Source of the DNA: Rahnella laticis
GTDB lineage: Bacteria > Pseudomonadota > Gammaproteobacteria > Enterobacterales > Enterobacteriaceae
DNA length: 24,000 nucleotides
Assembly: GCF_015644585.1 (NCBI RefSeq)
Contig: NZ_JADOBI010000015.1
Location: 101,751 to 125,750, forward strand
Reading direction: 5' to 3'
In this document: piece after piece, positions 1 through 24,000 of the stretch
Position numbering within the stretch: the first letter of the stretch is position 1
Layout of the letters: each line of letters starts with the position of its first letter
The notes under the pieces: generated by a model
Databases searched by the model: none
What the model saw: the letters and a program-made list of their open reading frames with translations, nothing else
What the model was told of the DNA's origin: nothing
Made by a program: the position numbers and the translations under genes

Positions 1-253
1 TTTGATTCTGCTGTCTGACGTCAGCGGCATTCTCGATGGCAAAGGCCAGCGCATTCCGGAAATGAGTGCGGAGAAAGCTGAACATCTGATTGAGCAGGGC
101 ATTATTACTGACGGTATGATCGTCAAAGTTCATGCGGCGCTCGACGCCGCACGTTCTCTCGGGCGCCCGGTGGATATCGCCAGCTGGCGTCACGCCGAGC
201 AGTTACCGGCACTCTTTAACGGCGTCGCGATCGGCACACGTATTCTGGCGTAG
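1..253 (+). CDS. argB: acetylglutamate kinase, C-terminal fragment (5' end outside window)
   Basis: The ORF runs off the left edge. The tail ...[51 protein letters not shown] is nearly identical to the E. coli ArgB C-terminus as I recall it. TAG at 251-253, and argH follows as in argCBH operons. Confidence 0.93.
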
Positions 254-355
254 TTTGCCCTTCGGCAGATTTAAGGTCTGGCGCATTTGGTACACACTTT
301 TGTCAGAGCGCAGCAGTTTGCGCCCTTTTGCATAAAAAAATTCAGGAGCAGGAAA

Positions 356-1732
356 ATGGCACTTTGGGGCGGACGTTTTACTCAGGCAGCAGATCAGCGG
401 TTTAAAGAACTCAATGACTCACTGCGTTTCGACTACCGGCTGGCAGAGCAGGATATTGTGGGCTCCGTCGCCTGGTCCAAAGCGCTGGTGACCGTGAATG
501 TGTTAACCGCTGATGAGCAAGTTCAGCTCGAAGAAGCGCTGAACATTCTGCTGGAAGAAGTCCGTGCCAATCCGCGCGCTATTTTAGCCAGCGACGCAGA
601 AGATATTCACAGCTGGGTTGAAGGCAAGTTGATCGACAAAGTCGGCAATCTGGGCAAGAAACTGCACACCGGCCGCAGCCGTAACGATCAGGTCGCAACT
701 GACATCAAATTGTGGTGTAAAGCGCAGGTGGTTGAACTGGGCGACGCGCTGCATCATCTGCAACAGGCGCTGGTCGCCACTGCCGAAGCTAATCAGGATG
801 CCGTGATGCCGGGCTATACGCACCTGCAACGCGCGCAGCCGGTGACGTTTGCGCACTGGTGTATGGCGTATGTGGAAATGCTGGCGCGTGATGAAAGCCG
901 TCTGAAAGATACCCTGACCCGTCTGGACGTCAGCCCGCTGGGTTGTGGCGCACTGGCCGGTACTGCGTATCCGATGGATCGCGAGCAACTGGCTGGCTGG
1001 TTAGGTTTTGCTTCGGCAACCCGTAACAGCCTCGACAGCGTTTCCGACCGCGACCACGTGCTGGAGCTGCTGTCCAATGCCGCCATCAGCATGGTTCACC
1101 TTTCCCGTTTCGCCGAAGATCTGATTTTCTTCAACACCGGCGAAGCGGCGTTTATTGATTTGTCCGACCGCGTGACTTCCGGTTCTTCCCTGATGCCACA
1201 AAAGAAAAACCCGGATGCGCTGGAACTGATCCGCGGTAAATGTGGCCGTGTTCAGGGCGCGCTGACCGGCATGATGATGACCATGAAAGGTCTGCCGCTG
1301 GCGTACAACAAAGACATGCAGGAAGACAAAGAAGGGCTGTTCGACGCGCTCGACACCTGGATGGATTGCCTGAACATGGCGTCGCTGGTGCTGGATGGCA
1401 TTCAGGTGAAACGCCCGCGTGCCAAAGAAGCCGCGCAGCAGGGGTACGCGAACTCCACCGAACTGGCGGATTATCTGGTTGCCAAAGGTGTGCCGTTCCG
1501 CGAAGCACACCACATTGTCGGTGAAGCCGTGGTCGAAGCCATCAGACAAGGTAAAGCGCTGGAAGCCTTAACGCTGGCTGACTTGCAGAAATTCAGCAGC
1601 GTGATCGGCGACGACGTTTATCCGATCCTTGAGCTGCAATCCTGCCTCGACAAACGTGCAGCCAAAGGCGGTGTTTCTCCGCAACAAGTCGCACAGGCCA
1701 TCGCCGATGCGAAAGCGCGTTTAGGTTTTTAG
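356..1732 (+). CDS. argH: argininosuccinate lyase
   Basis: ATG at 356 is preceded by caggagcagg (SD). MALWGGRF... is the canonical ArgH N-terminus, and the fumarate-lyase signature [12 protein letters not shown] is present. The product is 458 aa versus 457 aa in E. coli. The track start at 287 is an upstream in-frame extension. Confidence 0.97.
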
Positions 1733-1764
1733 TTTTTCGATGTTTACAATCTTCTAACGATATT

Positions 1765-1792
1765 AATAAACCAGCACCTGTGCTGGTTTATT
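1765..1792. terminator. Rho-independent terminator, probably bidirectional (argH and the convergent rhs-immunity unit)
   Basis: Perfect 12-bp stem aataaaccagca / tgctggtttatt with loop cctg. A/T-rich runs flank both sides. It sits between convergent gene ends at 1732 and 1850. Confidence 0.75.
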
Positions 1793-1849
1793 AATTTTGA
1801 AAGGACTTTTGTATAATAATTAACAATGGTGTCATTTTTTATAAGCGTG

Positions 1850-2284
1850 TTATTTTTTCATGACGGGCTGTATAAATCCCCCTGAATCAACCAAGAAGCT
1901 AAATAACTCAAATTTGTTGTTTGTTTTGTTTTTTTTATAAGCAAATTCTTCGGCCAAAATATATTTTTTGTACTCGGAAATATAAGTTATTTTAATCAAG
2001 GAATTGTCCTTCTCTAGACTGTATAGGACTCTTGATTTTTCATATGGCCCTAACATTTTCTTCTTTTCCTTCATGAGGATGATAAAGTTCCCTTCAGGCA
2101 TTGCATTTTTGAAATCATTTGACGTCTCTGCATACATTTCCTTTAGGTTATTATCATTGTACTCTGCTTGAAACGTTTTTATTTCAAGTTGTACTTCTTG
2201 CATGTTTTTACTATCACAGGCTGCGATTGTAAAAATCATGACGATCAATATAAAGTATTTGATACAGCTATTATAAATTATCAT
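1850..2284 (-). CDS. small lipoprotein, candidate cognate immunity protein for the Rhs C-terminal toxin
   Basis: ATG at 2284 has AGGA 8-11 nt upstream and lies 7 nt after the rhs stop. The track's GTG at 2305 is an alternative start that would overlap rhs. The N-terminus MIIYNSCIKYFILIVMIFTIAAC has one Lys, a hydrophobic core and lipobox I-A-A-C, with Asp at +2. The gene is very AT-rich (roughly one third G+C by eye) compared with its neighbours. Its position directly 3' of an rhs tip is the usual immunity-gene position. Confidence 0.7.
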   Translation of the reverse strand: MIIYNSCIKYFILIVMIFTIAACDSKNMQEVQLEIKTFQAEYNDNNLKEMYAETSNDFKNAMPEGNFIILMKEKKKMLGPYEKSRVLYSLEKDNSLIKITYISEYKKYILAEEFAYKKNKTNNKFELFSFLVDSGGFIQPVMKK

Positions 2285-2291
2285 GACTATC

Positions 2292-5200
2292 CTAGTCGAA
2301 AGCACATTTAGTTGATTGGTGGCAGGTGATTTTCCCTACAAATGCACCGGCACCTGGCCCTGCTCCAAGCGAGCCAGATTTGTTCCCTGCACTATCTTTC
2401 ATTGCTGTTATCCCAAATTTACCCAACCAGCCTCCGGCACCTCCCCAACCCTCGAGATCGCTTTCTCCGGAAGATACGCTTCCTCCTGATATAGTTCCTG
2501 TAAATGCGCCTCCGGCCGCAATTCCAATTCCTTCATGTTCGCAAAGTGAACGATAGGTACATAGATCCACGCCGATTGGAGACCCTACATTTGTTCCAGC
2601 AGCTAAGCCATATGAATCGTTCCCACCCATAAAGAAATCAAGTGCGTATGACAAATCTACAGAGATAGAACCAGACATTGGTGCATAGTAAGGTCCGGAT
2701 ATCGCTAATAGCGCACCTTCACGATCACTTTCTGACAAATAACGACCAGCTGATTCTGCCGCCTGACCAGTTTGCGATATACCAATTCCAAAGCCTTTTA
2801 GTCCCAAGGCATCGATGTATTGAACAGGATTATTAATGTATATGTATCTATTCCACCCCCCTCTCAACCCAATCGGATCCTGCGTAATATACCGTCCCTG
2901 CGCCGGGTCATAATAACGGTGGCGGTTGTAATGCAGCCCCGATTCCTCGTCGTAATGCTGGCCCTGCATTCTTATGGGCTGGCGCAGTTTGTACGGGTTG
3001 AAAATATCTACCGCGTTGCCCCAGACGTCTAAAATCGCGTCCCATTCCACCTTGCCGGTTTTGTGATTAATCAGCGCCACCGGCGTGCCGAGGTGGTCGC
3101 AGTGGTACAGGTGCAGTTTGAGTTCACCGGCTTCCGGCAGCGGTTCGAGCCATGGCGCGAGATTTTCGGTTTTCAGGCCCACGGAGGCCAGCCACTGCAG
3201 GTGCGCGTCGCTGACGTCGTTCCGGCGGATTTCCTTTTCGATATCATTAAAGCGCTGATGGATGTCGCCGGGGAACGGGCTGCCGGCGTCTTCCTCGAGC
3301 TTTTCCGCCAGCGTGCGGTGGCTGTCTTCCATCCGGGCGTGCTCCGCGCGCAGCAGCGGGACGAAGCTGCCCGGGTGATAAATGGTGTGCAGCTGGGTGT
3401 CGCGGTTCTCGGTCAGCACCAGCCTGTCGCCGTCCCAGCCGAACCAGGTATTCTGCGTTTGTACTTCGCCGGATTGCGGGTTTATCTGGCTGACGTGTTT
3501 GCCCACCCGCCGCCCGAGCGGGTCGTAGATGTAACGTGCCCGCATCAGCGTCTGTCCGTCCTCTTCCGTTGTCAGGCGCGTCAGTCGGTGCGCCTGGTCA
3601 TAGGCCAAATGGCTGATGGCCCCGCCGTTCTGCGGGGTGTGCATCCGGCCCGCGTGGAACGGATGCTTTTCGGTCAGGTTGCCGAATTTATCGTATTCAT
3701 AAAGGTAACATTCATCGCGCTGTACGCGGTTGTGGTACCAGACCGGCCGTGCGTCTTCCGGCGGCACGTTCAGGTCATGGTGCGTGACGCTGCGGTTGCC
3801 GGCGGGGTCGGTCAGGGTGGCGAGAAAGCCGTCGGGGGAGCTGACGCTTTGAAGCCGTCCGGCCGGCGTATAAGCATAGTGATGGTCGCCAAGGCCGGTG
3901 GTCATCTTCGTCATCTGCCCGGCGGTATTGTAATGATAATCGCGCATCAGGTTCGGGTGGCCGACGTCGGGCGTCTTCTGGCCGGCGAGCTGTCCGGTCA
4001 GGGAGTAGGCGTTTTCGCTCTGCCAGTTATCGCTGAACCGGCGGGTGGTTTCGCGGTGCAGCCTGTCGCGGCTGAGTTCGAGCACCACGTCGTGCCCGAG
4101 CTTCACGCCCAGCAGGTGGCCGGGGCCGTAGGTCTGCCAGTGGATTTCCGGCAGGCCGTCGTAGCGGGCCGAGACCTCGAACCCGCGCGGGTCGAACTGG
4201 TGGCGGACGGTGTGCTGCCACAGCAAATCGCCGTGCGCGTTGCGGATAATCTGCCGCTCGCCGGTCAGGCTATCGTTGTCGTCGTACTGGAAGCGCACGG
4301 TGACCAGATGGGTTTCGCTGCGGTGGGCGGTTTCGTTGACGCGCCCGGCGGCGTCGTACTGCCACAGCACCTCGTCCGGACCATCGTCCGTGTCCGGGCG
4401 CTGCTGGCGGATAAGCTGGCCGTCTTCATCGTAGTGCCAGTGCGTAATCAGCCCGGCGTCGTCGCTGCGGATAAGCCGTCCTGATAAGTCGTACAGATAG
4501 TTTTGCACGCGCCCGTCAAAGCCGGTTTCCTGTATCAGGCGGTCCATGACGTCGTAGGCAAAATGCGTTTCTGCGCCGTTTTCATTAACCAGCCGCACCA
4601 GTCTGCCCGCGCTGTCAAATCCGGTCTGCCGAGTGAGCCCGCCTTCGGTCTGCGAGGTCGGGTTGCCGCGCTCATCGTAAGTCTGCGTGGACTGCGTGCC
4701 GTCGGGGCGGGTGACGGTGATGACGTCGCCCGCGGCGTTGTATTCCTCGTGGGTTCTTGCCCCGCTGGCATCTTCGCGAACAATCCGTCTGCCGCGCGCG
4801 TCGTACGCAAAGCGGGTCTTCATCCCTTCTTCGTGCAGGATTTCCACCGGCTGGCCGTCGCGGTTATAGCGGTAAACTGTTTTGAAACCGGAACAGTCGG
4901 TAAAACTTTCCAGCAGCCCCGATGCGTTCCACTCCAGCGTTTGCCGTCCGCCTGCCGCGTCTTCGGTGGCGCAGGGCTGCGCACTCTTGTCGCCGGCGTA
5001 GTGGTAGCGGCGGGTCTGGTTCAGGGCGTCGGTCTCAGCCGTAAGGCGGCCTGAAGAATCGTAGTCTTTACGTATCTGACGTCCGTCGGGCGCGGTGGCC
5101 GTAATCAGCTGCCCGGCGCGGTTATAGCTGAACCGGCTGCGCTTTTCGCCGCCGGGGTGGACGATTTCGGTCAGGTCGCCGCTGGCCGGGTTGAGATGAA

Positions 5201-6473
5201 ACCCGGTGGTGCGCCCGGCGGTATCAGTCTGCGAGGTCAGCCCGCCGCGGCTGTCGAAGGTGCTTTGTACATAACTGCCGTCGGCGTTGTCGAGCCTGAC
5301 CACGCGCCGCAACCCTTTCTCGCCCTCAAAATGATACACGCGCAGCCGCCCGAGGCTGTCGGTGACGCGGGTCTGGTGCGTACTGTATTCAAACTGATAG
5401 TTCAGGCCGCCCGGGTTCACCTGCGAAACAACCCTGCCGGACGCGTCGTACACGTAGCGCGTGGCCGGACGTCCGGCGTAGCGGTGCGCGACCATCAGGC
5501 CGGTGCCGGCTGGTTCCGGATGCCAGTCAAACTGGCGGACAATTTCACCGGCGCGGTCGTACACGGTTTTCAGCTCGCCGCGCGGGGTGTAGTCATAGCG
5601 GGCCAGCGGTTTTGACGGCAAATCCGGAAACGCCGCATCCTTCGTCAGCCAGACGACGGAAAGCCGCACGCCACAGTCAGAACCCCAGGCTGTATTCAGA
5701 ACGGGTCTGAAATCCCGCAGCGTGACTAATTCAAGGCGGAAACGCCGCCCGCAGCTGTCGGTGACGCCGGTAATCTGCCCGGCGAACTCGCCTTCTTCAT
5801 CGCGGTGATAGTTAAGCTGATTGCCGAAACGGTCGGACAAACCCAAAAGCACACGCGACGATGGCAATGGCCGCGGCAGCACGTCTTCAGCGGTTGCGGG
5901 TAACTGCACGCAGCCCAAAATCCACCAGGGTCCGGTGGCGTCGTTGGCCACAAAATAATAGTGCGGGCTGTTGCGCAGAGCTTCCGGCAACGCCCGCCAG
6001 AGCGGACTGAGCGGATGGTTTTCAGGTTGTTTATCCACGCCGCCGCGCGCCAGCCAGAGTTTTTCGCTGTGGCTGAAGGCAATCTGGCCGGGCGGAAGCA
6101 GGTGGAAATGAATGCTGCGCCCGGCATTGTCGTTAAGGATAAGTTCGTCTGCACGGATTTGCAGGCGGATATCCGCCGCCGCCGACCAGCCCGGGCCGAA
6201 CATGCCGACCGGCGCGGGCGTGTCCGTTTTATAGCTGCTGTAAGAACGCGATAGCGCAAAGGGCAGCGGCGCGGGCAGCGCGATATCGGTCTCGCCGGGC
6301 AGAACTTTGGCGCCGAGGGACGGGTTCACGGGGCTGCCTTCCAGCACGCCGCCGGGGCAAACCGAGCAGGCGACGCCCGTAGGTGCGCCAATCATCACGC
6401 CGAGCGAGCCCTGAACAATCGGGCCGCCAATGGCGGTTTTATCGAACTGCCGGGCAGCGGGAAATCCGGTCAT
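2292..6473 (-). CDS. Rhs family polymorphic toxin (PAAR-like N-terminus, YD-repeat shell, variable C-terminal toxin tip)
   Basis: Intact 1393-aa ORF. The N-terminus MTGFPAARQFD..GGPIVQGS..IGAPTGVACSVCPGG..NP.LGAKVLPGETDIALP..LPF.LSRSYSSY closely parallels E. coli/Enterobacter RhsA-type N-termini as I recall them. Many YD repeats are present (YVYDASGRVV, YDSSGRLT, YNRDGQPV, YDARGRRI, YDERGNPT, YLYDLSGRLI, YDAAGRVN, YEYDKFGNLT, YIYDPLGRRV). The core ends RYYDPAQGRYITQDPIGL-x17-DALGL. The core is G+C-rich, as is classic for rhs. Confidence 0.96.
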   Translation of the reverse strand: MTGFPAARQFDKTAIGGPIVQGSLGVMIGAPTGVACSVCPGGVLEGSPVNPSLGAKVLPGETDIALPAPLPFALSRSYSSYKTDTPAPVGMFGPGWSAAADIRLQIRADELILNDNAGRSIHFHLLPPGQIAFSHSEKLWLARGGVDKQPENHPLSPLWRALPEALRNSPHYYFVANDATGPWWILGCVQLPATAEDVLPRPLPSSRVLLGLSDRFGNQLNYHRDEEGEFAGQITGVTDSCGRRFRLELVTLRDFRPVLNTAWGSDCGVRLSVVWLTKDAAFPDLPSKPLARYDYTPRGELKTVYDRAGEIVRQFDWHPEPAGTGLMVAHRYAGRPATRYVYDASGRVVSQVNPGGLNYQFEYSTHQTRVTDSLGRLRVYHFEGEKGLRRVVRLDNADGSYVQSTFDSRGGLTSQTDTAGRTTGFHLNPASGDLTEIVHPGGEKRSRFSYNRAGQLITATAPDGRQIRKDYDSSGRLTAETDALNQTRRYHYAGDKSAQPCATEDAAGGRQTLEWNASGLLESFTDCSGFKTVYRYNRDGQPVEILHEEGMKTRFAYDARGRRIVREDASGARTHEEYNAAGDVITVTRPDGTQSTQTYDERGNPTSQTEGGLTRQTGFDSAGRLVRLVNENGAETHFAYDVMDRLIQETGFDGRVQNYLYDLSGRLIRSDDAGLITHWHYDEDGQLIRQQRPDTDDGPDEVLWQYDAAGRVNETAHRSETHLVTVRFQYDDNDSLTGERQIIRNAHGDLLWQHTVRHQFDPRGFEVSARYDGLPEIHWQTYGPGHLLGVKLGHDVVLELSRDRLHRETTRRFSDNWQSENAYSLTGQLAGQKTPDVGHPNLMRDYHYNTAGQMTKMTTGLGDHHYAYTPAGRLQSVSSPDGFLATLTDPAGNRSVTHHDLNVPPEDARPVWYHNRVQRDECYLYEYDKFGNLTEKHPFHAGRMHTPQNGGAISHLAYDQAHRLTRLTTEEDGQTLMRARYIYDPLGRRVGKHVSQINPQSGEVQTQNTWFGWDGDRLVLTENRDTQLHTIYHPGSFVPLLRAEHARMEDSHRTLAEKLEEDAGSPFPGDIHQRFNDIEKEIRRNDVSDAHLQWLASVGLKTENLAPWLEPLPEAGELKLHLYHCDHLGTPVALINHKTGKVEWDAILDVWGNAVDIFNPYKLRQPIRMQGQHYDEESGLHYNRHRYYDPAQGRYITQDPIGLRGGWNRYIYINNPVQYIDALGLKGFGIGISQTGQAAESAGRYLSESDREGALLAISGPYYAPMSGSISVDLSYALDFFMGGNDSYGLAAGTNVGSPIGVDLCTYRSLCEHEGIGIAAGGAFTGTISGGSVSSGESDLEGWGGAGGWLGKFGITAMKDSAGNKSGSLGAGPGAGAFVGKITCHQSTKCAFD
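2295..2798 (-). other. Rhs C-terminal tip (residues 1226-1393): glycine-zipper-rich domain of unassigned family, predicted released toxin
   Basis: This is the sequence after the DALGL motif (Leu codon 2799-2801). By my count 36 of 168 residues are Gly. Tandem GxxxG runs are present, along with two C-x5-C pairs. Nucleotide composition shifts away from the G+C-rich core. Confidence 0.7.
6339..6473 (-). other. PAAR-like N-terminal motif region of the Rhs protein
   Basis: A literal PAAR tetrapeptide occurs at residues 5-8, followed by GGPIVQGS..V.IG and CSVCPGG. This is the short PAAR-like head seen on enterobacterial RhsA-type proteins. The domain boundary is approximate. Confidence 0.5.
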
Positions 6474-6652
6474 GGGTAAAGTCCTTTTGGGTAAAGCGTC
6501 CGTGGAATGATTGATTTGAAGGTGGGGTATCTATTGTTTTATTCATCAGATAAATACAACAAAATCAAAATGATGACAGAAGCTAGACCTTAAAAGGAGT
6601 GCGCGTTGTGAGGAGGTTCACAGGTATGAGGAATGCAGAATAAGTGAAGGGG

Positions 6653-6674
6653 AAAAGGCGGGCAGGCGTCCGCC
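6653..6674 (-). terminator. weak candidate Rho-independent terminator after the M24 peptidase gene
   Basis: The minus strand reads GGCGG-acgcctgc-CCGCC followed by TTTT, about 17 nt after the peptidase stop. The stem is only 5 bp and alternative pairings exist, so this is modest evidence. Confidence 0.35.
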
Positions 6675-6690
6675 TGAAATTAATCTGGAG

Positions 6691-7776
6691 TCAAAAATAT
6701 TTAATCAACTCACTCATCTCCTCCCAGTCCCGCGGGCTTTTCGTCAGCACTTCGCTGCCGCTTTCTGTTACCAGAACATCATCCTCAATTCTCACACCGC
6801 CCAGACCCGGAACATAAATGCCCGGTTCGATGGTGATCACCATGCCTGGTTCCAGCGGTTGCGTATTTTGCGGGCTGAGCGCGGGGGCTTCGTGGACATC
6901 CAGACCTAATCCATGCCCCAGATTGTGGCTGAAGTACTCGCCAAATCCGGCCGCAGAAATAATATCGCGCGCCACGGCATCAAGTTCCTGACAACGAATT
7001 CCCGGCCTGACGGCGTCGCGTGCGGACTGCTGAGCCAGAAGTACCGTGTCGTATAACGTTTTCAGTTCTGAACTGACGCTGCCCAGTGCGAACGTCCGTG
7101 TCATATCGGAACAGTAATGCTGAAAGACCGCGCCAAAATCAATTGTCACTAATTCACCCGCCGCGAGTTTTTTATCCGTCGGGCGCCCGTGTGGCAACGC
7201 GCCGCGCAGGCCGGAGACCACCACGGTATCAAACGATGTTTTGCTGCCACCGGCCTGACGGACCGCCATTTCTATATGATCCGCCAGCGCTTTCTCGCTG
7301 ATACCTGGCCGGATCAGCGGCTTTATAGCCTGCAAGGCGCGATCGGCAATCGCCGCCGCTTCACGGATTTTCGCGATTTCATCGGCATATTTATGCACAC
7401 GCAGAACCGATGCGTCCCAGTGTTGCAGCGGCGCGTTGCACTGGTTTTCCAGCGTTTTCCAGGCCAGATGAGACAGCGCGCTGGCATCGGCAAACAGCGT
7501 TTCATCACCGGAAATATGCTGCGCAAGAACCTCTGCCAGCGGAAGTTTTGCGGTGAGCGTGACGACTTCTGTGTTGGGATTGTTCTGCCGGCATTCCGCG
7601 CTGTAGCGGCCATCGACCAGTATCAGCAGATGGTCTGCGGTAACCAGCACGTAGCCGGACGCGCTGTAGAGATCAGCCAGCGAATATTTGCTGAATCTGT
7701 CTGTGAGTAAAACGGCGGACATGCGATGTTCTGCCATGTGCTGGCGCAGGACATTAAGGCGTTGCTGACGGCTCAT
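6691..7776 (-). CDS. M24B family Xaa-Pro aminopeptidase/dipeptidase (E. coli YpdF-like)
   Basis: 361 aa, the same length as E. coli YpdF. It has a creatinase-like N-domain plus an M24 pita-bread core with metal-ligand motifs DFGA..YCSDMTRT, HNLGHGLGLDVHE and IEPGIY.PG.GGVRIED. ATG at 7776 is preceded by GGGAGG. Confidence 0.9.
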   Translation of the reverse strand: MSRQQRLNVLRQHMAEHRMSAVLLTDRFSKYSLADLYSASGYVLVTADHLLILVDGRYSAECRQNNPNTEVVTLTAKLPLAEVLAQHISGDETLFADASALSHLAWKTLENQCNAPLQHWDASVLRVHKYADEIAKIREAAAIADRALQAIKPLIRPGISEKALADHIEMAVRQAGGSKTSFDTVVVSGLRGALPHGRPTDKKLAAGELVTIDFGAVFQHYCSDMTRTFALGSVSSELKTLYDTVLLAQQSARDAVRPGIRCQELDAVARDIISAAGFGEYFSHNLGHGLGLDVHEAPALSPQNTQPLEPGMVITIEPGIYVPGLGGVRIEDDVLVTESGSEVLTKSPRDWEEMSELIKYF

Positions 7777-7828
7777 GTTTCCTCCCGTGAGCAGAACAGG
7801 CCGCGGGTGCGCCCTGTCAGGATGGCGA

Positions 7829-9064
7829 TCAGGCGATTTCGAGTAAGCCTTTTTTGATCAGACGGTTGCGGTAGAACACGCAGGTTACGGCGATAAACAG
7901 TGAACCGCCTGCCAGACCAATCAGGTAGGCCGGAATGTTGCTGATCAGCGGCCATGCCCAGATCGCGGATTCCGGGAACCATTGCACCGCGCCGAGCGAA
8001 ACCCCCAGCAGCGCGCCGATAATGGCCCCGATCACGTACACCGGGATCACAAACCCCGGACGTTCGAGCGCAAACGGAATAGACCCTTCGGAAATCCCCA
8101 TAAAACCGAGGAAAATCGCGGTGCGGCCAATCTGGTTGAACTGGCGATCGTAAACACGCCGCCCGACCAGCCATTTGTCGATCACCGTCGACAGCCCGAG
8201 ACCGAACGAAGGAATAACGACCGCCAGACAGCGCGCGGTGATCGGCAACACTTTTTCCGTCGTAAAGCCGAGCGCCACGAATCCGGCGGCTTTGTTCACC
8301 GGACCGCCGAGATCAAACGCCGTCGCCGCTGCCAGTAAGGTTGCGTAGAAATACGTGCCCGCCGCGCCTGCGGCCTGCAAGGCTTCACGGATGAGCGTGT
8401 TCAGCCAGCCGCCAATTGGGGTTATCAGGAAAACCATCAGCAACATCGCGACAATGGCGGAAATCAGCGGGATGAAGAAGGTGGTTTTGAATGCCAGCCA
8501 GTTGTGCGGCAGTTTGATGGTGTTGTTCAGCCAGCGGACGAAATAGCCCACGACGAAGGCAATCACGATAGCACCCAGAAAGCCTGAAGCGACCGGCGCA
8601 GCGGCTGCCCATTCACCATTGATCAGAGCCGGAATAGCGACAGGTTTAATCGAGACATAACCGCCGATAAACCCGGCCGCCAGCGCGGTTTTGCCGCCGA
8701 TAGAGTTGGCGGTAAATGCCGCGAACATCGGAATAGCGAAGCCAAAAAGCGTGAAACCGAAGCTTTCCATGATGCTGGCGATTTGCAGCATCCAGACTGA
8801 ACTGCCGCTGAAGCGCCCGCTGTTGAGCGCCGCCATGATGGATTCGTCCGGCGACATTCCCAGAAAAACATAAGGAATGATTTGCGACAACGCGCCAATC
8901 AGACCGCCCATGATCAGCACCGGGATCATGTAGGAAATGCCGGTCATGATGTGTTTGCTGAATTCTTTCCAGGCATGGCTCTGGCCTTTACCCGCTGGCC
9001 CCGCAGACGGCGTGTCGGACGCCTGGCTGTGACCGGTATTAATGACTCTTTTTCTTATCGCCAC
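7829..9064 (-). CDS. PTS fructose-family EIIC component (E. coli FryC-like)
   Basis: 411-aa polytopic membrane protein. Motifs FAIPMFAAF.ANSIGGK, GGP.NKAAGFVA and FMGISEG.IPFA match fructose-subfamily IIC, and there is strong resemblance to FryC as I recall it. GTG start at 9064 has AAGGAG 6 nt upstream. Confidence 0.9.
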   Translation of the reverse strand: MAIRKRVINTGHSQASDTPSAGPAGKGQSHAWKEFSKHIMTGISYMIPVLIMGGLIGALSQIIPYVFLGMSPDESIMAALNSGRFSGSSVWMLQIASIMESFGFTLFGFAIPMFAAFTANSIGGKTALAAGFIGGYVSIKPVAIPALINGEWAAAAPVASGFLGAIVIAFVVGYFVRWLNNTIKLPHNWLAFKTTFFIPLISAIVAMLLMVFLITPIGGWLNTLIREALQAAGAAGTYFYATLLAAATAFDLGGPVNKAAGFVALGFTTEKVLPITARCLAVVIPSFGLGLSTVIDKWLVGRRVYDRQFNQIGRTAIFLGFMGISEGSIPFALERPGFVIPVYVIGAIIGALLGVSLGAVQWFPESAIWAWPLISNIPAYLIGLAGGSLFIAVTCVFYRNRLIKKGLLEIA

Positions 9065-9100
9065 GGAAAACTCCTTGCGCTTAAAAAAGCAAAAGTGGGA

Positions 9101-9421
9101 TCACTGGGCCTGATCGGCCTCAATCTCATCAATCAGGCCGCCGGCATTTTTCACTGCATCTTTCAGTTCAACTTCATACACTTCGACGCCGTTAAAACGC
9201 TCGATATTTTGCGGCGTAATGCCGGTAGCGTGGATGATGACCGTAGCCTGCGCGATATCTTCTGCCGTCAGTTCGTTCTGAATGCCGTCGGCACCCTGTG
9301 TTTCAATTTTCACGTCATAACCGCGCTGGCGGGCGGCGACTTCAATGGCTTCGGCGGCCATAAAGGTATGAGCAAGACCCATCGGGCAGGCGCACAGCGC
9401 AATCAGTTTTTTTGCAGACAT
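9101..9421 (-). CDS. PTS fructose-family EIIB component (E. coli FryB-like)
   Basis: 106 aa. The N-terminal KLIALCACPMGLAHTFMAAEA contains the phospho-cysteine loop of PTS_IIB_fruc. ATG at 9421 has GAGG upstream, and the RBS overlaps the stop of the upstream M20 gene. Confidence 0.9.
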   Translation of the reverse strand: MSAKKLIALCACPMGLAHTFMAAEAIEVAARQRGYDVKIETQGADGIQNELTAEDIAQATVIIHATGITPQNIERFNGVEVYEVELKDAVKNAGGLIDEIEADQAQ

Positions 9422-9427
9422 CGTGAA

Positions 9428-10813
9428 TTACCTCGTGTTATCGGAAGAAGCGGCGGGCAGATTTGCCAGCCGGTAAAGGGCTTCGGCGTAGATGCCGATG
9501 GCACTGATAAAACGGCTCAGGCTGCCGTATTCGTCCGCGCCGTGTGTATTGCCTGAGGAGCCGTCGGGAAATTCGCAGCCAAAAATCACCGCGTTTTGCA
9601 TTGCGCTGGCGTAACTGCCTGCGCCTGTGGTGCGCGACGGGTGGTTTGTATCGCCGGTATGACGGGTGTAAATCTCGTGCAACGTCTTCACCAGCGCGCT
9701 GTCCGGCGGATAAAGGCTGGGTGATTTGACCGGCTCAATGTTGATGTGGCTGTCAGGCCAGCTGAGGTTCCAGATCGAGAGCCGTTCAGCGATATTTTCC
9801 GGGGTCAGGTTTTCGGGATAACGGACGTTCAGCGTCAGCGACATCATCCCGTTCTTGATGTTCAGGACGACGGGAACCAGCAGGATCTGACCGCATTCTC
9901 CCGGCGTATCCAGCGCGAATTGCACGCCGCTCTGGCCGGTTTCTGGCGCGGTGATTTCGCAAAGTTGTTGTGTCCAGCGTGCGCTGAAACGCTGATGAAG
10001 CAGTTGTGCGGCACCGGCAATCGGATTCAGACAGGCTTCTGGTTTTGAGGAGTGTCCGCCGCAACCATAAAGCTGCCAGTGATTAATTTGCCCCGGCTCG
10101 GCCAGCAACGTAAAACCGTCGGGTAACGTCCAGCCGCCGGAGGAGAGCGACAATCCGTTCAGCCGGGCGACGTCCGGGATGGTGTTCAGCACGCTGCCGC
10201 AGGATACGGTCAAATCAGGCTGTTCAACCGGCGACGTCAGCCTGACCAGCAAAGAGCCTTTTTCGCCGTAAATCACCGGGAATTTTCCGTCCGGCGTGAA
10301 AGCAAAGTCAGGTTGCGGCTGCGATTCAAAATAGCGGCGAATGCAGCGGAAACCGGTCTCTTCGTTGCCGCCCGCCACCAGCCGGATGCGGCGTGAGAGA
10401 GGAAGATTCAGTTCACGCAGAATATCCAGCGCCAGCCAGGCGGCAATCATCGGGCCTTTGTCATCCACGACGCCGCGGCCAATCAGATTGTCGCCCAACC
10501 GCGAGAGCTGATACGGCGGAAAATGCCAGCCGTCACCGGCGGGAACTACGTCAGCGTGACCGAAGACATACACGATTTCCTCGCCGCTGCCGTATTCAAT
10601 ATGGACGGCGTGGTTGTCGACATTGAGCGTGTTCAGCCCGGCGTCGTCGCCGAGTTTTTGCCACCAGCTGAGCGCGTCGGCAACGCCACGGCCAAAAGGC
10701 GCATCCTGCTGCTGGCTGGCTGCGTCGAACGGCGAAGGGATCGCCACCCATTGGGCGAGTAAGGTGAGGAAATGCTGCGCCCGATCCCGGGCATGCGCTG
10801 CGAAGTCAGTCAT
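9428..10813 (-). CDS. M20 family dipeptidase (PepV/Sapep-like)
   Basis: Motifs FGHADVVPAGDGW, GRGVVDDKGP and GGNEETG are M20A metal/catalytic signatures. I prefer the ATG at 10813 (GGAGGG 9 nt upstream). The track's GTG at 10843 and the ATG at 10837 are possible alternatives. Confidence 0.88.
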   Translation of the reverse strand: MTDFAAHARDRAQHFLTLLAQWVAIPSPFDAASQQQDAPFGRGVADALSWWQKLGDDAGLNTLNVDNHAVHIEYGSGEEIVYVFGHADVVPAGDGWHFPPYQLSRLGDNLIGRGVVDDKGPMIAAWLALDILRELNLPLSRRIRLVAGGNEETGFRCIRRYFESQPQPDFAFTPDGKFPVIYGEKGSLLVRLTSPVEQPDLTVSCGSVLNTIPDVARLNGLSLSSGGWTLPDGFTLLAEPGQINHWQLYGCGGHSSKPEACLNPIAGAAQLLHQRFSARWTQQLCEITAPETGQSGVQFALDTPGECGQILLVPVVLNIKNGMMSLTLNVRYPENLTPENIAERLSIWNLSWPDSHINIEPVKSPSLYPPDSALVKTLHEIYTRHTGDTNHPSRTTGAGSYASAMQNAVIFGCEFPDGSSGNTHGADEYGSLSRFISAIGIYAEALYRLANLPAASSDNTR

Positions 10814-10926
10814 TGACGTTAACCCTCCGAAAAACATGGTCACAGCATTGGGTCTGGCGGAAAAACCGTCAAAAGGCAGGGTTCAGAATTGATAAATAAA
10901 ACGGGTAAAATTTTTCGCCGGTTTTT

Positions 10927-11949
10927 TTAAGCAGAAGCGAGAAACGCCGGAGATACCTTCAGACGCGGGTCGTCAGGCAATAATGACTCTCCGGCCAGCT
11001 GCGCATGCAGGCATTCCACTGCCCGCGTCGCCATCTCGGTATGACGTGCGGCAACCAGTGGCAAAGCCAGTTTCAGGGAATGTTCGCACTCGCCGAAACC
11101 CGTCAGTGCGATGCGCCGCGAGAACAGCCGCCACCGGGAGGTTTGCAAACCCTCGGCCAGCGCGTGATGCGCGGCCAGTAATACTGTCGGGTTGTCGCAA
11201 AGGATCGCGGAAATTTTGGGGCTTTGTTTAATGAGCTGAGTGACTGCGCGGAAGCTGTCGTCAAACGTTGCCGCGCAGGGCTGACTTAACGATGCGGAAA
11301 ACGCCAGACCGGCTTTCCCGAGCGCGAGGGAAAGGCCGCCCAGCCGCTCGGCGCGAACCAGCGAATGATTTTCCCCGCCGAGATAACCAATATTCTGATG
11401 CTGTTGTTGAAGTAACGCGTCCGCTGCCATGTGTGCGGCCAGCGCATTGTCGGGATGAATTGTCGCGAGCGGACCGGTATGGAAATGCGTGCCGACGGCG
11501 GTCAGCGCCACATGCCGCGCCGTCGCCCGCGCATGCAGGGCTTTCAGCGTATCAGGCTGTGCATTGAGTAATTTCCCGCAAACGAAAATCCCGCGCACGT
11601 CCTGCGCCAGAAGCTGCGCGGCGTGCTCCAGAAGCGTTGAGGTGTCTGCGTAGCCCGGTATAAGTGTGAAGCCGGTTTGTTGCAGCGCACGGGACAATTC
11701 GGGGAGTAAACCGGCGGCGAAAGCGCAATCCGGTGAAAGCAGAATGCCCGATCGTGTGAAAGGTGTGACTGACGGCGTGGCCGGCAAACGGTAACCGAGC
11801 TGATCGATAGCCTGATAAATGCGCTCCACCCCTTCGGGGGATATCCGTCCTTTGCCGCCGAGCACCAGCGAAACCGCCGCAACGGAAACGCCTGCCAGAC
11901 GCGCGACATCCTGCTGAGTAATTTTAGTGCGGGGTTTTTGCGCCGTCAT
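10927..11949 (-). CDS. LacI family transcriptional regulator
   Basis: N-terminal HTH ITQQDVARLAGVSVAAVSLVLGGKGRISPEGVERIYQAIDQLGYR followed by a periplasmic-binding-protein-like sugar-binding fold. ATG at 11949 is preferred over the track's TTG at 11979. The start is moderately uncertain. Confidence 0.88.
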   Translation of the reverse strand: MTAQKPRTKITQQDVARLAGVSVAAVSLVLGGKGRISPEGVERIYQAIDQLGYRLPATPSVTPFTRSGILLSPDCAFAAGLLPELSRALQQTGFTLIPGYADTSTLLEHAAQLLAQDVRGIFVCGKLLNAQPDTLKALHARATARHVALTAVGTHFHTGPLATIHPDNALAAHMAADALLQQQHQNIGYLGGENHSLVRAERLGGLSLALGKAGLAFSASLSQPCAATFDDSFRAVTQLIKQSPKISAILCDNPTVLLAAHHALAEGLQTSRWRLFSRRIALTGFGECEHSLKLALPLVAARHTEMATRAVECLHAQLAGESLLPDDPRLKVSPAFLASA

Positions 11950-12025
11950 CGTCCTGCCATTCGAATAAATTGACCGCAAAGTGTTGCAGGAGAAGGTCGG
12001 AAAAAAACGGGCTGAGATCGCAGAA

Positions 12026-12054
12026 ACAAAAAAATGGCGGGCACTAAGCCCGCC
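12026..12054 (-). terminator. Rho-independent terminator downstream of the Prx-Grx gene
   Basis: The minus strand reads GGCGGGC-ttagt-GCCCGCC (7-bp GC stem) followed by ATTTTTTTGTTT, about 85 nt after the stop at 12139. Confidence 0.8.
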
Positions 12055-12138
12055 GAAAGTTCACGTAGTCTAACTTTGCTTTTTTGTTGGTAATGCAGGG
12101 ATTATCGTCTTACTTCTTACAGCTGTTTCCGGTGAAGC

Positions 12139-12900
12139 TTATTGTGCAACTTCGCACACTTCTTGTGTTTCTGAATGCAGGTAAACGTCCAGATCGTCGC
12201 TTCCGCCGATGTGGCGCCCACCGATAAAGACTTGCGGCACGGTCGCGCGGCCGGTGACAGCGCGCAGGCTGACGGTGGTGGCGTCTTTGCCCAGTACGAT
12301 TTCTTCATACTGAATACCGCGTTCCTGCAACATCTGCTTGGCTTTGGCACAGAACGGGCAGCCCGGTTTGGTGAATACGGAAACCGATTCCTGCACTTTG
12401 TATTCTGGTGCCAGGTATTTCAGCATTGTGTCTGCATCTGACACTTCAAACGGGTCGCCCGGTTTGTTTGGCTCAACGAACATTTTCTCGACCACGCCGT
12501 TACGTACCAGCATGGAATAACGCCATGAACGCGGGCCGAAACCTAAATCCGCTTTCTCGACCAGCATGTCCATGCCTTTGGTGAATTCACCGTTGCCGTC
12601 CGGAATAAAGGTAATGTTCGATGCCTTCTGTTCTGATTTCCAGGCATTCATAACGAACGTGTCGTTAACGGAGACGCACAGAATGCTGTCGACGCCGTGT
12701 TGTCTGAATACCGGTGCCAGTTCGTTGTAACGCGGCAGATGGCTTGAAGAACAGGTCGGGGTAAATGCGCCCGGCAGTGAAAAGACAATCACTGTTTTGT
12801 TTTTGAACAATTCATCGGTGCTGAGATCTACCCACTGATCGCCCTGGCGGGTGTGAAAAGTAACGTGCGGTACGTGTTTCCCTTCCTGGCTTGCAAACAT
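12139..12900 (-). CDS. hybrid peroxiredoxin-glutaredoxin (Prx5-Grx fusion, Haemophilus PGdx-like)
   Basis: The protein is colinear with H. influenzae hybrid Prx5 as I recall it. It has the peroxidatic site [13 protein letters not shown], then a Grx domain with the CPFC active site and [13 protein letters not shown]. It ends with about 11 extra residues carrying one more Cys (QEVCEVAQ). ATG at 12900 is preceded by AAGAGG. Confidence 0.92.
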
Positions 12901-12994
12901 GAATAACCTCTTAATTAATCGATAGAATATGAATTATTTTCGGCATTGCCGTTTCGTTGGAAGGCATTATTCACGATAATGGTTGATAGATATA

Positions 12995-13031
12995 ATCGTT
13001 GATTGCTATCTTATCTATCGTTATCGGCTAT
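12995..13031. promoter_or_regulatory. candidate OxyR binding site in the prx-grx/oxyR divergent spacer
   Basis: ATCG-n7-CTAT-n7-ATCG-n7-CTAT matches the spacing of the OxyR consensus ATAG-n7-CTAT-n7-ATAG-n7-CTAT at 14 of 16 core positions. It lies 30-66 bp upstream of the oxyR ATG, the expected place for autoregulation and divergent activation. Confidence 0.5.
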
Positions 13032-13060
13032 CGCATTGCCTTATAGGGACTGGAGGAAAA

Positions 13061-13984
13061 ATGAACATTCGTGATTTAGAGTATCTTGTGGCACTGGCAG
13101 AGTTTCGCCATTTTCGTCGTGCAGCAGACTCCTGCCATGTCAGCCAGCCGACGTTAAGCGGGCAAATCCGTAAGCTGGAAGATGAACTGGGCGTGATGCT
13201 GCTTGAAAGAACCAGTCGTAAGGTGCTGTTTACACAAGCCGGTTTACTGCTGGTAGATCAGGCGCGCACGGTGCTGCGTGAAGTGAAAGTCCTCAAAGAG
13301 ATGGCCAGCCAGCAGGGCGAAGCGATGTCCGGGCCGATGCATATCGGGCTAATTCCTACCGTCGGGCCTTATCTGTTGCCGCAAATCATTCCTTCACTGC
13401 ATAAAACATTCCCTAAACTCGAAATGTATCTGCACGAAGCACAAACCCATCAGTTACTGGCGCAGCTCGACAGCGGAAAACTCGATTGCGCAATTCTGGC
13501 GCTGGTCAAAGAAAGCGAAGCCTTTATTGAAGTGCCGCTGTTTGATGAGCCGATGAAACTGGCGATCTACGACGATCATCCGTGGGCATCCCGCGATCGC
13601 GTGGCGATGGCAGATCTGGCCGGTGAAAAGCTGCTGATGCTGGAAGACGGACATTGTCTGCGCGATCAGGCGCTCGGTTTTTGCTTCCAGGCAGGGGCGG
13701 ACGAAGATACGCATTTCCGCGCAACCAGTCTGGAAACGCTGCGGAATATGGTGGCGGCGGGAAGTGGCATTACGTTGCTGCCTTCGCTGGCCGTGCCGAA
13801 TGAACGCAGCCGCGATGGCGTCACCTATCTGACATGTGACAAACCGGAACCCCGCCGCACGATCGCGCTGGTGTATCGTCCCGGTTCGCCACTGCGTGGG
13901 CGCTATGAACAACTGGCCGAAGCCATCAAAGAGCACATGCAACCTTATATGGATAAAGCCGCGGGCTTAAAAAAGGCGGTTTAA
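13061..13984 (+). CDS. oxyR: LysR-family hydrogen peroxide-sensing regulator OxyR
   Basis: [60 protein letters not shown] is essentially the E. coli OxyR N-terminus. The redox Cys context is [16 protein letters not shown] at 13061 is preceded by GGAGGAAAAA. The product is 307 aa versus 305 aa in E. coli. The 3' end overlaps convergent sthA by 18 bp, as in E. coli. Confidence 0.97.
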
Positions 13985-15367
13985 TCCGTTCAGTGCCGCT
14001 ACGCGATAAGCTTCTGCCATGGTCGGATAGTTGAAGGTCGTATTAACGAAATACTCGATAGTATTGCCTTCGCCTTTCTGTTCCATAATGGCCTGACCGA
14101 TATGGATAATTTCCGCCGCACGCTCTCCAAAGCAGTGAATACCCAGAATTTCTTTGGTATCACGATGGAACAGCAGTTTGAGGCTCCCCACATTCATTCC
14201 GGCGATTTGCGCGCGTGCCAGATGTTTAAACTGCGCGCGGCCCACTTCGTAAGGCACCTTCATGGACGTCAGTTCCTGCTCGGTTTTGCCGACGGAGCTG
14301 ATTTCAGGAATGGTATAAATGCCGGTCGGAATGTTTTCGATCAGATGAACTTTCGCTTCGCCCTGAATCATCGCCTGTGCGGCAATGCGGCCCTGGTCGT
14401 AAGCCGCTGAAGCCAGGCTCGGATAGCCGATGACGTCGCCGACGGCATAAATATGCGACAACGCCGTCTGATACATGCTGTTTACTTTGAGCAAACCGCG
14501 GCTGTCGGCTTCCAGACCAATATTTTCCAGACCCAGTTTGTCAGTGTTGCCGGTGCGTCCGTTGGCGTACAGCAGCGCGTCAGCCTTCACTTTCTTACCG
14601 GATTTCAGGTGCATGATCACGCCGTCTTCCACACCTTCAATCATCTCGAATTCTTCGTTGTGGCGGATGACCACACCGTTATTCCAGAAGTGATAAGACA
14701 GCGCGTCTGACATTTCCTGATCGAGGAAAGACAGCAACCGGTCACGGGTATTGATTAAGTCCACTTTTACGTTCAGACCGCGGAAGATAGACGCATATTC
14801 GCAGCCGATAACGCCCGCGCCATAAATGATGACGTGGCGGGGTTCGTGGCTCAGTTCAAGGATCAGGTCGCTGTCATAAATGCGCGGATGACCAAAATCG
14901 ACGTTGGCCGGACGGTAAGGGCGCGAACCGCAGGCAATCACGATGTTGTCGGCGGTGATTTGTTCGTGTGTGTTATCGGCGTAGCGGATGTTGATGGTAT
15001 TGGCATCGACAAAACTGGCGTCGCCGGAGAACAGCTGGCACTGGTTTCTTTCGTAGAAACCCTGGCGCATGCGGGTTTGCTGATTTATGACGGAATCGGC
15101 GTGACGCAAAATATCCGGGAAACTGGAGCTCAGGGTGCGGGAGTTATCACTGTAGAGCGGGTTTTGATTAAATTCGATGATTCTGCTGACGGCGTGACGC
15201 AGTGCTTTGGAAGGGATGGTTCCCCAGTGAGTACATCCGCCACCGACGTTGTTATAGCGTTCGATGACAGCAACCCGGGCGCCTTGTTTAACCAGTCCCA
15301 TCGCGGCGCCTTCTCCGCCAGGGCCTGAGCCAATGATGATGGCATCAAAATGTGAGTGCTGTGGCAT
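13967..15367 (-). CDS. sthA: soluble pyridine nucleotide transhydrogenase
   Basis: [38 protein letters not shown]... carries the FAD-binding GxGxxG motif and runs to ...NGLNRLF. At 466 aa it equals E. coli SthA. ATG at 15367 is preferred; the track start at 15397 is an upstream extension. Confidence 0.96.
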
Positions 15368-15570
15368 AGTTCGAAACCTATTTTTATACAAAATCACAAC
15401 GAGAAAGTAACATATTACACCTAATTACCCCACATGCAGTTGTCATTTAATGGTAATACGGCAACATTCTGACCCACTTTATGCTGTGGTATCTATGGCT
15501 CCGCCCGGTAAAAATTTTGGTATAGTGAAGCGATAACGGGCGAATAATCAAAAAGAAGAACATTATCCGG

Positions 15571-16260
15571 ATGAATGTTATGGGCGTAAGAGCACAACAA
15601 AAAGAGCGCACGCGTCGCTCACTGATTGAAGCGGCTTTTAGCCAGCTCAGTGCCGAGCGCAGCTTTGCCAGTCTGAGTTTGCGTGAAGTGTCCCGTGAAG
15701 CGGGCATTGCGCCGACGTCCTTTTACCGGCATTTCCGTGACGTGGATGAACTGGGTCTGACGATGGTTGATGAAAGCGGTTTGATGCTGCGTCAGCTGAT
15801 GCGTCAGGCGCGCCAGCGTATTGCCAAAGGCGGCAGCGTGATCCGCACGTCGGTTTCGACTTTCATGGAATTCATCGGAAATAATCCCAACGCCTTTCGT
15901 CTGCTGTTGCGCGAACGTTCCGGTACGTCTTCGGCGTTTCGTGCGGCCGTCGCCCGTGAAATTCAGCATTTTATTGCGGAACTTGCCGACTATCTGCAAC
16001 TCGAAAACCACATGCCGCGCAGTTTCACCGAAGCGCAGGCCGAAGCGATGGTGATCATTGTTTTCAACGCCGGTGCGGAAGCGCTGGATGTGGATATCGC
16101 ACAGCGCCGCCAGCTGGAAGAGCGTCTGGTGTTGCAGCTGCGCATGATTTCTAAAGGCGCGTATTACTGGTATCGCCGGCAGCAGGAAAGAACGGCGGTG
16201 ACGCCTATTCACAATAAGACCAGAGGTAAAGAAGATGACCGAACAAGCGAACCAGGATAA
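15571..16260 (+). CDS. fabR: TetR-family repressor of unsaturated fatty acid biosynthesis FabR
   Basis: [63 protein letters not shown] is nearly identical to E. coli FabR. The start is ambiguous between ATG 15571 and ATG 15580 (MGVRAQQ, the E. coli-like start). The 3' end overlaps yijD by 26 nt. Confidence 0.93.
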
Positions 16261-16594
16261 TGGCACTCTGGTTTTGGCTTTGATTGCCGGACTGTCTATT
16301 AATGGCACTTCCGATGCATTATTCAGCTCTGTCGTTGCGTTTTCGATATTCCCGATAATCGCTCTGGTGTTGTCGGTGTATTGCCTGCATGTTCGTTATC
16401 ACAAAGGCGAAATGCCCAAAGGTTTGCCGGTGCTGGCTGCGGCCTCTTTCCTTCTCGGATTGTTACTCTACAGTACGTTTGTCCGCGTGGAATATCCTGA
16501 ATTAGGGTCAAATTCTCTGCCATTGCTGATCAGTGTTGTGCTTTTGTTCTGGATAGGTCTGAAGCTGAAAAAACGTAAATCGACGACGCAGTAA
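16235..16594 (+). CDS. yijD: inner-membrane protein YijD (DUF1422)
   Basis: 119 aa, the same length as E. coli YijD. Conserved segments include [19 protein letters not shown] and YSTFVR.EYP..GSN. The position after fabR is conserved, and GAGG lies upstream of ATG 16235. Confidence 0.9.
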
Positions 16595-16617
16595 CTTCCT
16601 CATTCTTATGAAAAATC

Positions 16618-16641
16618 AGGCAACTTCGGGTTGCCTTTTTT
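16618..16641 (+). terminator. Rho-independent terminator of fabR-yijD
   Basis: AGGCAAC-ttcgg-GTTGCCT followed by TTTTT, 24 nt after the yijD stop. Confidence 0.85.
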
Positions 16642-16691
16642 ATGCCTTACGCCTGACCGCGACCTTTTGTAATCTTCTCCGACTGTCTTTT

Positions 16692-16710
16692 TATGAACTG
16701 TCATTTCATA
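16692..16710. promoter_or_regulatory. KdgR-box-like palindrome upstream of the transporter/hydrolase pair
   Basis: TATGAACTGTCATTTCATA was compared with the KdgR box consensus as I recall it (AATRAAAYRNYRTTTYATT). It agrees at 16 of 19 positions, counting the N. The wider inverted repeat is TTTATGAA-n7-TTCATAAA (16690-16712). It lies about 195 bp upstream of the ATG at 16905. Confidence 0.45.
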
Positions 16711-16904
16711 AATATCAAACCTATGTTCAATATTTAGATATTGATCGTCCACTTCTTTATTTCTTTGCCATAAAGTCTGTCTGAGTGGCAAAAATCAAAA
16801 GGTTTTCATCCGGGCTCCTCGCTAATTTGAATCATGGCCGGACGAAGTATTTTCGTTCGCATTCAGCCTACGCCTATAGGTGATTTAACAGAGGCAAGAC
16901 GGCA

Positions 16905-18491
16905 ATGAAAACACGTAAGATCGGATTCTTTAATTACATCGCCTACGGATCTGGCGATTTTCTGGGGGCGGGCACAACGGCCCTGACCGCGGCGTGGCTG
17001 CTCTATTTTTACACCACGTTTTGCGGCCTTTCGCCCATCGAAGCGACCTTTATCTTCGCCACGGCGCGTGTACTCGACGCCGTGCTCAGCCCGTTAATGG
17101 GTTATCTCACGGATAACTTTGGCAATACCTGGCTCGGCAAACGGTTTGGTCGTCGTAAGTTCTTTATTCTGCTCGGTATTCCCTGCGTGTTCAGCTACAG
17201 CTTCATGTGGGTGGGCGACATGGGATATGCGTATTACCTGCTGACCTATCTGCTGTTCGATATCGTTTACACCATGATTCTGGTGCCGTATGAAACGCTG
17301 GTGCCGGAAATGACCGACGATTTCAAACAGAAAACCAAATTCTCCGGAGCCCGTATCGCGCTGGCCCAGCTTTCTGCCATTCTCGCCGCTTTCCTGCCGG
17401 GCATTCTGTTACAGCATTTCGGCAAAGATAACGCCATTTCCTTCTTCTATTCGAGCCTGGTCTTTGCGGTGATCTGCGCCTTCGTGCTGACGCTGGTGTA
17501 CTTCTTTACCTGGGAACGGCCGGAAGAACTCAAATCTGAAGCCACGAAGAAAATTGAGCGTGAACGCCAGCAACTGACGCTGGCGCAAAGCCTGAAACGC
17601 CTGAAAGTGGAACTGTCCTCGACGTTGCGTATCAAGATTTTCCGCCAGCATCTGGGTTTGTATCTTGGCGGCTATATTGCGCAGGACGTGTTTAATGCCG
17701 TCTTCACGTATTACGTGGTGTTTGTGCTGATGCAAAGCGCGGCGGTGGCTTCCAATCTCATGGGCATGATGGCGATTCTGCAATTTGTTGCGGTTATCGG
17801 CATGATCCCGCTGTGTATCCGCTTCGGACCGGCACCGTCTTATCGTCTGGCCGTAACGTTATTCGGGCTGGCGGCGATTTCTTACGGCGTGCTGTATTAC
17901 ACCGGAATGAACGATTCGATGTCGTTATTGCTGCTGATTTCTGCACTGGCAGGGCTCGGGCGCGGCGGGATCAACTACGTGCCGTGGAATATCTACACCT
18001 ATATCGCCGATGTCGATGAAACCATTACCGGCCAGCGCCGCGAGGGGATTTTCGCCGGTGTGATGACGCTGACGCGCAAAGCCTCGCAGGCCGGTGCCGT
18101 AATGCTGGTGGGGATTATCCTGCAACTCGCCGGATTTGTTTCCGGGCAGAGCCAGCAGGTTCCGGCTGTCGGCCACACCATTCTCGGCGTTCTGGTGATC
18201 GGCTCACTGCTGATGCTCAGCATGGGCTTCATCATTTCACTGTTCTTCCGCCTTAATCAGAAAACGCACGGCGTGCTGACCTGCGAAACGCAGAAAATGC
18301 GTGATGCGAACCGCATCGTGCCGGAGCAAATTACGCCGGAAGACCGGGCGACCGTTGAAATGCTGACAGGGATGAAATACGAATCGCTGTGGGGCAACAA
18401 CAATATTGGTTATCTGCATCGCCATAATCCGCCACCTGAAAAGCTGACCCGTGAAAATGCCGCCGTAATTCCGGCACAGGGACGTTTGTAA
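16905..18491 (+). CDS. glycoside-pentoside-hexuronide (GPH) family sugar:cation symporter (RhiT/YicJ-like)
   Basis: 528 aa with about 12 hydrophobic segments. The N-terminal YG.GDF..... and DA...P..G...D.......G.RFGRRK motifs are typical of MelB/GPH (MFS_2) carriers. An 80-aa hydrophilic C-terminal tail is present. Confidence 0.88.
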   Translation: MKTRKIGFFNYIAYGSGDFLGAGTTALTAAWLLYFYTTFCGLSPIEATFIFATARVLDAVLSPLMGYLTDNFGNTWLGKRFGRRKFFILLGIPCVFSYSFMWVGDMGYAYYLLTYLLFDIVYTMILVPYETLVPEMTDDFKQKTKFSGARIALAQLSAILAAFLPGILLQHFGKDNAISFFYSSLVFAVICAFVLTLVYFFTWERPEELKSEATKKIERERQQLTLAQSLKRLKVELSSTLRIKIFRQHLGLYLGGYIAQDVFNAVFTYYVVFVLMQSAAVASNLMGMMAILQFVAVIGMIPLCIRFGPAPSYRLAVTLFGLAAISYGVLYYTGMNDSMSLLLLISALAGLGRGGINYVPWNIYTYIADVDETITGQRREGIFAGVMTLTRKASQAGAVMLVGIILQLAGFVSGQSQQVPAVGHTILGVLVIGSLLMLSMGFIISLFFRLNQKTHGVLTCETQKMRDANRIVPEQITPEDRATVEMLTGMKYESLWGNNNIGYLHRHNPPPEKLTRENAAVIPAQGRL

Positions 18492-18520
18492 TTTTGGTGA
18501 ACATTTATCAGGAGAACACC

Positions 18521-19660
18521 ATGAAAGTTTTTGAAGTGAAACACAGTGCGCTTTTACGCCAGCCGGAACATTTCATTTCGCGCAATGAACTGAAAGCGCT
18601 GATCCACAATGTGACGGACAATCTGGTGAATATCGAAGATAAAACCGGTGAGTTCCTGTTGCGGCTCGACGACGGCCGCGTCATTGATACCAAAGGTTGG
18701 GCAGGCTGGGAATGGACGCACGGCATCGGGCTTTACGGTATTTATCAGTATTATCAGCAAACCGGTGACGAGAAAATGCGGGCGGTGATTGACGACTGGT
18801 TTACCGCGCGTCTGGCGGAAGGCACGCCGACGAAAAACGTGAATACCATGAGCCCGTTCCTGACGCTGGCTTACCGCTATGAAGAAACCGGTAATGCGGC
18901 ATGGCGGCCCTATCTGGAGCGCTGGGCGGAATGGGTGATGTATGAAATGCCGCGCACGGATAAAGGCGCGATGCAGCACATCGTTTATAACAACGAAAAC
19001 CATCAGCAAATGTGGGATGACACGCTGATGATGAGCGTGCTGCCGCTGGCGAAAATCGGGAAATTGCTGGATCGCCCGGAGTTTGTGGAAGAAGCGACGT
19101 ATCAGTTTCTGATCCACGTTCAGTATCTGATGGATCGCGAAACGGGCCTGTGGTTCCACGGCTGGACGTTCGACGGGCATCATAATTTTGCGCAGGCGCG
19201 CTGGGCTCGCGGAAACAGCTGGCTGACGATTGCCATTCCTGAATTCCTTGAGCTGGTGGATTTACCGGAAAATAACGCGACCCGCCGCTATTTATTGCAG
19301 GTGCTGGAAAGCCAGGTCAGCGCGCTGGCGAAATGTCAGAATGACAGCGGTTTGTGGCATACGCTGCTCGACGATCCGCAGTCTTATCTCGAAAGCTCGG
19401 CCACCGCCGGTTTTGCCTACGGAATCTTGAAAGCGGTGCGTAAACGTTATATCGATGCGTCTTATGCGCCGGTGGCGGAGAAAGCGATTCAGGGTGTGAT
19501 CAAACACATCAACCCGGCAGGGGAGCTGACGCAAACGTCCTTCGGCACGGCGATGGGTTCTGATCTGGATTTCTATCGTGAAATCGCGCTGACGTCCATG
19601 CCTTACGGGCAGGCGATGGCGATCCTGTGTCTGTCAGAATATCTGCGGGTTTACCTCTGA
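18521..19660 (+). CDS. unsaturated rhamnogalacturonyl/glucuronyl hydrolase (GH105/GH88, YteR/RhiN-like)
   Basis: ATG at 18521 has CAGGAG 7 nt upstream; the track start at 18494 is an extension. Motifs W.WTHGIGLYG, WDDTLMM, WARGNSW and the (alpha/alpha)6-type repeat pattern match the Glyco_hydro_88 family. The gene is tightly linked (29 nt) to the upstream GPH transporter. Confidence 0.85.
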   Translation: MKVFEVKHSALLRQPEHFISRNELKALIHNVTDNLVNIEDKTGEFLLRLDDGRVIDTKGWAGWEWTHGIGLYGIYQYYQQTGDEKMRAVIDDWFTARLAEGTPTKNVNTMSPFLTLAYRYEETGNAAWRPYLERWAEWVMYEMPRTDKGAMQHIVYNNENHQQMWDDTLMMSVLPLAKIGKLLDRPEFVEEATYQFLIHVQYLMDRETGLWFHGWTFDGHHNFAQARWARGNSWLTIAIPEFLELVDLPENNATRRYLLQVLESQVSALAKCQNDSGLWHTLLDDPQSYLESSATAGFAYGILKAVRKRYIDASYAPVAEKAIQGVIKHINPAGELTQTSFGTAMGSDLDFYREIALTSMPYGQAMAILCLSEYLRVYL

Positions 19661-19680
19661 GATTGACGGAGCAGAAAGAG

Positions 19681-19707
19681 AAACGGGCACGCGGAGGTGC
19701 CCGTTTT
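19681..19707. terminator. Rho-independent terminator between convergent hydrolase gene and trmA
   Basis: AAACGGGCAC-gcggag-GTGCCCGTTT with T-rich sequence on both strands. It sits between the stops at 19660 (+) and 19727 (-). Confidence 0.8.
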
Positions 19708-19726
19708 CATGGTTAACGTGGCTGAA

Positions 19727-20827
19727 TCAGATTTTTTCCAGCAGAACGCCGGATTCCATATGGTGCGTATACGGGAACTGATCGAACAACGCCAGACGCG
19801 TCACGCGGTGTGTCTGGCTCAGGGTTTCCAGATTTGCACACAGCGTTTCCGGGTTGCAGGAGATATAAAGGATGCGTTCGTAGCCCTGCACCATTTTCAC
19901 GGTTTCATCATCCAGACCGCTGCGCGGTGGATCGACGAAAATCGTGTTGCATTCATACCCGCTTAAATCCACATCCTGCAAACGACGGAATTCACGCACG
20001 CCGTTCAGCGCCTGAGTAAAATCTTCAGCCGCCATGCGGATAATCTGCACGTTATCAATATGGTTCGCTGCAATGTTGAACTGCGCTGCGGCGACCGACG
20101 GTTTGGCGATTTCGGTTGCCAGCACGCGGCGGAAATTGCGCGCCAGAGCCAGCGAGAAGTTGCCGTTGCCGCAATACAGTTCGAGCAAATCGCCAGTGGA
20201 GTTTTCCGTGGCCTTAAGCGCCCATTCCAGCATCTGAATGTTCATCTCAGCGTTTGGCTGTGTGAAGCTGTTTTCCACCTGACGATAAATCATATCGCGC
20301 CCGCCAACCGGCAGAACTTCATCAACATAATCCTGATCCAGCATGATTTTGGTTTTGGCTGCACGGCCAATCAGCTGAATGTCAAAACCGTCGGCGCGAA
20401 GCTGGTCGCGCAGGATTGTCGCGGACTTCTGCCATTCTTCATCAAGCTTACGGTGGTAGAGCAGCGATGCGATGATTTTGCCGCTGCGGGTCGAAAGATA
20501 GTCGATCTGGAAGATCTTACGGCGCAGCGCCGGATCTTGTTTCACGGCGCCGATCAGCACCGGCATCAGACGGTTTATCAGCTCGCTGGCCGCCGGGAAC
20601 TGATCGACGCGCACGCGGGCTTTGGTCTGCTGATCAAACATGATGTGGTACAGGTCGCCTTCATCATGCCAGACGCGGAATTCAGCACGCATGCGGTAAT
20701 GGCTGACAGGAGAACGAAAAACGTCAGGCTGCGGCGCATTAAAAGGCGACATCATCGCCGTGAGACGTGCGGTCTTTTCCGCCAGCTGGTCGTCATATTG
20801 TTCAATGGGCAGGTTTTCAGGCGTCAT
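19727..20827 (-). CDS. trmA: tRNA (uracil54-C5)-methyltransferase
   Basis: 366 aa, the same as E. coli Trm[47 protein letters not shown] and [10 protein letters not shown] are all conserved. Confidence 0.96.
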
Positions 20828-20986
20828 CGGTTATCTCGTCTAACAAGGAATAAATGGGCGAACTTTGCGGGGGATTGTAGGGAATGTCCTCATTATGTCC
20901 AGTCCTGTCGTCTTTTTAAGGGCAACGCCGTTTCCCGACGATGGATGTCTGGATTTCCAAATGGGTTGATCGTAGGATTGCCCATC

Positions 20987-21311
20987 GGCCTCATTGACTG
21001 AGTTAAAAGGGAATCCGGTGTGAATCCGGAACTGGCGCGCAGCGGTATGGGGAAATCACGGCGATAGCATTCTTTATTATGCAGACACTGTTTTCTTCTT
21101 CTCTATATAGATAAGAAAGAAGGAATGGGAAGTCATCGCCCGGTGCAGGTATTTGAGTTACGCGTCTTGTCATGAATAAGTCGTGTGGTGAATCAGCCTG
21201 CAAATCCTAAGTCCGAAAACCTGCCGATATTACGTCGCATTGTTCACTGTCGTCGCGAAAACGACAGCGTCTTTCTGCGGCATCCGCCAATTAAGTTTGG
21301 ATGCTCGATTC
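20987..21311 (+). promoter_or_regulatory. cobalamin (AdoCbl) riboswitch / btuB leader
   Basis: AAAGGGAATCCGGTGTGAATCCGGAACTGGCGCGCAGCGGTA parallels the 5' aptamer of the E. coli btuB leader. A B12 box-like AAGTCCGAAAACCTGCCGA lies at about 21209-21227. The GCATCC/GGATGC hairpin (21280-21304) sequesters the GGAT Shine-Dalgarno just before ATG 21312, as in E. coli. The 5' boundary is approximate. Confidence 0.88.
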
Positions 21312-23174
21312 ATGACAATTAAAAAGCACGTGCTGCTGACGGCATTATCCGTCACGGCTTTTTCAGGGTGGGCGCAAGACAGCACTTCCACAAACAGCAG
21401 TGATAATTTGGTCGTTACGGCTAACCGTTTTCCCCAGCCGGTTTCTTCTGTATTAGCGCCGACGGATGTCGTGACGCGTGAAGATATTGACCGCTGGCAG
21501 TCAAAATCTGTTGCTGATGTACTCCGCCGTTTACCGGGCGTCGATATTGCCCAGAACGGGGGAATGGGGCAGCAAAGTTCTTTATTCGTCCGCGGAACCA
21601 GCTCCAGCCACACTTTAGTATTAATCGATGGCGTTCGTCTGAATCAGGCCGGTATTTCCGGTTCTGCGGATATCAGCCAGATCCCGCTTTCACTGGTGCA
21701 GCGAATTGAGTTTATTCGCGGGCCACGTTCGGCGGTTTATGGCTCTGATGCAATCGGCGGCGTTGTTAACATTATTACGACGCGCGATAAAGACGGCACA
21801 ACGCTTGGCGCGGGTATCGGCTCAAACGGTTATCAGAACTATAACGGCTCCACGCAGCAGAAGCTGGGCGAGAACACCACCGTCACGGCGGCGGGTGATT
21901 ACACCTATACGCGCGGCATTGACGTTGTGGCCGACGGCAATACGGGCGGCGTTCCGCAACCAGACCGTGACGGGTTCATGAGTAAAACGCTCTATCTGGC
22001 ACTGCAACATCAGTTTAATGACGATATCAGCGGTTTTGCGCGGGCTTACGGTTATGACAACCGCACCGCGTATGATGCATATTATTCGCCGGGCAGCGCG
22101 CTTATCGATACCCGCCAGCTTTACAGCCGAACGTATGACACCGGTCTGCGTTATCAGAACGGCATTTATGCCACGCAGCTAATCGGCAGCTACAGCCACG
22201 TCAAAGACTATAACTACGATCCGAAATACGGCCCGTACGACTCTTCCGCTTCGCTCGATGACTCCGATCAGTACAACGTGCAATGGGGCAACACCCTTCA
22301 GGTATGGAAAGGGGAAGTCAGCGCAGGCCTGGACTGGCAGAAACTGACGACTGAACCGGGCACCAGCTATCTGGCTGATGGCTATGATCAGCACAACACC
22401 GGCGTTTATCTGACCACGCAACAAAAAATCAGTGATTTCACACTGGAAGGCGCCGTGCGCAGCGATGATAACTCGCAGTTTGGTCAGCACACGACCTGGC
22501 AAAGCAGCGCAGCATGGGAATTCATTGACGGCTATCGCCTGATTGCCTCTTACGGCACCGCGTACAAATCACCGAACCTGAGCCAGCTTTACAGCGACTA
22601 CTATGGCAACGCTGATCTGAAGCCGGAAGAAAGTAAGCAATGGGAAGGGGGACTGGAAGGTTTGACGGGGTCGCTGGACTGGCGCTTGTCTGTCTATCGT
22701 AACGACATCGATCAGATGATTGATTACGACAGTTCCACCAGCCGTTACTACAACATCGGGAAAGCGACGATTAAAGGCGTCGAATGGACGGGTTCATTCG
22801 ATACCGGTCCGTTGCAACATCAGATTACCCTGGAATATCTCGACCCGCGTGATGCGCAAACCAACGAAATTCTGGCCCGTCGCGCTAAGCAGCAGGCGAA
22901 ATACCAGATTGACTGGAATATTGCTGACATCGACTGGTCAATCAATTACCAGTATTTGGGGCAGCGTTACGACACCGACTACGGTTCGTATCCTTATCAG
23001 ACGGTTAAACTGGGCGGTGTCAGCCTGTGGGATCTCGCCGCGTCATATCCGGTCACCTCACACCTGACAGTTCGTGGTAGAATTGCCAACTTGTTTGATA
23101 AAGATTACGAGACGGCTTATGGCTACGCCACACCAGGACGTGAGTACTATCTCTCTGGAAGCTATACCTTCTGA
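21312..23174 (+). CDS. btuB: TonB-dependent vitamin B12 outer-membrane transporter
   Basis: [23 protein letters not shown] is the signal peptide. The TonB box is DNLVVTANR, the plug motif FVRG and the terminal aromatic ...SGSYTF are present. The product is 620 aa versus 614 aa in E. coli. The riboswitch lies upstream; the track start at 21240 falls inside the leader. Confidence 0.96.
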
Positions 23175-24000
23175 TACAACACGAGTTCCTGACCGCCCGA
23201 CGGTGCTGGTTTTCGATTCCGGCGTCGGCGGGTTGTCGGTTTATCATGAGGTCCGGCAGATGTTGCCGGGCCTGCATTACATTTATGCCTTCGATAATGT
23301 GGCTTTCCCTTACGGTGAAAAGTCAGAAAAATTTATCGTTGAGCGCGTCGTCGAGATTGTCAGCGCCGTCGCGAAACGCCATCCCCTCTCTATTATTGTC
23401 ATTGCCTGTAACACGGCGAGCACCGTTTCACTTCCTGCATTGCGCGCTAAATTCAGCTGTCCGGTCGTCGGCGTTGTTCCTGCTATCAAACCGGCGGCGA
23501 AATTAACGCGCAACGGCGTTGTCGGGTTGCTGGCAACACGTGCGACAGTTCAGCGTCCTTATACGCATGATCTGGTGGCACGGTTCGCGACGGATTGTCA
23601 GATTTTGATGTTGGGCTCAGCCGAGCTGGTCGAACTGGCTGAAGCGAAGCTGCATGGCGAAGAAGTTTCACTGGCTGCGCTGAAGAAAATCCTGCATCCG
23701 TGGCTGCGTTTGCGCGAACCGCCCGACACCGTGGTATTAGGTTGCACGCATTTCCCGCTCCTTTCGGAAGAGTTGTCGCAGGTTTTACCCGACGGCACGC
23801 GTATGATCGACTCCGGTTCTGCGATTGCACGCCGCGCACATTGGTTAATTGAGACTTCTCACGTGCCGATTCCACAAATAAATCCGGAAGTTGAAATAGA
23901 GAGTGTGGCGTATTGCATGGCGATGACGGCTGAGGCGCAAAGTTTGCTGCCTGTTTTGCAGTCATATGGCTTCAGAAGTATCCAGGAATTGCCGCTTTAA
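23119..24000 (+). CDS. murI: glutamate racemase
   Basis: [54 protein letters not shown] and [10 protein letters not shown] match E. coli MurI. ATG at 23119 overlaps the btuB 3' end by 56 nt, the same arrangement I recall for E. coli. TAA falls at 23998-24000, so the gene is complete. Confidence 0.93.

What the first reader, a model, noticed from the sequence alone, without database searches (positions are those of the whole stretch)
1850..2284. Candidate immunity protein is a lipoprotein with Asp at +2, placing the toxin's site of action at the periplasmic face of the inner membrane
Seen in sequence:
- The ORF directly 3' of the rhs stop (7-nt gap, its own AGGA) starts MIIYNSCIKYFILIVMIFTIAAC|DSKN.
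- This is a textbook type II signal peptide with lipobox IAAC, and the first residue after the lipid-modified Cys is Asp.

Established knowledge:
- In Enterobacterales, Asp at +2 is the Lol-avoidance signal that keeps lipoproteins on the outer leaflet of the inner membrane.
- Immunity proteins reside in the compartment where their toxin acts.

Inference: the Rhs tip acts from the periplasm on the inner membrane or envelope, which independently agrees with the glycine-zipper reading of the toxin. The mature part (about 120 aa, Lys/Glu/Asn-rich) has no motif I can assign.
Basis: partly seen in the sequence, partly recalled or inferred. Interest (0 to 1): 0.7.

Follow-up and report, generated by a model that had tools for sequence, protein, structure and literature searches.

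The report
Lipoprotein immunity gene behind Rhs toxin
The small gene directly after an Rhs toxin gene in this Rahnella window encodes a lipid-anchored periplasmic protein that is almost certainly the antidote to that toxin, so the toxin acts in the cell envelope; the pair belongs to an uncharacterised family also found in Salmonella, Citrobacter and E. coli.

Summary
ORF 1850-2284 (minus strand) starts 7 nt after the rhs stop, has its own AGGA, and reads MIIYNSCIKYFILIVMIFTIAAC|DSKN, a lipobox with Asp at +2.

New evidence:
- The mature part is a very confident NTF2-like fold (pLDDT 96.9) and a sub-threshold relative of DUF3887/DUF4019.
- Distant homologues (22-54% identity) sit directly 3' of homologous Rhs tips in eight divergent pairs, all named ones from Enterobacterales. 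One is a Salmonella vgrG-rhs T6SS locus. This makes it the cognate immunity protein.
- Among these pairs, five immunity proteins have lipobox plus Asp+2 and one (E. coli) has an uncleaved N-terminal membrane helix. These support inner-membrane tethering here.
- A Citrobacter branch has Ser+2, the outer-membrane default, and a Rahnella branch has a non-canonical INGC|E. Periplasmic exposure is therefore conserved, but the membrane is not.

The toxin tip (168 aa) has no Pfam, NCBIfam or PDB relative. It has four invariant Cys, no conserved catalytic set and no transmembrane helix. GxxxG enrichment is clear only in the window copy. The "glycine-zipper pore" reading is therefore unproven.

Verdict: a real, uncharacterised periplasm-acting Rhs toxin/lipoprotein-immunity family. 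It is a new member of a known kind, of moderate interest.

The parts
2292..6473 (-). rhs gene, 1393 aa: PAAR-like N-terminus, DUF6531, RHS repeats, RHS core, C-terminal toxin tip
   Evidence: ORF. Pfam RHS_repeat 7e-61, DUF6531 1e-17, RHS 1e-9. Aligns end to end (47% identity) with a Salmonella Rhs encoded directly after vgrG in a T6SS cluster.
2799..2879 (-). End of the Rhs core, [27 protein letters not shown] (core/tip demarcation motif)
   Evidence: NCBIfam RHS_core / Rhs_assc_core match ends here. Sequence. Alignment.
2295..2798 (-). Toxin tip, 168 aa. Composition: Gly 21%, Ala 11%, Ser 12%, net charge -6. Four invariant Cys (C80, C86, C159, C165 of the tip). GC about 43-49%, against 60-68% in the rhs core.
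   Evidence: No Pfam, NCBIfam or PDB relative. Family alignments A3/A4. Composition.
2290..2293 (-). AGGA Shine-Dalgarno of the immunity gene, overlapping the rhs stop codon TAG (2292-2294)
   Evidence: Identical in R. selenatireducens.
1850..2284 (-). Immunity gene, 144 aa precursor (stop codon included)
   Evidence: dN/dS 0.13. It is the only ORF between rhs and the terminator.
2219..2284 (-). Type II signal peptide, residues 1-22 (MIIYNSCIKYFILIVMIFTIAA)
   Evidence: Pattern tests and hydrophobicity.
2213..2218 (-). Cys23 (predicted lipidated +1) and Asp24 (+2, Lol-avoidance residue)
   Evidence: Asp+2 recurs in the tip-linked relatives P0005, P0006-full, P0014 and P0024/P0063.
1853..2212 (-). 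Mature NTF2-like domain (4 helices plus a 4-stranded curved sheet). The first helix begins 3 residues after the Cys.
   Evidence: AlphaFold2 pLDDT 96.9, pTM 0.87. Foldseek hits to NTF2-like domains including DUF3887 4hyz. Sub-threshold DUF3887/DUF4019.
1762..1795 (.). Perfect 15-bp hairpin with AT-rich arms, a likely bidirectional terminator shared by convergent argH and the rhs-immunity operon
   Evidence: Fold -22.5 kcal/mol, z -3.9. Conserved in L001.

Best explanation
Proposed mechanism:
- The window carries an intact two-gene rhs operon of a Rahnella species. It encodes a PAAR-like Rhs effector of the enterobacterial T6SS type. Its 168-aa C-terminal tip is a Gly/Ala/Ser-rich toxin with four cysteines that acts in the periplasm of the target cell.
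- Seven bases downstream lies its cognate immunity gene. The immunity precursor is exported, cleaved by signal peptidase II and lipidated on Cys23.
- Because residue +2 is Asp, in an enterobacterium, it is retained on the periplasmic leaflet of the inner membrane.
- Its NTF2-like domain starts only about 3 residues after the lipid anchor. It therefore sits on the membrane surface, where it binds and sequesters incoming toxin before the toxin reaches its target.
- The toxin is most likely non-enzymatic, needs disulfide formation in the periplasm, and damages the envelope, probably the inner membrane.

Status of each step:
- Shown by sequence or computation: the ORF, the lipobox, Asp+2, the fold, and linkage of the toxin and immunity families.
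- Inferred: lipidation, inner-membrane retention, direct binding, disulfides and the membrane target.
For: 1. Anatomy: 7-nt gap, own AGGA, lipobox IAAC and Asp+2. It is the only ORF between rhs and a shared hairpin terminator.

2. Cognate pairing. An exhaustive HMMER search found 37 relatives. Every one whose upstream DNA could be read next to an Rhs tip carries a tip of the same family:
- L008
- L009/L010
- the E. coli rhsC-locus orphan L011/L012/L014
- Rahnella sikkimica L016
- Salmonella/Citrobacter L017/L022
- Citrobacter L026-28
- L029

3. In R. selenatireducens the rhs is deleted and interrupted, but the immunity ORF is intact with dN/dS 0.13. This is the usual behaviour of an orphan immunity gene.

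4. T6SS link. In Salmonella the homologous rhs follows vgrG next to tssF/tssG. The window Rhs aligns with it over its full length, including the PAAR-like N-terminus.

5. Envelope location. All full-length relatives have a lipobox, a signal peptide or an N-terminal membrane helix.

6. Inner membrane. Asp+2 occurs in 5 of 7 tip-linked proteins that have a Cys at the lipobox position, and the E. coli, Leminorella and Buttiauxella clade uses a membrane helix instead. All named hosts are Enterobacterales, where Asp+2 is the retention signal (PMC6469965).

7. Binding-type immunity. The fold is a confident non-catalytic NTF2-like one. NTF2-like domains are known immunity proteins and are typically secreted (PMC3924330).

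8. Toxin. The only invariant residues are 9 Gly, 4 Cys, Ser46, Asp78 and Tyr82, so no recognisable catalytic set is present. Conserved Cys pairs fit periplasmic oxidation, and DsbA of the target cell activates some periplasm-acting T6SS effectors (PMC5792426).
Against: - No experiment was done, and no SignalP or LipoP run was possible.
- Residue +3 is Ser and +4 is Lys. This is not the strongest Asp-Asp/Glu/Gln context (PMC6469965).
- The Citrobacter branch has Ser+2 and the R. victoriana branch has a non-canonical INGC|E. Inner-membrane anchoring is therefore not a family constant.
- Immunity proteins can sit in a different membrane from the one damaged, as Sip6 and Tli1 do (PMC6889166).
- Known pore-former immunities are integral membrane proteins, for example Sip4 (PMC12669606). 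A globular periplasmic immunity is more typical of soluble periplasmic toxins.
- The toxin has no segment hydrophobic enough for a membrane helix (highest 19-residue Kyte-Doolittle mean 1.06).
- The toxin structure could not be predicted (pLDDT 36.7).
- No T6SS genes lie in this window.
Confidence: 0.6

Rival explanations
1. The protein is the immunity lipoprotein, but the anchoring membrane is incidental. It intercepts the toxin anywhere in the periplasm. The toxin's target need not be the inner membrane and could be peptidoglycan, its precursors, the outer membrane or a periplasmic protein.
For: - A Ser+2 lipobox in the Citrobacter pair.
- Plain signal peptides on tandem two-domain relatives P0012, P0013, P0015 and P0031.
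- The immunity is a globular NTF2-like domain, not a membrane protein.
- The tip has no membrane helix.
- Sip6 and Tli1 are precedents (PMC6889166).
Against: - The clades closest to the window use inner-membrane devices: Asp+2 in five tip-linked pairs and a membrane helix in the E. coli pair and its Leminorella and Buttiauxella relatives.
- The tether is only about 3 residues.
- No catalytic residue set is conserved in the tip.
Confidence: 0.25
2. The tip is an alpha-helical glycine-zipper pore former of the Tse5-CT, Ssp6 or EsxX kind.
For: - 21% Gly.
- GxxxG occurs 13 times against 7.3 +/- 2.1 in shuffles of the window copy.
- Gly-zipper membrane toxins are known on Rhs and LXG carriers (PMC9637101, PMC12744356).
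Against: - No sequence match to any PDB chain at E<=10, with either a single sequence or a profile. This includes the Tse5 cryo-EM entry if its deposited chain carries the C-terminal domain, which I did not check.
- No Pfam hit for 8 divergent members.
- GxxxG excess is only 0.8-1.7 sd in three of the four relatives tested (about 2.8 sd in L016), and no GxxxGxxxG is conserved in the alignment.
- No alpha-type amphipathic periodicity: z between -2.0 and 0.8, with beta-type slightly higher.
Confidence: 0.2
3. The ORF is a hitch-hiking lipoprotein unrelated to immunity, and the true immunity gene is elsewhere.
For: - No direct test of protection was done.
- Several relatives occur without an adjacent toxin (L018-21 and L025).
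Against: - Eight divergent toxin-tip and ORF pairs stay adjacent while both partners diverge to 23-35% identity.
- No other ORF exists between rhs and the terminator.
- The stand-alone copies lie in orphan-immunity or Rhs-remnant contexts.
Confidence: 0.04
4. Translation starts at Met16 (as annotated for the 129-aa database entries), giving a cytoplasmic protein without a signal peptide.
For: P0002 and P0004 were called as 129 aa.
Against: - There is no Shine-Dalgarno before Met16, whereas AGGA lies 5 nt before ATG 2284.
- The upstream 15 codons are open and conserved in R. selenatireducens.
- All distant full-length homologues carry an N-terminal signal or anchor.
Confidence: 0.03

Closest known systems
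Tse5 (RhsP1)-Tsi5 of Pseudomonas aeruginosa and Tke5 of P. putida (Rhs-borne pore-forming T6SS toxins; PMC9637101, PMC10684867, PMC13133200)
   Same: An Rhs cage delivers a small non-enzymatic C-terminal toxin that acts on the envelope. The immunity gene lies directly downstream.
   Different: - No detectable sequence similarity.
- Tsi5 is, from memory, a small membrane-helix protein. Here the immunity is a lipid-anchored globular NTF2-like domain.
- This tip has four invariant Cys and no hydrophobic helix.
Ssp6-Sip6 and Ssp4-Sip4 of Serratia marcescens (PMC6889166, PMC12669606)
   Same: - Enterobacterial T6SS effectors that are toxic from the periplasm.
- The location of the immunity protein is used to infer the site of action.
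- Ssp4 needs DsbA of the target cell (PMC5792426).
   Different: - Those effectors are stand-alone helical proteins, and their immunities are integral membrane proteins.
- Sip6 fractionates with the outer membrane, which shows that the location rule is not strict.
Tle1-Tli1 (T6SS phospholipase with outer-membrane lipoprotein immunity; cited in PMC6889166)
   Same: A lipoprotein immunity that faces the periplasm and neutralises a periplasm-acting effector by binding.
   Different: - Tli1 is an outer-membrane lipoprotein and Tle1 is an enzyme.
- Here Asp+2 predicts inner-membrane retention, and the toxin shows no catalytic motif.
NTF2-like secreted domains DUF3887, DUF4878 and DUF4019, and the Imm-NTF2 immunity families of polymorphic toxin systems (PMC3924330, PMC3482391)
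   Same: - Same fold.
- Non-catalytic and exported.
- Weak profile matches to DUF3887/DUF4019.
- NCBI names the E. coli relative 'DUF3887 domain-containing protein'.
   Different: - The window protein scores 15-16 bits against cut-offs of 26.5 and 31.8, so it is not a member by Pfam's criterion.
- No Imm-NTF2 model appears among the Pfam matches at E<=1.
Class IIa microcins such as colicin V (comparison recalled from memory, not tested with sequences)
   Same: [quoted passage not shown]
   Different: - Much shorter, exported by ABC transporters, and with small membrane immunity proteins.
- No Pfam bacteriocin or microcin model matched the tip.

Membership tests
Bacterial lipoprotein precursor (signal peptidase II substrate) | Lipobox [LVI][ASTVI][GAS]C / PROSITE PS51257 core, with Cys between residues 15 and 35 after an uncharged h-region | tested here: met
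   LIVMIFTIAAC, Cys23. DOLOP and G+LPPv2 patterns also match.
Bacterial lipoprotein precursor (signal peptidase II substrate) | Positively charged n-region (PROSITE rule: K/R within the first 7 residues) | tested here: inconclusive
   Only Lys9 from ATG 2284. The orthologue in R. selenatireducens has Arg2.
Bacterial lipoprotein precursor (signal peptidase II substrate) | Lipidation and globomycin-sensitive cleavage | not testable with these tools
   Needs palmitate labelling and globomycin. SignalP and LipoP were also unavailable.
Inner-membrane-retained enterobacterial lipoprotein (Lol avoidance) | Asp at +2 of the mature protein | tested here: met
   Cys23-Asp24. The rule is stated in PMC6469965.
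Inner-membrane-retained enterobacterial lipoprotein (Lol avoidance) | Strong context: +3 Asp/Glu/Gln and no adjacent basic residue | tested here: inconclusive
   +3 is Ser (not basic, but not D/E/Q) and +4 is Lys (PMC6469965).
Inner-membrane-retained enterobacterial lipoprotein (Lol avoidance) | Host belongs to Enterobacterales, where the rule holds | tested here: met
   ArgH is 99% identical to that of Rahnella selenatireducens. Relatives occur in Rahnella, Salmonella, Citrobacter, Kluyvera and Escherichia.
Inner-membrane-retained enterobacterial lipoprotein (Lol avoidance) | Fractionates with the inner membrane, and a D+2S mutant moves to the outer membrane | not testable with these tools
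   Needs a sucrose-gradient fractionation experiment.
Rhs / T6SS effector-immunity pair | Small gene immediately 3' of the rhs tip on the same strand, co-varying with the tip family | tested here: met
   7-nt gap. Eight divergent pairs.
Rhs / T6SS effector-immunity pair | Rhs linked to T6SS delivery (PAAR-like N-terminus, vgrG neighbourhood) | tested here: inconclusive
   No T6SS genes in the window. The Pfam PAAR model was not hit. The protein is nevertheless 47% identical end to end, N-terminus included, to a Salmonella Rhs encoded after vgrG and tssF/G.
Rhs / T6SS effector-immunity pair | The immunity protein protects against the cognate tip | not testable with these tools
   Needs co-expression or competition assays.
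Pfam DUF3887 (PF13026) / DUF4019 (PF13211) | Score at or above the gathering threshold | tested here: not met
   15.3 bits against 31.8, and 15.6 against 26.5. Of the ten relatives scanned, only P0033 reaches the DUF4019 threshold, at exactly 26.5.
NTF2-like fold superfamily | Alpha+beta cone: N-terminal helices packed on a curved antiparallel sheet | tested here: met
   Model pLDDT 96.9 with H4-21, H25-30, H34-39, H42-56 and four strands. Foldseek hits to the PBP2a N-terminal domain (E 2e-4), ketosteroid-isomerase-like proteins, DUF3887 4hyz and 3k7c.
Glycine-zipper / helical pore-forming T6SS toxins (Tse5-CT, Ssp6 and similar) | Sequence or profile similarity to a characterised member | tested here: not met
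   No PDB chain at E<=10. No Pfam or NCBIfam family.
Glycine-zipper / helical pore-forming T6SS toxins (Tse5-CT, Ssp6 and similar) | Conserved (G/A/S)xxxG repeats within hydrophobic helices | tested here: inconclusive
   - GxxxG is enriched in the window copy (13 against 7.3 +/- 2.1) and in L016, but less in the other relatives.
- The highest 19-residue hydropathy is 1.06.
- There is no alpha-type periodicity.

The most novel reading that the evidence does not exclude
The tip may found a new class of Rhs-delivered toxins: disulfide-locked, Gly-rich, non-enzymatic and activated in the periplasm. Its neutraliser would be a membrane-tethered NTF2-like 'catcher' domain rather than a transmembrane immunity protein. 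During evolution the catcher has been re-anchored several ways: Asp+2 lipid anchor, membrane helix, Ser+2 outer-membrane lipid anchor, or soluble tandem domains. That would mean immunity works by interception in the periplasm, and that the anchor is tuned to the route the toxin takes.
Probability: 0.3. Interest if true: 0.6.

Novelty: new member of a known kind. Interest (0 to 1): 0.45.

Why it matters
- Most characterised Rhs tips are cytoplasmic enzymes such as nucleases, NADases and ADP-ribosyltransferases. Envelope-acting Rhs tips are few (Tse5, Tke5).
- This pair defines an uncharacterised toxin domain with no Pfam, NCBIfam or PDB relative, together with its immunity family.
- The family is present in a vgrG-rhs T6SS cluster of many Salmonella enterica isolates, in Citrobacter and Kluyvera, and as an orphan module in 19 of 5426 complete E. 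coli genomes. Published surveys still list some Salmonella SPI-6 Rhs C-termini as 'unknown function' (PMC11669294).
- The natural variation in how the immunity domain is anchored gives a ready-made experiment on whether immunity location matters for a periplasm-acting toxin.

Tried and rejected
- Word-indexed protein search with the tip found nothing, probably because Gly-rich words swamp the candidate list. The same tool with the immunity profile added almost nothing.
Rarity among species representatives is therefore a lower bound.
The result was unusable (pLDDT 36.7), so no fold search was made for the toxin.
- A Cys/His catalytic dyad (LCEHEG) was considered and rejected. His88 is Gly in the Salmonella tip and Ala in L029.
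- Amphipathic-periodicity analysis of the tip was inconclusive.
- A promoter inside the rhs 3' end (TCGACT-18-TATAAT) is no more than the shuffles give.
- Literature searches for DUF3887 or DUF4878 as T6SS immunity proteins, and for quantitative +3 effects on Lol avoidance, found nothing usable.
Full report
**What is in the sequence.** The finding lies on the minus strand. An intact rhs gene runs from 6473 to 2292 and encodes 1393 aa. It contains DUF6531, twelve RHS-repeat matches and the RHS core domain. The core ends in [27 protein letters not shown]. The last 168 aa (2798-2295) form the polymorphic tip. The stop TAG (2294-2292) is followed by GATAGTC and then ATG at 2284. AGGA (2293-2290) overlaps the stop and lies 5 nt before the ATG. 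It is the only ORF before a perfect 15-bp hairpin at 1762-1795 (z -3.9), which separates it from the convergent argH gene (356-1732). GC content falls from 60-68% in the rhs core to 43-49% over the tip and 31-37% over the small ORF. This is the usual signature of a swapped-in toxin/immunity cassette. ArgH is 99% identical to that of Rahnella selenatireducens, so the host is a Rahnella (Yersiniaceae, Enterobacterales).

**The signal peptide.** SignalP and LipoP were not available, so I applied the published patterns. The PROSITE PS51257 core, the DOLOP lipobox and the G+LPPv2 pattern all match, with Cys at position 23. The h-region (Y10-A22) is strongly hydrophobic. The one weak point is the n-region, which holds a single Lys at position 9. 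The R. selenatireducens orthologue reads MRIYNS.... The mature part has no other Cys.

**The start codon.** Database entries P0002 and P0004 start at Met16 (129 aa), which would remove the signal peptide. Three observations argue against that start:
- Met16 has no ribosome-binding site.
- The 15 upstream codons are open and conserved in the sister species.
- Every full-length distant homologue has an N-terminal signal or anchor.

Between the two Rahnella genomes the ORF has dN/dS 0.13, against 0.02 for argH and 0.38 for the tip. In the sister species the tip lies in a disrupted rhs. The ORF is therefore a real gene under purifying selection.

**The mature domain.** Pfam gives only sub-threshold matches, to DUF4019 (E 0.022) and DUF3887 (E 0.032). 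The word-indexed search found only near-identical Rahnella proteins. The exhaustive HMMER search found 37 relatives at 22-54% identity. With 31 of them as the alignment, AlphaFold2 gave a model with pLDDT 96.9 and pTM 0.87. It has four helices packed on a four-stranded curved sheet, and the first helix begins three residues after the lipidated Cys. Foldseek against the PDB returns NTF2-like domains: the N-terminal domain of PBP2a (E 2e-4), ketosteroid-isomerase-like proteins, the DUF3887 structure 4hyz and the DUF4878 structure 3k7c. DUF3887 and DUF4878 were described as non-catalytic, exported NTF2-like domains, and NTF2-like domains are known immunity proteins of polymorphic toxin systems (PMC3924330). 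NCBI already names the E. coli relatives 'DUF3887 domain-containing protein'. By Pfam's own threshold, however, the protein is not a member of either DUF.

**Is it the immunity protein?** I read the DNA upstream of the relatives wherever contigs allowed. Eight mutually divergent pairs each place an Rhs tip of one family directly 5' of a member of this family:

| Pair | Source |
|---|---|
| 1 | the window and R. selenatireducens |
| 2 | L008 |
| 3 | L009/L010 (Rahnella sp. BIGb0236 / R. victoriana cluster) |
| 4 | an orphan module in the E. coli rhsC locus, present in 19 of 5426 complete genomes |
| 5 | R. sikkimica, behind a full 1397-aa Rhs |
| 6 | Salmonella enterica / Citrobacter / Kluyvera |
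| 7 | Citrobacter sedlakii |
| 8 | the metagenomic contig L029 |

The tips diverge to 23-35% identity with the window tip and the immunity proteins to about 30%, yet they stay adjacent. In R. selenatireducens the rhs has lost its middle and carries in-frame stops, while the small ORF is intact. Copies without a toxin occur in Rhs-remnant or orphan-immunity settings, in Leminorella next to thiI and in the L025 island. This is the behaviour of a cognate immunity gene. Protection itself is untested.

**Delivery.** The window holds no T6SS gene. The genes 5' of rhs are an M24 peptidase, PTS IIC/IIB, an M20 peptidase and a LacI regulator. In Salmonella the homologous rhs follows vgrG beside tssF and tssG. 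The window Rhs aligns with that protein over its whole length at 47% identity, including the PAAR-like N-terminus. T6SS delivery is thus inferred by homology.

**Where does the immunity protein sit?** All full-length relatives are exported or membrane-anchored. Among the eight tip-linked pairs the N-termini are:

| Immunity protein | N-terminal feature |
|---|---|
| window | IAAC\|DS |
| P0005 | LLGC\|DD |
| P0006, full-length (L029) | ITGC\|DK |
| P0014 | LVGC\|DS |
| P0024/P0063 | LVGC\|DD |
| P0007 | INGC\|EK (non-canonical) |
| E. coli P0008 | uncleaved N-terminal membrane helix, no Cys |
| Citrobacter P0016 | MCGC\|SP |

All the named hosts are Enterobacterales. There, Asp at +2 is the accepted inner-membrane retention signal. 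It is strongest when followed by Asp, Glu or Gln and without an adjacent basic residue (PMC6469965). Five Asp+2 anchors and one membrane helix independently support inner-membrane tethering for the window protein and its nearest clades. These pairs are phylogenetically related, so this is not a formal statistic. The Ser+2 Citrobacter branch would go to the outer membrane by default, and tandem two-domain relatives carry plain signal peptides. What the family conserves is therefore exposure to the periplasm, not a particular membrane.

The literature agrees that immunity location usually marks the site of action (PMC12669606). It also gives exceptions. Sip6 fractionates with the outer membrane although Ssp6 depolarises the inner membrane, and Tli1 is an outer-membrane lipoprotein (PMC6889166). 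I therefore rate 'the toxin acts in the periplasm' as well supported. I rate 'at the periplasmic face of the inner membrane' as plausible for this protein but not established.

**The toxin.**
- The tip has no relative in Pfam, NCBIfam or the PDB. This holds for the single sequence, for a profile of eight members, and for each member scanned on its own.
- The only residues invariant across the eight tips are nine Gly, four Cys (two C-x5-C pairs, at tip positions 80/86 and 159/165), Ser46, Asp78 and Tyr82.
- The His of the LCEHEG motif is not conserved, so a Cys/His enzyme is unlikely.
- Four invariant Cys in a secreted effector suggest disulfide formation in the target periplasm. DsbA-dependent activation of periplasm-acting T6SS effectors is documented (PMC5792426).
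- The tip is acidic and only mildly hydrophobic. Its best 19-residue window scores 1.06 on the Kyte-Doolittle scale, well below a membrane helix.
- GxxxG is enriched in the window copy (13 against 7.3 +/- 2.1) and in L016 (about 2.8 sd), but only 0.8-1.7 sd in the other three relatives tested.
- No alpha-type amphipathic periodicity is detectable.
- The single-sequence structure prediction failed.

The glycine-zipper reading therefore does not independently corroborate the lipoprotein inference. A globular periplasmic immunity protein is also unlike the integral-membrane immunities of known pore formers.

My best guess is a non-enzymatic, disulfide-stabilised toxin that damages the envelope and is captured at the membrane surface by the NTF2-like domain. 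The target remains open.

**Novelty.** The kind of system, an Rhs effector with a downstream immunity gene, is well known. The specific toxin domain and its immunity family appear uncharacterised. Searches of the held literature found no study of them. Surveys of Salmonella T6SS effectors still list some SPI-6 and SPI-19 Rhs C-termini as of unknown function (PMC11669294). I classify it as a new member of a known kind, of moderate interest.

Noticed in passing
L001:8667-9948 (Rahnella selenatireducens, same argH-flanked locus): The rhs gene is reduced to the first 28 codons of the PAAR-like N-terminus joined to the last ~200 codons of the core. It has in-frame stops before the tip, yet the immunity ORF is intact. 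The PTS/peptidase gene block found 5' of rhs in the window is absent there.
   Followed up: partly
L008:440-470; L011:4255-4330; L012:395-470: In two independent lineages the tip reading frame is broken at the same place, directly after the conserved '..TGG' (tip position ~123). L008 has a frameshift beside a G6 run. E. coli L011/L012 have a TAA codon plus a later frameshift. The tip is intact in E. coli K_EC180 (L014:9043-9525). This could be coincidence, a mutational hotspot, or selection for inactivated orphan toxins.
   Followed up: partly
L014:8758-9981 and L015 (E. coli rhsC locus, ybfA-rhsC-ybfD): An orphan tip plus immunity module of this family lies downstream of the main rhsC toxin/immunity pair in 19 of 5426 complete E. 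coli genomes, many of them porcine ETEC/O139. Here the immunity protein has a membrane helix in place of a lipobox.
   Followed up: yes
L025:1-5100: An island of stand-alone immunity-like genes holds two paralogues of this family with different anchors (P0028 LVGC|DN at 3735-4157 and P0035 VCGC|SP at 4667-5062). It also holds DUF6714 genes and, at its 5' end, the tail of a different Gly-zipper-like toxin followed by a small membrane protein.
   Followed up: no
P0012, P0013, P0015, P0031: Some relatives are tandem duplications of the NTF2-like domain (257-268 aa) behind an ordinary signal peptide with no lipobox. Their genomic context was not examined.
   Followed up: no
window 1762-1795: A perfect 15-bp hairpin with AT-rich arms lies between the convergent argH and immunity genes. 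It is conserved in R. selenatireducens and is probably a bidirectional terminator. The simple terminator scan missed it.
   Followed up: partly
(database names of relatives): Annotation problems:
- Start codons called at Met16 remove the signal peptide (P0002, P0004).
- Relatives are named 'type IV secretion protein Rhs' (Citrobacter), 'sugar tyrosine-protein kinase' (Leminorella, Buttiauxella, E. coli) and 'Uncharacterised protein [Campylobacter jejuni]'. The last is likely a contaminated or mislabelled record.
   Followed up: no
L029:129-596 and 1196-2206: Two consecutive orphan Rhs C-terminal modules on one contig both carry tips of this same family. The first is followed by a DK-type immunity gene, and the contig ends before the second one's partner.
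   Followed up: no
window 6474-12900: No vgrG, chaperone or other T6SS gene lies next to this rhs. The 5' neighbours are an M24 peptidase, PTS EIIC/EIIB, an M20 peptidase, a LacI-type regulator and a peroxiredoxin-glutaredoxin fusion.
   Followed up: partly

Follow-up and report, generated by a model that had tools for sequence, protein, structure and literature searches.

An intact rhs gene was found on the minus strand of the window, the whole stretch of 24,000 nucleotides of Rahnella laticis DNA that was analysed. The product was identical, by exact look-up, to WP_195816160.1 of R. laticis, a protein whose sole annotation is 'RHS repeat-associated core domain-containing protein'. The gene ends in a tip of 168 aa, the last part of the Rhs protein, and is followed by a small gene whose start lies 8 nt past the rhs stop. 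The features of the locus were as follows.

2292–6473, minus strand: intact rhs gene from the ORF list, 1393 aa plus stop.
6105–6473, minus strand: N-terminal region (residues 1–123), with a short PAAR-like motif GFPAARQFDKTAIGGPIVQGS and DUF6531 (residues 46–123).
2799–5696, minus strand: YD-repeat shell and RHS core (residues ~260–1225); NCBIfam RHS_core aligned over 260–1225.
2799–2879, minus strand: core-terminating motifs DPIGL(1199)-x17-DALGL(1221); TIGR03696 Rhs_assc_core over residues 1150–1225.
2670–2798, minus strand: tip residues 1–43, a variable stretch of low confidence, either a linker or a pre-toxin segment (AF2 pLDDT 34–54; predicted helices H10–20 and H23–32).
2295–2669, minus strand: tip residues 44–168, a conserved Gly-rich toxin domain, predicted all-beta from AF2 strands and period-2 hydrophobicity.
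2541–2561, minus strand: first C-x5-C pair by codon position, C80 (2559–2561) and C86 (2541–2543), with the invariant Y82 (2553–2555).
2304–2324, minus strand: second C-x5-C pair by codon position, C159 (2322–2324) and C165 (2304–2306).
1850–2284, minus strand: putative cognate immunity gene, 144 aa, with homologues downstream in other loci.
2216–2284, minus strand: predicted signal peptide that marks the immunity protein as a lipoprotein (MIIYNSCIKYFILIVMIFT-IAAC, followed by Asp at +2; lipobox scan).

The Rhs protein matched the Pfam families RHS_repeat (7e-61, 12 stretches), DUF6531 (1e-17) and RHS (1e-9), together with NCBIfam TIGR01643 (E 2e-47) and NCBIfam RHS_core, the last with 1322 bits, which is under the 2000-bit equivalog cutoff. 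Its nearest solved relative was the Tse5 shell (8cp6_B, E 7e-131). With its YD/RHS repeats and a core ending in DPxGL-x(17–18)-DxxGL followed by a variable tip, it has the make-up of an Rhs/YD-repeat polymorphic toxin. The N-terminal region was without a transmembrane segment and was not matched by the Pfam PAAR model; it is called PAAR-like here because of its sequence motif and its resemblance to Tse5-NT, which is a 5-kDa, PAAR-like region (PMC10684867). By analogy with Tse5 (PMC10684867), the DPIGL-x17-DALGL segment is expected to be an autoproteolytic release site, in which case the tip would begin at K1226. The GC content dropped along the locus, from ~63 % in the core (over 2851–6473) through ~48 % in the whole tip to 31 % in the immunity gene. 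No T6SS genes (vgrG, hcp or tss) were found within the 24-kb window, and scans for promoters and terminators showed none that exceeded chance, either around the immunity gene or in front of rhs.

The original prediction had placed the tip after the DPIGL-x17-DALGL boundary, and this was exact (residues 1226–1393, window positions 2798 to 2295). Recounting likewise returned the 36 Gly and two His it had reported among 168 residues, and its three Gly-rich GxxxG runs at nt 2334–2531. The tip further contained 21 Ser, 19 Ala and four Cys, and its Gly share was 21 %, compared with 9.5 % in the core. The 13 GxxxG pairs compared with a mean of 7.4 ± 2.2 in 20,000 composition-preserving shuffles (P = 0.011), and no other G–G spacing was enriched in this test; the GxxxG enrichment is real but modest. 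With 15 D/E and 9 K/R the tip was acidic, which sets it apart from many membrane-active peptides.

The tip had also been described as lacking an enzyme-like signature and as falling outside any named family, and both statements agree with the database searches. Pfam, queried with 14 members of the tip family at E values up to 10, yielded no family, including the glycine-zipper models (Gly-zipper_Omp, _YMGG, _OmpA and Rick_17kDa_Anti). NCBIfam and PADLOC gave no match to the tip, and single-sequence and profile searches of PDB sequences, in a library that included the Tse5 entry, returned chance hits only (E at least 0.28).

Relatives of the tip were rare. An exhaustive phmmer search of 1.84 billion sequences recovered 23 cluster representatives at E < 1e-3, seven of them at E < 1e-10, and a scan of metagenomes with a 4-sequence alignment added six loci; one relative (91 %) was found in a second Rahnella. 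A word-indexed homologue search returned nothing with the single tip and only two proteins with a profile, since the list of candidates fills up with Gly-rich words; plasmid DNA, searched with the region of tip and immunity gene, matched only at the conserved end of the Rhs core. When carriers were tabulated, as had been proposed with the original prediction, most representatives were found to come after DPxGL Rhs ends, and one homologue (L005) to come after haemagglutinin repeats spanning 1762 aa (Fil_haemagg_2, E 5.9e-59), a CdiA-type carrier. As it occurs on both Rhs and haemagglutinin-repeat carriers, the tip is therefore a portable toxin module. Orphan and tandem modules were present in four loci (L001, L006, L010 and L012), and the family ranged over Enterobacterales, Pseudomonas and one high-GC genome with a haemagglutinin-type carrier. 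Differing carriers, orphan modules and a homologous downstream gene in eight loci are the marks of a polymorphic toxin–immunity module. Judged by these sequence comparisons, the tip represents a real, rare and so far unnamed toxin family, and the pairing of tip and immunity gene is undescribed.

The identification of ORF 1850–2284 as the cognate immunity gene, made in the original prediction, was supported by homologous genes downstream of the tip in other loci (L001, L003, L004, L006/7, L008, L010 and L011/15). Five of eight immunity homologues matched DUF4019 (best E 2.6e-7) and four of the eight matched DUF3887, whilst the window protein scored 15.6 bits against DUF4019/DUF3887 (E 0.022; Pfam cutoff 26.5). 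From these weak to moderate family matches, the immunity protein appears to be distantly related to DUF4019/DUF3887. Its N-terminus contained the lipobox of a bacterial lipoprotein, searched for with the pattern [LVI][ASTVI][GAS]C. Across eight immunity-type proteins the lipobox was canonical in six, and a non-canonical N-terminal signal or anchor was seen in L003 and L011; the lipobox protein of L006 had, as called, an N-terminus of 8 residues only, and the eighth aligned protein, an upstream orphan copy in L006, was without any signal. In Enterobacterales, Asp at +2 is an inner-membrane retention signal of lipoproteins. The immunity protein is predicted to be an exported lipoprotein, soluble and not a membrane protein. 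A lipoprotein antidote in the periplasm is just as characteristic of effectors that degrade peptidoglycan or lipids.

The fold of the tip was predicted with AF2 from a shallow alignment of 14 sequences. All five models in each of two runs agreed on an all-beta structure (mean pLDDT 70–82), with strands at residues 44–55, 57–69, 77–104, 111–123, 127–135, 140–147 and 149–165. Confidence within the beta domain (residues 44–165) was about 82–88 in pLDDT, with 10-residue blocks of 76–90, and a trimmed rerun gave a pLDDT of 81.9 and a pTM of 0.68; residues 1–43 were conserved only partly across the family. Family-averaged hydrophobicity had a period of 2 (z = 3.0), without the helical period of 3.6. 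No transmembrane-helix-like segment was found in 19-residue Kyte–Doolittle windows tabulated at every fifth start, among which the maximum hydropathy was 1.04.

The beta domain comprised ~125 residues, ~20 % of them Gly, and most of its conserved positions were Gly. The invariant residues were G58, G64, C80, Y82, G90, G92, G117, G123, G149, G151 and C165, and the per-column table revealed a conserved flat face of Gly, Ser and Thr. Four GxxxG pairs were conserved in the family (64–68, 92–96, 147–151 and 151–155); the spacings G-x-G and G-x5-G were conserved equally well, which fits one face of a strand. The original prediction had read the tandem GxxxG motifs as a helical, membrane-inserting glycine zipper of the kind found in Tse4, Ssp6 and Tse5-CT. 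This reading was not sustained: AF2 models, hydrophobic periodicity and hydropathy all failed to place the tip among helical membrane-inserting pore-formers of that type, and the domain is predicted to be beta, not helical. GxxxG counts in a Gly-rich sequence should be read with caution, as by themselves they do not indicate a helical glycine zipper.

Exactly the same four Cys were present in 17 of 18 tip-family members. The two C-x5-C pairs stand in antiparallel register (80 + 165 = 86 + 159 = 245), and in a natural variant (P0013) exactly C86 and C159 were lost. From this register and co-loss we infer two disulfides, C80–C165 and C86–C159, which would join the third and last strands. Together with the exported immunity protein, the conserved disulfide-type cysteines make an envelope or membrane target plausible; this part of the original prediction stood, whereas the helical glycine-zipper argument on which it had been built did not. 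The four conserved Cys, the period-2 (beta) pattern and the lipoprotein signal of the downstream ORF were all absent from that prediction.

[quoted passage not shown] All Foldseek matches had E values of at least 9e-3 and TM-scores below 0.5, and for the Vap structures the TM-scores were 0.36–0.47 with an rmsd of 6–7.5 Å. Homology with the Vap proteins was rejected (hhalign probability 0.1, no Pfam match), which leaves a weak resemblance in fold. A barrel of the outer-membrane-protein type was likewise rejected, with TM-scores of 0.28 or less for OprF, Ail and OprG and, by reading, no terminal aromatic beta-signal at the C-terminus. A Foldseek search of viral structures (BFVD) gave nothing with a TM-score above 0.3, and Vap homologues on enterobacterial plasmids had no toxin–immunity context. 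The strands beta3 and beta8 of VapD lie paired, and both carry a detergent-binding glycine 'bald' patch (PMC4118825); VapA makes liposomes permeable and dissipates pH gradients (PMC10100859).

Taken together, the reading that we prefer, at a little under an even chance, is that of an Rhs-borne, disulfide-stapled beta tip that would permeabilise a membrane from the periplasm. The reduced, largely unfolded tip would be carried in the Rhs cage on the type VI secretion spike and freed in the target-cell periplasm. There it would be oxidised to a compact, side-chain-poor ('bald') beta-barrel or sandwich, and the folded tip would bind and permeabilise a membrane, most likely the inner membrane at its periplasmic face, without enzymatic chemistry, so that the membrane potential of the target would collapse. 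The producer would be protected by the downstream-encoded exported lipoprotein, which would capture the toxin in the periplasm.

The steps of this proposal differ in strength. Action in the periplasm is very probable, because the Cys pattern and the exported immunity family are joined by the precedent that some incoming T6SS effectors are activated by the DsbA of the target cell (PMC5792426). Delivery by the T6SS is what we infer, and the route has a precedent: the nearest relative of the Rhs shell is the shell of Tse5, whose pore-forming tip is proposed to reach the inner membrane from the periplasmic side. Permeabilisation itself is put forward tentatively, at slightly worse than even, and the lead to it comes from the Vap barrels, which were the best Foldseek matches and for which the 'bald' patch of VapD and the permeabilising activity of VapA have been described.

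Non-enzymatic action is somewhat favoured, because the only invariant residues are Gly, Cys and one Tyr, because D48, D78 and D135 are replaced in some members, and because there was no profile or PDB match. The tip could instead be a periplasmic enzyme of an unrecognised family, cleaving for example peptidoglycan, lipid II or phospholipid by means of Tyr82 with D48, D78 and D135 (and H88 in some members), which we consider unlikely. Y82 is invariant and the three acidic residues are conserved in 11 to 15 of 14–18 members, and small disulfide-stabilised beta domains can be enzymes. Exported lipoprotein immunity, which as a rule accompanies T6SS effectors that are lipases or attack the cell wall, would fit such an enzyme as well. 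However, the acidic positions vary (D48 to G or E, D78 to N, D135 to E or N), H88 occurs in only six of 14 members, and the conservation of the domain lies mostly in Gly. Pfam, NCBIfam and the PDB gave no enzyme family even at E = 10 and no enzyme fold was present among the Foldseek matches, so that the profile and structure search suggested with the original prediction yielded no confident match to an enzymatic toxin fold.

Less probable again is a non-enzymatic binder that would block an essential envelope component (BAM, Lpt, a PBP or lipid II) and leave the membrane intact. Such a binder shares all the evidence for the periplasmic side, and a rigid disulfide-stapled beta scaffold with a flat conserved Gly/Ser/Thr face would suit a binding surface; lectin-like bacteriocins kill through BamA binding. 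Against it, the PDB profile search and Foldseek gave no similarity to known binders, and the broad range of the family (Enterobacterales, Pseudomonas and the high-GC genome) speaks for a generic target, for instance the bilayer, although this is a weak argument. A flexible helical glycine-zipper ionophore like Tse5-CT, Tse4 or Ssp6, for which the beta prediction would be an artefact of so shallow an alignment, is improbable: it would account for the GxxxG enrichment with its four conserved pairs and would suit a Tse5-like shell and the disorder of Rhs tips inside the cage (PMC10684867), but it is opposed by the period-2 hydrophobicity and low hydropathy, by the equally conserved G-x-G and G-x5-G spacings, by a Cys register and co-loss that need antiparallel strands, by the agreement of all AF2 models, by the failure of the Pfam glycine-zipper models and by an immunity protein that is soluble and exported.

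For the disulfide-stapled beta tip, a bolder form of the proposal can be stated, which we regard as rather doubtful. To our knowledge, the known membrane toxins of T6SS, Rhs and CDI systems are helical. The tip might be the first beta-structured membrane toxin of contact-dependent systems (T6SS Rhs and CdiA-type), a small, disulfide-dependent, glycine-'bald' barrel that would be activated by the periplasmic oxidation machinery of its victim and would leak protons or ions across the inner membrane. In function, and perhaps in structure too, it would be either convergent with the VapA proteins of R. equi or very distantly related to them. If this were true, the Vap fold would gain a second, genetically tractable setting, and a disulfide-stapled Gly-rich beta domain, neutralised by a soluble lipoprotein, would solve the same problem in another way than the helical membrane toxins do. 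The family would provide a new toxin–immunity family for annotation and bears on whether Rhs proteins deliver cargo that needs folding and oxidation in the victim periplasm, on whether the hijacking of target DsbA is wider than currently known, and on direct membrane action by a Vap-like 'bald' beta-barrel.

Amongst known toxins, class II microcins such as colicin V and microcin E492 are Gly/Ser/Ala-rich like the tip, attack the inner membrane from its periplasmic side and in some cases have C-terminal disulfides, but they are far smaller, leave the cell by means of double-glycine leaders and have no Rhs carrier. Tse5 (PA2684) of Pseudomonas aeruginosa shares with the window protein the Rhs cage, a short N-terminus that in the window protein is PAAR-like by motif, and a DPxGL end that is autoproteolytic in Tse5 and expected to be so in the window protein, and both tips are Gly-rich, 150–170 aa long and without an enzyme motif. 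The immunity proteins differ, as Tsi5 is an integral membrane protein and that of the window tip is predicted to be an exported lipoprotein. Tse5-CT partitions spontaneously into lipid and is an integral-membrane toxin, whereas the window tip is predicted to be all-beta with two disulfides; the inner membrane is the proposed target of Tse5, attacked from the periplasmic side (PMC10684867). Ssp6, Tse4, CdzC/D, EsxX and the CDI ionophores (EC93-type CdiA-CT) resemble the tip in being Gly-rich, GxxxG-bearing, contact-delivered and non-enzymatic (as the tip would be), and they are described as depolarising their targets (PMC11630599, among other sources). The CDI ionophores are, however, predicted five-helix bundles (PMC11630599), whilst the tip is predicted to be beta, and the immunity proteins of the helical glycine-zipper and ionophore toxins are membrane proteins, in contrast to the soluble lipoprotein of the window.

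The Vap proteins (VapA, B, D and G) offer the closest, though weak, likeness in shape, each with a Gly-rich beta domain of ~115–125 residues past a disordered N-terminal segment and with a C-terminal GxGxG strand, which the tip has in common with them. Unlike the tip, they have an alpha-helix separating beta4 from beta5 and lack conserved Cys pairs. Nor are they polymorphic toxins paired with immunity genes: they are virulence factors of actinobacteria, secreted through Sec, and their site of action is the host endolysosome. The eight strands of the Vap barrel are ordered b1-b2-b3-b8-b5-b6-b7-b4, and the b3–b8 contact that the Cys register suggests for the tip would resemble the beta3–beta8 adjacency of VapD.

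The rhs gene, its tip and a candidate immunity gene were located in the window as follows (tip residues are numbered below from the tip start):

2292..6473, minus strand: rhs gene, an ORF encoding a 1393-aa Rhs protein
Residues 1199 and 1221 of this protein, minus strand: core-end motifs DPIGL and DALGL, respectively, read from the sequence
2798..2295, minus strand: tip (residues 1226–1393), the region after DALGL
1850..2284, minus strand: candidate immunity gene, an ORF of 144 aa that begins 8 nt past the rhs stop codon

The originally predicted tip bounds (2295–2798, after DPIGL and DALGL) were recovered. The rhs product possessed 12 RHS repeats, DUF6531 and an RHS core domain (Pfam), with the NCBIfam models RHS_core at residues 260–1225 and Rhs_assc_core at residues 1150–1225, and was identical in sequence to WP_195816160.1 (Rahnella laticis), which carries only a generic Rhs name. 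GC content fell from 63 % in the core to 48 % in the tip and 31 % in the downstream ORF, which is the usual mark of a swapped Rhs tip–immunity cassette. R. laticis full-length Rhs paralogues of 1365, 1374, 1376 and 1380 aa, presumably with a common shell and differing tips, fell into the same 90 % cluster as the window protein (2295–6473). The locus was flanked on one side by argB/argH and on the other by genes for an M24 peptidase, PTS EIIC, an M20 peptidase, a LacI regulator and a peroxiredoxin-glutaredoxin, followed by oxyR, sthA and fabR homologues (named from their translations); no T6SS genes were found within the 24-kb window. A promoter-like site (TCGACT-18-TATAAT, 10/12 matches) overlapping the rhs stop codon (2270–2299, minus strand) has its –10 box downstream of the immunity ATG (2284), and is probably meaningless because such sites were no commoner in the region than expected by chance.

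The tip had no match in Pfam, NCBIfam or PADLOC, and PDB sequences, queried with the single sequence and with a profile, gave nothing meaningful (the library included the entry for Tse5, an Rhs-delivered toxin of Pseudomonas aeruginosa), in agreement with the original view that the tip lacks an enzyme-like motif and represents a new family. A word-indexed search detected no relatives, and exhaustive phmmer against 1.84 billion cluster representatives identified 23 proteins at E < 1e-3 (seven at E < 1e-10, one at E < 1e-30), most with the tip match directly after a DPxGL...DxxGL Rhs end. One GTDB genome, Rahnella sp. S5-11 (L001, NZ_JBKEZJ010000024.1, 7206–8949), held a 91 %-identical tip copy. 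Compared with window 1850–12900, this locus had an immunity gene of 90 % identity and the same argH-adjacent site; its rhs was an orphan 3′ remnant of ~210 aa with a frameshift between core end and tip, and the genes at 6691–11979 (M24 peptidase, PTS EIIC, M20 peptidase and LacI regulator, between rhs and peroxiredoxin) were absent. Six metagenomic loci yielded further members, including tandem orphan modules, as exemplified by contig Ga0105251_10012176 (L010, 93–2203), in which a tip and lipoprotein immunity gene (Asp at +2) directly preceded an orphan rhs fragment with a second, divergent tip (P0002). At another locus (L005, GCA_024206515.1, JAMBPS010000007.1, 658–7116) 1762 aa of CdiA/FhaB-type filamentous-haemagglutinin repeats (Fil_haemagg_2, E 5.9e-59) preceded the tip, and one in-frame stop codon, just ahead of the tip, divided the two; this stop may be genuine, a pseudogene lesion or an assembly artefact. 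Its occurrence on both Rhs ends and a haemagglutinin-repeat carrier indicates a portable toxin module with at least two delivery scaffolds. Judged from its sequences, the tip family is real, rare and unnamed; the papers searched described neither the tip family nor an immunity role for DUF4019, and tip plus immunity gene were rated as a new toxin–immunity family within the Rhs/CDI polymorphic toxins.

The product of ORF 1850..2284 carried a lipoprotein signal (...FT-IAAC, then D), and homologues (16–47 % identity) lay 3′ of the tip at L001, L003 (Pseudomonas sp. RIT-PI-AD), L004, L006/7, L008, L010 and L011/15. A canonical lipobox was present in six of the eight immunity-type proteins compared and a non-canonical N-terminal signal or anchor in two; DUF4019 was matched by five (best E 2.6e-7) and DUF3887 by four, the window protein itself being below threshold (E 0.022). 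The immunity profile weakly matched the N-terminal region of penicillin-binding protein 3 (7bn9, E 0.0011). Asp at +2, the classical inner-membrane retention signal of lipoproteins, was found in the enterobacterial versions (window, L001 and L010) and was not conserved elsewhere. The gene downstream of the L005 tip encoded an unrelated 72-aa Pro-rich lipoprotein. In the Rhs orphan array of L006, the P0020 tip is preceded upstream by a DUF4019-like ORF of 126 aa without a signal peptide (1989–2369), possibly an immunity gene that is decayed or orphaned. Since the immunity protein is exported and soluble, the toxin would act outside the cytoplasm.

The tip contained 21 % Gly, compared with 9.5 % in the Rhs core; the original counts of 36 Gly and two His in 168 residues were reproduced, with 19 Ala, 21 Ser and four Cys. 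The tip has 13 GxxxG pairs, where shuffles that preserve composition gave 7.4 ± 2.2 (P = 0.011), and no other G–G spacing was enriched. In an alignment of 14 members (27–49 % identity to the window tip), G58, G64, C80, Y82, G90, G92, G117, G123, G149, G151 and C165 were invariant and C86, G96, G111, G147 and C159 nearly so. The conserved Gly spacings of 2, 4 and 6 place residues on the same strand face and are not specific to helical i,i+4 contacts. Throughout columns ~44–165, I/L/V/F/Y alternated mostly with G/S/T/A or Asp (per-column table), and charged residues were gathered in three short loops. Family-averaged hydrophobicity had a period of 2 (z = 3.0 versus permutation), with the value at 100° per residue below the permutation mean. 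No transmembrane-helix-like segment was found in the tip (best tabulated 19-residue hydropathy window 1.04), and the 14 members had no Pfam match at E up to 10, glycine-zipper families included. AlphaFold2 on this alignment predicted two short helices at low confidence for residues 1–43 and seven strand segments, two of hairpin length, for residues 44–165 (pLDDT 76–90 in 10-residue blocks); a rerun on the trimmed domain was all beta (mean pLDDT 81.9, pTM 0.68; five models 78–82). The period-2 hydrophobicity, the all-beta prediction and the lack of a membrane helix leave unsupported the helical glycine-zipper rationale of the original prediction, of which the new family, the absence of an enzyme motif and a plausible envelope target stand.

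Exactly four domain Cys, as two C-x5-C pairs, were present in 17 of 18 aligned members. Cysteines six residues apart on one strand cannot bond each other; the positions share a sum (80+165 = 86+159 = 245), a register that fits antiparallel pairing of strand 3 with the last strand, lying next to or facing each other, by two disulfide rungs. In the sole exception, P0013, a 242-aa protein made up of an Rhs end and the tip, C86 and C159 were both replaced by Ser and C80 and C165 kept, the co-loss predicted by this pairing, so that we infer C80–C165 and C86–C159 disulfides from register and co-loss; as a natural variant, P0013 would show whether a single disulfide suffices. Such conserved structural disulfides would point to the periplasm as the oxidising compartment in which the domain folds. 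Some T6SS effectors are known to depend on the DsbA of the cell they enter in order to be toxic (PMC5792426).

Foldseek of the tip models gave nothing at E < 1e-3 against the PDB and nothing against BFVD. The only high-probability matches were virulence-associated (Vap) proteins of Rhodococcus equi: VapB (4cv7, probability 0.97, TM 0.35/0.47, rmsd 6.2 Å) and VapG (5aeo, probability 0.89) for the first model, and VapG (probability 0.84, TM 0.36/0.41) for the trimmed model; the remainder were GFP-like and outer-membrane barrels (probability < 0.4, TM < 0.3). Membership of the Vap family was rejected, as profile–profile comparison with six Vap paralogues from pVAPA1037 was null, and the modelled resemblance would be at most at fold level. 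The parallels are nevertheless notable. VapD is an eight-stranded barrel with β3 paired with β8; the glycines of these two strands form a side-chain-free ‘bald’ surface that binds detergent, and the protein has a disordered N-terminal segment before the barrel and a GxGxGxG strand at its end (PMC4118825). VapA makes liposomes permeable and dissipates pH gradients (PMC10100859). VapA sequence homologues (43–49 % identity over the barrel), annotated ‘VapA/VapB family virulence-associated protein’, were also noted on enterobacterial plasmids (Edwardsiella tarda pEtSC002-3, L009, 4899–5315; Pantoea sp. CCBC3-3-1, NZ_CP034366.1, 15552–15746; three E. coli plasmids), with no obvious toxin–immunity context at the one locus inspected.

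In the proposed mechanism, the best supported of those considered, the Rhs cage would take the reduced, unfolded tip along on the T6SS spike, and the tip, set free after DALGL by analogy with Tse5, would oxidise and fold in the victim's periplasm and act there non-catalytically, most likely by inner-membrane permeabilisation, whilst the producer's lipoprotein would catch it in the periplasm. A periplasmic site of action is very probable and a non-enzymatic mode somewhat favoured; membrane permeabilisation itself is put forward tentatively, at a little under even chances. An unrecognised periplasmic enzyme using the invariant Y82 and semi-conserved Asp residues is unlikely, and a binder blocking an essential envelope machine slightly more so. 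A helical glycine-zipper ionophore, GxxxG enrichment aside, is very doubtful given the beta prediction.

Tse5 is the closest solved relative of the Rhs shell (E 7e-131) and the nearest system-level analogue of the proposed periplasmic toxin, the window Rhs protein probably working like other Rhs cargo toxins. The tips themselves are unrelated in sequence, that of Tse5 (Tse5-CT) being helical whereas the tip described here is predicted to be beta, with conserved disulfide-type Cys and a soluble lipoprotein antidote that set it apart from Tse5.

Follow-up and report, generated by a model that had tools for sequence, protein, structure and literature searches.

PTS clusters that hold peptidases in place of sugar enzymes, such as fry, frv and sgc of E. 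coli, have to our knowledge had no known substrate for decades, and our search of the literature returned no paper naming a substrate for any Fry-type system. Several other systems serve as points of comparison. E. coli MngA/MngB combines a PTS for 2-O-alpha-mannosyl-D-glycerate with a GH38 hydrolase. The malI-malX-malY locus of E. coli encodes the MalI repressor, a PTS EIICB and a PatB/MalY C-S lyase. In Salmonella, fructoselysine and glucoselysine are taken up by the PTS encoded by gfr; the Amadori PTS known so far are mannose-family rather than fructose-family systems.

We analysed a five-gene cluster in a 24,000-nt stretch of Rahnella laticis DNA (the window). The reading that we prefer, with its origin and mechanism taken together, is that the cluster belongs to the Fry family of PTS-plus-peptidase systems as a chimeric form reduced in gene content, and we would put its chances at about even. 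The minus-strand order given in an earlier note made from the sequence alone (lacI, M20, EIIB(Fru), EIIC(Fru), M24) was borne out by the ORFs and by family models (Table 1), and the gaps stated there were exact: 6 nt between M20 and EIIB, 36 nt between EIIB and EIIC, and 52 nt between EIIC and M24. An ORF scan found no other credible ORFs within 6691-11949. The lacI-M20 gap, absent from that note, is 113 nt long and has its own conserved promoter-like and operator-like block. A single transcript, as had been claimed, is the best description of M20-EIIB-EIIC-M24; lacI, on the other hand, probably has its own transcript start.

The order of the genes is not due to chance: a further 9 loci of the Rahnella clade share it, and about 14 Firmicute loci have it in an extended form. 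RNA folding placed a hairpin 16 nt past the M24 stop, with AGGCGG/CCGCCU as its stem and UUUU after it; we consider this terminator-like hairpin weak because the consensus scan made no call there.

Table 1. Features of the Rahnella laticis cluster; positions are those of the window.
Feature	Position	Strand	Basis
LacI-family gene, 340 aa	10927-11949	minus	Pfam LacI HTH + Peripla_BP_1
Candidate operator, conserved 25-nt block AAAATTTTACCYGTTTTATTTATCA	10890-10914	minus	cross-species conservation
Promoter-like site TTGACG, 17 nt, AATGCT	10844-10872	minus	conserved -35-like/-10-like cores
M20 dipeptidase, Sapep/PepV-like, 461 aa	9428-10813	minus	TIGR01887 match
PTS EIIB (fructose type), 106 aa	9101-9421	minus	TIGR00829 match
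PTS EIIC (fructose family, Fry orthogroup), 411 aa	7829-9064	minus	PF02378 match
M24B Xaa-Pro peptidase, YpdF-like, 361 aa	6691-7776	minus	PF00557 + Creatinase_N
Terminator-like hairpin after M24	6653-6675	minus	RNA fold

The likeness of EIIC, EIIB and M24 to FryC, FryB and YpdF that had been pointed out earlier was confirmed, with identities of 53% (over the full length), 70% and 45%, respectively. EIIB exceeds the cut-off of TIGR00829 (101 bits versus 77), and its phospho-Cys motif CACPMGLAHT is identical in FryB. EIIC scores 145 bits with TIGR01427, just below the cut-off of 157.55, and shares a clade with FryC to the exclusion of FrwC; with the MngA model it reaches 116 bits against a cut-off of 763, which is below MngA-level similarity. 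For M24, the score with the YpdF model NF007310 is 335 bits, below the cut-off of 393; among solved structures, E. coli YpdF is the closest (5CNX, E = 7e-88), and M24 has all five metal-ligand motifs (DFGA, SDMTRT, GHGLG/VHE, EPG and RIED).

The M20 protein passes the cut-off of the Sapep family model TIGR01887 (310 bits versus 208) and has Sapep (3KHX/3KI9) and PepV (1LFW) as its best solved relatives. The metal and catalytic motifs HADV, DDKG, NEET, TPD and THG are all present, and so is the lid Arg, the residue mutated in 3KHZ, which in PepV and Sapep binds a free C-terminal carboxylate. The ATG of the gene is preceded by a GGAGGG ribosome-binding site, and a longer GTG ORF starts at 10843. 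The nearest non-Rahnella relatives are Firmicute proteins with 42-48% identity, followed by generic PepV at 37% or less; at least 8 of these Firmicute relatives apparently come from assemblies that have an EIIC or locus match too. This cluster-specific M20 subfamily was otherwise found in Firmicutes only and was seen solely beside this transporter.

We observed a similar relationship for the transporter. The best EIIC matches outside Rahnella come from Clostridium, Pelosinus, Lucifera and Acetonema, with 69-73% identity. In Clostridia and Negativicutes (e.g., Clostridium sp. OS1-26, Lucifera butyrica and Pelosinus) the corresponding operon, designated type A, has the order M20, PRD/Mga activator, EIIA, EIIB, EIIC, M24 and PatB C-S lyase, where the lyase passes the cut-off of the PatB model TIGR04350. 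The EIIC tree places the Rahnella sequences, themselves a clade with support 100, inside a clade of these type-A Firmicute operons (support 95), with E. coli FryC grouping outside. Forcing Rahnella and FryC together cost 36 log-likelihood units (p-AU 0.041), a marginal result of a test framed after the tree was known. The M24 tree places the Rahnella protein as sister to the Firmicute type-A M24, apart from enterobacterial YpdF, with a support of only 83.

These comparisons lend good support to a history in which the four structural genes descend from the seven-gene operon of Clostridia/Negativicutes, through an old acquisition by the ancestor of one Rahnella clade. In Rahnella, by the same well-supported account, the activator and EIIA would have been cleanly removed and the lyase lost as well, and a fast-evolving duplicate of the host MalI would have taken over the control. 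The earlier suggestion of a fry operon with M20 replacing M42 was not upheld; the Firmicute source operon already had this M20 subfamily. In line with an old acquisition, the GC content is 53-60% in the Rahnella cluster versus 35-50% in the donors, and dS of the cluster is similar to that of the neighbouring housekeeping genes.

All 10 Rahnella-clade loci share the ATG at 11949 as the start of the LacI-family gene. The top NCBIfam model of the product is MalI (NF007449) at 169 bits, which is below the cut-off of 310 and hence outside membership of the model; the true MalI of this genome, from the malI-malXY locus on contig C21, scores 527. The regulator is 34% identical to E. coli MalI, with 22 of the 29 HTH residues identical, and its nearest relatives outside the Rahnella clade are the MalI proteins of Yersinia, Aeromonas and Orbaceae (33-35% identity). 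Judged by the NCBIfam match and by these relatives, the gene is a divergent paralogue of the host MalI, of proteobacterial origin. The earlier description of an added LacI repressor has to be corrected to a host MalI paralogue.

The 25-nt candidate operator is nearly invariant across the 10 Rahnella-clade loci, with a variable flanking spacer, and has a single copy in the genome even if up to 4 mismatches are allowed. It includes the MalI-box half-site CGTTTTAT and has TTTTACC and the 11-mer TTTTATTTATC in common with the E. coli malI-malX spacer (E = 0.009 for the 11-mer, in a small search). The MalI-like repressor probably binds this MalI-box-like block, just upstream of the M20 promoter. 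In the promoter-like site, every one of the 10 loci has the -35-like GCCTTTTGAC together with the -10-like ATGC core. A simple consensus scan did not report the site, so that the putative promoter is probably weak or activator-dependent.

The neighbourhood check of EIIC relatives, which the earlier note had proposed, was run on 56 loci with an EIIC 56-100% identical to that of the window; the window's own locus, of the Rahnella form, was counted in addition. The partners were a GH38 MngB-like mannosidase (30 loci), peptidases with a PatB lyase (14), the lyase alone (3) and the genes of the Rahnella form (9). The lyase-only Streptobacillus EIICs are nested within the GH38-type Leptotrichia clade (support 99). 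With such partners of the EIIC orthogroup, the sugar-amino-acid or sugar-peptide substrate proposed earlier is the reading best supported by comparison. Because close EIIC relatives have either a GH38 alpha-mannosidase or just the lyase as partner, we infer a glycosyl, perhaps mannosyl, amino-acid or peptide substrate. The cluster would probably import a sugar attached to a short peptide; that this sugar is a mannoside is perhaps the case, the basis being only the enzymes next to related transporters.

The substrate might instead be no glycoside, with M20 and M24 acting as amidohydrolases on a hydroxylated or otherwise phosphorylatable amino-acid derivative or amide, for example, an N-acyl amino sugar, a sugar-acid amide or a Hyp/Ser/Thr dipeptide. 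The two families do include amidohydrolases (ArgE/DapE deacylases, ectoine hydrolase and DddP are among the NCBIfam relatives), and no glycosidase was found in the Rahnella or type-A clusters. However, both proteins match true peptidases best (Sapep/PepV and YpdF/prolidases), their metal sites are complete and M20 has the carboxylate-binding lid Arg. Also, close EIIC relatives (57-68% identity) are paired with a GH38 alpha-mannosidase, which speaks for recognition of a sugar head group by the transporter. We consider a non-glycoside substrate unlikely.

The cluster was kept in 10 of the 19 Rahnella species, is absent in 8 and is reduced to a deleted remnant in one, the close species G213, where two internal deletions run through it. 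Frameshifts were found in two type strains, in M20 of R. woolbedingensis and in lacI of R. bruchi. The deletions and frameshifts indicate that the system is dispensable, and together with the absences they could suggest a decaying, non-functional remnant which, being devoid of EIIA, activator and lyase, has no working pathway. Against such decay, dN/dS was 0.02-0.08 for EIIB, 0.01-0.05 for EIIC and 0.08-0.19 for M20, M24 and LacI, at synonymous divergences of 0.5-1.7; by these ratios all five genes are under strong purifying selection. Most species have intact ORFs, and with the conservation of the promoter and operator block and of the catalytic motifs this makes decay of the system rather improbable. 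The Rahnella peptidases are on long branches and their rate of evolution is three to five times that of the transporter, and therefore their specificity may have shifted.

As the earlier note had it, no EIIA is encoded locally: PF00359 (EIIA_2) had zero matches on the whole 126-kb contig C7 and 11 elsewhere in the Rahnella laticis genome. Its expectation of an EIIA from another locus is also in line with the genome, which encodes as fructose-class donors FruB, a PtsA/FrwA-like EI-HPr-EIIA protein and a stand-alone EIIA(Fru) on contig 4. The only FryA-like protein (43% identity) is located on contig C6, beside frwCB-pflDC-frwD. Searches with tblastn gave no match on C7 for the PRD/Mga activator and EIIA genes (only 6 nt separate M20 from EIIB) or for a PatB-family C-S lyase; two genes of the latter family, MalY among them, are on C21 and C19. 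YpdE, the M42 aminopeptidase, had no tblastn match in the whole genome, and Pfam models identified no GH38 gene in the window.

The cluster could also be taken for an ordinary fructose- or mannose-type sugar PTS with unrelated passenger peptidases; NCBI names the EIIC 'PTS fructose transporter subunit IIC', and the general Fru-family models match. We find this quite doubtful: the linkage of peptidases to EIIC survives inter-phylum transfer and recurs in E. coli fry, type-A and Rahnella clusters (with gaps of 6-52 nt), the M20 subfamily was found beside this transporter only, and the genome already has FruBKA along with other Fru-type systems. Uptake of glycated (Amadori or Heyns) amino acids or peptides, which the earlier note had also considered, is very improbable: gfr is a precedent for such PTS uptake and the peptidases could trim glycated peptides, but neither the window nor the 56 related loci have a deglycase or a fructosamine kinase, those 56 loci are also devoid of SIS-domain enzymes, the transporter is not of the mannose family, and the hydrolase of the sister operons points to a glycoside.

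With a glycosyl peptide as substrate, the proposed mechanism would run as follows. One of the fructose-class EIIAs encoded in trans (FruB, the PtsA/FrwA-like protein or the stand-alone one) would phosphorylate the conserved Cys of EIIB, and EIIC would take up and phosphorylate a glycoside (perhaps a mannoside) with an amino acid of a di- or tripeptide as its aglycone. M24 would trim the N-terminal residue before Pro, and M20 would cleave the remaining dipeptide-like bond. The phospho-glycosyl amino acid may then be split by resident enzymes, with the two PatB-family lyases, MalY included, as candidates. Release of the MalI-like repressor would be triggered by the substrate or a phosphorylated product. 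The end of this pathway is purely our conjecture, because the operator is unique in the genome and no sugar-phosphate enzyme or lyase is under the repressor.

The Rahnella form may be regarded as a natural reduction experiment, in which M20-EIIB-EIIC-M24 would be the functional core because these genes alone were kept after the inter-phylum transfer and are still under selection. Rahnella is an easily grown, genetically tractable proteobacterium, here with a simple repressor/operator switch; therefore, the substrate question is testable far more easily than in anaerobic Firmicutes with the full operon. The cluster also appears to illustrate clearly how a foreign operon can come under the control of a duplicated host regulator.

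A broader, improbable reading takes the Rahnella cluster for the minimal working core of all Fry-type systems, tied to the MalI-MalX-MalY circuit. The MalI-like repressor would then respond to inducers of the same class, and the final beta-elimination on a phospho-glycosyl-Ser/-Cys product would be the task of a MalY/PatB lyase in trans. If true, glycosylated amino acids and peptides would be handled by pathways of one kind, to which the orphan fry and malXY of E. coli both belong.

Among the known systems, the Amadori PTS (gfr/frl/fra type) differ from the Rahnella cluster, which has a fructose-family transporter and neither a deglycase nor a fructosamine kinase. MngA/MngB and the EIIABC-GH38 operons of Firmicutes and Fusobacteria have in common with it an EIIC of the fructose family, and the GH38-linked EIICs, 56-68% identical to that of Rahnella, are interleaved in the tree with the peptidase-linked ones. 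On the other hand, Rahnella has no GH38, and MngA itself is a distant fused EIIABC.

The cryptic fructose-like PTS cluster fryB-fryC-ypdF-ypdE-fryA of E. coli K-12 is similar in its split EIIB and EIIC of the same orthogroup, in the YpdF-type M24B within the operon, and in having, as in Rahnella, neither a sugar-phosphate enzyme nor a lyase. The Rahnella operon differs from it by the absence of FryA (EI-HPr-EIIA) and of the M42 YpdE, by the M20 dipeptidase, by another gene order and by a LacI/MalI-type repressor instead of the neighbouring AraC-type YpdC. The order M20...EIIB-EIIC-M24 is common to Rahnella and the Firmicute type-A operons, with identities of 69-73% for EIIC, 61-68% for EIIB, 39-47% for M20 and 40-46% for M24; unlike them, Rahnella has no PRD/Mga activator, EIIA or PatB lyase, and its repressor is of proteobacterial origin. 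With respect to malI-malX-malY, MalX is a glucose-family EIICB unrelated to the Rahnella EIIC. Still, the Rahnella repressor is a MalI paralogue, its operator block resembles the MalI box, and in Firmicute relatives of the cluster, too, a PTS is combined with a PatB-family lyase.

Profile searches assigned all five genes of the cluster, which lie on the same strand, and the observation of the earlier note is confirmed as a whole. The gaps that it had reported (6, 36 and 52 nt) apply exactly to the M20-IIB-IIC-M24 series, while the spacer between the lacI-family gene and the M20 gene is 113 nt. The claim that no EIIA is encoded also held, with the EIIA_2 domain absent from the whole 126-kb contig, C7 of genome G000, and a search for credible further ORFs inside the cluster found none.

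Genes of the cluster and their window coordinates
Product	Position	Strand	Assigned by
LacI-family regulator	10927-11949	-	profile searches
M20 dipeptidase, Sapep/PepV type	9428-10813	-	profile searches
EIIB, fructose type	9101-9421	-	profile searches
EIIC, fructose family	7829-9064	-	profile searches
M24B peptidase	6691-7776	-	profile searches

We observed that the functional motifs are preserved throughout. The EIIB phospho-cysteine motif CACPMGLAHT, common to FryB, is intact, as are the M20 motifs (His, Asp, Glu-Glu, Asp and His, with the lid arginine, the residue mutated in PDB 3KHZ) and the five metal-ligand motifs of the M24 protein, for which E. coli YpdF (5CNX) ranks first among solved relatives. 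The EIIC had no sequence match among solved structures.

The closest EIIC proteins outside Rahnella, at 69-73% identity, were found in Clostridium, Pelosinus, Lucifera, Acetonema and their relatives; among 200 sampled genomes of the same family as Rahnella, the remaining ones reached at best a FryC-type EIIC of 52-54%. We fetched 56 related loci and clustered their genes by ORF to compare neighbourhoods. Approximately 14 Firmicute loci shared one order, referred to here as type-A: M20, a PRD/Mga activator with an EIIA domain, EIIA, EIIB, EIIC, M24 and a PatB-family C-S lyase. Two of the three lyases tested scored just above the TIGR04350 cut-off of 340 (351 and 353 bits), and that of Streptobacillus just under it (333 bits).

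In the maximum-likelihood tree of EIIC, the ten Rahnella-clade rows formed one group (support 100) within a clade of type-A operons (support 95). Outside Rahnella, all members of the M20 subfamily that were seen (42-48% identity) came from Firmicutes, and beyond them the matches were generic PepV proteins at no more than 37%; several of the Firmicute M20 matches had a longest contig equal in size to that of an EIIC match. The M24 protein, on a long branch, grouped as sister of the type-A M24 proteins (support 83), separate from enterobacterial YpdF (support 100). From the EIIC tree, the M20 subfamily and the M24 placement we conclude that the four structural genes came jointly from one Firmicute operon. 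Because the M20 gene now abuts the EIIB gene, the activator-EIIA pair was cut out cleanly; the lyase disappeared as well. A tblastn search of the contig detected no remnants of the activator-EIIA pair or of the lyase.

A 324-member sequence cluster of the same M20 subfamily (P0157, 44% identity) was found in Clostridioides difficile. The full operon may therefore be present in that species, in which case published transcriptomes might offer clues to its induction. The C. difficile papers found deal with the malY-CD3029 PTS operon and with other Xaa-Pro peptidases, and could not be linked to the Rahnella cluster.

The LacI-family gene is not derived from the donor. Its best model was MalI (169 bits, under the cut-off of 310), and among 1.84 billion representative proteins only two matched the regulator at E <=1e-30, a full-length Rahnella protein and a 133-aa fragment. 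The next relatives were the MalI proteins of Yersinia, Aeromonas and Orbaceae (33-35% identity); identity to E. coli MalI was 34%, with 22 of 29 residues identical in the helix-turn-helix. A true malI-malX-malY locus is also present in Rahnella, on another contig (G000:C21:51543-55692); its canonical MalI box, GATAAAACGTTTTACC, lies at C21:54453, and TAAAACGTTTTA has a single occurrence in the genome. The Firmicute origin of the structural genes, taken together with a MalI-paralogue regulator of the host, makes the cluster a chimera, in which structural genes of foreign origin have come under a repressor duplicated from the host's own.

When the spacer was footprinted across species, the only method by which the site was detected, it revealed a nearly invariant 25-nt block at window 10890-10914, directly upstream of a conserved TTGACG-17-AATGCT. 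The block holds the MalI-box half-site CGTTTTAT and has TTTTACC and TTTTATTTATC in common with the spacer between E. coli malI and malX; we infer that it may serve as the operator of the repressor. The spacers contained no perfect inverted repeats. A genome-wide search for further copies, made in the hope of finding a co-regulated EIIA or lyase, returned none, the block being unique.

The earlier note had taken the cluster to be one transcript. A consensus scan of the cluster yielded neither a convincing promoter nor a convincing terminator, with no terminator predicted from the M20 promoter region to the end of the M24 gene, and past that gene (6653-6675) comes a GC-rich hairpin ending in a short stretch of U, so the M20-IIB-IIC-M24 part of that claim is probably right. 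It does not extend simply to lacI, since a conserved promoter-like site after that gene serves the structural genes alone. Read-through from lacI is possible, given that this gene precedes them in the same orientation and is not followed by a terminator. On the far side of lacI, a hybrid peroxiredoxin-glutaredoxin gene (12139-12900; Redoxin and Glutaredoxin domains) is divergent from oxyR, with a strong terminator beside it (12036-12054).

For the selection analysis, the window cluster was compared with nine other Rahnella-clade loci. The dS values of the cluster were about 0.1-2.7, most pairs being within the range of the neighbours oxyR, sthA, argH and prx-grx, which speaks for vertical descent after the cluster was acquired long ago. 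A recent transfer was rejected on dS and on GC content, which was 53-60% in the cluster, 52.9% in the genome and 35-50% in the donor genes. The dN/dS ratios of EIIB and EIIC (0.01-0.08) were the same as those of housekeeping neighbours, and those of M20, M24 and the repressor were 0.08-0.19.

Across the genus, 10 of 19 species genomes had a full-length EIIC, eight had none, and one, that of a sister species (G213), had a remnant. In that remnant (G213:C1:1100000-1118000, positions about 7412-10151), deletions corresponding to window 8247-9322 and 9624-11017 take out most of EIIC, EIIB and M20 and the end of lacI, leaving lacI truncated and M24 intact (95% identity). By tblastn against draft type-strain assemblies, frame changes were found inside M20 of R. 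woolbedingensis (L012, about 7357) and inside lacI of R. bruchi (L061, about 5834); these are possible pseudogenes or assembly errors. Judged by dN/dS, the species distribution, the remnant and the frameshifts, the system is kept by selection in most carriers, yet dispensable.

Next to the M24 gene, an Rhs toxin gene and a small downstream gene (1738-6703) form an insertion specific to the lineage of the strain. This stretch is missing from G213, where both flanks have 94% DNA identity, and the ORF map of Rahnella sp. AA shows neither gene, with argH directly after M24.

The genome encodes three fructose-class EIIA donors, namely FruB, a PtsA/FrwA-like EI-HPr-EIIA protein and, on contig C4 with a IIB and a IIC of its own next to it, a stand-alone EIIA(Fru); the remaining EIIA proteins belong to the PtsN, mannitol, ascorbate and galactitol types. 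Two PatB-family lyases exceeded the TIGR04350 cut-off, MalY and a second one at G000:C19:228677-229825 (403 bits). With these proteins encoded elsewhere, phosphotransfer and the final lyase step could possibly be supplied in trans. Some 1.2 kb away from ptsN, the genome also encodes a Mga/PRD-type regulator of 639 aa that ends in an EIIA domain (G000:C2:181975-183894; AcpB/EbpR/MafR-like, FrvR-like), an unusual type for an enterobacterium.

The EIIC proteins of the 56 loci were 56-100% identical to that of the window. As partner enzymes, 30 loci had a GH38 MngB-like alpha-mannosidase (750 bits against the model for mannosylglycerate hydrolase, under its cut-off), 14 had peptidases with the PatB lyase and three had the lyase alone; nine loci, plus the window itself, had the Rahnella form. 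Locus types were interleaved in the EIIC tree; for example, the lyase-only Streptobacillus transporters were nested within the GH38-type Leptotrichia (support 99). Since one transporter backbone swaps a mannosidase for a PLP beta-lyase with peptidases, the simplest explanation of the pattern would be that the sugar head group stays the same while the aglycone changes. Systems with the mannosidase would then have glycerate as aglycone, and those with lyase and peptidases an amino acid or peptide linked through Ser, Thr or Cys. O-glycosylation sites have a Pro-rich sequence context, which suits an Xaa-Pro peptidase.

The earlier interpretation, a sugar-peptide conjugate phosphorylated on uptake and then trimmed, is supported in part; its glycated (Amadori) variant is unlikely because none of the 56 loci has a deglycase or kinase. 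The conserved extra genes of GH38-type loci, checked for glycerate kinase or mannose-6-P isomerase, either of which would have pinned down the sugar or the aglycone, showed nothing consistent. Directly upstream of its GH38-type set, one Clostridiales locus has another Fru-type IIC/IIB pair, distantly related (L038, 5598-6987; 31% and 46% identity). We found nothing relevant in the literature on PTS with C-S lyase and dipeptidase, on fry/frv/sgc peptidases or on PatB with PTS, and no paper there that names a substrate.

New in this analysis are the placement of the Rahnella form inside a Firmicute clade, the finding that activator, EIIA and lyase were lost cleanly, the repressor that is a MalI paralogue with its operator-like block, the selection analysis, and the remnant in a sister species.

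Vertical orthology of the cluster with E. coli fry was rejected on the EIIC tree, where FryC groups with a Solobacterium sequence away from Rahnella, and on a constrained-tree test. Forcing Rahnella and FryC together cost 36 log-likelihood units (p-AU 0.041), a marginal value from a test framed after the tree had been seen. E. coli fry has the M42 peptidase YpdE, whereas the Rahnella genome is without any YpdE homologue; its sole FryA-like protein (43% identity) is on contig C6, adjoining frwC-frwB-pflD-pflC-frwD. Given identities to the K-12 proteins of 53% (FryC), 70% (FryB) and 45% (YpdF), the comparison with Fry made in the earlier note was right at the family level. This kind of system is known but unsolved, and the main value of the Rahnella form is as a tractable model in which to find the Fry-type substrate.
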